A stretch of 64,000 nt of DNA from Leucoraja ocellata (GCA_036785375.1 JAWMAR010000471.1:124001-188000); one strand, 5' to 3'. Shown: positions 1 through 64,000, numbered from the stretch's first letter. Notes: generated by a model not told the origin, from the letters alone. Made by a program: numbers and translations.

Positions 1-26
1 CTGAGGTAATGGATGGATTAACATTT

Positions 27-490
27 TAGAAACATAGAACCTAGGTGCAGGAGTAGGCAACTCGGCTCGTCGAGCTTGCACCGCCATTCATTATGATTAT
101 GGCTGATCATCCAACTCAGTATCCTGCACCTGCCTTCTCTCCATACTCCTGATCCCTTTAGCAACAAGGGCCACATCTTATTCCCTCTTAAATATAGCCA
201 ATGAACTGGCCTCAACTACCTTCTGTGGCAGTGAATTCAAGAGATTCACCAATCTCTGTGTGAAAAATGTTTTTCTCATCTACTTCCCAAAAGATTTCCC
301 CCTTATCCATAAAACTGTGGCCCCTTGTTCTGGACTTCCCCAACATCGGGAACAATCTTCCTGCATCTAGCCTGCCCAACCCCTTAAGGCTTTTGTAAGT
401 TTCTATAAGATCCCCCTCAATATTCTAAATTATACCGAGTACACGCCGAGTCTATCCAATCTTTCTTCATATGATAATCCTGACATCCAG
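27..490 (-). mobile_element. CR1 LINE 3' fragment
   Basis: Starts with tagaaacatag (reverse complement of the CR1 tail). Same sequence family as the copies that encode ...RLGLYSLEFRRLRGDLIETYK... on the minus strand. Confidence 0.85.
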
Positions 491-628
491 GAGTTTGCAC
501 CGGTAGCTTCTCGGGCTGAAGGTTGATCCACTGAAGCTAACAACGGTCTATCGATAGTCACAATATATGATTGGAATGGAAGGATATTGATGAGATGCGG
601 GCAGAAGTGATTATGTTCTATTTTCTGA

Positions 629-825
629 TTATTTTACTGTGCGGTTCCTTCACTTTGCGATGCCGTGTATCTCGGGGGGGCTGCAATACACCGCGCCGCC
701 AGACAGCCGCGTCATACGGAGGGTGATTTCCCCTCCACGAAATATTCATTGAGATAGTTCATGAGGTTTATGTGTTTGAATTAAATCAGGTGCCAAATTT
801 CTCTGTGATCTTCCGGAAGAACGTG
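629..825 (-). pseudogene. Decayed inverted V relic (FR3 end + RSS-like), copy 1
   Basis: Minus strand reads ACGCGGCTGTCTGGCGGCGCGGTGTATTGC... then CACGGCA (667-661), 23 nt, GTAAAATAA (637-629). Resembles the TRLRDSAMYYC ending plus a 23-RSS. Confidence 0.5.
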
Positions 826-834
826 TGAGGGCGT

Positions 835-856
835 GAGAGAGAGGAAAAGAGAGAGA

Positions 857-893
<37 letters not shown>

Positions 894-910
894 AGAGAGA
901 GACAGAGAGA
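835..910. repeat. (GA)n microsatellite
   Basis: Seen directly in the sequence. Confidence 0.95.
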
Positions 911-1121
911 AAAAATTCAACAAACGGCAGGCGCTTTTACTTATGCCGAGTTAACATCAGTTATGAGAAAGTAGCCAATCAGCAGTCCTGAATCATAGAA
1001 ACGCCGTCTTCTGCACAAAATAAGATGCTTCCTATGATGTCCGCTTCATTGATACTCATCACACCAAGGAGACGGATAGTGAGCGGTCTATTCCCTCAGC
1101 ACGTTTACCAAATCAGGAGTA

Positions 1122-1298
1122 ATGTTCGACTTGTGGCCCTTCCTGGTAATTATGCTCGTGCGGGCAGGTTAGTGGGTATTTAAATGGTTAATATCCGTCA
1201 GAAAGGTCCAATCATCTTTCCGAAATGACAACGGCTCGTGTCCCTTGTTACAGGCATCTGTGAAGAGAAAGTGTCCCAGAGCCCGGCTGCGCTGAGGG
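1122..1298 (+). pseudogene. Truncated TCR V stub (B type): leader + first ~15 codons
   Basis: Leader MFDLWPFLVIMLVRAG at 1122-1167, donor GTTAGT, exon from 1254 (GICEEKVSQSPAALR). Then fused to the GA-rich upstream region of an A-type gene. Paralog of V5. Confidence 0.85.
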
Positions 1299-1556
1299 GG
1301 AGATAAGGAAAGAGGCGGGAGAAGTGGAAGGAGGAAAGAATGTTTACGGACTTTAGAAACAACAGCGTCGTTTAAATGTGCAAAAGCAGCATCCGGTATG
1401 GAGAATTGGCAATCAACCAACACCAGTAACTGAGGGAAACGCCCCCTTGTGGATAAAGTGATGAAACCCTGTTCACGTTTCATTCACACAGAACACACGA
1501 CGGAAGAACACTAATGCCGCTCCATTCTTTCAGCGTTCTGTCCAAATTAGGAATTC

Positions 1557-1989
1557 ATGTTCTCCATTTGCTCCTTTCTGATCATTATTCTCGTGCGACC
1601 AGGTGAGTTGGTGTTTAAATGGTCATTGTCCGCCAGCAGAGCCCGATCCTATCCAGGAGTTATCACGCGCGTATTTATTGTTACAGGAGTCGGTGAAGAT
1701 TCAGTGTCCCAGAGCCGGCTGCGCTGAGGGTCGAGGAAGGGCAGAACGCAACGATACATTGCAGCTACTCCACAGCAGTAAGTGGTGCAACTCTCTTTTG
1801 GTACATCCAATTTCCCGGTCAGGCGCCGAGATATGTGCTGAAAGGATTCAGTGAGGGGCCAGCCCTGCCAAGTCCAGATTTCTCCGACAGATTTTCTGCT
1901 GTCTTACACAAAGGGAGCAAGACATTTCCTTTAAATATCGCAGGGATGCAACTTTCAGGCCCGACGACATATTACTGCGCCTTGGAGCC
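1557..1989 (+). pseudogene. TRAV: V1: TCR alpha/delta V, family A, frameshifted
   Basis: Leader 1557-1602, V exon 1687-1989. A 1-nt deletion in cagagc(c)cggct gives an early TGA. Ends YYCALEP. RSS CACACTG-23-ACAAAAACC at 1990-2028. Confidence 0.85.
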
Positions 1990-2271
1990 CACACTGTTGC
2001 AGTGCGATCTGGGGTTCGAACAAAAACCACCCGCGAGATTCCGGCGAACATTCACCAGAGGGCGCTGCTGTACGATACATCCATAGTACATCTGATTGCA
2101 GGAGAGATCGGTCCATAACGGTCCGCATAATCTGCAATATCCCCACCTTTTCCCATGGGAAACGCGTCGTATCCTCGGTCACATCATTCCAAACAATCTC
2201 ATCACCCTGCTTCCTCGAGTGCATATATTGTGTGCATTTATCGGCTGACGTAATGGATGGATTAATATTTT

Positions 2272-3025
2272 AGAAACATAGGACATAGGTGCAGGATAGG
2301 CCAACTCGGCCCTTCGAGCCTGCACCGCCATTCAATATGATCATGGCTGATCATCCAACTCAGTATCCTTCACCTGCCTTCTCTCCATACCCCCTGATCC
2401 CTTTAGCAACAAGGGCCACATCTAACTCCTTCTTAAATATAGCCAATGAACTGGCCTCAACTACCTTCTGTGGCAAGTGAATTCCAGAGATTCACCACTC
2501 TCTGCGTGAAATTTTTTTTCTCATCTCCGCCCTAAAAGATTCCCCCCTTATCCGTAAACAATGACCCCCTGTACTGGACTTCCCCACATCGGGAACAATC
2601 TTCCTGCATCTAGCCTGCCGAACCCGTTAAGAATTTTGTTAGTTTCTATAAGATCCCCCCTCAATCTTCTAAATTCTAGCGAGTACAAGCCGAGCCTATC
2701 CAGTCTTTCTTCACATGAAAGTCCTGACATCCCAGGAATCAGCGTGGTGAACCTTCTCTGTACTCCCTCTATGGCAAGAATGTCTTTCCTCAGATTAGGA
2801 GAGCAAAAACTGTACGCAATACTCCAGGTGTGGTATTACCAAGACCCTGTACAACTGCAGTAGAACATCCCTGCTCCTATACCCAAATCCTTTTGCTATG
2901 AATCCTAACATACCATTCGCCCTCTTCACTGCCTACTGCACCTGCATGCCCACTGTTAATGACTGGTGTACCATCACACCCAGGTCTCGTTGCATCTCCC
3001 CCTTTCCTAATCGGCCACCATTCAG
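2272..3025 (-). mobile_element. CR1 LINE 3' fragment (long form)
   Basis: ORF 2548-2730 GLSCEERLDRLGLYSLEFRRLRGDLIE; tail at the left end. Confidence 0.9.
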
Positions 3026-4580
3026 AGAGGTGAACCGCCGAAAAGCACCTGGACCTGATGGTATGCCCGGTCGTGTTCTAAAACCTGTGCGGACCAACTG
3101 GCTGGAGTTTTTACGGACATTTTCAACCCCTCACTTCTGATGTCTGAGGTCCACCTGCTTTAAAAGGGCATCAATTATACCAGTGCCCAAGAAGAGTAAG
3201 GTGACGTGCCTCAATGACTATCGACCAGTGGCACTAACGCCGGTGGTGATGAAGTGCTTTGAGAGGTTGATCATAGAGCAAATCGACTCCTACCTCGACA
3301 AAAACCTGGACCCACTGCAGTTCGCTTACCACCACAACAGATCAACAGTGGATGCGCTCTCGCTGGCCCTCCACTCCGCTCTGGACCACTTGGACAACAA
3401 AAACTCATATGTCAGGCTGTTATTCATCGATTACAGCTTGACATTTAACACGATCATCCCCTCCAAGCTGGTTACCAAACTCGCAGAACCGGGTCTCTGC
3501 GCATCCTTCTGCAATTGGATCCCCGAGTTCCTCATTCACAGACCACATTCTGTTCGTATTGGTGGAAATGTGTCAGCCTCGATAACAATCAGCACGGGAG
3601 CACCTCAAGGCTGCGTGCTCAGCCCCTTGCTGTACTCACTCTATACTCATGACTGCGTAGCCAGTCACGGTGCGAACTCCATCATCAAGTTCGCGACGAT
3701 ACCACTGTTGTGGGACGCATCACTGATGGGGATGAGTCAGAGTACAGAAGAGAGATCGAGCAGCTGTCCATATGGTGCCAGCGCAATAACCTGGCCCTCA
3801 ACACCAGCAAAACCAAGGAACTGATTGTGGACATTGGAAGGAGTAGGAGAGGGACCCACAGCCCCATTTATATCAACGGGTCGGTGGTTGAAAGTGTCAA
3901 GAGCTTTAAATTCCTGGGCGTGCACATCTCTGAAGATCTTTCCTGGTCCGAGAACACTAACGCAATTATCAAGAAAGCTCAACAGCGCGTCTACTTCCTG
4001 AGAGGATTACGGAGAGTCGGTTTGTCAAGGAGGACTGTCTCTTACTTCTACACGTGCACAGTAGAGAGCACGCTGACCGGTTGCATCGTGGCTAGGTTCG
4101 GCAACTTGAGCGTTCTGGAGAGGAAAAGACTACAAAAAGTAACAAACACAGCCCAGCCCATCATCGGCTCTGACCTTCCTTCCATCGTGGGGATTTACCG
4201 CAGTCTCTTCCTCATAAAGGTTGGCAGTATCATCAAAGACCCACACACCATCCTGGCCACCACACTCATCTCCCTGCTACCTTCAGGTAGAAGGTACAGG
4301 AGCCTGAAGACTGCAACAACCAGGTCCAGGAATAGCTACTTCCCCACAGCCATCAGGCTGTAAACCTGGCTTGGACAAAACTCTGATTATTAATAACCCA
4401 TATTCTGTTATTTGCACTTTATCAGTTTATTTATTCATGTGAGTATATATTTATATTATGGTATATGGACACTTTTATCTGTTTTGTAGTAAATGCCTAC
4501 TTTGTTCTGTGTGCTGAAGCAAAGCAAGAATTGGATTGTCCTATACAGGGACACATGACATAAATTCACTTGTACTTGAG
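3026..4580 (+). mobile_element. Rex1/Babar-type non-LTR retrotransposon, 5'-truncated RT region + 3' UTR
   Basis: [71 protein letters not shown]. Contains frameshifts. Confidence 0.85.
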
Positions 4581-4603
4581 ATTGGTGGAAAGATAGCTGA
4601 ATG

Positions 4604-4845
4604 NNNNNNNNNNNNNNNNNNNNNNNNNNNNNNNNNNNNNNNNNNNNNNNNNNNNNNNNNNNNNNNNNNNNNNNNNNNNNNNNNNNNNNNNNNNNNNNNN
4701 NNNNNNNNNNNNNNNNNNNNNNNNNNNNNNNNNNNNNNNNNNNNNNNNNNNNNNNNNNNNNNNNNNNNNNNNNNNNNNNNNNNNNNNNNNNNNNNNNNNN
4801 NNNNNNNNNNNNNNNNNNNNNNNNNNNNNNNNNNNNNNNNNNNNN
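4604..4845. other. Assembly gap
   Basis: Run of N. Confidence 1.
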
Positions 4846-5101
4846 GAGATAAGAAAAAAGAGAGGCGGGGAAGTGAGAGGAGGAAAGAATGTTTAAGACT
4901 TTAAAAACAACAGCGTCGTTTAAATATGCTAAAGCAGCATCCGGTCTGGAGATTGGCCAATCAACAACATTAACTGAGGGAAACGCCCCCTTGTGGATAA
5001 AGTGATCAAACCGCTGTTCAACGTTTCATTCACACAGAACACACGACGGAAGAACACTAACACCGCTCCATTCTTTCAGCGTTCTGTCCAAATTAGGAAT
5101 C

Positions 5102-5528
5102 ATGTTCTCCATTTGCTCCTTCCTGATCATTATTCTTGTGCGGCCAGGTGAGTTGGTGTTTAAATGAATAGTGTCCGTCAACAGAGCCCGATCCTATCCA
5201 GGAGTTATCACACGTCGTATTTATTGTTACAGGAGTCGGTGAAGATTCATTGTCCCAGAGTCCGGCTGCGCTGAGGGTCGAGGAAGGCAGACGCAACGAT
5301 AAATTGCAGCTACTCCACAGCATACAATGCATATCTCTTTTGGTACATCCAATATCCCGGTCAGGCGCCGAGATATGTGCTGAAAGGATTCAGTGAGGGG
5401 CCAGCCATCACGTCCAGTTTCTCCGACAGATTTTCTGCTGTCTTACACAAAGGGAGCAAGACATTTCCATTAAATATCGCAGGGATTCAGCTTTCGGACT
5501 CGACGACATATTACTGCGCCTTGGCGCC
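5102..5528 (+). pseudogene. TRAV: V2: TCR alpha/delta V, family A, frameshifted, with 12-spacer RSS
   Basis: Leader 5102-5147, V exon 5233-5528. Reads gaggaaggcagacgc against paralog gaggaagggcagaacgc (2 nt lost). Ends YYCALAP. Confidence 0.85.
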
Positions 5529-5556
5529 CACACTGTTGCAGTGCGATCCAAAAACC
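5529..5556 (+). promoter_or_regulatory. RSS with 12-nt spacer, derived from a 23-RSS by an 11-nt deletion
   Basis: CACACTG ttgcagtgcgat CCAAAAACC. Confidence 0.75.
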
Positions 5557-5807
5557 ACCCGAGAGGTTCCGGAGAACACTCTCCAGAGGGCGCTGCTGCA
5601 CGATACATCCATAGTACATCTGATGCAGGAGCGATCGGCCTCATAACGATCCGCATAATCTGCAATATTCCCACCTTTTCCCATGGGAAACGCTTCGTAT
5701 CCTCGGCAACATCATTCCAAACAATCTCATCACCCTGCATCCTCGTGCGCATATGTTGTGTGCATTTATCGACTGACGTATTGGATGGATTAACACTTTC
5801 TCTATCA

Positions 5808-6560
5808 TAGAAACATAGAAACATAGAAAATAGGTGAAGGAGCAGGCCATTCGGCCCTTCGAGCCTGCACCGCCTTTCATTATGATCATGGCTGATCATC
5901 CAACTAAGTATCATGTACCTGCCTTCTCTCCATACCCCTGATCCCTTTGGCAACAAGGGCCACATCTAACTACCTCTTATATATAGCCAATGAACTGGCC
6001 TCAACTACCTTCTGTGGCAAGTGAATTCCAGAGATTCACCACTCTCTGCGTGAAAAATGTTTTCCTCATCTCCGTCCTAAAAGATTCCCCCCTTATCCTT
6101 AAACTGTGACCCTTGTTCTGGACTTCCCCATCATCGGGAACAATCTTCCTGCATCTAGCCTGCCCAACCCCTTAAGACTTTTGTAAGTTTCTATAAGATC
6201 CCCCCTCAATATTCTAAATTCTAGCGAGTACAAGCAGTGTCTATTCAGTCTTTTTTCACATGAAAGTCCTGACATCCCAGGAATCAGTCTGGTGAACCTT
6301 CTCTGTACATCCTCTATGGCAAGAATGTCTTTCCTCAGATTAGGAGACCAAAACCTGTACGCAATACTCCAGGTGTGGTATCACCAAGACCCTGTACAAC
6401 TGCAGTAGAACATCCCTGCTCCTATACCCAAATCCTTTTGCTATGAATGCTAACATACCATTCGCCCTCTTCACTGCCTACTGCACCTGCATGCCTACTT
6501 TTAATGACTGGTGTACCATCACACCCAGGTCTCCCCCTTTCCTAATCGGCCACCATTCTG
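5808..6560 (-). mobile_element. CR1 LINE 3' fragment (long form)
   Basis: (AGAAACAT)n tail at the left end; paralogous to 2272-3025. Confidence 0.9.
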
Positions 6561-7152
6561 AGGGGTGAACCCCCGAATAGCACCTGGTCCTGATGGTATG
6601 CCTGGTCGTGTTCTAAAAACCTGTGCGGACCAACTGGCTGGATTTTTCCGGACATTTTCAACCTCTCACTTCTGAGGTCTGAGGTCCCACCTGCTTTAAA
6701 AGGGCATCAATTATACCAGTGCCCAAGAAGAGTAAGGTGACGTGCCTCAATGACTGTCGACCAGTGGCACTACGCCGGTGGTGATGAAGTGCTTTGAGAG
6801 GTTGATCATGGAGCAAATCAACTCCTACCTCGCCAAAAACCTGGACCCACTGCAGTTCGCTTACCGCCACAACAGATCAACGGTGGATGCGATCTCGCTG
6901 GCCCTCCACTCCGCTCTGGACCACTTGGACAACAACACCTCATATGTCAGGCTGTTATTCATCGATTACAGCTTGGCATTTAACACGATCATCCCCTCCA
7001 AGCTGGTTACCAAACTCGCAGAACCGGGTCTCTGCGCATCCCTCTGCAATTGGATCCCCGACTTCCTCATTCACAGACCACAGTCTGTTCGTATTGGTGG
7101 AAATGTGTCATCCTCGAGAACAATCAACACGGGAGCTCCTCAAGGCTGCGTG
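6561..7152 (+). mobile_element. Rex1/Babar RT fragment (duplicate of 3026 onward, 3'-deleted)
   Basis: ORF 6778-7212 VMKCFERL...GAPQGCV. Then joined to V-downstream sequence caatctcatcac. Confidence 0.85.
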
Positions 7153-7223
7153 CAATCTCATCACACTGCTTCCTCGAGTGCATATATTGTGTGCATTTAT
7201 CGGCTGACGTAATGGATGGATTT

Positions 7224-7691
7224 TAGAAACATAGGACATATGGGCAGGAATATGCCACTCGGCCCTTCGATCCTGCACCGCCATTCATTAGGATCATGGC
7301 TGATCATCCAACTTAGTATCCCATCCCTGCCTTCTTTCCATACCCCCTGATGCATTTAGCCACAAGGGCCACATCTAACTCCCTCTTAAATTTAGCCAGT
7401 GAACTGGCCTCAACTACCTTCTGTGGCAGTGAATTCCAGAGATTCACCACTCTCTGTGTGAAAAATGTTTTTCTCATATCGGTCCTAAAAGATGTCCCCT
7501 TACTCTTAAACTGTGACCCCTTGTTCTGGATTTCCCCAACATCGGGAACAATCTACCTGCACCTAGCCCGTCCAACCCCCTTAAGAATTTCGTGAGTTTC
7601 TCTAAGATATCCCTCAATCTTCTAAATTCTAGCGAGTACAAGCCGAGTCCTATCCAGTCTTTCTTCATATGAATGTCCTGACATCCCAGGA
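7224..7691 (-). mobile_element. CR1 LINE 3' fragment (short form)
   Basis: ORF 7474-7749 contains GLYSLEFRRLR and GRLFPMLGKSRTRGHSL. Confidence 0.85.
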
Positions 7692-7997
7692 CTCTGCACC
7701 GATAGCTTCTGGGGGTGAAGTTTGATCCACTGAAGCTAACTACGGTCAATCGATAGTCACAAGATACAGAGACAGAGACAGAGAGAGAAAAGTCAACAAA
7801 CGGCAGGCGCTTTTACTTATGCCGAGTTAACATCAGTTATGAGAAAGTAGCCAATCACCAGTCCTGAATCATATAAACGCCCTCTTCTGCACAAAATAAG
7901 ATGCTTCTTACGATGTCCGCTTCATTGATACTCATCACACCAAGGAGACGGATAGTGAGCGGTCTATTCCCTCAGTACGTTTACCAAATCAGGAGTA

Positions 7998-8174
7998 ATG
8001 TTCGACTTGTGGCCCTTCCTGGTAATTATGCTCGTGCGGGCAGGTTAGTGGGTATTTAAATGCTTAATATCCGTCAGAAAGGTCCAATCATCTTTCCGAA
8101 ATGACAACGGCTCGTGTCCCTTGTTAGAGGCATCTGTGAAGAGAAAGTGTCCCAGAGCCCGGCTGCGCTGAGGG
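7998..8174 (+). pseudogene. Truncated TCR V stub (B type), second copy
   Basis: Near-identical to 1122-1298 with the same deletion junction. Acceptor mutated to ttagag. Confidence 0.85.
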
Positions 8175-8428
8175 GGAGATAAGGAAAGAGGCGGGAGAAG
8201 TGGGAGGAGGAAAGAATGTTTACGGACTTTAGAAACAACAGCGTCGTTTAAATGTGCAAAAGCAGCATCCGGTATGGAGAATTGGCCAATCAACACCTGT
8301 AACAGGGAAACGCCCCCTTGTGGATAAAGTGATCAAACCCTTGTACAACGTTTCATTCACACAGAACACACGACGGAAGAACACTAATGCCGCTCCATTC
8401 TTTCAGCGTTCTGTCCAAATTAGGAATC

Positions 8429-8868
8429 ATGTTCTCCATTTGTTCCTTCCTGATCATTATTCTCGTGCGACCAGGTGAGTTGCTGTTTAAATGGTTATTG
8501 TCCGTCAACAGAGCCCGATCCTATCCAGGACACGTCGTATTTGGAATTGTTACAGGAGTCGGGCAGATTCGAGTGTCCCAGAGTCCGGCTCGCTGAGGAC
8601 GAGACTGATTCCTAATTTGGACAGAACGCAACGATAAACTGCAGCTACTCCACAGCATACAGTAGTCCAACTCTATTTTGGTACATCCAATATCCCGGTC
8701 AGGCGCCGAGATATGTGCTGAAAGGATTCAGTGAGGGGCCAGCCCATCCACGTCCAGGTTTCCCGACAGATCTTCTGCTGTCTTACGCAAAGGGAGCAAG
8801 ACATTTCCTTTAAATATCGCAGGGATGCAGTTTTCGGACTCGAGGACATATTACTGCGCTATGGCGCC
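8429..8868 (+). pseudogene. TRAV: V3: TCR alpha/delta V, family A, multiple frameshifts + inverted insert
   Basis: Leader 8429-8474, V exon 8556-8868 with indels. Ends YYCAMAP. RSS CACACTG-23-ACAAAAACC at 8869-8907. Confidence 0.85.
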
Positions 8869-9148
8869 CACACTGTTGCAGTGCGATCTGGGGTTCGAAC
8901 AAAAACCACCCGCGAGATTCCGACGAACATTCACAGAGGGCGCTGCTGCACGATACATCCATAGTACATCTGATGCAGGAGGGATCCGCCCCATAACGAT
9001 CCGCATAATCTGCAATATTCCCACCTTTTCCCAAGGGAAACGCGTCGTATCCTCGGCGACATCATTCCAAACAATCTCATCACCCTGCTTCCTCGAGTGC
9101 ATATATTGTGACATTTATTGGCTGACCTAATGGATGGATTAACATTTT

Positions 9149-9610
9149 AGAACCATAGAAAATAGGTGCAGGTGTAGGCAAATCGGCCCTTCGAGCCTGC
9201 ACCGCATTCAATATGATCATGGCTGATCATCCAACTCAGTATCCTGTACCTGCTTCTTTCCATAACCCCTGATGCCTTTAGCCACAAGGGCCACATCTAA
9301 CCCCCTCTTAAATTTAGCCAGTGCATTGGCCTCAATTACCTTCTGTGGCAGTGAATTCCAGAGATTCACCACTCTCTGTATGCAAAATGTTTTTCTCACC
9401 TCGGTCCTAAAAGATTTCCCCCTTATTCGTAAGCGGTGACCCCTTGTTCTGGACTTCCCCAACATCGGGGACAATCTTCCTGCATCTAGCCCGCCCAACC
9501 TCTTAAGAATTTTGTAAGTTTCTATAAGAACCCCCATCTAATCTTCTAACTTCTAGCGAGTACGAACCGAGTCCATCCAGTCTTTCTTCATATGAAAGTC
9601 CTGTCATCGC
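9149..9610 (-). mobile_element. CR1 LINE 3' fragment (short form)
   Basis: ORF 9217-9537 LIETYKILK...QRVVNLWNSLP. Confidence 0.9.
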
Positions 9611-9750
9611 ATGAGTTTGCACAGGTAGCTTCTGGGGGTGAAGTTTGATCCACTGAAGCTAAGAACGGTCTATCGATCGTCACAAGATATGCATGGAATG
9701 GAAGGATATTGATGAACTGCGCGCAGAAATGATTATGTTCAATGTTCTAA

Positions 9751-9945
9751 TTATTTAGCGGTGCGGTGCCTACACTTTGCGACGCCGTGTATCTCAGGGG
9801 GCGGCAATACACCGCGCCGCCAGACAGCCGCGTCATACGGACGATGATTTCCCCTCCCCGAAACGTTCCTTGAGATAGTTCATGAGGTTTATGTGCTTGA
9901 AAAGTAATCAGTTGGCAGATTTCTCTTGGATCTTCCGGAAGAGCG
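9751..9945 (-). pseudogene. Decayed inverted V relic, copy 2
   Basis: Minus ORF ...MTRLSGGAVYCRPLRY, followed by CACGGCG (9789-9783)-23-GCTAAATAA. Confidence 0.55.
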
Positions 9946-9948
9946 TGG

Positions 9949-10153
9949 NNNNNNNNNNNNNNNNNNNNNNNNNNNNNNNNNNNNNNNNNNNNNNNNNNNN
10001 NNNNNNNNNNNNNNNNNNNNNNNNNNNNNNNNNNNNNNNNNNNNNNNNNNNNNNNNNNNNNNNNNNNNNNNNNNNNNNNNNNNNNNNNNNNNNNNNNNNN
10101 NNNNNNNNNNNNNNNNNNNNNNNNNNNNNNNNNNNNNNNNNNNNNNNNNNNNN
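9949..10153. other. Assembly gap
   Basis: Run of N. Confidence 1.
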
Positions 10154-10396
10154 GCTTTAACTTATGCCGAGTTAACATCAGTTATGAGAACGTAGCCAAT
10201 CACCAGTCCTGAATCATAGAAACGCCCTCTTCGGCACAAAATAAAATGTTCCCCTGGTAATCTCTTCATTGACACCCACCACACCAAGGAAACGGTTCGT
10301 GAGCGGTCTATTCTCTCGTTTCATTCACACAGAACACACGACGGAAGAACACTAATGCCGCTGCATTCTTTCAGCGTTCTGTCCAAATTAGGAATC

Positions 10397-10821
10397 ATGT
10401 TCTACATTTGTTCCTTCCTGATCATTATTCTCGTGCGACCAGTGAGTTGGTGTTTAAATGATTAGTGTCCGTCAACAGAGCCCGATCCTATCCAGGAGTT
10501 ATCACGCGTCGTATTTATTGTTACAGGAGTCGGTGAAGATTCAGTGTCCCAGAGTCCGGCTGCGCTGAGAGTCGAGGAAGGGCAGGACGCAACGATAAAT
10601 TGCAGCTACTCCACAACATACGGTCACTTTTGGTACATCCAATATCCAGGCGAGGAGCCGAGATATGTACTGAAAGGATTCAGTGAGGGGCCAGCCCTGC
10701 GAAGTCCAGATTTCTCCGCCAGATTTTCTGCTGTCTTACACAAAGGGAGCAAGACATTTCCTTTAACTATCGCAGGGATACAGCTATCAGACTCGACGAC
10801 ATATTACTGCGCCTTGGCGCC
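10397..10821 (+). pseudogene. TRAV: V4: TCR alpha/delta V, family A; open V exon but leader splice phase shifted
   Basis: Leader ends cca|gtgagt (paralogs ccag|gtgagt), so splicing to exon 10527-10821 is out of frame. The V ORF itself is intact (CSYSTTYGHFWYIQ...YYCALAP). RSS 10822-10860. Could be a 1-bp consensus error. Confidence 0.7.
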
Positions 10822-11245
10822 CACACTGTTGCAGTGCGATCTGGGGTTCGAACAAAAACCACCCGCGAGATTCCGGCGAACACTCACCAGAGGGCGCTGC
10901 TGCACGACACATCCATAGTACATCTGATGCAGGAGGGATCGGCCCCATAACGATCCGCATAATCTGCAATATTCCCACCTTTTCCCATGGGAAACGCATC
11001 GTATCCTCGGCAACATCATTCCAAACAATCTCATCACCCTGCTTCCTCGAGTGCACATATTGTGTGCATTATCGGCTGACGTGTTGGAAGGATTAACATT
11101 TTCTCTATCAATTTGCACCGGTTACTTCTGGGGGTGAAGTTTGATCCACTGAAGCTGACAACGGTCTATCGATAGTGACCAGATATGCTTGGAATGGAAG
11201 GATATTGATGAGATGCGGGAGAAATGATTAAGTTCTATGTTCTAA

Positions 11246-11441
11246 TTATTTTGCGGTGCGGTGCTTCCACTTTGCGACGCCGTGTACCTCAGGGGGCGGC
11301 AATACACCGGACCGCCAAACAGCCGCGTAATACCGAGGGTGATTTCCCCTCCACGAAATGTTCCTTGAAATAGGTCATGAGGTTTATGTGTTTTGAAAGA
11401 TATCAGGTGGCAGATTTCTCTGGGATCTTCCGGATGAACGT
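11246..11441 (-). pseudogene. Decayed inverted V relic, copy 3
   Basis: Minus ORF ...ITLGITRLFGGPVYCRPLRY, then CACGGCG (11284-11278)-23-GCAAAATAA. Confidence 0.55.
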
Positions 11442-12120
11442 GTGTGTGTGGGGGGGGGGGGGGGGGGGGGGGGGGGGAGGGGGAGAGAGAGACAGTCACA
11501 TATCTTGTGACTATGGCGAAGGAAATACGGCACATCTTTGTGCACAATCCGTAACAGCATGCCATATCCTGAGAGACGGTGAATGACCAACATGAACATA
11601 TGTACGCACACACTAATTGACATAAACTAACGCTAAGAAATTAATATTGAATTGCTAAACTTGCTGTTGTGTTTGTACTGCTTACAGCTGCAAGAACATG
11701 TAGCAATCAATAAAGGGCTATAGGGCTATTGCGAGTTTATGTACAGGGACATATCTATCCAATGCAGTGTATACTTGTATTCATACTTATGCATTTTAAA
11801 CATGTATGTCATGTTTTATACTTTGGCAATATAACAATGTTTATATCATGCCATTAAAGTTTTTTAAATTGAAAAATAGAAATTGAATTGAGAGAGAGAA
11901 AGGGAGAGAGAAAAGTCAACAAACGGCAGGCGCTTTAGCTTATGCCGAGTTAACATCAGTTATGAGAAAGTAGCCAATCACCAGTCCTGAATCATAGAAA
12001 CGCCCTCTTCTGCACAAAATAAGATGCTTCCTATGATGTTCGCTTCATTGACACGCACCACACCAAGGAGACGGATAGTGAGCGGTCTATTCCCGCAGTA
12101 CGTTTACCAAATCAGGAGTA

Positions 12121-12556
12121 ATGTTCGACTTGTGCTCCTTCCTGATAATTATGCTCGTGCGGGCAGGTGAGTGGGTATTTAAATGGTTAATATCCGTCAG
12201 AAAGGTCTAATCCACTTTCCGAAATGACCACGGCTCGTGTCTCTTGTTACAGGCATCTGTGAAGAGAAAGTGTCCCAGAGCCCGGCTGCGCTGAGGGCTG
12301 AGGAAGGACAGGACGTAACGGTAAGATGCAGCTACTCAACAACGTATACAACAAGCAATCTCTTCTGGTATAGCCAGTATCCAGGGGAAGCGCCGGAATA
12401 TGTGCTGAAGGGATATACCGACGGGTTAGCCGTTCCGTCTTCAGATGCCCCGGACAGACTTTCCGCTGTTCTACACAGAGGAAGTAAGACCTTCCCATTA
12501 AACATCTCCAGGATACACCTCTCGGACACGGTGACGTATTACTGCGCCATGAGGCC
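12121..12556 (+). CDS. TRAV: V5: TCR alpha/delta V segment, B type, intact
   Basis: Leader MFDLCSFLIIMLVRAG 12121-12166; V exon 12253-12556 with C, W and YYCAMRP. RSS CACACTG-23-ACAACAACC at 12557-12595. Confidence 0.92.
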
Positions 12557-13179
12557 CACACTGCTGCAGAGAGATAGAGGGTCCAAACAACAACCTTCCC
12601 CCGACATCCAGCGAGCGGACGTTAGAGGGCGCTGTTGTGTGAGCAAACTGCTGTGTAATTTATACGGCCACGGTTACACAAATCCATTACATTCCACACC
12701 ATACACAACATTCCCATCGGTTTCCATGTGAAACGGACCACTATTTCGGAACAGTATGCCCAACAGATTTCCCACCGTCGCTTGACGAGGTACAAACGTG
12801 GGTAGGACAGGTTTAGACGATATGTGCCAAATTCAGGCAGATGGGACGATTGTAGATGGGACACGTTGGTCGGTGTGGGCAGGTAGTGACGAAGAGCCTG
12901 TTTCCACATTGTAAGACTCTATGAGTCTATGACTCAATGAGTATACTTATTTTTTTTTGCGCAGTTATTAGACCGAATCATATTTCCCCTAATTTTCCTT
13001 CGAGACGCCTCTGAGGATCAATTGGATTATTTGAATCCAATAACGGCCTATAGATAGTCACAGGGTATGCAAGTGATGACGGTATATTGATGAGATTGAA
13101 GGTGATTGGTTTAACTTGGAATCATGGTCGGCTCGGACATTGAATGCCGAAACGCCTATCCCTGAGTTGTGCAGTTCCA

Positions 13180-13380
13180 TCTTTTAATTCTTGTGCGTTG
13201 GCACGGTGTATCCCCGTGTAGCCCAGCCCCGGAGGCAACAGATTGCGCCGTCAAACAGGCGGATAATGTCGAGGGAACACCTTAATTCCACGAAACGTTC
13301 ACTGAGGTAGTGCCTAACGCAAAAAAACTTTGAAAAAAGCCATTGCGCAAATTTCTCATTGACCTTCCGGCGAATGAACG
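13180..13380 (-). pseudogene. Decayed inverted V relic, copy 4 (more diverged)
   Basis: Homologous position and sequence (atccgcctgtttgacggcgcaatc...gggcta CACGGGG). Nonamer is poor. Confidence 0.35.
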
Positions 13381-13390
13381 CGGGAAAGGG

Positions 13391-14166
13391 NNNNNNNNNN
13401 NNNNNNNNNNNNNNNNNNNNNNNNNNNNNNNNNNNNNNNNNNNNNNNNNNNNNNNNNNNNNNNNNNNNNNNNNNNNNNNNNNNNNNNNNNNNNNNNNNNN
13501 NNNNNNNNNNNNNNNNNNNNNNNNNNNNNNNNNNNNNNNNNNNNNNNNNNNNNNNNNNNNNNNNNNNNNNNNNNNNNNNNNNNNNNNNNNNNNNNNNNNN
13601 NNNNNNNNNNNNNNNNNNNNNNNNNNNNNNNNNNNNNNNNNNNNNNNNNNNNNNNNNNNNNNNNNNNNNNNNNNNNNNNNNNNNNNNNNNNNNNNNNNNN
13701 NNNNNNNNNNNNNNNNNNNNNNNNNNNNNNNNNNNNNNNNNNNNNNNNNNNNNNNNNNNNNNNNNNNNNNNNNNNNNNNNNNNNNNNNNNNNNNNNNNNN
13801 NNNNNNNNNNNNNNNNNNNNNNNNNNNNNNNNNNNNNNNNNNNNNNNNNNNNNNNNNNNNNNNNNNNNNNNNNNNNNNNNNNNNNNNNNNNNNNNNNNNN
13901 NNNNNNNNNNNNNNNNNNNNNNNNNNNNNNNNNNNNNNNNNNNNNNNNNNNNNNNNNNNNNNNNNNNNNNNNNNNNNNNNNNNNNNNNNNNNNNNNNNNN
14001 NNNNNNNNNNNNNNNNNNNNNNNNNNNNNNNNNNNNNNNNNNNNNNNNNNNNNNNNNNNNNNNNNNNNNNNNNNNNNNNNNNNNNNNNNNNNNNNNNNNN
14101 NNNNNNNNNNNNNNNNNNNNNNNNNNNNNNNNNNNNNNNNNNNNNNNNNNNNNNNNNNNNNNNNNN
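13391..14166. other. Assembly gap
   Basis: Run of N, followed by a GA-rich tract to ~14345. Confidence 1.
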
Positions 14167-14560
14167 AAAGAAAAGAGGAAGAGAGCTAGAACCTGAGACG
14201 GGAGGTGTAGATTGGCGGGAAAATAGCTGGATGGGGCGAGAGCCAAAGTGAGAGCCAGAGAGAGAGAGAGTGAGAGAGAGAGTGCTGGAGAAAGTGGGAG
14301 AGAGAGATAAGGAAAGAGAGGCGGGAGAAGTGAGAGGAGGAAAGAATGTGTACGGACTTAAAAAACAACAGCGTCGTTTAAAAGTGCAAAAGCAGCATCC
14401 GGTCTGGAGAATTGCCCAATCAACACCAGTATCTGAGGGAAACGCCCCCTTGTGGATAAAGTGATCAAATCGCTGTTCAACGTTTCATTCACACAGAACA
14501 CACGACGGGAGAACACTAATGCCGCTCCATTCTTTCAGCGTTCTGTCCAAATTAGGAATC

Positions 14561-14988
14561 ATGTTCTCCATTTGTTCCTTCCTGATCATTATTCTCGTGC
14601 GGCCAGGTGAGTTGGTGTTTAAATGGTTAGTGTCCGTCAACAGAGACCATCCTATCCAGGAGTTATCACGCGTCGTATTTATTGTTACAGGAGTCGGCGA
14701 AGAGTCAGTGTCCCAGAGTCCGGCTGCGCTGAGGGTCAAAGAAGGGCAGAACGCAACGATAAATTGCAGTTACTCCACAACTGCATACACTCTCTTCTGG
14801 TACATCCAATATCCCGGTCAGGCGCCGAGCTATGTGCTGAAAGGATTAAGTGATGGGCCAGCCCAGCGAAATCCAGATTTCTCCGACAGATTTTCTGCTG
14901 TCTTGCACAAAGGGAGCAAGACATTTCCTTTAAATATCGCAGGGATGCAGCTTTCGGACCCGACGACATATTATTGCGCCATGACGCC
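14561..14988 (+). CDS. TRAV: V6: TCR alpha/delta V segment, family A, intact
   Basis: Leader 14561-14606; V exon 14691-14988 (SVSQSPAALRVKEGQNATINC...WYIQYPGQAP...YYCAMTP). RSS CACACGG-23-ACAAAAACC at 14989-15027. Confidence 0.92.
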
Positions 14989-15277
14989 CACACGGTTGCA
15001 GTGCGATCTGGGGTTCGAACAAAAACCACCCGCGAGGTTCCGGAGAACATTCACCAGAGGGCGCTGCTGTACGATAAATCAATAGTACATCTGATGCAGG
15101 AGCGAACGGCCCCATAACGGTCCGCATAATCTGCAATAGTCCCACCTATTCCCATGGGAAACGCATCGTATCCTCGGCAACATCATTCCAAACAACCTCA
15201 CCACCCTGCTTCCTCGAGTGCATATATTATGTGCATTCTCGACTGACGTATTGGATGGATTAACATTTTCTCTATCA

Positions 15278-15756
15278 TAGAAACCTAGAAACATAGAAAA
15301 TAGGTGCAAGAGTATAGGCCTTTCGGCCCTTCGAGCCTGCACCGCCATTCATTATGATTATGGCTGATCATCCAACTCAATATCCTGTACCTGCCTTTTC
15401 TCCATACCCCCTGATCCCTTTAGCCACTAGGGCCACATCTAACACCCTCTCAAAATAGCCAATGAACTGGCCTCAACTACCTTCTGTGGCAGAGAATTCC
15501 AGAGTTTCACCACTCTCTGTGTGCAAAATGTTTTTCTCATCTCGGTCCTAAAAGATTTCCCCCATTATCCTTAAACTGTGACCCCCTTGTTCTGGACTTC
15601 CCCAACATCGGAAACAATCTTTCTGCATCTAGCCTGTCCAACCCCTGAAGAATTTTGTAAGTTTCTATAAGATTCCCCCTCAATCTTCTAAATCCTAGCG
15701 TGTACAAGCCGAGCCTATCCGGTCTTTCTTCATATGAAAGTCCTGACATCCCAGGA
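15278..15756 (-). mobile_element. CR1 LINE 3' fragment (short form)
   Basis: ORF 15537-15764 PGMSGLSYEER...LIETYKIL. Confidence 0.9.
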
Positions 15757-15881
15757 CTTTGCACCGGTAGCTTCTGGAGGTGAAGTTTTATCCACTAAAA
15801 CTAACAACGGTCATAGGATATGATTTCAATGGAAGGATATTGATGAGATTCGGGCAGAAGTGATTATGTTCTATCTTCTAA

Positions 15882-16042
15882 TTATTTTGCGACGCCCTGT
15901 ATCTCAGGGGGCGGCAATACACCGCGCCGCCACACAGTCGCGTCATATCGAGGGTGATTTCCCCTCCACCAAATGTTCCTTGAGATAGTTAATGAGGTTT
16001 ATGTGCTTGGAAATAAATCAGGTGCCAGATTTCTCTGGGATT
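15882..16042 (-). pseudogene. Decayed inverted V relic, copy 5 (RSS spacer deleted)
   Basis: Same block as 9751-9945, with the spacer lost between two tttgcg repeats. Confidence 0.45.
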
Positions 16043-16252
16043 NNNNNNNNNNNNNNNNNNNNNNNNNNNNNNNNNNNNNNNNNNNNNNNNNNNNNNNNNN
16101 NNNNNNNNNNNNNNNNNNNNNNNNNNNNNNNNNNNNNNNNNNNNNNNNNNNNNNNNNNNNNNNNNNNNNNNNNNNNNNNNNNNNNNNNNNNNNNNNNNNN
16201 NNNNNNNNNNNNNNNNNNNNNNNNNNNNNNNNNNNNNNNNNNNNNNNNNNNN
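16043..16252. other. Assembly gap
   Basis: Run of N. Confidence 1.
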
Positions 16253-16437
16253 GTCATGACGGACTTTAGACACAACAGCGCGTTTTCAAATGTGCAAAAG
16301 TAGCCTTCGGTATGGGAAATTGGCCAATCAACAACAGTAACTAAGTAACACGCCCCCTTGCGCATAAAATGATGCAAAACGCCGGAAACAAACTAACGCC
16401 GCTGCATTCTTTCAGCGCGTTGTCCCAATTAGGAGTA

Positions 16438-16874
16438 ATGTTTCCCCTCTCCCCCTTCCTGATATTTATTCTCGTTCGGGCAGGTGAGTTGGCGTTTAAA
16501 TTGCGTTTGTGACCGTGAAGGGAGTCAGATTATTTCCCAGGGTGACTGCATGTCGTATTCATTGTTACAGGAGTCGGCGAGGAGTCGGTGTCCCAGAGTC
16601 CGGCTGCGCTGAGAGCCGAGGAAGGGCTGGACGTAACGTTAAACTGCAACTACTCCACAAAGTTCACTTCTAACACCTTTTTCTGGTACACCCACTATCC
16701 CGGACATGCGCCGAGATACCTACTGAAGGGATTCCGCGATGGGTTAGCCCAACCAGCTCCAGATATTTCCAACAGATTCTCTGCCTTTTTACACGAAGAG
16801 AGTAAGACCTTTCCGTTAAATATCTCCAGGATACGCCTTTCGGACGCTGCGACATATTACTGCGCCATGGCGCC
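16438..16874 (+). CDS. TRAV: V7: TCR alpha/delta V segment, family A/B, intact
   Basis: Leader MFPLSPFLIFILVRAG 16438-16483; V exon 16571-16874 ending YYCAMAP. RSS CACACTG-23-ACAAAAACC at 16875-16913. Confidence 0.92.
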
Positions 16875-17182
16875 CACACTGTTGCAGAGAGATAGAGGGT
16901 TCAAACAAAAACCGTACGACGGTCCTCTTTCGAGAGGCCACCAGAGGGCGCGGTTGTGTGAGAAATCTGTAGCGTATCTGATGCAACCACGATCGCGAAC
17001 TTCGAGAGCGATCTACACCGTCCACAATATTCCACTCGTTTTCCACGTGAAACATGCCATTCCCTCGGCAAAATGACGCCAAACAGTTTCCCCACCCCTG
17101 CTATATCGACTGCATTTATTGGTCTAGTTATTAGTCCATGGGATGGCGGAACTCTCATATGAGGAACGATTGAAAAGACTAG

Positions 17183-17878
17183 ATGTTTAAGAAGGACCTC
17201 CAGATGCTGGAAAATCGAAGGTACACAAAAATGCTGGAGAAACCAGCTTCTCCCAGGGCACTTTCCATTGCAACCGCAAGAGATGCAACGCTTGTCCCCT
17301 TACCTCCCCCCTTCGACTCCATTCAAGGATCGAAGCAGTCGTTCCAGGTGCGACAGAGGTTCACCTGCACCTCCTCCAACCTCATCTATTGCATCCGCTG
17401 CTCTAGGTGTCAGCAGGTCTACATAGGTGAGACCAAGCGTGGGCTTGGTGATCGTTTCGCCGAACACCTCCGCTCGGTCCGCAATAACCAACCTGACCCC
17501 CCGGTGGCTCAGCACTTCAACTCCCCCTCCCACTCCGTATCCTACCTCTCTGTCTCCTCCATTGCCAGAGCGAGCAACACCGGAAATTGGAGGAACAGCA
17601 CCTCATATTCCGCTTGGGCAGTCTGCATCCTGGTGTCATGAACATTGAATTCTCCCAGTTTTGTTAGTCCTTGCTGTCTCCTCCCCTTCCTCAGCCCTCT
17701 GGTTGTTTCTTCCCATCCATCAGCCTTCGGGCTCCTCCTCCTTCCTTTTCCTCTCTTCTCCCCCACCCCCCCCCCCCCCATCATTCTGAAGAAGGGTTTC
17801 GGCCCGAAACGTTGCCTTTTTCCTTCGCTCCATTGATGCTGCTGCACCAGCTGAGTTTCACCAGCATTTTTGTGTACC
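17183..17878 (+). mobile_element. Penelope-like element 3' fragment (GIY-YIG endonuclease region + terminal repeat)
   Basis: FTCTSSNLIYCIRCSRCQQVYIGETKRGLGDRFAEHL...VAQHFN. Flanked by the 14-bp duplication attgaaaagactag (17169-17182 and 17879-17892). Confidence 0.9.
17786..17813 (+). ncRNA. Minimal type I hammerhead ribozyme motif in the Penelope terminal repeat
   Basis: CTGAAGA-a-GGG tttcgg CCC-GAAAC-GTT: conserved CUGANGA and GAAA boxes, 3-bp stem II, palindromic AACGTT stem III. Confidence 0.7.
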
Positions 17879-18477
17879 ATTGAAAAGACTAGGCGTGTAT
17901 TCACTGGAGTTTAGAAGGATGAGGGGGTTCTCAAAAGAGACATATACAATTAAAAAAAAGGACTGGACAAGCTAGAGGCAGGAAAAATGTTCCCAATGTT
18001 GGGCGAGTCCAGAACCAGGGGCACAGTCTTAGAATAAAGGGGTGGTTAAATGACCACCCAGAGAGTTGTGAATTTAGGGAATTCCCCGCCACAGAGGGCA
18101 GTGGAGGCCAAGTCACTGGATGGATTTAAGAGAGAGTTAGATAGAGCTCTAGGGGCTAGTTGAGTCAAGGGATATGTGGAGAAGGCAGGCACGGGTTATT
18201 GATAGGGGACGATCAGCCATGATCACAATCAATGTCGGTGCTGGCTCGAAGGGCCGAATGGCCTCCTCCTGCACCTATTTTCTATGTTTCTATGTAGATG
18301 GGAAAAAAAAATCTCCCATCCACACGTCTCTGTGCGGTTAACTTTGATCCGTTGAAAGTAATAGCGACTTTAGATAGTCACAAAATATCCTGGGAATGGA
18401 GGCATATTAATGAGATGCCGGCAGAAATATTCAGTTTAACTGGACATCATGTTTGGCACGGACATTGTGGGCATATA

Positions 18478-18652
18478 GGTCGCTGCCTCAAAAAGGCTGG
18501 CAGTATCATCAAAGACCCACACCATCCTGGCCACACACTCATCTCCCTGCTACCTTCAGGTAGAATGACAGGAGCCTGAGGACTGCAACAACCAGGTTCA
18601 GGAATAGCTACTTCCCCGTAGCCATCAGGCTATTGAACCTGGCTCGGACAAA
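18478..18652 (+). mobile_element. Rex1/Babar 3' fragment
   Basis: AGSIIKDPHHPGHTLISLLPSGR; matches 4215-4380. Confidence 0.8.
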
Positions 18653-18743
18653 ATAGTGAGTGGAGGCGATGTCGCACCGTTGAATTGCAACTACACAGCT
18701 ACAATCACGAGCCATCTTGGACTAATCTGGTTCCGTCAACATG

Positions 18744-19030
18744 GCTCTGTCTCACGGTGCCAGTCCACCCACGTGTGATCCCGAGTGTAAAGCAAATCAA
18801 ACTCGTGGTAATCACGTAGAATTAACGTAACGGGAACGTCGGAACTCGTAACGCTAACGGCAGGTACTCGGGAAACCTATTAACTCAGGAAAATCTTTCA
18901 ACATGATGAAAGATTTCTACGAGTCAAATTTACTCTTGAAGTAAACAAATTAAACTTTTAAACTCGTTGTAAGTACGTAGTAGCCCGTGAGTTTACCGTA
19001 GTGACTCGTGAGTCTACCGTGGGCACTCTT
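18744..19030. mobile_element. Possible non-autonomous DNA transposon/MITE remnant
   Basis: CpG-rich, repeated actcgt/acgag sub-motifs, imperfect palindrome aaatctttcaacatgatgaaagattt at 18891-18916. Family not identified. Confidence 0.35.
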
Positions 19031-19430
19031 TAACTCAGCGGGACAGGCAGCATCTCTGCAGAGTAGGAATGGGTGACGGGATGCCGTTTCCAAAATTATG
19101 CTGCGTCTTTGTGTCACTCCAGCACTGTGTGTTCACATTTTGTCAACTAGCATGTGCCCTTCCTTGTGTATGACATTATTTGTGTCTTCAGAAAACAGAG
19201 GAGGCTTGAGATGATTGGCAACGGAGAAGCTGTGAGGTGATTGGCGGAATCAGGGGGGGGGGGGGGGGGGGGTTGGAGAACACATGCTCTCTGTTCCGAG
19301 AGGACGTGCTGTCGTCAAAAATAAACCAATGAATAGAGAGCCTAGACCACATCTCTTTCACAATATCCGATTAAACCTATTTCCCGATGAGACCATTTCA
19401 GTTCATATTCACTCTCAAAGCAATCACAAC

Positions 19431-20157
19431 ATGTTGGCCGTGATTATTTATTCGCTTCTCGCCGCTGCAGCTCTCTTAACCGGTAGGTTCACGGCGTTTC
19501 CGAGCCTGTATATTACTACGGGGCATGATATTAACTCAAACTAGTTTGAATGCAATAGAATGAGTTAAGAAAGGGAATCACCCCCATGTTCTACCGAGGA
19601 GTGTTAAAATATTATCTTTTCCCCCTCCCAAGACAGAATGATGGCGAGCAGAGGGCAATGGAAAGGGGTAAATTATCTTTTTAAATACTATTTAATTCAG
19701 TAATATCCAGCGCGTTCCCGCCACCTTGATGTGGGTTTTAGGGGAGAGTATTATTTGCTGCTGTTGTCCCTCAGCTCAGTATCAAGATATGGGGCATTCT
19801 CCAGTGTGAACATATTGCGATAATATAATTTAATTTAATTTCGTCCCCTGGCTCTTGCAGGGCATTGTCGAGGCGACGCCGTTTCTCAGACACCGGCAGC
19901 GGTAACAGTGAATGAAAGGGATGGTGCCCAGTTGAATTGCAGCTATACAGCTACAGGTACCAGCAGCCCTGGACTAATCTGGTACCGTCAGTATCCTGGC
20001 GGATCCCTTGAGTTTCTGCTGTTCAGAACGAAATACGAACCCGCGCCGAAGAACAATGCCGGGGAACGTTTCTCTGCGGAGCTCGACGATTCGACAGGAA
20101 CGGTCCCGCTGACGGTGTCACAAACGCGGCTCCGAGACTCGGCGATGTATTACTGCG
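19431..20157 (+). pseudogene. TRAV: V8: TCR alpha/delta V, family C (most diverged), heptamer deleted
   Basis: Leader MLAVIIYSLLAAAALLTG 19431-19482; V exon from 19861 open to YYC. 14 nt missing across the coding end and CAC. Spacer and nonamer (20184-20192) intact. Confidence 0.88.
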
Positions 20158-20209
20158 GAGGCGCAGAATTGGGCTGAGCCTGTACAAAAACTGCCAGAAA
20201 GTGAAGAAA

Positions 20210-20828
20210 GCGAATACAGGAGCAAAGAGGTCCTTCTGCAGTTGTACAGAGCCCTAGTGAGACCACACCTGGAGTATTGTGTGCAGTTTTGGTCCCCTAA
20301 TTTGGGGAAGGACATTCTTGCTATTGAGGGAGTGCAGCGTATGTTTACAAGGTTAATTGCCGGGACGATGGGGCTGTCATATGCTGAGAGAATGGAGCAG
20401 CTGGGCTTGTACACTCTGGAATTTAGAAGGATGAGAGGAAATCTTATTGAAACATATAAGATTGTTAAGGGCATGGACAAGCTAGAGGCAGGAAACATGT
20501 TACCGATGTTGGAGGAGTCCAGAACCAAGGGCCACAGTTTAAGTATAAGGAATAAGCCATTTAGAACGGAGACGAGGAAACACTTTTTCTCACAGTGAGT
20601 GGTGAGTCTGTGGAACTCTCTGCTTTAGGGGTGGGGCAGGTTATGTGGATACTTTCAAGAGAGAGCTAGATAGGGCTCTTAAAATAGCGGAGTCAGGTGT
20701 TATGGAGACAAGACCGGGACGGGGTACTGATTGGGGATGATCAGCCATGATCACATTGAATGGCGGTGTTGGTTGGAAGGGCCGAATGGCCTTCTCCTGC
20801 ACCCATTGTCTATTGCCTATTGTCTATG
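20210..20828 (+). mobile_element. CR1 LINE 3' fragment
   Basis: ORF 20242-20598 YRALVRPHLEYCVQFWSP...LIETYKI. Confidence 0.9.
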
Positions 20829-21039
20829 ATTGGGCAACAGAAGCAGTGATGTGATTGGCGGAATTCAGAAACTTCGGGGAGTTGGAGAACAAGTTAGCTC
20901 CGCGCCGACGGGATGTGACGCTGTCAAGAATAAGTCAATGAATGAAGAACCTAGACCACTTCTCTTTCACAATATCAGATTAAACCTGTTTCCGGATGAG
21001 ACCATTTCAGTTCATATTCACTCTCAATGCAATTACAAC

Positions 21040-21897
21040 ATGCTTTCATTGACAATGTATTGGCTTTTTACAGCTGCAGCTCTCTTAACCGGTAAGTTCA
21101 CGATGTTTCCAATAATGTAGGGCACGATATTTAATCAACCAAATACCTTGAATGCAACACAACGACTTTAGAAAGGGAGTCCGTATGAGGACAGTAAACG
21201 TAGAGCACATTGGGAAAAAAGATGCAGTTTCACAGTAATTGATGTTCGGAAATTTGAGGTGAGTTTCCAGGTTAATTGTTGGAAAGCAGCGCCGACGGAG
21301 AAGCATCGTAGAGTTAGAACACACCGGTGGTTCACGCACGAGTGATCTACGATTTCCCCCTTCCTCTCCGGATGCAATAGCGATGTCTTGGACGATGGAA
21401 CGGGTTGTATTATCTTTAAAGATAAATTTATTCGGTAATTCCCAGCGCCTTTCCGCCCATCTTTATTTAGCTTTTAGAGGAGGGGTATGTTTGATGTCAT
21501 TGTACCTCATATCAGTATCAGGATGAGGGATATTCTGAAGTATGAGCTGAATTAGATGATGTTGTGTTATTTATCCCCGGACTCTTGCAGGGAATTGTCG
21601 AGGCGACGCCGTTTCTCAAACACCGGCAGCGGTTACAGTGAGTGAAGGGGAGGATACAAAATTGAACTGCAACTATACAGCTACAAGCACAAGCAATCCT
21701 GGACTAATCTGGTACCGTCAGTATCGCGGCGGATCCCTTGAGTTTCTGCTGCTCAGAATGAAATACAAAGGCGGCGAGAAGAACAATGCCGGGGACCGTT
21801 TCTCTGCGGAGCTCGACCATTCGACAGGAACGGTCCCGCTGACGGTGTCACACACGCGGCTCCGAGACTCGGCGATGTATTACTGCGCTCTGAACCC
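21040..21897 (+). CDS. TRAV: V9: TCR alpha/delta V, family C, intact
   Basis: Leader 21040-21091; V exon 21591-21897. RSS CACGGTG-23-ACAAAAACT at 21898-21936. Confidence 0.92.
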
Positions 21898-22219
21898 CAC
21901 GGTGGCACAGAATTGGGCTGAGTCTGTACAAAAACTAGCAGAGATGCCAGTGAGCGCGTTTGTCAGCTTCGGCGCGCCCATGTTGATTGCTGCACCCGTC
22001 CCAACGCCAGTGTGTTTGCTGTCATTAATACACGATTTTTAAATATTAAAATCCCCCATGATAATTGGGTTGAAGAATAGCTTCTAACAAGCAAATATTA
22101 GGTTCTTGAACACTACACAGCACTAAAAGATGAACTATGAAATGTATTCGGTTGCATTAAGCACTTCATGCATCTTCTGCACATGGACCTAGTTGTTAAT
22201 TTATTGAATTTTGTTTATT

Positions 22220-22412
22220 ACAAGGACTTTGGGACTTTTGCCTTCCTTCACAGTGAGGAGGTGCCTGGTGGACTCACTGTGGTGGATGTTAAAACTGTGT
22301 TGAGTGTGTGTTTTGTTATTTTATTCTATGTTATGACAGCTCGGTTAAACCATTTCGTTGTACTGTAAATGTGCAGTGACAATAAAGTTGAATCTAATCT
22401 AATCTAATCTAA
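22220..22412 (+). mobile_element. ~190-bp retroposon 3' end with AATAAA + (AATCT)n tail, carried in most family C units
   Basis: acaaggactttggg...caataaagttgaatctaatctaatct. Absent (empty site) at ~23790, 33720, 40440 and 59550. Confidence 0.6.
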
Positions 22413-22697
22413 TTATATATTGCACTTCCGGCCTTGCCCCTCCTGTGACGTAATTGGACCAGGAAACAAAGGAGGTGTGAGATGATTGGGCAGCAAAAGC
22501 AGTGATGTGATTGGCGGAATTAAGAAACTAAGTGAATTCGGGGAGTTGGAGAACAAATTGGCACCGCGCCGACGGGATGTGACGTTGTCAAGAATAAGCC
22601 AATGAATGAAGAACATCGACCCTTTCACAATATCAGATTAAACCTGTTTCCGGGTGAGACCATTTCAGTTCATATTCACTCTCATTGCAATTACAAC

Positions 22698-23512
22698 ATG
22701 CTGTCCTTGACAATGTATTGGCTTCTTACAGCTGCAGCTCTCTTAACCGGTAAGTTCACCACGTTTCCAATAATGTAGGGCACGATATTTAATCAACCAA
22801 ATACCTTGAATGCAACACAACGACTTTAGAAAGGGAGTCCGTATGAGGCCAGTAAACGCAGAGCACATTAGGAAAAAAGATGCAGTTTCACAGTAATTGA
22901 TGTTCGGAAGTTCGAGGTGAGTTTCCAGGTTAATTGTTGGAAAGCAGCCGCGATGGTTAAGCATCGGAGAGTGTGCACACACCGGTGGTTCACGCACGAG
23001 TGATCTACGATTTCCCCCTTCCTCCCCGGAAGCAACAACGACGTCCAGTCCGATGGAACGGGTTGTATAATCTTTAAAGATAAATTTATTCCGTAATTCC
23101 CAGCTCCTTTCCGCCCATCTTTATTTAGCTTTTTTGGGGAGGGGTATGTTTGATGTCATTGCTGAATTAGGTGATGTTGTGTTATTTATCCCCGGACTCT
23201 TGCAGGTAATTGTCGAGGCGACGCCGTTTCTCAGACACCAGCAGCGTTTACAGTGAGTGAAGGGGATGACGCACAGTTGAACTGCAGCTACACAGCTACA
23301 AGCTTGAACAATCCTGGTCTTATCTGGTACCGTCAGTATCCCGGCGGATCCCTTGAATTTCTGCTGCTCAGAATGAAATACGAAGTCGCCCCGAAGAACA
23401 ATGCCGGTGAACGCTTCTCTGCGGAGCTCGACCTTTTGGCAGGAACGGTCCCGCTGACGGTGTCACAAACGCGGCTCCGAGACTCGGCGTTGTATTACTG
23501 CGCTGTGAGCCC
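22698..23512 (+). CDS. TRAV: V10: TCR alpha/delta V, family C, intact
   Basis: Leader 22698-22749; V exon 23206-23512. RSS CACGGAG-23-ACAAAAACA at 23513-23551. Confidence 0.9.
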
Positions 23513-23871
23513 CACGGAGGCGCAGAATTGGGCTGAGCCTGTACAAAAACACCAAGCGCACCCAGTCACGTATCAGCGCGTGGATCTGTGTCAGCGTCGG
23601 CCCTTCCTCGCTGAATGCAGCATCCGTCCCACCGCCTGTATGTACCACCAGCTTCTCATATTTAAACATTAGGTCCCTGAACATTACACAGCAGTAACAG
23701 ATGAGCAATGAACTGTCTTCGGTTGCACTAAGCACTTCATGCCTTTCGTGTACATGAATGTTGCTGTTTATTTATTGAAATTTGTTTATTGTATATTATA
23801 TTTCAGATCTTGCCCCTCCTGTGACGTCATGGAGCAGAAAACAAAGGACGTTTGAGATGATTGGGCAACAA

Positions 23872-24238
23872 GAGGAAGCGAGCGGGCAAGATCATCTCTG
23901 ACCCCTCTCACCCTGGCGACAAACTATTTGAATCACTTCCCCCAGGAAGGCGACTCCGGACTGTCAAAGCTGCCACAGCCAGACATAAAAACAGTTTTTA
24001 TCCACGAGTAGTTACTCTACTCAACAGCCAAATATCTGTAGCCTCCCTTTTATCTGGTAGTTTGTTGGTTCACATGCTTGATCAATGGTGTTTTATCATG
24101 AACGTTTTATTATTATCAATGTTTAGTGTTTTCTGAGGTATTCGTAACTGTCACTGTATGTTATGTTGTTACGTGTGGGTGGAGCTCCAAGGCATAATCC
24201 TTGTATGTGAATACTTGGCCAATAAAATTACTTACTTA
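23872..24238 (+). mobile_element. Rex1/Babar 3' fragment inserted in a V promoter (copies at ~33800-34166, 40520-40890 and partial 52498-52620)
   Basis: RAGKIISDPSHPGDKLFESLPPGRRLRTVKAATARHKNSFYP; (TTAC)n tail. Interrupts gggcaacaa|aagcagtga. Confidence 0.8.
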
Positions 24239-24448
24239 CAAAAGCAGTGATGTGATTGGCGGAATTAAGAAACTCAGTGAATTCGGGGAGTTGGAGAACA
24301 AATTAGCTCTGCGCCGACGGGATGTGACGTTGTCAAGAATAAGTCAATGATTGAAGAGCCTAGAGCACACCCCTTTCACAATATCAGATTAAACCTGTTT
24401 CCGGGTGAGACCATTTCAGTTCATATTCACTCTCAATGCAATTACAAC

Positions 24449-25310
24449 ATGCTGGCCTTGACAATGTATTGGCTTCTTACAGCTGCAGCTCTCTTAACCG
24501 GTAAGTTCACCACGTTTCCAATACTGTAGGGCACGATATTTATTCAACCAAATACCTTGAATGCAACACAACGACTTTAGAAAGGGAGTCCGTCCGTATG
24601 ACGACAGTAAACGCAGAGCACATTAGGAAAAAAGATGCCGTTTCACAGTAATTGATGTTCGGAAATTTAAGGTGAGTTTCCGGGTTAATTGTTGGAAAGC
24701 AGCGCCAATGGAGAAGCATCGTAGAGTTAGAACACACCGGTGGTTCACGCACGAGTGATCTACGATTCCCATTTTCACACCCCGGATGGAGTAACGACGT
24801 CCAATCCGATGGAACCGGTTGGATTATCTTTAAAGATAAATTTAGTCGGTAATTCCCAGCGCATTTCCGCCCATATTTATTTAGCTTTTGGGGAGGGGTA
24901 TGTTTGATGTCATTGTATCTCACATCAGTATCAGGATGAGGGGTATTCTGAAATATGAGCTGAATTAGGTGATGTTGTATTATTTATCCCCGGACTCTTG
25001 CAGGGAATTGTCGAGGCGACGCCGTTTCCCAGACACCGGCAGCGGTTACAGTGAGTGAAGGGGAGGATACAAAATTGAGCTGCAACTATACATCTTCAAG
25101 CTCGATCACTCCTGGACTAATCTGGTACCGTCAGTATCCCGGCGGATCCCTTGAATTTCTGCTGCTCAGAACGACATACAAAGGCGGTGAGAAGAACAAT
25201 GCCGGGGCGCGATTTTCTGCTGAGCTCAACCATTCGACAGGAACGGTCCCGCTGACGGTGTCACAAACGCGGCTCCGAGACTCGGCGATGTATTACTGCG
25301 CTCTAACCCC
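24449..25310 (+). CDS. TRAV: V11: TCR alpha/delta V, family C, intact
   Basis: Leader 24449-24500; V exon 25004-25310. RSS CACGGTG-23-ACAAAAACT at 25311-25349. Confidence 0.92.
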
Positions 25311-26114
25311 CACGGTGGCGCACAATTGGGCTGAGCCTGTACAAAAACTACCAGAGTACCCCGTCAGTTTGCAGCGCGTTTGTCAGCATCTGCGCGCCCT
25401 TGTTGATTGCTGCACCCGTCCCAACGCCAGTGTGTTTGCTGTCATTAATACACGATTTTTAAATATGAAAAAACCCCATGGTAATTGGGTTGAAGAATAG
25501 CTTCTAACAAACAAATATTAGGTGTTTGAGCCCTGCACCGCACTAAAAGATGAACTGTGGAAAGTATTCGGTTGCATTAAGCACGTCATGCATGTTATGC
25601 ACATGGACCTGGTTGATAATTGATTACATTTTGTTTATTGCAAGGACTTTGGAACTTTTGCCTTCCATCACACTGAGGAGGTGCCTGGTGGACTCACTGT
25701 GGTGGATGTTAAAACTGTGTTGAGTGTGTGTTTTGTTATTTTATTCTATGTTGTGACAGCTCGGTTAAACCATTTATTTGTACTGTAAATGTGCAATGAC
25801 AATAAAGTTGAATCTAATCTAATCTAATCTAATTATATATTGTACTTCCGGTCTTGCCCCTCCTGTGTCGTCATGGAACAGTACGTAAAGGAGGTTTGAG
25901 ATGATTGGGCACCAAAAGCTGTGATGTGATTGGCAGAATTAAGAAACTTCGGGGAGTTGGTGAACAAATTAGCTCCGCGCAGACAGGATATGACGCTGTC
26001 ACGAATAAGACAATGAATGAAGAACATCGACCACACTCCTTTCACAATATCAGATTAAACCTGTTTCCGGGTGAGACCATTTCAGTTCATATTCACTCTC
26101 AATGCAATTACAAC

Positions 26115-26972
26115 ATGATGGCCTAGACAATGTATTGGCTTCTTACAGCTGCAGCTCTCTTAACCGGTAAGTTCACCACGTTTCCAATAATGTAGGGCAT
26201 GATATTTATTCAACCAAATACCTTGAATGCTACATAACGACTTTAGAAAATGAGTCCGTATGGCGACAGTAAACGCAGAGCACATTCGGAGAAAACGATG
26301 CAGTTTCACAATAATTGATGTTCGGAAATTCGAGGTGAGTTTCCAGGTTAATTGTTGGAAAGCAGCCGCGATGGTGAAGCATCGTAGAGTTAGAGCACAC
26401 CGGTGGTTCACGCACGAGTGATCTACGATTTCCCCCTTCCTCCCCGGAAGCAATAACTACGTCCAGTCCGATGGAAGGGTTGGATTATCTTTAAAGATGA
26501 ATCAATTAGGCATTTCCCAGCTCCTTTCCGCCCATCTTTATTTAGCTTTTTGGGGAAGAGTATGTTTGATGTCATTGTACCTCATATCAGTATCAGGATG
26601 AGGGGCATTCTGAAATATGAGCTGAGTTGGGTGATATTGTGTTATTTATCCCCGGTCTCTTGCAGGGAATTGTCGAGGCGACGACGTTTCCCAGACACCG
26701 GCAGCGGTTACAGTGAGTGAAGGGGATGATACAAAATTGAGCTGCAACTATACAGTTACAAGCACGACCAATCCTGGACTAATCTGGTACCGTCAGTATC
26801 CCGGCGGATCCCTTGAGTTTCTGCTGCTCCGAACGAAATACCAAGACGGCGAGAAGAACAATGCCGGGGACCGTTTTACTGCGGAGCTCAACCATTCGAC
26901 AGGAACGGTCCCGCTGACGGTGTCACAAACGCGGCTCCGAGACTCGGCGATGCATTACTGCGCTATGAACCC
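26115..26972 (+). pseudogene. TRAV: V12: family C V with a stop in leader codon 4 (possibly rescued by ATG 26130)
   Basis: ATG ATG GCC TAG ACA ATG TAT TGG. V exon 26666-26972 is open but has HYC for YYC. RSS 26973-27011 intact. Confidence 0.7.
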
Positions 26973-27786
26973 CACGGTGGCGCAGAATTGGGCTGAGTCT
27001 GTACAAAAACTATCAGAGATGCACGTCAGTTTGCAGCGCGTTTGTCAGCATCGGCGCGCCCTTGATGATTGCTGCACCCGTCCCAACGCCAGTGTGTTTG
27101 CTGTCATTAATACACGATTTTTAAATATGAAAACCTCCCATGATAATTGGGTTGACGAATAGCTTCCAACAAAAAATATTAGGTTTTTGAACACTACACA
27201 GCACTAAAAGATGAACTATGAAATGTCTTCGGTTGCATTAAGCACTTCATGCATCTTATGCACATGGACCTGGTTGTTAATTTATTGCATTTTGTTCATT
27301 ACAAGGACTTTGGGACTTTTGCCTTCCATCACAGTGAGCAGGTGCCTGTTAGACTAGCTGTGGTGGATGTTAAAACTGTGTTGAGTGTGTGTTTTGTTAT
27401 TTTATTCTATGTTACGCCAGCTCGGTTAAACCATTTCTTTGTACTGTAAATGTGCAATGACAATAAAGTTGAATGTAATCTAATCTAATCTAATTATATA
27501 TTGTACTTCCGGCCTTGCTCCTCCTGTGACGCCCTGGAACAGAAAAGAAAGGAGGTGTGAGATGATTGGGCAACAAAAGCAGTGATGTGATTGGCGGCGG
27601 AATTAAGAAACTGAGTGAATTCGGGGAGTTGGAGAACAAATTAGCTCCGCGCAGACAGGATGTGACGCTGTCTCGAATAAGCCAATGAATGAAGAACCCA
27701 GACCACAGCTCTTTCACAATATCAGTTTAAACCTGTTTCCGGGTGAGACCATTTCAGTTCATATTCACTCTCAATGCAATTACAAC

Positions 27787-28644
27787 ATGCTGGCCTTGAC
27801 AATGTATTGGCTTCTTACAGCTGCAGCTATCTTAACCGGTAAGTTCTCCACGATTCCAATACTGGAGGGCATGATATTTAATCAACCAAATACCTTGAAT
27901 GCAACTCAACGACTTTAGAAAGGGAGTCCGTATGAGGCCAGTAAACGCAGAGCACATTGGGGAAAAAGATGCAGTTTCACAGTAATTGATGTTCGGAAAT
28001 TCGCGGTGCCTTTCCAGGTTAATTGTTGGAAAGCAGCGCCGACGGAGAAGCATCTTCGAGTTAGAACACACCGGAGGTTCACGCACGAGAGATCTACGAT
28101 TCCCTTCTTACACCCAGGAAGCAATAACGACTTCCAGTGCGATGAAACGGGTTGGATTATCTTTAAAGATAAATTTATTTGGTAATTCCCAGCGCCTTCC
28201 CGCCCATCTTTATTTAGCTTTTAGGGGAGGGGTATGTTTGATGTCATTGTACCTCATATCAGTATCAGGATGAGGGATATTCTAAAATATGAGCTGAATT
28301 AGGTGATGTTTTGTTATTTATCCCCGGATTCTTTCAGGGAATTGTCGAGGCGACGCCGTTTCTCAGACACCGGCAACGGTTACAGTGAGTGAAGGGGATG
28401 ACGCACAGTTGAGCTGCAACTATACAGCTACAAGCTCGGACAATCCTGGTCTTATCTGGTACCGTCAGTATCCCGGCGGATCCCTTGAGTTTCTGCTGCT
28501 CAGAATGAAATACGAAGCCGCCCCGAAGAACAATGCCGGGGACCGTTTCTCTGCTGAGCTCAACCATTCGAAAGGAACGGTCCCGCTGACGCTGTCACAA
28601 ACGCGGCTCCGAGACTCGGCGACGTATTACTGCGCTCTGAACCC
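27787..28644 (+). CDS. TRAV: V13: TCR alpha/delta V, family C, intact
   Basis: Leader 27787-27838; V exon 28338-28644. RSS CACGGTG at 28645-28683. Confidence 0.92.
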
Positions 28645-29237
28645 CACGGTGGCGCACAATTGGGCTGATCCTGTACAAAAACTATCAGAGATCCCCGTCA
28701 GTTTGCAGCGCGTTTGTCAGCATCGGCGCGCCCTTGATGATTGCTGCACCCGTCACAACGCCAGTGTGTTTGCTGTCATTAATACACGATTTTTAAATAT
28801 TAAAAAAACATTATAATTGGGTTGCAGAATAGCTAACTGTGTTGAGTGTGTGTTTTGTTATTTTAATCTATGTTATGACAGCTCGGTTAAACCATTTCGT
28901 TGTACTGTAAATGTGCAATGACAATAAAGTTGAATCTAATCTAATCTAATCTAATTATATATTGTACTTCCGGCCTTGTCTCTCCTGTGACGTCATGGAA
29001 CAGAAAACAAAGAAGGTTTGAAATGATTGGGCAACAAAAGTTGTGATGTGATTGGCAGAATATACGAAACTGAGTGGAGTTGGAGAACAAATTATCTCCG
29101 CGCCGACGGGACGTGACGCTGTCAAGGATAAGCCAATGAATGAAGAACATCGACCACAGCTCTTTTACAATATCAGATTAAACCTGTTTCCGGGTGAGAC
29201 CATTTCAGTTCATATTCACTCTCAATGCAATTACAAC

Positions 29238-30095
29238 ATGCTGGCCTTGCTGATGTATTGGCTTCTTACAGCTGCAGCTCTCTTAATCGGTAAATTCAGC
29301 ACGTTTCCAATACTGTAGGGCATGATATTTAATCAACCAAATTCCTTGAATGCAACACAACGACTTTAGAAAGGGAGTACGTATGAGGACAGTAATCGCA
29401 GAGCACATTAGGAAAAAACATGTAGTTTCACAGTAATTGATGTTCGGAAATTCGCGGTGCCTTTCCAGATTAATTGTTGGAAAGCAGCCGCGATGGTGAA
29501 GCATCGGAGAGTGTGAACACACCGGTGGTTCACGTACGAGTGATCTACGATTTCCCCCTTCCTCCCCGGAAGCAATAATGACGTCCAGTCCGATGGAACG
29601 GGTTGGATTATCTTTAAAGATAAATTTATTCGGTAATTCCCAGCGCCTTTCCGCCCATCTTTATTTAGCTTTTTGGGGAGGGTTATGTTTGATGTAATTG
29701 CACCTCATATCAGTATCAGGATGAGGGGTGTTCTGAAGTATGAGCTGAATTAGGTGATGTTGTGTTATTTATCCCCGGTCTCTTGCAGGGAATTGTCGAG
29801 GCGACGCCGTTTCTCAGACACCGGCAACGGTTACAGTGAGTGAAGGGGATGATACAAAATTGAGCTGCAACTATACAGCTACAAGCTCGACCAATCCTGG
29901 ACTAATCTGGTACCGTCAGTATCCCGGCGGATCCCTTGAGTTTCTGCTGCTCAGAACGACATACAAAGGCGGCGAGAAGAACAATGCCGGGGACCGTTTT
30001 ACTGCGGAGCACGACCATTCGACAGGAACGGTCCCGCTGACGGTGTCACAAACGCGGCTCCGAGACTCGGCGATGTATTACTGCGCTCTAAACCC
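29238..30095 (+). CDS. TRAV: V14: TCR alpha/delta V, family C, open; weakened nonamer
   Basis: Leader 29238-29289 (donor GTAAAT); V exon 29789-30095. RSS CACGGTG-23-ACATAAACT at 30096-30134. Confidence 0.85.
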
Positions 30096-30638
30096 CACGG
30101 TGGCGCAGAATTGGGCTGAGCCTGTACATAAACTACCAGAGAAACAACTGACGTATCACCCCGTAAGCACAACTTTCTCAGTTCGGCGCGTCCTCGTAGA
30201 TTGCTGCACCCGTCCCGACGCCAGTGTGTTTGCTGCCATTAATACTCGATTTTTAAATATTAAAAAAACCCCATGACAGTTGGCTTGAAGAATACCTTCT
30301 AACAAACAAATATTAGGTTTTTGAGCCCGACACCGCACTAAAAGATGAATTAGGAAATGTATTCGCTTGCATTAAGCACTTCATGCATCTTATGCACATG
30401 GACCTAGTTGTTAATTTATTGAATTTTGTTTATTACAAGGACTTTGGGACTTTTGCCTTCCATCGCCGTGAGGAGGTGTCTGTTGGACTCACTGTGGTGG
30501 ATGTTAAAACTGTGTTGAGTGTGTGTTTTGTTATTTTATTCTATGTTATGACAGCTCGGTTAAACCATTTCGTTGTTCTGTAAATGTGCAGTGACAATAA
30601 AGTTGAATCTAAACTAATCTAATCTAATGATATATTGT

Positions 30639-30820
30639 ACTTCCGGCCTTGCCCCTCCTGTGACGTCATGGAACAGAAAACAAAGGAGGTTTGAGATGAT
30701 TGGGCTACAAAAGCAGTGATGTGATTGGCGGAATTAAGAAACAGTTAATTCGGGAAGTTGGAGAACAAATTAGCTCCGCGCCGACGGGATGTGACGCTTT
30801 CAAGAATAAGCCAATGAATG
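30639..30820 (+). promoter_or_regulatory. Family C V promoter (representative copy): ETS site, CRE, CCAAT boxes
   Basis: ACTTCCGG at 30639-30646, TGACGTCA at 30661-30668, two GATTGG, a second TGACG half-site and GCCAAT. Repeated upstream of most family C leaders. CRE and ETS motifs are typical of TCR V promoters. Confidence 0.65.
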
Positions 30821-30915
30821 AAGAACATCGACCACACCCCTTTCACAATATCAAATTAAACCTGTTTCCGGGTGAGACCATTTCAGTTCATATTCACTCT
30901 CAATGCAATTACAAC

Positions 30916-31774
30916 ATGCTGGCCTTGACAATGTATTGGCTTCTTACAGCTGCAGCTCTCTTAACCGGTAAGTTCACCACGTTTCCAATAATGTAGGGCA
31001 CGATATTTAATCAACCAAGTGCCTTGAATGCAACACAATTACTTTAGAAAGGGAGTTCGTGTAGTGATAGTAAACGCAGAGCACATTAGAAAAAAAAGAT
31101 GCAGTTTCTCAGTAATTGATGTTCGGAAATTTGAGGTGAGTTTCCAGGTCAATTGTTGGAACGCAGCCCAGACGGAGAAGCATCGTAGAGTTAGAACACA
31201 CCGGTGGTCCCCGTACGAGTGATCTACGATTTCCCCCTTCCTCCCCGGAACCAATGACGACGTCCAGTCCGATGGAACGGGTTGTATTATCTTTAAAGAT
31301 GAATCAATTAGGCATTTCCCAGCTCCTTTCCGCCCATCTTTATTTAGCTTTTTGGGGAGGAGTATGTTTGATGTCATTGTACCTCATATCAGTATCAGGA
31401 TGAGGGGTATTCTGAAGTATGAGCTGAGTTGGGTAATATTGTGTTATTTATCCCCGCTCTCTTGCAGGGAATTGTCGAGGCGACGACGTTTCCCAGACAC
31501 CGGCAGTGGTTACAGTGAGTGAAGGGGAGGATACAAAATTGAGCTGCAACTATACAGCTACAAGCACGACCAATCCTGGACTAATCTGGTACCGTCAGTA
31601 TCCCGGCGGATCCCTTGAGTTTCTGCTGCTCAGAACGAAATACCAAGGCGGCGAGAAGAACAATGCCGGGGACCGTTTTTCTGCGGAGCTCGACCATTCG
31701 ACAGGAACGGTCCCACTGACGGTGTCACAAACGCGGCTCCGAGACTCGGCGATGTATTACTGCGCTCTGAGCCC
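30916..31774 (+). CDS. TRAV: V15: TCR alpha/delta V, family C, intact
   Basis: Leader 30916-30967; V exon 31468-31774. RSS CACGGAG at 31775-31813. Confidence 0.9.
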
Positions 31775-32579
31775 CACGGAGACGCAGAATTGGGCTGAGC
31801 CTGTACAAAAACTACAAGTGCACCCACTGACGTATCACCCCGTAAGCACAACTTTCTCAGCATCGGCGCGTCCTCGTTGATTGCTGCTCCCGTTCCAACG
31901 CCAGTGTGTTTGCTGTCATTAATATACGATTTTTAAATATTAAAAAACGACCATGATAATTGGGTTGCAGAATAGCTTCTAACAAACAAATATTAGGTCC
32001 TTGAACCCCACACCGCACTAAAAGATGAACTATGAAATGTCTTCGGTTGCATTAAGCAATTCATGCATCTTATGCACATGGACTTGGTTGTTAATTTATT
32101 GAATTTTGTTTATTACAAGGACTTTGGGACTTTTGCCTTCCATCACAGTGAGGAGGTGCCTGGTGGACTCACTGTGGTGAATGTTAAAACTGTGTTGAGT
32201 GTGTGTTTTGTTATTTTATTCTATGTTATGACTGCTCGGTTAAACCATTTCTTTGTACTGTAAATGTGCAATGACAATAAAGTTGAATCTAATCTAATCT
32301 AATCTAATTATATATTGTACTTCCGGTCGTGCCCGTCATGGAACAGAAAAGAAAGGACGTTTGAAATGATTGGGCAACAAAAGCTGTGATGTGATTGGCA
32401 GAATTAAGAAACTTCGGGAACATGGAGAACAAATTAGCTCCGCGCTGACGGGATGTGACGCTGTCAAGAATAAGCCAATGAATGAAGAACCCAGCCCACA
32501 GCTCTTTTACAATATCAGATTAAACCTGTTTCCCGGTGAGAGCATTTCAGTTCATATTCACTCTCAATGCAATTACAAC

Positions 32580-33440
32580 ATGCTGGCCTTGACAATGTAT
32601 TGGCTTCTTACAGCTGCTGCTCTCTTAACCGGTAAGTTCACCACGTTTCCAATAATGTAGGGCACGATATTTAATCAACGAAGTGCCTTGAATGCAACAC
32701 AACGACTTTAGAAAGGGAGTCCGTATGAGCACAGTGAACGTAGAGCACATTAGGAAAAAAGATGCAGTTTCACAGTAATTGATGTTCGGAAATGCGAGGT
32801 GAGTTTCCAGGTTAATTGTTGGAAAGCAGCCGCGATGGTGCAGCCGCATCGTAGAGTCAGAACACACCGGTGGTTCACGCACGAGTGATCTACGTTTCCC
32901 CCTTTCCACCCCGGAAGCAATAACGACGTCCAGTCCGATGGAACGGGTTGGATTATCTTTAAAGATCAATTTATTCGGTAATTCCCAGCGTCTTTCCGCC
33001 CATCTTTATTTAGCTTTTAGGGGAGGGATATGTTTGATGTCATTGTACCTCATATCAGTATCAGGATGAGGGGTATTCTGAAGTAAGAGCTGAATTAGGA
33101 GATGTTGTGTTATTTATCCCTGGACTCTTGCAGGGAATTGTCGAGGCGACGCCGTTTCTCAGTCACCGGCAGCGGTTACAGTGAGTGAAGGGGATGACGC
33201 ACAGTTGAACTGCAGCTACACAGCTACAAGCTCGAACAATCCTGGTCTAATCTGGTACCGTCAGTATCCCGGCGGATCCCTTGAATTTCTGCTGCTCAGA
33301 ATGAAATACGAAGCCGCCCCGAAGAACAATGCCGGTGAACGCTTCTCTGCGGAGCTCGACCTTTTGGCAGGAACGGTCCCGCTGACGGTGTCACAAACGC
33401 GGCTCCGAGACTCGGCGATGTATTACTGCGCTCTGAGCCC
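32580..33440 (+). CDS. TRAV: V16: TCR alpha/delta V, family C, intact (close to V10)
   Basis: Leader 32580-32631; V exon 33134-33440. RSS CACGGAG at 33441-33479. Confidence 0.9.
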
Positions 33441-34375
33441 CACGGAGGCGCAGAATTGGGCTGAGCCTGTACAAAAACTCCAAGCGCACCCAGTCACGTA
33501 TCAGCGCGTGGAACTGTGTCAGCGTCGGCCCTTCCTCGCTGAATTCAGCATCCGTCCCACCGCCTGTATGTACCAGCAGCTTCTCATATTTAAACATTAG
33601 GTCCCTGAACATTACACAGCAGTAACAGATGAGCAATGAACTGTCTTCGGTTGCACTAAGCACTTCATGCCTTTCGTGTGCATGAATGTTGTTGTTTATT
33701 TATTGCATTTTGTTTATTGTATATTATACTTCAGACCTTGCCCCTCCTGTGACATCATGGAGCAGAAAACAAAGGAGGTTTGAGATGATTGGGCAACAAG
33801 AGGAAGCGAGCGGTCAAGATCATCGCTGACCACTCTCACCCTGGCGACAAACTATTTGAATCACTTCCCTCAGGAAGGCGACTCCGGACTGTCAAAGCTG
33901 CCACAGTCAGATATGAAATAGTATTTATCCACGAGTAGTTACTCTACTCAACAGCCAAATATCTGTAGCCTCCCTTTTATCTGGTATTTTGTTGGTTCAC
34001 ATGCTTGATCAATGGTGTTTTATCATGAACGTTTTATTATTATCAATGTTTAGTGTTTTCTGAGATATTCGTAACTGTCACTGTATGATATGTTGTTACT
34101 TGTGGGCGGAGCTCCAAGGCATATTCCTTGTATGTGAATACTTGGCCAATAAAATTACTTACTTACAAAAGCAGTGATGTGATTGGCGGAATTAAGAAAC
34201 TGAGTGAATTCGGGGAGTTGGAGAACAAATCAGCTCTGCGCCGACGGGATGTGACGTTGTCAAGAATAAGCCAATGATTGAAGAGCCTAGACCACACCCC
34301 GTTCACAATATCAGATTAAACCTGTTTCCGGGTGAGACCATTTCAGTTCATATTCACTCTCAATGCAATTACAAC

Positions 34376-35237
34376 ATGCTGGCCTTGACAATGTATTGGC
34401 TTCTTACAGCTGCAGCTCTCTTAACCGGTAAGTTCACCACGTTTCCAATACTGTAGGGCACGATATTTATTCAACCAAATACCTTGAATGCAACACAACG
34501 ACTTTAGAAAGGGAGTCCGTCCGTATGACGACAGTAAACGCAGAGCACATTAGGGAAAAATATGCCGTTTCACAGTAATTGATGTTCGGAAATTAAGGTG
34601 AATTTCCGGGTTAATTGTGGGAAAGCAGCGCCAATGGAGAAGCATCGTAGAGTTAGAACACACCGGTGGTTCACGCACGAGTGATCTACGATTCCCTTTT
34701 TCCCACCCCGGAAGGAGTAACGACGTCCAATCCGATGGAACCGGTTGGATTATCTTTAAAGATAACTTTAGTCGGTAATTCCCAGCGCCTTTCCGCCCAT
34801 CTTTATTTAGCTTTTGGTGGAGGGGTATGTTTGATGTCATTGTATCTCATATCAGTATCAGGATGAGGGGTATTCTGAAATATGAGCTGAATTAGGTGAT
34901 GTTGTGTTATTTATCCCCGGTCTCTTGCAGGGAATTGTCGAGGCGACGCCGTTTCCCAGACACCGGCAGCGGTTACAGTGAGTGAAGGGGAGGATACAAA
35001 ATTGAGCTGCAACTATACATCTTCAAGCTCGATCACTCCTGGACTAATCTGGTACCGTCAGTATCCCGGCGGATCCCTTGAGTTTCTGCTGCTCAGAACG
35101 ACATACAAAGGCGGCGAGAAGAACAATGCCGGGGCCCGATTTTCTGCTGAGCTCGACCATTCGACAGGAACGATCCCGCTGACAGTGTCACAAACACGGC
35201 TCCGAGACTCGGCGATGTATTACTGCGCTCTGAACCC
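34376..35237 (+). CDS. TRAV: V17: TCR alpha/delta V, family C, intact (close to V11)
   Basis: Leader 34376-34427; V exon 34931-35237. RSS CACGGTG-23-ACAAAAAAC at 35238-35276. Confidence 0.9.
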
Positions 35238-36046
35238 CACGGTGGCTCAGAATTGGGCTGAGCCTGTACAAAAAACGATCAGAGGTCCCCGTCAGTTTGC
35301 AGCGCGTTTGTCAGCATCGGCGCGCCCTCGTTGATTGCTGAACCCATTCCAACGCCAGTGTGTTTGCTGTCATTAATACACGATTTTTATATATTAAACA
35401 AACCCATGACAATAGAGTTGAAGAATAGCTTCTAACAAACAAATATTAGGTTCTTGAACCCTACACATCACCAAAGGATGAACTATGGAATGTCTTCGGT
35501 TGCATTAAGCACTTCATGCATCTTATGCACACGGACTTGGTTGTTAACTTATTGAATTGTGTTCATTACAAGGTTTTTGGGATTTTTGCCTTCCTTCACA
35601 GCGAGGAGGTGCCTGTTGGACTCACTGTAGTGGATGTTAAAACTGTGTTGAGTGTGTGTTTTGTTATTTTATTCTATGTTATGACAGCTCGGTTAAACCA
35701 TTTCGTTGTACTGTAAATATGCAATGACAAAAAAGTTGAATCTAATCTAATCTAATTATATATTGTACTTCCGGCCTTGCCCCTCCTGTGACGTAATAGG
35801 ACCAGAAAACAAAGGAGGTGTGAGATGATTGGGCGACAAAAGCAGTGATGTGATTGGCGGAATTAAGAAACTGAGTGAATTCGGGGAGTTGGAGAACAAA
35901 TTAGCTCCGCGCCGACGGGATGTGACGTTGTAAAGAATAAGCCAATGAATTAAGAACCTAGACCACAGCACTTTCACAATATCAGATTAAACCTGTTTCC
36001 GGGTGAGACCATTTCAGTTCATATTCACTCTCAATCCAATTACAAC

Positions 36047-36905
36047 ATGCTGGCCTTGACAATGTATTGGCTTCTTACAGCTGCAGCTCTCTTAACCGGT
36101 AAGTTCACCACGTTTCCAATAATGTAGGGCACGATATTTAATCAACCATGCACCTTGAATGCAACACAATGGCTTTAGAAAGGGAGTCCGTATGAGGACA
36201 GTAAACGCAGAGCACATTAGGAAAAAAAGATGCAGTTTCACAGTAATTGATGTTCGGAAATTCGCGGTGCCTTTCCAGGTTAATTGTTGGAAAGCAGCGC
36301 TGACGGAGAAGCATCTTCGAGTTAGAACACACCGGTGGTTCACGTACGAGAGATCTACGATTCCCTTCTTACACCCAGGAAGCAATAACGACGTCCAGTG
36401 CGATGAAACGGGTTGGATTATCTATAAAGATAAATGTATTTGGTAATTCCCAGCGCCTTCCCGCCCATCTTTATTTAGCTTTTAGGGGAGGGGTATGTTT
36501 GATGTCATTGTACCTCATATCAGTATCAGGATGAGGGGTATTCTGAAGTATGAGCTGAATTAGGTGATGTTGTGTTATTGATCCCCGGTCTCTTGCAGGG
36601 AATTGTCGAGGCGACGACGTTTCTCAGTCACCGGCAGCGGCTAGAGTGAGTGAAGGGGATGACACAAAATTGAGCTGCAACTATACAGTTACAAGCGCGG
36701 CCTCTGCTGGACTAATCTGGTACCGTCAGTATCCCGGCGGATCCCTTGAGTTTCTGCTGCTCAGAACGACATACAAAGGCGGCGAGAAGAACAATGCCGG
36801 GGAACGTTTTTCTGCGGAGCTCGACCATTCGACAGGAACGGTCCCGCTGACGGTGTCACAAACGCGGCTCCGAGACTCGGCGACGTATTACTGCGCTCTG
36901 AACCC
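36047..36905 (+). CDS. TRAV: V18: TCR alpha/delta V, family C, intact
   Basis: Leader 36047-36098; V exon 36599-36905. RSS CACGGTG at 36906-36944. Confidence 0.92.
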
Positions 36906-37722
36906 CACGGTGGCTCAGAATTGGGCTGAGCCTGTACAAAAACTATCAGAGATCCCCGTTAGTTTGCAGCGCGTTTGTCAGCATCGGCGCGCCCTTGTTG
37001 ATCGCTGCACCCGTCCCAACGCCAGTGTGTTTGCTGTCATTAATACTCGATTTTTAAATATTAAAAAACCCCATGGTAATTGGGTTGAAGAATAGCTTCT
37101 AACAAACAAATATTAGGTTTTTGAGCCCTACATCGCAATAAAAGATGAACTATGAAATGTATTCGCTTGCATTAAGCACTTCATGCATCTTATGCCCATG
37201 GACCTAGTTGTTAATTTATTGAATTTTGTTTATTACAAGGACTTTGGGACTTTTGCCTTCCATCCCCGTGAGGAGGTGCCTGTTGGACTCACTGTGGTGG
37301 ATGTTAAAACTGTGTTGAGTGTGTGTTTTGTTATTTTATTTTATGTTATGACAGCTCGGTTAAACCATTTCGTTGTACTGTAAATGTGCAATGACAATAA
37401 AGTCGAATCTAATCTAATCTAATCTAATCTAATTATATATTGTACTTCCGGCCTTGCCCCTCCTGTGACGTCATGGAACAGAAAACAAAGGAGGTTTGAG
37501 ATGATTAGGCAACAAAAGCAGTGATGTGATTGGCGGAATTAAGATACTGAGTGAATTCAGGGAGTTGGAGAACAAATTAGCTCCGCGCCGACGGGATGTG
37601 ACGTTGTCAAGAATAAGCCAATGAATGAAGAGCCTAGACCACACCCCTTTCACAATATCAGATTAAACCTATTTCCGGGTGAGACCATTTTAGTTCATAT
37701 TCACTCTCAATGCAATTACAAC

Positions 37723-38497
37723 ATGCTGTCCTTGACAGTGTATTGGCTTCTTACAGCTGCAGCTCTCTTAACCGGTAAGTTCACCACCTTTCCAACAATG
37801 TAGGCCACGATATTTAATCAACCAAATGCCTTGAATGCAACGCAACGACTTTAGAAAGGGAGTCCGTATGAGGACAGTAAACGCAGAGCACATTAGCAAA
37901 AAAGTTGCAGTTTCACAATAATTGATGTTCGGAAATTCGAGGTGAGTTTCCAGGTTAATTGTTGGAAAGCAGCCCCGACGGAGAAGCATCGTAGAGTCAG
38001 AACACACCGGTGGTTCACGCACGCGTGATCTACGATTCCCTTTTCCCTCCCCGGAAGCAATAACGACGTCTAGTCCGATGTAACGGGTTGGATTATCATT
38101 AAAGATACATGTATTCGGTAATTCCCAGCGCCTTCTGAAGTATGAGCTGAATTAGGTGATGTTGTGTTATTTTCCCCCGGACTCTTGCAGGGAATTGTCG
38201 AGGCGACACCGTTTCTCAGACACCGGCAGCGGTTACAGTGAGTGAAGGGGAGAATGCAAAATTGAACTGCAACTATACAGCTACAAGCTTGAATAATCTT
38301 GGACTAATCTGGTACCGTCAGTATCCCGGCGGATCCCTTGAGTTTCTGCTGCTCAGAACGACATACAAAGGCGGCGAGAAGAACAATGCCGGGCACCGTT
38401 TTGCTGCGGAGCTCAACCATTCGAAAGGAACGGTCTCGCTGACGGTGTCACAAACGCGGCTCCGAGACTCGGCGATGTATTACTGCGCTCTGAACCC
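37723..38497 (+). CDS. TRAV: V19: TCR alpha/delta V, family C, intact (shortened intron)
   Basis: Leader 37723-37774; V exon 38191-38497. RSS CACGGAG at 38498-38536. Confidence 0.9.
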
Positions 38498-39305
38498 CAC
38501 GGAGACGCAGAATTGGGCTGAGCCTGTACAAAAACTACAAGTGCACCCACTGACGTATCACCCCGTAAGCACAACTTTCTCAGCATCGGCGCGTCCTCGT
38601 AGATTGCTGCACCCGTCCCAACGCCAGTGTGTTTTGCTGTCATTAATACACGATTTTTAAATATTAAAAAAAACCCATGATAGTTGGCTTGAAGAATAGC
38701 TTCTAACAAACAAATATTAGGTTTTTGAGCCCGACACCGCACTAAAAGATGAACTATGAAATGTATTCGCTTACATTAAGCACTTCATGCATCTTCTGCA
38801 CATGGACCTAGTTGTTAATTTATTGAATTTTGTTTATTACAAGGACTTTGGGACTTTTGCCTTCCATCCCCGTGAGGAGGTGTCTGTTGGACTCACTGTG
38901 GTGGGTGTTAAAACTGTGTTGAGTGTGTGTTTTTATTCTATGTTATGACAGCTCGGTTAAACCATTTCTTTGTACTGTAAATGTGCAATGACAATAAAGT
39001 TGAATCTAATCTAATCTAATCTAATTATATATTGTACTTCCGGTCTTGCCCCTCCTGTGTCGTCATGGAACAGTACGTAAAGGAGGTTTGAGATGATTGC
39101 GCACCAAAAGCAGTGATGTGTTTGGCAGAATTAAGAAACTTCGGGGAGTTGGTGAACAAATTAGCTCCGCGCAGACAGGATGTGACGCTGTCACGAATAA
39201 GCCAATGAATGAAGAACATCGACACACCCCTTTCACAATATCAGATTAAACCTGTTTCCGGGTGAGACCATTTCAGTTCATATTCACTCTCAATGCCATT
39301 ACAAC

Positions 39306-40164
39306 ATGCTGGCCTTGACAATGTATTGGCTTCTTACAGCTGCAGCTCTCTTAACCGGTAAGTTCATCAGGATTCCAATCATGGAGGGCATGATATTTAT
39401 TCAACCAATTACTTTGAATGCAACACAACGACTTTAGAAAATGAGTCCGTATGAGGACAGTAAACGCAGAGCACATTAGGAAAAAAGATGCAGTTTCACA
39501 ATAATTGATGTTCGGAAATTCGAGGTGAGTTTCCAGGTTAATTGTTGGAAAGCAGCCCCGACGCAGAAGCATCGTAGCGTTAGAACACACCGGTGGTTCA
39601 CGCACGAGTGATCTACGATTTCCCCCTTCCTCCCCGTAAGCAATAACGACGTCCAGTCCGATGGAACGGGTTGGATTATCTTTAAAGATCAATTTATTCA
39701 GTAATTTTCCAGCGCCTTTTCGCCCATATTTATTTATTTTTTAGAGGAGAGATATGTTTGATGTCATTGTACCTCATATCAGTATCAGGATGATGGATAT
39801 TCTGAAGTATGAGCTGAATTAGGTGATGTTGTGTTATTTTTGCCCGCAATCTTGCAGGGAATTGTCGAGGCGACGCCGTTTCTCAGACACCGGCAGCGTT
39901 TACAGTGAGTGAAGGGGAGGATACAAAATTGAGCTGCAACTATACAGCTACAAACTCGAACAATGCTGGTTTTATCTGGTACCGTCAGTATCCCGGCGGA
40001 TCCCTTGAATTTCTGCTGCTCAGAACGAAATACGAAGCCGCCCCGAAGAACAATGCCGGTGAACGCTTCTCTGCGGAGCTCGACCTTTTAACAGGAACGT
40101 TCCCGCTGACGTTGTCACTAACGCGGCTCCGAGACTCGGCGATGTATTACTGCGCTCTGAGCCC
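39306..40164 (+). CDS. TRAV: V20: TCR alpha/delta V, family C, intact
   Basis: Leader 39306-39357; V exon 39858-40164. RSS CACGGAG at 40165-40203. Confidence 0.9.
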
Positions 40165-41099
40165 CACGGAGGCGCAGAATTGGGCTGAGCCCGTACAAAA
40201 ACTCCAAGGGCACCCAGTCACGTATCAGCGCGTGGAACTGTGTCAGCGTCGGCCCTTCCTCGCTGAATGCAGCATCCGTCCCACCGCCTGTATGTACCAG
40301 CAGCTTCTCATATTTAAACATTAGGTCCCTGAACAATACACAGCAGTAACAGATGAGCAATGAACTGTCTTCGGTTGCACTAAGCACTTCATGCCTTTCG
40401 TGTACATGAATGTTGTTGTTTATTTATTGAATTTTGTTTATTATATATTATACTTCAGACCTTGCCCCTCCTGTGACGCCATGGAGCAGAAAACATAGGA
40501 GGTTTGAGATGATTGGGCAACAACAGGAAGCGAGCGGGCAAGATAATCTCTGACCACTCTCACACTGGCGACAAACTCTTTGAATCACTTCCCTCAGGAA
40601 GGCGAATCCGGACTGTCAAAGCTGCCACAGACAGACATAAAACAGTTTTTATCCACGAGTAGTTACTCTACTCAACAGTCAAACATCTGTAGCCTCCCTT
40701 TGATCTGGTATTTTGTTGGTTCACATGCTTGATCAATGGTGTTTTATCATGAATGCTTTATTATTATCAATGTTTAGTGTTTTCTGCGTCATTCGTAACT
40801 GTCACCGTATGTTATGTTGTTACTTGTGGGCGGAGCTCCAAGGCATATTCCTTGTATGTGAATACTTGGCCAATAAATTTACTTACTTACAAAAGCAGTG
40901 ATGTGATTGGCGGAATTAAGAAACTGAGTGAATTCGGGGAGTTGGAGAACAAATTAGCTCCACGCCGACGGGACGTGACGCTGTCAAGAATAAGCCAATG
41001 AATGAAGAGCCTAGACCACAGCTCTTTTACAATACCAGATTAAACCTGTTTCCGGGTGAGACCATTTCAGTTCATATTCACTCTCAATGCAATTACAAC

Positions 41100-41957
41100 A
41101 TGCTGGCCTTGACAATGTATTGGCTTCTTACAGCTGCAGCTCTCTTAACCGGTAAGTTCACCACATTTCCAATAATGTAGGGCACCATATTTATTCAACC
41201 AAATACCTTGAATGCAACACAACGACTTTAGAAAGGGAGTCCGTATGTGGACAGTAAACGCAGAGCACATTAGGAAAAAAGATGCAGTTTCCCAGTAATT
41301 GATGTTCGGAAATTTGAGGTGAGTTTCCAGGTTAATTGTTGGAAGGCAGCGCCGACGGAGAAGCATCGTAGAGTTAGAACACACCGGTGGTTCACGCACG
41401 AGTGATCTACGATTCCCCTTTTCCTCCCAGGATGCAAAAACGACGTCCAGTCCGATGGAACGGGTTGGATTATCATTAAAGATAAATTTATTCGGTAATT
41501 CCCAGCGCCTTTCCGCCCATCTTTATTTAGCTTTTAGCGGTGGGTTATGTTTGATGTGATTGTACCTCACATCAGTACCAGGACGAGGACTATTCTGAAG
41601 TATGAGCTGAATTAGGTGATGTTGTGTTATTTATCCCCGCTCACTTGCAGGTAATTGTCGAGGCGACGCCGTTTCTCAGACACCGGCAGCGGTTACAGTG
41701 AGTGAAGGGGATGACGCACAGTTGAACTGCAACTATACAGCTACAAGCACGAACCCTCCTGGACTAATCTGGTACCGTCAGTATCCCGACGGATCCCTTG
41801 AGTTTCTGCTGCTCAGAACGACATACAAAGGCGGCGAGAAGAACAGTGCCGAGGACCGTTTTTCTGCTGAGCTCAACCATTCGACAGGAACGGTCCCGCT
41901 GAAGGTGTCACAAACGCGGCTCCGAGACTCGGCGACATATTACTGCGCTCTGAACCC
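41100..41957 (+). CDS. TRAV: V21: TCR alpha/delta V, family C, intact
   Basis: Leader 41100-41151; V exon 41651-41957. RSS CACGGTG at 41958-41996. Confidence 0.92.
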
Positions 41958-42757
41958 CACGGTGGCTCAGAATTGGGCTGAGCCTGTACAAAAACTATCA
42001 GAGATCCCCTTCAGTTTGCAGCGCGTTTGTCAGCATCGGCGCGCCCTTGTTGATTGCTGCAACCGTGTCAACGCCAGTGTGTTTGCTGTCATTAATACAA
42101 GATTTTTAAATATTAAAAAACCCCATGGTAATTGGGTTGAAGAATAGCTTCTAACAAACAAATATTAGGTGTTTGAGCCCTACACCGCATTAAAAGATGA
42201 ACTGTGGAAAGTATTCGGTTGCATTAAGAACTTCATGTATTTTATGCACATGGACCTGGTTGTTAATTTATTACATTTTGTTTATTGCAAGGACTTTGGA
42301 ACTTTTGCCTTCCATCACACTGAGGAGGTGCCTGGTGGACTCACTGTGGTGGATGTTAAAATTGTGTTGAGTGTGTGTTTTTATTCTATGTTATGACAGC
42401 TCGGTTAAACCACCTCGTTGTACTGTAAATATGCAATAAAGGTGAATCTAATCTAATCTAATCTAATTATATATTGTACTTCCGGCCTTGCCCCTCCTGT
42501 GACGTAATTGGACCAGAAATCAAAGGAGGTGTGAGATGACTGGGCAACAAAAGCAGTGATGTGATTGGCGGAATTAAGAAACAGAGTGAATTCGGGGAGT
42601 TGGAGAACAAATTAGCTCCGCGCCGACGGGATGTGACGCTATCAAGAATAAGCCAATGAATGAAGAACATGGACCACACCCCTTTCACAATATCAGATTA
42701 AACCTGTTTCCGGGTGAGACCATTTCAGTTCATATTCACTCTCAATGCAATTACAAC

Positions 42758-43549
42758 ATGCTGGCCTTGACAATGTATTGGCTTCTTACAGCTGCAGCTC
42801 TCTTAACCGGTAAGTTCACCACGTTTCCAATAATGAAGGGCATGATATTTAATCAACCAAATACCTTGAATGCAAAACAACGACTTTAGAAAGAGAGTCC
42901 GTATGACGCCTGTAAACGCAGAGCACATTAGGAAAAAAGACTCAGTTTCACAGTAATTGATGTTCGGAAATTCTAGGTGAGTTTCCAGGTTAATTGTTGG
43001 AAAGCAGCCGCGATGGTGAAGCATCATATAGTTAGAACACACCGGTGGTTCACGGACGAGTGATCTACGATTTCCCCCTTCCTCCCCGGAAGCAATAACG
43101 ACGTCCAGTCCGATGAAACAGGTTGGATTATCTTTAAAGATCATTTTATTCGGTAATTCCCAGCGCCTTTCCGCCCATCTTCATTTAGCTATTAGGGGAG
43201 GGGTATGTTTGATGTCATTGTACCTCATATCAGTATCATGATGAAGGGTATTCTGAAGTATGAGCTGAATTAGGTGATGTTGTGTTATTTATACCCGGAC
43301 TCTTGCAGGGAATTGTCGAGGCGACGCCGTTTCTCAGTCACCGGCAGCGGTTACAGTGAGTGAAGGGGATGATACAAAATTGAGCTGCAACTATACAGTT
43401 ACAAGCACGGGCAGCTCTGGAATAATCTGGTACCGTCAGTATCCCGGCGGATCCCTTGAGTTTCTGCTGCTCAGAACGACATACAAAGGCGGCGAGGTGT
43501 CACAAACGCGGCTCTGAGATTCGGCGACGTATTACTGCGCTCTGAACCC
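42758..43549 (+). pseudogene. TRAV: V22: family C pseudogene (66-nt in-frame deletion + stop)
   Basis: Leader 42758-42809; exon 43309-43549. ggcggcgag|gtgtcacaa lacks 22 codons, and CGA>TGA at 43515-43517. RSS 43550-43588 intact. Confidence 0.9.
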
Positions 43550-44353
43550 CACGGTGGCTCAGAATTGGGCTGAGCCTCTACAAAAACTATTAGAGATGCC
43601 CGTCAGTTTGCAGCGCGTTTGTCAGCATCGGCGCGCCCTCGTTGAATGCTGCACCCGTCCCAACGCCAGTGTGTTTGCTGTCATTAATACACGATTTTTA
43701 AATATTAAAAACCCCCATGATAATTGGGTTGAAGAATAGCTTCTAACAAACAAATATTAGGTTCTTGAACCCTACACCGCACAAAAAGATGAACTATGAA
43801 ATGTCTTCGGTTGCATTAAGCACTTCATGCATCTTATGCACATGGACCTGGTTGTTAATTTATTGAATTTTGTTTATTACAAGGACTTTGGGACTTTTGC
43901 CTTCCATCACAGTGAGGAGGTGTCTGTTGGACTCACAGTGGTGGATGTTAAAACTGTGTTGAGTGTGAGTTTTGTTATTTTATTCTATGTTATGACAGCT
44001 CGGTTAAACCATTTCTTTGTAATGTAAATGTGCCATGACAATAAAGTTGAATGTAATCTAATCTAATCTAATTATATATTGTACTTCCGGTCTTGCCCCT
44101 CCTGTGACGCCCTGGAACAGAAAAGAAAGGACGTTTGAAATGATTGGGCAACAAAAGCAGTGATGTGATTGGCAGAATTAAGAAACTTCGGGGAGCTGGA
44201 GAACAAATTAGCTCCGCGCTGACGGGATGTGACGCTGTCAAGTATAAGGCAATGAATGAAGTACCTAGACCACAGCTCTTTTACAATATCAGATTAAACC
44301 TGTTTCCGGGTGAGACCATTTCAGTTCATATTCACTCTCAATGCAATTACAAC

Positions 44354-45211
44354 ATGCTGGCCTTGACAATGTATTGGCTTCTTACAGCTGCAGCTTTCTT
44401 AACCGGTAAGTTCACCACGTTTCCAATAATGTAGGGCATGATATTTATTCAACCAAATATCTTGAATGTAACACAACGACTTTAGAAAACGAGTCCGTAT
44501 GACGACAGTAAACGCAGAGCACATTAGGAAAAAAAGATGCAGTTTCACAGTAATTGATGTTCTGAAATTCGAGGTGAGTTTCCAGGTTAATTGTTGGAAA
44601 GCAGCCGCGACGGTGAAGCATCGGAGAGCGTGAACACACCGGTGGTTCACGCACGAGTGATCTACGATTCCCCTCTTCCCCCCCGAAACAATAACGACGT
44701 CCAGTACGCTGAAACGGGTTGGATTATCTTTAAAGATCAATTTATTCGATAATTCCCAGCGCCTTTTCGCCCATCTTTATTTAGCTTTTAGAGGAGGGGT
44801 ATGTTTGATGTCATTGTACCTCATATCAGTATCAAGATGAGGGGTATTCTGACGTTTGAGCTGAATTAGGTGATGTTGTGTTATTTATCCCCGGACTCTT
44901 GCAGGGAATTGTGGAGGCGACGCCGTTTCTCAGACACCGGCAGCAGTTACAGTGAGTGAAGGGGATGAAGCACAGTTGAACTGCAGTTATACAGCTGCAA
45001 GCTTGAACAATCCTGGTCTTATCTGGTACCGTCAGTATCCCGGCGGATCCCTTGAGTTTCTGCTGCTCAGAACGAAATACAAAGGCGGCGAGAAGAACAA
45101 TGCCGGGGAACGTTTCTCTGCGGAGCTCAACCATTCGACAGGAACGGTCCCGCTGACGGTGTCACAAACGCGGCTCCGAGACTCGGCGATGTATTACTGC
45201 GCTCTGAACCC
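44354..45211 (+). pseudogene. TRAV: V23: family C V, open ORF, RSS broken (no nonamer)
   Basis: Leader 44354-44405; exon 44905-45211. Heptamer CACGGTG at 45212-45218 plus 11 nt of spacer, then duplicated sequence. Confidence 0.88.
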
Positions 45212-45226
45212 CACGGTGGCTCAGAA

Positions 45227-47391
45227 TTGTTGATCGCTGCACCCGTCCCAACGCCAGTGTGTTTGCTGTCATTAATACTCGATTTTTAAATATTAAAAAA
45301 CCCCATGGTAATTGGGTTGAAGAATAGCTTCTAACAAACAAATATTAGGTTTTTGAGCCCTACATCGCAATAAAAGATGAACTATGAAATGTATTCGCTT
45401 GCATTAAGCACTTCATGCATCTTATGCCCATGGACCTAGTTGTTAATTTATTGAATTTTGTTTATTACAAGGACTTTGGGACTTTTGCCTTCCATCCCCG
45501 TGAGGAGGTGCCTGTTGGACTCACTGTGGTGGATGTTAAAACTGTGTTGAGTGTGTGTTTTGTTATTTTATTTTATGTTATGACAGCTCGGTTAAACCAT
45601 TTCGTTGTACTGTAAATGTGCAATGACAATAAAGTCGAATCTAATCTAATCTAATCTAATCTAATTATATATTGTACTTCCGGCCTTGCCCCTCCTGTGA
45701 CGTCATGGAACAGAAAACAAAGGAGGTTTGAGATGATTAGGCAACAAAAGCAGTGATGTGATTGGCGGAATTAAGATACTGAGTGAATTCAGGGAGTTGG
45801 AGAACAAATTAGCTCCGCGCCGACGGGATGTGACGTTGTCAAGAATAAGCCAATGAATGAAGAGCCTAGACCACACCCCTTTCACAATATCAGATTAAAC
45901 CTATTTCCGGGTGAGACCATTTTAGTTCATATTCACTCTCAATGCAATTACAACATGCTGTCCTTGACAGTGTATTGGCTTCTTACAGCTGCAGCTCTCT
46001 TAACCGGTAAGTTCACCACCTTTCCAACAATGTAGGCCACGATATTTAATCAACCAAATGCCTTGAATGCAACGCAACGACTTTAGAAAGGGAGTCCGTA
46101 TGAGGACAGTAAACGCAGAGCACATTAGCAAAAAAGTTGCAGTTTCACAATAATTGATGTTCGGAAATTCGAGGTGAGTTTCCAGGTTAATTGTTGGAAA
46201 GCAGCCCCGACGGAGAAGCATCGTAGAGTCAGAACACACCGGTGGTTCACGCACGCGTGATCTACGATTCCCTTTTCCCTCCCCGGAAGCAATAACGACG
46301 TCTAGTCCGATGTAACGGGTTGGATTATCATTAAAGATACATGTATTCGGTAATTCCCAGCGCCTTCTGAAGTATGAGCTGAATTAGGTGATGTTGTGTT
46401 ATTTTCCCCCGGACTCTTGCAGGGAATTGTCGAGGCGACACCGTTTCTCAGACACCGGCAGCGGTTACAGTGAGTGAAGGGGAGAATGCAAAATTGAACT
46501 GCAACTATACAGCTACAAGCTTGAATAATCTTGGACTAATCTGGTACCGTCAGTATCCCGGCGGATCCCTTGAGTTTCTGCTGCTCAGAACGACATACAA
46601 AGGCGGCGAGAAGAACAATGCCGGGCACCGTTTTGCTGCGGAGCTCAACCATTCGAAAGGAACGGTCTCGCTGACGGTGTCACAAACGCGGCTCCGAGAC
46701 TCGGCGATGTATTACTGCGCTCTGAACCCCACGGAGACGCAGAATTGGGCTGAGCCTGTACAAAAACTACAAGTGCACCCACTGACGTATCACCCCGTAA
46801 GCACAACTTTCTCAGCATCGGCGCGTCCTCGTAGATTGCTGCACCCGTCCCAACGCCAGTGTGTTTTGCTGTCATTAATACACGATTTTTAAATATTAAA
46901 AAAAACCCATGATAGTTGGCTTGAAGAATAGCTTCTAACAAACAAATATTAGGTTTTTGAGCCCGACACCGCACTAAAAGATGAACTATGAAATGTATTC
47001 GCTTACATTAAGCACTTCATGCATCTTCTGCACATGGACCTAGTTGTTAATTTATTGAATTTTGTTTATTACAAGGACTTTGGGACTTTTGCCTTCCATC
47101 CCCGTGAGGAGGTGTCTGTTGGACTCACTGTGGTGGGTGTTAAAACTGTGTTGAGTGTGTGTTTTTATTCTATGTTATGACAGCTCGGTTAAACCATTTC
47201 TTTGTACTGTAAATGTGCAATGACAATAAAGTTGAATCTAATCTAATCTAATCTAATTATATATTGTACTTCCGGTCTTGCCCCTCCTGTGTCGTCATGG
47301 AACAGTACGTAAAGGAGGTTTGAGATGATTGCGCACCAAAAGCAGTGATGTGTTTGGCAGAATTAAGAAACTTCGGGGAGTTGGTGAACAA
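45227..47391 (+). repeat. Near-exact 2165-bp copy of 36995-39159 (offset 8232)
   Basis: All ORFs in the track are identical at +8232, with shared private variants and the same intron deletion. Confidence 0.92.
45955..46729 (+). CDS. TRAV: V24: family C V, duplicate of V19
   Basis: Leader 45955-46006; V exon 46423-46729; RSS 46730-46768. Translation identical to V19. Confidence 0.88.
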
Positions 47392-47393
47392 CT

Positions 47394-47427
47394 TGGCGCA
47401 GAATTGGGCTGGGCCCGTACAAAAACT
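47394..47427 (+). promoter_or_regulatory. Orphan RSS remnant (spacer + nonamer, no heptamer or V)
   Basis: tg gcgcagaattgggctgggcccgt ACAAAAACT, followed by the normal V-downstream flank. Confidence 0.85.
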
Positions 47428-47725
47428 ATCAGAGATGCCCGTGAGTTTGCAGCGCGTTTGTCAGCATCGGCGCGCCCTTGTTGATTGCTGCACCCGTCCC
47501 AACGCCAGTGTGTTTGCTGTCATTAATACACGATTTTTAAATATTAAAATCCCCCATGATAATTGGGTTGAAGAATAGCTTCTAACAAGCAAATATTAGG
47601 TTATTGAACACTACACAGCACAATATCAGATTAAACCTGTTTCCGGGTGAGACCATTGCAGTTCATATTCACTCTCAATGCAATTACAACATTCAGATTC
47701 AGATTCAGATTCAATTTTAATTAAC

Positions 47726-48424
47726 ATGCTGGCCTTGACAATGTATTGGCTTCTTACAGCTGCAGCTCTCTTAACCGGTAAGTTCTCCACGTTTCCAATA
47801 ATGTAGGGCATGATATTTAATCAACCAAATACCTTGAATGCAAAACAACGACTTTAGAAAGAGAGTCCGTGTGACGCTTGTAAACGATGAGCACATTATG
47901 AAAAAACTCAGTTTCACAGTAATTGATGTTCGGAAATTCGAGGTGAGTTTCCAGGTTAATTGTTGGAAAGCAGCCGCGATGGCGAAGCATCGGAGAGTGT
48001 GAACAAACCGATGGTTCACATACGAGTGATCTACGATTACCCCCTTCCTCCCCGGAAGCAATAACGACGTCCAGTCCAGAAAGATAAATTTTATTCGGTA
48101 ATTCTCAACTCCTTTCCGCCCATCTTTATTTAGCTTTTTGGGGAGGGGTATGTTTGATGTCATTGTACCTCATATCAGTATTAGGATGAGGGGTATTCAG
48201 AAGTATGAGCTGAATTAGATGATGTTGTGTTATTTATCCCCGGACTCTTGCAGGGAATTGTCGAGGCGACGCCGTTTCTCAGACACCAGCAGCGGTTACC
48301 GTGAGTGAAGGGGAGAATGCAAAATTGAGCTGCAACTATACATCTGCAAGCACGACCCCTCCTGGACTAATCTGGTACGGTCAGTATACCGGCGGATCCC
48401 TTGAGTTTCTGCTGCTCAGAACGA
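47726..48424 (+). pseudogene. TRAV: V25: family C V truncated at CDR2, promoter deleted
   Basis: Leader 47726-47777; exon from 48254 to ...EFLLLRT, then fused to the next promoter (attggcagaattaag). No RSS. Confidence 0.9.
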
Positions 48425-48609
48425 TTGGCAGAATTAAGAAACTTCGGGGAGCTGGAGAACAAATTAGCTCCGCGCCGACGGGATGTGACGCTGTCAAGAA
48501 TAAGCCAATGAATGAAGAGACTAGACCACACCACTTTCGCAATATCAGATTAAACCTGTTTCCGGGTGAGACCATTTCAGTTCATATTCACTCTCAATGC
48601 AATTACAAC

Positions 48610-49468
48610 ATGCTGGCCTTGACAATGTATTGGCTTCTTACAGCTGCAGCTCTCTTAACCGGTAAGTTCACCAGGTTTCCAATAATGTAGGGCACGATAT
48701 TTAATCAACCAAGTGCCTTCAATGCAACACAACGACTTTAGAAAGGGAGTCCGTATGAGGACAGTAAACGCAGAGCACATTGGGGAAAAAAGATGCAATT
48801 TCACAGTAATTGATGTTCGGAAATTTAAGGTGAGTTTACGGGTTAATTGTGGCGAAGCAGCACCGACGGAGAAGCATCGTAGAGTTAGAACACACCGGTG
48901 GTTCACGCACGAGTGATCTACGATTCCATTTTCCCACTCCTGAAGCAATAACGACGTCCAGTCCGATGGAACCGGTTGGATTATCTTTAAAGATAAATTC
49001 GTTCGGTAATTCCCAGCGCCTTTCCGCCCATCTTTATTTAGCTTTTGGGGGAGGGGTATGTTTGATGTCATTGTGCCTCATGTCAGTATCAGCATGAGGG
49101 TTATTCTGACGTATGAGCTGAATTAGGTGAAGTTGTGTTATTTATCACCGGTCTCTTGCAGGGAATTGTCGAGGCGACGCCGTTTCTCAGTCACCGGCAG
49201 CGGTTACAGTGAGTGAAGGGGATGATACAAAATTGAGCTGCACCTATACAGCTCCAAGCGCGACCTCTGCTGGACTAATCTGGTACCGTCAGTATCCCGG
49301 CGGATCCCTTGAGTTTCTGCTGCTCAGAACGACATACAAAGGCGGCGAGAAGAACAATGCCGGGGACCGTTTTTCTGCTGAGCTCAACCATTCGAAAGGA
49401 ACGGTCCCGCTGACGGTGTTACAAACGCGGCTCCGAGACTCGGCGACGTATTACTGCGCTCTAAACCC
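48610..49468 (+). CDS. TRAV: V26: TCR alpha/delta V, family C, intact
   Basis: Leader 48610-48661; V exon 49162-49468. RSS CACGGTG at 49469-49507. Confidence 0.9.
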
Positions 49469-50281
49469 CACGGTGGCTCAGAATTGGGCTGAGCCTGTAC
49501 AAAAACTATCAGAGATCCCCGTCAGTTTGCAGCGCGTTTTTCACATCGGCGCGCCCTCGCTGAATGCTGCACCCGTCCCAACGCCAATGTGTTTGCTGTC
49601 ACTAATACACGATTTTTTAAATATTTAAAAACCCCCATTATAATTGGGTTGAAGAATAGCTTCTAACAAACAAATATTAGGCTTTTGAGCCCTACACCGC
49701 ACTAAAAGATGAACTATGAAATGTATTCGGTTGCATTAAGCACTTCATGCATCTTATGCACATGGACCTACTTGTTAATTTATTGAATTTTGTTTATTAC
49801 AAGGACTTTGGGACTTTTGCCTTCCATCACAGTGAGGAGGTGTCTGTTGGACTCACTGTGGTGGATGTTAAAACTGTGTTGAGTGTGTGTTTTGTTATTT
49901 TATTCTATGTTACGACAGCTCGGTTAAACCATTTCGTTGTACTGTAAATGTGCAATGACAATAAAGTTGAATCTAATTTATTCTAATCTAATTATATATT
50001 GTACTTCCGGCCTTGCCCCTCCTGTGACGTAATTGGACCAGAAAACAAAGGAGGTTTGAGATGATTGGGCACAAAAGCAGTGATGTGATTGGCGGAATTA
50101 AGAAACTGAATGAATTCGGGGAGTTGGAGAACAAATTAGCTCCGCGCCGACGGGATGTGACGCTATCAAAAATAAGCCAATGAATGAAGATCCTAGACCA
50201 CACCCCTTTCACAATATCAGATTAAACCTGTTTCCGGGTGAGACCATTTCAGTTCATATTCACTCTCAATGCAATTACAAC

Positions 50282-51140
50282 ATGCTGGCCTTGACAATGT
50301 ATTGGCTTCTTACAGCTGCAGCTCTCTTAACCGGTAAGTTCACCACGTTTCCAATAATGTAGGGCACGATATTTAATCAACCAAGTGCCTTCAATGCAAC
50401 ACAACGACTTTAGAAAGGGAGTCCGTATGAGGACAGTAAACGCAGAGCACATTGGGGAAAAAAGATGCAATTTCACAGTAATTGATGTTCGGAAATTTAA
50501 GGTGAGTTTACGGGTTAATTGTGGCGAAGCAGCGCCGACGGAGAAGCATCGTAGAGTTAGAACACACCGGTGGGTCACGCACGAGTGATCTACGATTCCA
50601 TTTTCCCACTCCTGAAGCAATAACGACGTCCAGTCCGATGGAACCGGTTGGATTATCTTTAAAGATAAATTCATTCGGTAATTCCCAGCGCCTTTCCGCC
50701 CATCTTTATTTAGCTTTTGGGGGAGGGGTATGTTTGATGTCATTGTACCTCATGTCAGTATCAGCATGAGGGGTATTCTGACGTATGAGCTGAATTAGGT
50801 GAAGTTGTGTTATTTATCACCGGTCTCTTGCAGGGAATTGTCGAGGCGACGCCGTTTCTCAGTCACCGGCAGCGGTTACAGTGAGTGAAGGGGATGATAC
50901 AAAATTGAGCTGCACCTATACAGCTCCAAGCGCGACCTCTGCTGGACTAATCTGGTACCGTCAGTATCCCGGCGGATCCCTTGAGTTTCTGCTGCTCAGA
51001 ACGACATACAAAGGCGGCGAGAAGAACAATGCCGGGGACCGTTTTTCTGCTGAGCTCAACCATTCGAAAGGAACGGTCCCGCTGACGGTGTCACAAACGC
51101 GGCTCCGAGACTCGGCGACGTATTACTGCGCTCTGAACCC
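50282..51140 (+). CDS. TRAV: V27: TCR alpha/delta V, family C, intact (recent tandem twin of V26, offset 1672)
   Basis: Leader 50282-50333; V exon 50834-51140; RSS 51141-51179. One amino-acid difference from V26 in the V exon. Confidence 0.92.
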
Positions 51141-52083
51141 CACGGTGGCTCAGAATTGGGCTGAGCCTGTACAAAAACTATCAGAGATCCCCGTCAGTTT
51201 GCAGCGCGTTTGTCAGCATCGGCGCTCCCTCGCTGAATGCTGCACCCGTCCCAACGCCAGTGTGTTTGCTGTCATTAATACACGATTTTTAAATATTTAA
51301 AAAACCCCATTATAATTGGGTTGAAGAATAGCTTCTAACAAACAAATATGAAGCTTTTGAGCCCTACACCGCAGTAAAAGATGAACTATGGAATGTATTC
51401 GGTTGCATTAAGCACTTCATGCATCTTATGCACATGGACCTGGTTGTTAATTTATTGAATTTTGTTTATTACAAGGACTTTGGGACTTTTGCCTTCCATC
51501 ACAGTGAGGAGGTGTCTGTTGGACTCACTGTGGTGGATGTTAAAACTGTGTTGAGTGTGTGTTTTGTTATTTTATTCTATGTTATGACAGCTCGGTTAAA
51601 CCATTTCGTTGCACTGTAAATGTGCAATGACAATAAAGTTGAATCTAATTTATTCTAATCTAATTATATATTGTACTTCCGTCTTTGCCCCTCCTGTGAC
51701 GTAATTGGACCAGAAAACAAAGGAGGTGTGAGATGATTGGGCAACAAAAGTTGTGATGTGATTGGCGGAATTAAGAAACTGAGTGAATTCGGGGAGTTGG
51801 AGAACAAATTAGCTTCGCTCCGACGGGATGTGACGTTGTCAAGAATAAGCCAATGAATGAAGAACATTGACCATACCCCTTTCACAATATCAGATTAAAC
51901 CTGTTTCCGGGTGAGACAATTTATTCGGTAATTCCCAGCGCCTTTCGGCCCATCTTTATTTAGCTTTTAGAGGAGCGGTATGTTTGATGTCATTGTACCT
52001 CAGATCAGTATCAGGATGAGGGGTATTCTGAAGTATGAACTGAATTAGGTGATGTTGTGTTATTTATCCCCGGTCTCTTGCAG

Positions 52084-52390
52084 GGAATTGTCAAGGCGAC
52101 GCCGTTTCCCAGACACCGGCAGCGTTTACAGTGAGTGAAGGGGATGACGCACAGTTGAACTGCAGCTATACAGCTACAAGCTTGAACAATCCTGGTCTTA
52201 TCTGGTACCGTCAGTATCCCGGCGGCCCTCTTGAGTTTCTGCTGCTCAGAATGAAATACGAAGTCGCCCCGAAGAACAATGCCGGTGAACGCTTCTCTGC
52301 GGAGCTCGACCATTTGACAGGAACGTTCCCGCTGACGGTGTCACAAACGCGGCTCCGAGACTCGGCGATGTATTACTGCGCTCTGAGCCC
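52084..52390 (+). pseudogene. TRAV: V28: leaderless family C V (open exon, intact RSS)
   Basis: Deletion junction gtgagac|aatttattcgg at ~51917 removes the leader exon and most of the intron. RSS CACGGAG at 52391-52429. Confidence 0.88.
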
Positions 52391-52829
52391 CACGGAGGCG
52401 CAGAATTGGGCTGAGCCCGTACAAAAACTCCAAGCTCACCCAGTCATGTATCAGCGCGTGGAACTGTGTCAGCGTCGGCCCTTCCTCGCTGAATGCAGAA
52501 TGTTTAGTGTTTTCTGCGTCATTCGTAACTGTCACAGTATGTCATGTTGTTACTTGTGGGCGGAGCACCAAGGCAAATTCCTTGTATGTGAATACTTGGC
52601 CAATAAAATTACTTACTTACAAAAGCAGTGATGTGATTGGCGGAATTAAGAAACTGAGTGAATTCGGGGAGTTGGAGAACAAATTAGCTCTGCGCCGACG
52701 GGATGTGACGCTGTCAAGAATAAGCCAATGATTGAAGAGCCTAGAGCACACCCCTTTCACAATATCAGATTAAACCTGTTTCCGGGTGAGACCATTTCAG
52801 TTCATATTCACTCTCAATGCAATTACAAC

Positions 52830-53686
52830 GTGCTGGCCTTGACAATGTATTGGCTTCTTACAGCTGCAGCTCTCTTAACCGGTAAGTTCACCACATTTCC
52901 AATAATGTAGGGCACCATATTTATTCAACCAAATACCTTGAATGCAACACAACGACTTTAGAAAGGGAGTCCGTATGTGGACAGTAAACGCAGAGCACAT
53001 TAGGAAAAAAGATGCAGTTTCCCAGTAATTGATGTTCGGAAATTTGAGGTGAGTTTCCAGGTTAATTGTTGGAAGGCAGCGCCGACGGAGAAGCATCGTA
53101 GAGTTAGAACACACCGGTCGTTCACGCACGAGTGATCTACGATTCCCCTTTTCCTCCCAGGATGCAAAAACGACGTCCAGTCCGATGGAACGTGTTGGAT
53201 TATCATTAAAGATAAATTTATTCGGTAATTCCCAGCGCCTTTACGCCCATCTTTATTTAGCTTTTAGCGGTGGGTTGTGTTTGATGTGATTGTACCTCAC
53301 ATCAGTACCAGGACGAGGGCTATTCTGAAGTATGAGCTGAATTAGGTGATGTTGTGTTATTTATCCCCGCTCTCTTGCAGGGAATTGTCGAGGCGACGCC
53401 GTTTCTCAGACACCGGCAGCGGTTACAGTGAGTGAAGGTGATGACGCACAGTTGAACTGCAACTATACAGCTACAAGCACGAACTCTCCTGGACTAATCT
53501 GGTACCGTCAGTATCCCGGCAGCTCCCTTGAGTTTCTGCTGCTCAGAACGACATACAAAGGCGGCGAGAAGAACAATGCCGGGGACCGTTTTTCTGCTGA
53601 GCTCAACCATTCGACAGGACGGTCCCGCTGAAGGTGTCACAAACGCGGCTCCGAGACTCGGCGACGTATTACTGCGCTCTGAACCC
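52830..53686 (+). pseudogene. TRAV: V29: family C pseudogene (first ATG>GTG; 1-nt deletion in FR3)
   Basis: Leader 52830-52881; exon 53381-53686. acagga(a)cggtcc frameshift at ~53619. RSS 53687-53725. Confidence 0.88.
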
Positions 53687-54445
53687 CACGGTGGCTCAGA
53701 ATTGGGCTGAGCCTCTACAAAAACTATCAGAGATGCCCGTCAGTTTGCAGCGCGTTTGTCAGCATCGGCGCGCCTTGTTGATTGCTGCACCCGTCCCAAA
53801 GCCAGTGTGTTTTCTGTCATTAATACACGATTTTTAACAAACAAATATTAGGTTCTTGAACACTACACAGCACTAAAAGATGAACTATGAAATGTCTTCG
53901 GTTGGATTAAGCACTTCATGCATCTTATGCACATGGACCTGGTTGTTAATTTATTACATTTTGTTTATTACAAGGACTTTGGAACTTTTGCCTTCCATCA
54001 CAGTGAGGAGGTGCCTGGTGGACTCATTGTGGTGGATGTTAAAACTGTGTTGAGTGTGTGTTTTCATTCTATGTTATGACAGCTCGGTTAAACCATTTCG
54101 TTGTACTGTAAATGTGCAATGACAACAAGGTTGAATCTAAACTAATCTAATCTAATGATATATTGTACTTCCGGCCTTACCCCTCCTGTGACGCCATGGA
54201 ACAGAAAAGAAAGGAGGTGTGAGATGATTGGGCAACAAAAGCAGTGATGTGATTGGCGGAATTAAGAAACTGAGTGAATTCGGGAAGTTGGGGAACAAAT
54301 TAGCTCTGCGCCGACCGGATGTGACGCTGTCAAGAATAAGCCAATGAATGAAGAACATCGACCACACCCCTTTCACAATATCAGATTAAACGTGTATCCG
54401 GGTGAGACCATTTCAGTTCATATTCACTCTCAATGCAATTACAAC

Positions 54446-55302
54446 ATGCTGGCCTTGACAATGTATTGGCTTCTTACAGCTGCAGCTCTCTTAACCGGTA
54501 AGTTCACCACGTTTCCAATAATGTAGGGCAAGATATTTATTCAACCACATATCTTGAATTGAACACAACGACTTTAGAAAGGGAATCCGTATGACGGCAG
54601 TAAACGCAGAGCACATTAGGAAAAAAGATGCAGTTTCACAGTAATTGATGTTCGGAAATTTGAGGTGAGTTTCCAGGTTAATTGTTGGAAAGCAGCCCCG
54701 CCGGAGGAGCATCGTATAGTTAGAGCACACCGGTGGTTCACGCACGAGTGATCTACGATTCCCTTTTCCTCTCCGGAAGCAATAACGACGTCCAGTCCGA
54801 TGCAACGGGTTGGATTATCTTTAAAGATAAAAAGTTTCGGTAATTCCCAGCGCCTTTCCGCCCATGTTTATTTAGCATTTGGAGGAGGGGTATGTTTGAT
54901 GTAATTGTACCTCATATCAGGATCAGGATAAGGGATATTCTGAAGTATGAGCTGAATTAGGTGATGTTGTGTTATTTATCCCCGGACTCTTGCAGGGAAT
55001 TGTCGAGGCGACGCCGTTTCTCAGTCACCGGCAGCGGTTACAGTGAGTGAAGGGGATGAAACAAAATTGAGCTGCAACTATACAGCTACAAGCTCGACCA
55101 ATCCTGGTCTTATCTGGTACCGTCAGTATCCCGGCGGATCCCTTGAGTTTCTGCTGCTCAGAATGAAATACGAAGCCGCCCCGAAGAACAATGCCGGGGA
55201 ACGTTTCTCTGCTGAGCTCAACCACTCGACAAGAACGGTCCCGCTGACGGTGTCACAAACGCGGCTCCGAGACTCGGCGATGTATTACTGCGCTCTAAAC
55301 CC
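54446..55302 (+). CDS. TRAV: V30: TCR alpha/delta V, family C, intact
   Basis: Leader 54446-54497; V exon 54996-55302. RSS CACGGTG at 55303-55341. Confidence 0.92.
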
Positions 55303-55767
55303 CACGGTGGCGCAGAATTGGGCTGAGCCTGCACAAAAACTACCAGTGCACCCACTCACGTATCACCGCGTAAGCACAACTTTCTCAGCATCGGCGCGTC
55401 TTCGTTGATTGCTGCTCCCGTTCCAACGCCAGTGTGTTTGCTGTCATTAATACACGATGTTTAAATATTAAAACCCCCATGATAATTGGGTTGAAGAATA
55501 GCTTCTAAGAAACACATATTATGTTCTTGAACCCTACACAACACTAAAAGATGAACTATGGAATGTCTTCGGTTGCATTAAGTACTTCATGCATTTTATG
55601 CACATGGACCTAGTTGTTAATTTATTGAATTTTGTTTATTACAAGGACTTTGGGACTTTTGCCTTCCATCACAGCGAGGAGGTGCCTGGTGGACTCACTG
55701 TGGTGGATGTTAAACTGTGTTGAGTGTGTGTTTTGTTATTTTATTCTATGTTATGACAGCTCGGTTA

Positions 55768-56900
55768 GAAACATAGAAACATAGAAATTAGGTGCAGGAG
55801 TAGGCCATTCGGCCCTTCGAGCCATCACCGCCATTCAATATGATCATGGCTGATCATCCAACTCAATATCCCGTACCTGCCTTCTCTCCATACCCCCTGA
55901 TCCCCTTTGCAACAAGGGCCACATCGAACTCTTAAATATAGCCAATGAACTGGCCTCAACTACCCTCTGTGGCAGAGAGTTCCAGAGATTCACCACTCTC
56001 TGTGTGAAAAAAGTTCTTCTCAACTCGGTTTTAAAGGATTTCCCCCTTATCCTTAAGCTGTGACCCCTTGTCCTCGACTTCCCTAACATCGGGAACAATC
56101 TTCCTGCATCTAGCATGTCAAACCCCTTAAGAAATCTGTAAGTTTCTATAAGATCCCCTCTAAATCTCCTAAATTCTAGAGAGTATAAACCAAGACTATA
56201 CAGTCTTTCTTCATAAGACAGTCCTGATATCCCAGGAATCAGTCTGGTGAACCGTCTCTGCACTCCCTCTATGGCAATAATGTCCTTCCTCAGATTTGGA
56301 GACCAAAACTGTACGCAATACTCCAGGTGTGGTCTCACCAAGACCCTGTATAACTGCAATAGAACCTCCCTGCTCCTATACTCAAATCCTTTTGCAATGA
56401 AAGCTAACATACCATTCGCTTTCTTTACTGCCTGCTGCACCTGCATGCCTACCTTAAATGACTGGTGTACCATGACACCCAGGTCTCGCTGCATCTCGCC
56501 CTTTCCCAATCGGCCACCATTTAGATAATAGTCTGCTTTCCCGTTTTTGCCACCAAAATGGATAACCTCACATTTATCCACATTGTACTGCATCTGCCAA
56601 ACATTTGCCCACTCACCCAGCCTATCCAAGTCACCTTGCAGTCTCCTAGCATCCTCCTCACAGCTAACACTGCCCCCCAACTTAGTGTCATCCGCAAACT
56701 TGGAGATATTACCTTCAATTCCCTCATCCAGATCATTAATATATATTGTAAATAGCTGGGGTCCCAGCACTGAGCCTTGCGGTACCCCACTAGTCACTGC
56801 CTGCCATTGTGACAAGGACCCGTTTACCCCTACTCTTTGCTTCCTGTTTGCCAGTCAGTTCTCTATCCACATCAATACTGAACCCCCAATGCCTTGTGCT
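55768..56900 (-). mobile_element. Young 5'-truncated CR1 LINE (RT C-terminal half)
   Basis: 323-aa ORF SGVPQGSVLGP...SKFADDTKL...LVRPHLEYCVQFW. Inserted at cggtta|aacc of the unit with a tta duplication. Confidence 0.95.
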
Positions 56901-57251
56901 TTAAACCATTTCGTTGTACTGTAAATGTACAGTGACCATAAAGTTGAATCTAATCTAATCTAATCTAATTATATATTGTACTTCCGGCCTTGCCCCTCCT
57001 GTGACGTAATTGGACCAGAAAACAAAGGAGGTGTGAGACGATTGGGAACCAAAGCAGTGATGTGATTGGCGGAATATAAGAAACTTCAGGGAGTTGGAGA
57101 ACAAATTAGCTCCGCGCCGACGGGATGTGGCGCTGTCAAGAATAAGCCAATGAATGAAGAACCTAGACCACAGCTCATTTACAATAACAGATTAAACCTG
57201 TTTCCGGGTGAGACCATTTCAGTTCATATTCACTCTCAATGCAATTACAAC

Positions 57252-58096
57252 ATGATGGCCTTGACAATGTATTGGCTTCTTACAGCTGTAGCTCTCTTAA
57301 CCGGTAAATTCACCACGTTTCCAATAATGTAGGGCACGATATTTAATAAACGAAGTACCTTGAATGCAACACAATGACTTTAGAAAGGGAGTCCGTATGT
57401 GGACAGTAAACGCAGAGCACCTTAGGAAAAATGATGCAGTTTCACAGTAATTGATGTTCGGAAATTTGAGGTGAGTTTCCAGGTTAATTGTTGGAAGGCA
57501 GCGCCGACGGAGAAGCATCGTAGAGTTAGTTCACGCACGAGTGATCTACGATTCCCTTTTCCCACCCCGGAAGCAATAACGACGTCCAGTCCGATGGAAC
57601 CGGTTGGATTATCTTTAAAGATAAATTTATTCGGTAATTCCCAGCGCCTTTCCGCCCATCTTTATTTAGCTTTTGGGGGAGGGGTATGTTTGATGTCATT
57701 GTACCTCATGTCAGTATCAGCATGAGGGTTACTCTGAAGTATGAGCTGAATTAGGTGAAGTTGTGTTATTTATCCCCGGTCTCTTGCAGGGAATTGTCGA
57801 GGCGACGCCCTTTCTCAGACAGCGGCAGCGGTTACAGTGAGTGAAGTGGATGAGACAAAATTGAGCTGCAACTATACAGGTACAAGCACGACCTCTGCTG
57901 GACTAATCTGGTACCGTCAGTATCCCGGCGGATCCCTTGAGTTTCTGCTGCTCAGAACGACATACAAAGGCGGCGAGAAGAACAATGCCGGGGACCGTTT
58001 TTCTGCTGAGCTCAACCATTCGACAGGAACGGTCCCGCTGACGGTGTCACAAACGCGGCTCCTAGACTCGGCGATGTATTACTGCGCTCTGAACCC
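57252..58096 (+). pseudogene. TRAV: V31: family C V, open ORF, heptamer CTCGGTG (invariant CAC lost)
   Basis: Leader 57252-57303; exon 57790-58096; RSS 58097-58135. Confidence 0.82.
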
Positions 58097-58409
58097 CTCG
58101 GTGGTGCAGAATTGGGCTGAACCTGTACAAAAACTATCAGAGATCCCCGTCAGTTTTCAGCGCGTTTTTCAGCATCGGCGCGTCCTCGTTGAATGCTGCA
58201 CCCGTCCCAACGCCAGTGTGTTTGCTGTCATTAATAGACGATTTTTAAATATTAAAAAAAACATGACAATTGGGTTGAAGAATAGCTTCTAACAAACATA
58301 CATTAGGTTCTTGAACACACCACAGCACCAACAGATGAACTATGCACTGTCTCTGGTTGCATTAAGCAGTTCATACTCCTATGCACATGGGCTAGGTTGT
58401 TAATTTATA

Positions 58410-58838
58410 ACCGTATAACAATTACAGCATGGAAACCGGCCATCACGGTCCTTCTAGTCCGAGCCGAACATTTATTCTCACCTCGTCTCATCTGCCTGCA
58501 CTCAGTCCATAACCCTCCATTCCTTTCCTGTCTATATACCTATCCAATGTATTTTTAAATGATACAATCAAACCTGCCTCCACTACTTCCACTGGAAGCT
58601 CATTCCACACAGCCACCACTCTCTGAGTAAAGAAGTTCCCCCTCATGTTACCCCTAAACATCTGCCCATTAATTCTCAAATAATGTCCTCGTGTTTGAAT
58701 ATTCCCTACTCACAGTGGAAAACGCTTATCCACGTCAACTCTGTCTATCCCTCTCATCATTTAAAAAATAATTTAGGAGGTACCTCTATCAAGTACCTCC
58801 TTAACCTTCAGCGCTCCAAAGAATAAAGACCTAACTTA
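58410..58838 (-). mobile_element. CR1-clade LINE 3' fragment (different subfamily)
   Basis: ORF 58488-58679 FRGNMRGNFFTQRVVAVWNELP. Confidence 0.8.
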
Positions 58839-58844
58839 GGACCA

Positions 58845-59451
58845 TGGAAACATAGAAAATAGGTGCAGGATGATGCCATTCGGCCCTTCGAGCCTGCACC
58901 GCCATTCAATATGATCATGGCTGATCATCCAACTCAGTATCCTGTACCTGCCTTCTCTCCATACCCCTTGATGCCTTTAGCCACAAGGGCCACATCTAAC
59001 TCCCTCTTAAACATAGCCAATGAACTGGCCTCAACTAACGTATGTGGCAGAGAATTCCAGAGATTCACCACTCTCTGTGTGAAAAATGTTTTTCTCATCT
59101 CGATCCTAAAATATTTCCTTCTTATCCTTGAACTGTGACCCCTTGTTCTGGACTTCCCCAACACCGGGAACAACCTTCCTGCATCTAGCCTGCCCAACCC
59201 CTTAAGAATTTTGTAACTTTCTATAAGATCCCCCCTGAATCTTCTAAATTCTAGCGAGTACAAGCCGAGTCTATCCAGTCTTTCTTCATATGATAGTCCT
59301 GACATCCCATGAATCAGTCTGGTGAACCTTCTCTGTACTCCCTCTATGGCAAGAACGTCTTTCCTCAGATTAACAGATCAAAACTCAAGTGTGGTCACAC
59401 CAAGACCCTGGACAACTGCAGTAGTACCTGTCTGCTCCTATACTCAAATCC
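58845..59451 (-). mobile_element. CR1 LINE 3' fragment
   Basis: ORF 58934-59305 SGLSYEERLDRLGLYSLEFRR... Confidence 0.9.
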
Positions 59452-59840
59452 CGGCCCAACGCCAGTGTGTTTGCTGTCATTAAGACTCGAATTTTTAATT
59501 TAAAAAAACCATGACAATTGGGTTGAAGAATAATTTATTGAATTGTGTTTATTGTACATTGTACTTCAGGCCTTGCCCCTCCTGTGACGTAATGGAGCAG
59601 AAAACAAAGGAGGTTTGAGATGATTGGGCAACAAAAGCAGTGATGTGATTGGCGGAATTGTAAACTGAGTTAATTCGGGGAGTTGGAGAACATATTAACT
59701 CTGCGCTGAGGGGATGTGACGCTGTCAAGAATAAGCCAATGAATGAAGAGCCTAGACCACACCCCTTTCACAATATGAGATTAAACGTGTTTCCGGGTGA
59801 GACCATTTCAGTTCATATTCACTCTCAATGCAATTACAAC

Positions 59841-60699
59841 ATGCTGCCCTTGACAATGTATTGGCTTATTACAGCTGCAGCTATCTTAACCGGTAAGTTC
59901 TCCACGTTTCCAATAATGTAATGCGTGATATTTAATCAACCGAATACCTTGAATGCAACACAACGACTTTAGAAAGGGAGTCCGTATGAGGACAGTAAAC
60001 ACAGAGCACATTATGAAAAAAAGGTGCAGTTTCACAGTAATTGATGTTCGGAAATTCGAGGTGAGTTTCCAGGTTAATTGTTGGAAAGCAGCCGCGATGG
60101 TGAAGCATCGTAGAGTTAGAACACACCGGCGGTTCACGCACGAGTGATCTACGATTTCCCCCTGCCTCCCCGAAAGCAATAACGACGTCAAGTCCGATGA
60201 AACGGGTTGGATTATCATTAAAGATAAATGTGTTCTGTAATTCCCAGTGCCTTTCCGCCCATCTTCATTTAGCTTTTGGAGGAGGGGTATGTTTGATGTC
60301 ATTTTATCTCATATCAGTATCAGGATGAGGGGTATTCCGAAGTATGAGCTGAATTAGATGATGTTGTGTTATTTTCCTCCGGACTCTTGCAGGGAATTGT
60401 CGAGGCGACGCCGTTTCTCAGACACCGGCAGCGGTTACAGTGAGTGAAGGGGAGGATACAAAATTGAGCTGCAACTATACAGTTACAAGCACGGGCAGCT
60501 CTGGACTAATCTGGTACCGTCAGTATCCCGGCGGATCCCTTGAGTTTCTGCTGCTCAGAACGACATACAAAGGCGGCGAGAAGAACAATGCCGAGGACCG
60601 TTTTTCTGCTGAGCTCAACCATTCGACAGGAACGGTTCCGCTGACGTTGTCACAAACGCGGCTCCGAGACTCGGCGATGTATTACTGCGCTCTAAACCC
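59841..60699 (+). CDS. TRAV: V32: TCR alpha/delta V, family C, intact
   Basis: Leader 59841-59892; V exon 60393-60699. RSS CACGGTG at 60700-60738. Confidence 0.92.
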
Positions 60700-61373
60700 C
60701 ACGGTGGCGCAGAATTGAGCTGAGTCTGTACAAAAACTATCAGAGACCCCGGCAGTTTTCCACGCGTTTGTCCGCATCGGCGCGCCCTTGTTGATTGCTG
60801 CACCCGTCCCAAAGCCAGTGTGTTTGCTGTCATTAATACACGATATTTAAATATTAAAAACCCCCATGATAATTGGGTTGAAGAATAGCTTCTAACAAAC
60901 AAATATTAGGTTTTTGATCCCTGCACCGCACTAAAAGATGAAATATGAAATGTCTTCGGTTGCATTAAGCACTTCATGCATCTTATGCCCATGGACCTGG
61001 TTGTTAAATTATTGAATTGTGTTTATCACAGTGAGGAGGTGCCTTCCATCACAGTGAGGAGGTGTCTGTTGGACTCACTGTGGTGGATGTTAAAACTGTG
61101 TTGAGTGTGTGTTTTGTTATTTTATTCTATGTTATGACAGCTCGGTTAAACCATTTCGTTGTACTGTAAATATGCAATGACAATAAAATTGAATCTAATC
61201 TAATCTAATCTAATTATATATTGTACTTCCGGCCTTGCCCCACCTGTGACGTAATTGGACCAGAAAACAAAGGAGGTGTGAGATGATTGGGAACAAAAAG
61301 CAGTGATGTGATTGGCGGAATTAAGAAACTTCGGGGAGCTGGGTTTCATATTCACTCTCAATGCAATTACAAC

Positions 61374-62231
61374 ATGCTGGCCAAGACAATGTATTGGCTT
61401 CTTACAGCTGCAGCTCTCTTAACCGGTAAGCTCACCCCGTTTCCAATAATGTAGAGCATGATATTTATTCAAGCAAATACCTTGTATGCAACACAACTAC
61501 TTTAGAAAGGGAGTCCGTATGTGGATAGTAAACGCAGAGCACATTGGGAAAAAAGATGCAGTTTCACAGTAATTGACGTTCGGAAATTTAAGGTGAGTTT
61601 CCAGGTTAATTGTTGGAAAGCAGCCGCGATGGTGAAGCATCGGAGAGTTAGAACACACCGGTGGTTCACATGCGGGTGATCTACGATTTCCCCCTTCGTC
61701 CCCGGAAGCAATAACGACGTCCAGTCCGATGGAACGGGTTGGATTATCTTTAAAGATAAATTTATTCGGTAATTCCCAGCGCCTTTCCGCCCATCTTTGT
61801 TTAGCTTTTAGGGGAGGGGTATGTTTGATGTCATTGTACCTCATATCAGTATCAGGATGAGGGATATTCTGAAATATGAGCTGAATTAGGTGATGTTGTG
61901 TTATTTATCCCCGGATTCTTTCAGGGAATTGTCGAGGCGACGCCGTTTCTCAGACAACGGCAGCGGTTACAGTGAGTGAAGGGGTTGATACAAAATTGAG
62001 CTGCAACTATACAGCTACAAGCTCGACCAATCCTGGTCTTATCTGGTACCGTCAGTATCCCGGCGGATCCCTTGTATTTCTGCTGCTCAGAACGAAATAC
62101 GAAGTCGCCCCGAAGAACAATGCCGGTGAACGCTTCTCTGCGGAGCTCGACCATTTGACAGGAACTTTCCCGCTGACGGTGTCACAAACGCGGCTCCGAG
62201 ACTCGGCGATGTATTACTGCGCTCTGAGCCC
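61374..62231 (+). CDS. TRAV: V33: TCR alpha/delta V, family C, open; proximal promoter partly deleted
   Basis: Leader 61374-61425; V exon 61925-62231; RSS CACGGAG at 62232-62270. Junction ggagctgg|gtttcatattc at ~61343. Confidence 0.85.
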
Positions 62232-62603
62232 CACGGAGGCGCAGAATTGGGCTGAGCCCGTACAAAAACTCAAAGCGTACCCACTCACGTTTCAGCGCGT
62301 GGAACTAATCTAATTATATATTGTACTTCCGGCCTTGCCCCTCCTGTGACGCCCTGGAACAGAAAAGAAAGGAGGTGTGAGATGATTGGGCAACAAAAGC
62401 AGTGATGTGATTGGCGGAATTAAGAAACTGAGTGAATTCGGGGAGTTGGAGAACAAATTAGCTCCGCGCAGACAGGATGTGACGCTGTCTCGAATAAGCC
62501 AATGAATGAAGAACCTAGACCACAGCTCTCTCACAATATCAGTTTAAACCTGTTTCCGGCTGAGACCATTTCAGTTCATATTCACTCTCAATGCAATTAC
62601 AAC

Positions 62604-63461
62604 ATGCTGGCCTTGACAATGTATTGGCTTCTTACAGCTGCAGCTATCTTAACCGGTAAGTTATCCACGATTCGAATACTGGAGGGCATGATATTTAATC
62701 AACCAAATACCTTGAATGCAACTCAACGACTTTAGAAAGGGAGTCCGTATGAGGACAGTAAACGCAGAGCACATTGGGGAAAAAGATGCAGTTTCACAGT
62801 AATTGATGTTCGGAAATTCGCGGTGCCTTTCCACGTTAATTGTTGGAAAGCAGCGCCGACGGAGAAGCATCTTCGAGTTAGAACACACCCGTGGTTCACG
62901 CACGAGAGATCTACGATTCCCTTCTTACACCCAGGAAGCAATAACGACGTCCAGTGCGATGAACCGGGTTTGATTATCTTTAAAGATAAATTAATTTGGT
63001 AATTCCCAGCGCCTTCCCGCCCATCTTTATTTAGCTTTTAGGGGAGGGGTATGTTTGATGTCATTGTACCTCATATCAGTATCAGGATGAGGGATATTCT
63101 GAAATATGAGCTGAATTAGGTGATGTTTTGTTATTTATCCCCGGATTCTTTCAGGTAATTGTCGAGGCGACGCCGTTTCTCAGTCACCGGCAGCGGTTAC
63201 AGTGAGTGAAGGGGATGATACAAAATTTAACTGCAACTATACAGCTACAAGCACGACCAATCTTGGTCTTATCTGGTACCGTCAGTATCCCGGCGGATCC
63301 CTTGAGTTTCTGCTGCACAGAATGAAATACGAAGCCGCCCCGAAGAACAATGCCGGGGACCGTTTCTCTGCTGAGCTCAACCATTCGACAGGAACGGTCC
63401 CGCTGACGGTGTCACAAACGCAGCTCAGAGACTCGGCGACGTATTACTGCGCTCTGAACCC
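62604..63461 (+). CDS. TRAV: V34: TCR alpha/delta V, family C, intact
   Basis: Leader 62604-62655; V exon 63155-63461. RSS CACCGTG-23-ACAAAAACG at 63462-63500. Confidence 0.9.
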
Positions 63462-64000
63462 CACCGTGGCGCACAATTGGGCTGATCCTGTACAAAAACG
63501 ATCAGAGATCCCCGTCAGTTTGCAGCGCGTTTGTCAGCATCGGCGCGCCCTTGATGATTGCTGCACCCGTCCCAACGCCAGTGTGTTTGCTGTCATTAAT
63601 ACACGATTTTTATATATTAAACAAACCCATGACAATAGGGTTGAAGAATAGCTTCTAACAAACAAACATTAGGTTCTTGAACCCTACACAGCACCAAAGG
63701 ATGAACTATGGAATGTCTTCGGTTGCATTAAGCACTTCATGCATCTTATGCACATGGACCTGGTTGTTCATTTATTGAATTTTAATTATTACAAGGACTT
63801 TGGGACTTTTGCCTTCCATCACAGTGAGGAGGTGCCTGGTGGACTCACTGTGGTGGATGTTAAAACTGTGTTGAGCGTGTGTTTTGTTATTTTATTCTAT
63901 GTTATGACAGCTCGGTTAAACCATTTATTTGTACTGTAAATGTGCAATGACAATAAAGTTGAATCTAATCTAATCTAATCTAATTATATATTGTACTTCC

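Follow-up and report, generated by a model that had tools for sequence, protein, structure and literature searches.

An old inverted V-gene relic, probably a neutral passenger of a multiplied V unit, in a T cell receptor locus of a cartilaginous fish

Results

The window, a stretch of 64,000 nucleotides, corresponds to positions 124,001–188,000 of scaffold C471, and the whole 1.6-Mb scaffold was surveyed in stretches. On the scaffold, 174 open V exons are accompanied by an RSS (108 on the plus strand and 66 on the minus strand); they form 28 clusters at 70% identity, and J segments flanked by 12-RSSs are also present. Of the 150 candidates that were scored out of 618, none was a constant exon of this scaffold. 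The gene set points to a cartilaginous fish and to its TCR alpha/delta locus. All intact V genes of the window lie on the plus strand and possess 23-RSSs, and five mutually homologous blocks were found on the minus strand at the places given in the original prediction. The features are as follows.

629–827, minus strand: relic copy 1; V end with a 1-nt insertion, heptamer CACGGCA at 661–667, 23-nt spacer, nonamer-like GTAAAATAA at 629–637, RSS score of 0.5 bit
9751–9947, minus strand: relic copy 2; heptamer CACGGCG at 9783–9789, 23-nt spacer, nonamer-like GCTAAATAA
9665–9745, minus strand: dispersed-repeat fragment, shown for copy 2, directly behind the relic nonamer and outside the V relic; matches of about 80% on four other contigs, with no V gene there
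10517–10860, plus strand: example of an intact family A V exon with 23-RSS facing a relic (Pfam V-set, E = 8.5e-14)
10884–10897, plus strand: CTCF-like motif TCACCAGAGGGCGC, 23 nt behind the nonamer of the family A V gene; others at 2052, 5580, 15051 and 16938
11246–11441, minus strand: relic copy 3; CACGGCG, 23 nt and GCAAAATAA; at 12.1 bits the best-kept RSS among the window copies
13188–13390, minus strand: relic copy 4, of a diverged sublineage in a B-type unit; heptamer CACGGGG at 13212–13218, 15-nt spacer by alignment
15882–16042, minus strand: relic copy 5; heptamer CAGGGCG (CAC lost), spacer shortened by 21 nt
18334–18428, minus strand: unit remnant consisting of flank only, behind the V gene at 16875; a shorter remnant lies at 7707–7766
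1990, 8869, 12557 (family B), 14989 and 16875 (B2), plus strand: heptamers of other intact V genes

The copy 2 sequence quoted in the original prediction was correct, and CAC is indeed retained in four of the five window copies, copy 5 having CAG. A spacer of exactly 23 nt, which had been claimed for all five copies, is present together with CAC in copies 1, 2 and 3, whereas the spacer measures 15 nt in copy 4 and is shortened by 21 nt in copy 5, so that the claim was overstated for the set as a whole. Each amplified unit contains one relic. In the window the relic lies 462–922 nt from the preceding V gene, heptamer facing heptamer: copy 2 is arranged tail-to-tail with the V gene that has its heptamer at 8869, at a distance of 920 nt, and for copy 3 the distance to the V heptamer at 10822 is 462 nt.

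A search with a profile of the relic detected 12 full copies on the scaffold, the five of the window and seven in the contig at 1–113,891, with none elsewhere in the genome. The seven additional copies are likewise opposite in strand to their V neighbours. This contig mirrors that of the window across a 200-N join at scaffold position 113,892, as does the J cluster, and the two contigs are most likely two haplotypes placed within one scaffold. A real giant palindrome was also considered and was judged less likely. Given that haplotype duplication is likely, the seven additional copies are probably alleles or allelic paralogues. Because the scaffold is mirrored, the orientation of the relic is stated here relative to neighbouring V genes rather than to J; relic and V neighbours lie within a single gap-free contig, so that their opposite orientation is unaffected by the mirroring. 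The relic is also covered by contigs from runs labelled as organisms A, B and C in three studies, and is therefore common to related organisms.

We scored DNA with an ungapped matrix for the V end and RSS (48 nt of exon end and 39 nt of RSS) built from 16 V family representatives, including family C, the family whose likeness to the relic had already been noticed in the original prediction. Among 2,515,828 positions scanned in the first 1.258 Mb, 184 V ends exceeded 30 bits. Ten relic copies were tested, and eight of them ranked immediately after these V ends, at 6.8–19 bits, mixed only with four off-register real V ends, and the maximum for the reversed-sequence null was −2.9 bits. Copies 1 and 4 fail this ungapped matrix because of indels. 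With the relic profile run against 1.6 Mb, the best non-self V match was an intact V gene at 941,203 (E = 0.0022, compared with a best null E of 1.3), which is absent from the 16-family matrix and matches TCR alpha chains in PDB; a family C V gene followed at E = 0.0072. As far as the heptamer, the relic and the V gene at 941,203 align without gaps and in the same codon register, and the relic has DNA homology to the end of V framework 3 in heptamer register. Gapped DNA profiles gave E values of 0.003–0.22 for 8 of the 12 relic copies with family C, and of 4.8 or worse, which is not significant, for the relic with all families at scaffold scale. Identity by codon position was 0.44/0.50/0.45, and a synonymous-site argument from pairwise alignment was dropped, given that the codon positions showed no pattern.

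The matrix scan and the reciprocal profile match support, at the DNA level, the earlier proposal of an old V gene in opposite orientation, and we conclude from these sequence comparisons that the relic represents the 3' end of a V gene encoded on the other strand from its neighbours. Likeness of the ending to that of family C was confirmed as V-end similarity at the DNA level, although the best match is the V gene at 941,203, with family-C-like genes close behind. These scores are nearly equal and too close to point to one parent family. In a search that ignored very common words, all nine matches of the V-end query fell on this scaffold, and four off-scaffold matches of a separate search concerned the flank behind the nonamer rather than the block proper. 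The block proper is thus confined to this antigen-receptor scaffold, and only its downstream flank, which we take to be LINE-tail-like, is dispersed.

At the protein level, a Pfam scan returned no V-set match in any of the three relic frames tested. A local V protein HMM gave the relic at most 2.4 bits, not above background, with 203 of 4000 random windows reaching 2 bits. The check by V-set HMM put forward in the original prediction therefore failed, a result compatible with relic status in that a decayed remnant of 20 codons would be expected to fail such a test. The upstream 110 nt of the block lack V similarity (z of at most 2.4). Nine copies have a readable 5' flank, those of copies 2, 4 and 5 running into N, and in all nine a simple repeat terminates the block; nothing significantly resembling the 5' portion of a V gene lies beyond it on the relic strand. 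The best match obtained in these nine copies when the missing 5' part was sought on that strand had an E value of 0.11, and such best matches correspond to neighbouring V exons read in antisense. The relic strand yielded neither a leader nor a promoter, and the full set of features of a functional V gene (a leader, an open V exon, the tryptophan and both cysteines) is not present in the relic. Reading of the block as V on the strand of its neighbours gave no matches, and a homologue search with the V gene at 941,203 returned no candidate and hence no outside orthologue or name. The demonstrably V-derived portion is limited to some 60 nt together with the heptamer and the start of the spacer.

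RSS strength was estimated with a matrix trained on the RSSs of the locus itself, with leave-one-out scoring for the working clusters. Window copies 1 to 5 scored 0.5, 5.0, 12.1, 6.3 and 4.1 bits, respectively, a 23-nt register having been imposed on copies 4 and 5. Relic scores ranged from 0.5 to 13.6 bits, compared with 19.3–37.8 bits for working RSSs in 21 of 24 leave-one-out clusters, the remaining three clusters having 22-nt spacers that were scored out of register. The relic RSSs nevertheless correspond to the 98.8–99.9th percentile of 51,425 non-V CAC sites; the scoring check thus placed them above background CAC sites and below working RSSs. The nonamer on its own is weak: scored in its true register, it reaches no more than 0.1 bit in any window copy, and the nonamer of copy 3 matches the consensus at 5 of 9 bases.

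Differences in heptamer, spacer and nonamer amounted to 0.13/0.08/0.09 among nine main-type relic copies, with 0.11–0.12 in the flanks, and to 0.07/0.008/0.000 among 11 working family A genes. With alleles included and columns not independent, Fisher's test yielded p values of 0.70 for the relic RSS versus flank and 0.025 for the relic RSS versus working RSS. The relic RSS falls outside the working range in score and shows no sign of purifying selection; it decays neutrally, at the rate of its flanks, while the RSSs of its neighbours are nearly frozen. Three RNA runs, read to 1–5%, yielded 0–2 reads, with none on the intact V gene either.

Identity between A-type and B-type units is 62% for the relic, as for copy 4 versus the other copies, 60% for the non-coding flank, and 75% for the V exon. 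In both sublineages TGC replaces the second tyrosine, the cysteine codon is gone, and the 5' end falls at almost the same position. These common lesions suggest that inactivation of the gene preceded the divergence of the A and B units. The original prediction had the relic amplified together with the family A unit; it is carried in that unit, but also in the B-type unit (copy 4), and would predate the A/B split. The 63 nt of the V end are less variable than the flanks (12 of 63 versus 63 of 207 columns, p = 0.08) and are rich in CpG (observed/expected, 1.25–1.43), features that leave room for weak constraint.

Several distant V families, A and B among them, have a forward CTCF-like motif located 23–25 nt behind the nonamer, and this motif is strongly conserved across family A copies. 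Motifs were called against the CTCF consensus.

Discussion

We consider that the block is probably an old inverted TCR V pseudogene relic that was multiplied together with the family A/B V unit as a neutral passenger. V pseudogene relics, truncated and out-of-frame remnants of V genes, are a known class in TCR and immunoglobulin loci. The present relic resembles them in consisting of a truncated V end that has lost the conserved cysteine, in its decayed RSS, and in its multiplication inside tandem units. It differs from such relics generally in lying on the strand opposite to the V gene of its unit, in its great age (62% identity between sublineages), and in that only about 60 nt are recognizable. 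It shares with the intact minus-strand V gene at C471:941,203 and with family-C-like V genes (440,288 and 291,947) an LSDGAVY-type ending, a CACGG-type heptamer and the register from codon to heptamer, but its identity to them is only 60% over 70 nt and nothing similar is found upstream.

Functional V segments in inverted orientation are described for the TCR beta and delta loci, where they follow C (PMC12227049), and V-kappa clusters can likewise be inverted. The relic is similar to these segments in its opposite orientation and in that it would join by inversion (PMC12227049; PMC11153149), whereas those segments are intact with usable RSSs and the relic lacks both leader and cysteine and its RSS is weak. 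Nor is the inverted arrangement special to the relic, given that seven adjacent pairs of intact V genes are arranged tail-to-tail within gap-free contigs of the scaffold, 2.6–10.7 kb apart. The relic, tail-to-tail with the A/B V genes, does support the earlier view that it records an ancient inverted V arrangement. It is accordingly not very unusual and belongs to the known V pseudogene relics. Searches of titles and abstract openings, with few subscription papers included, revealed no description of such a relic.

The order of events might have been as follows. An intact V gene would have stood tail-to-tail with the ancestor of the A and B genes, as do the intact pairs elsewhere in the locus. 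It would then have lost its leader, 5' half and second cysteine, with the repeat fragment coming to adjoin the nonamer. Duplication of the unit into A and B types would have given rise to the two relic sublineages, and further amplification of the A unit would have been accompanied by independent spacer deletions. Carriage of a neutral passenger during multiplication of an array is ordinary in such loci and is likely here, and the relic likely does nothing today.

The proposal that the relic acts as a cryptic RAG target was not borne out. A cryptic 23-RSS that still functions, either through inversional joining to J-alpha 12-RSSs or by acting as a decoy for RAG at an appreciable frequency, would be in keeping with the CAC kept in most window copies, with the high rank of the relic RSSs among non-V CAC sites, and with use of the heptamer CACGGCG by one intact V gene of the locus. 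We nevertheless regard it as very improbable, given that the relic signals score under 21 of the 24 working clusters, that the spacer is broken in copies 4 and 5, that the signal changes at the neutral rate, and that the relic strand is devoid of a detectable leader or promoter. Inversional joining by diffusion in the mouse is, moreover, ascribed to strong RSSs (PMC11153149). A role as a meaningful RAG target is thus unlikely, and occasional RAG nicking at a relic CAC would count as background.

Reuse of the V end as a regulatory element kept by selection, either as half a CTCF site or as a CpG-rich element near the promoter of the next V gene, appears similarly remote. The three changes in YYCA read CTCAGGGGGCGG on the plus strand, which corresponds to the 3' part of the CTCF consensus and runs in the same direction as the CTCF-like motifs adjacent to RSSs; the slightly lower variation and the CpG content of the V end also fit such a role. 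The relic sequence, however, has mismatches at 3 or 4 of 14 positions, 5' bases among them, and the motif is lost in copies 1 and 4, whereas motifs beside working RSSs have 0–2 mismatches and a divergence of 0.013. The relic core neither matches the full core motif nor is conserved across copies. A broader scheme, in which the whole unit is a RAG-scanning module composed of a working V gene, its RSS, the adjacent CTCF site and an inverted relic rewritten as a second CTCF-like site of the same direction or as a RAG decoy, so as to tune use of neighbouring V genes in a cartilaginous fish, is in our estimation equally improbable. About as improbable is a chance look-alike, in which DNA unrelated to V genes, or a same-strand V gene read in antisense, happens to resemble a V end: such look-alikes occur in the locus, where antisense V framework 1 reads AAIYRCVL, and the relic has no protein-level matches, but exon, heptamer and spacer register are jointly far above the null, the match to a V gene outside the matrix (941,203) is reciprocal, and the same-strand reading finds nothing.

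As a neutral relic, the block is a small historical marker of an inverted V gene that stood beside the A/B ancestor before the families split. It also provides a side-by-side gauge of the conservation of working RSSs versus a dead one, and opens no new mechanism. The CTCF-like motifs behind the working RSSs are a lead that deserves more attention than the relic itself. In mouse, a CBE located just 3' of the RSS promotes the use of proximal VH genes (PMC7930373), and the motif described here is likewise situated just 3' of a working V RSS; it differs in being a putative site in a TCR alpha/delta V clade of a cartilaginous fish and in belonging to the neighbours of the relic rather than to the relic. 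Our search for literature on CTCF at V-gene RSSs of shark TCR loci found no paper that combines these subjects, which does not prove that the matter is unpublished. If CTCF binds these motifs, an aid to RAG scanning of the mouse Igh type would reach back to the TCR loci of cartilaginous fish.

Scaffold structure

The V gene array at positions 1–113,891 of the TCR alpha/delta scaffold mirrors that at 114,092–290,217, with a 200-N join between the two, in blocks of up to 12.7 kb with 97.7–98.9% identity and with copy numbers that differ between the arms. The J cluster also has two mirror-image arms (95–97.5% identity), one on either side of a 200-N join at 1,494,589, and two further contig pairs are duplicated. 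Both haplotypes were likely scaffolded together, and gene counts and V-to-J orientation across the gaps of this scaffold are therefore unreliable. Contig C1015 of the same assembly, which carries three pairs of C1-set exons at mirror coordinates (coordinate sums, 365,247–365,249), is likely another palindromic assembly.

V fragments and atypical V genes

Window 18655–18738, plus strand: fragment from the 5' part of a family C V exon, in the same orientation as the V genes around it, at the boundary from families A and B to family C
Scaffold 197,811–197,942 and 251,624–251,755, minus strand: short inverted family C V fragments within the plus-strand family C array
Scaffold 941,206–941,496, minus strand: single-copy intact V

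In the intact V, leucine replaces the conserved tryptophan (LHLYRQ), and contigs C2754 and C4017 contain 96% copies of this gene. The RSS of the family A V at window 5529 scores as having a 12-nt spacer (CACACTG, 12 nt, CCAAAAACC), apparently as a result of spacer deletion. Two V types alternate in pairs at 1.02–1.24 Mb of the scaffold, one without the usual WYRQ and with a 22-nt spacer, the other conventional with a 23-nt spacer; we take these pairs to be candidates for an arrangement like NAR-TCR cassettes.

CTCF-like motifs at V genes

Motifs were scored against the CTCF consensus.

Window 2052, 5580, 10884, 15051 and 16938, plus strand: CTCF-like motif behind the nonamer
Scaffold V genes at 119,149, 471,570 and 950,436: further such motifs
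Window 1452, 4996, 8323 and 14455, minus strand: CCACAAGGGGGCGT, a CTCF-like motif in the reverse direction with 2 mismatches, which lies upstream of the leaders of family A genes

The motif behind the nonamer lies in the forward direction at a distance of 23–25 nt. It was present with at most 2 mismatches in 5 of the 28 family representatives and with 3 mismatches in 3 more, all of which have the heptamer CACA[CT]TG, and was absent behind the RSS of family C. A match with at most 2 mismatches is expected by chance in 0.08% of such stretches. Among family A copies, divergence of the motif was 0.013, compared with 0.09 for the flank. This candidate motif behind skate V RSSs resembles the RSS-adjacent CTCF-binding elements of mouse proximal VH genes.
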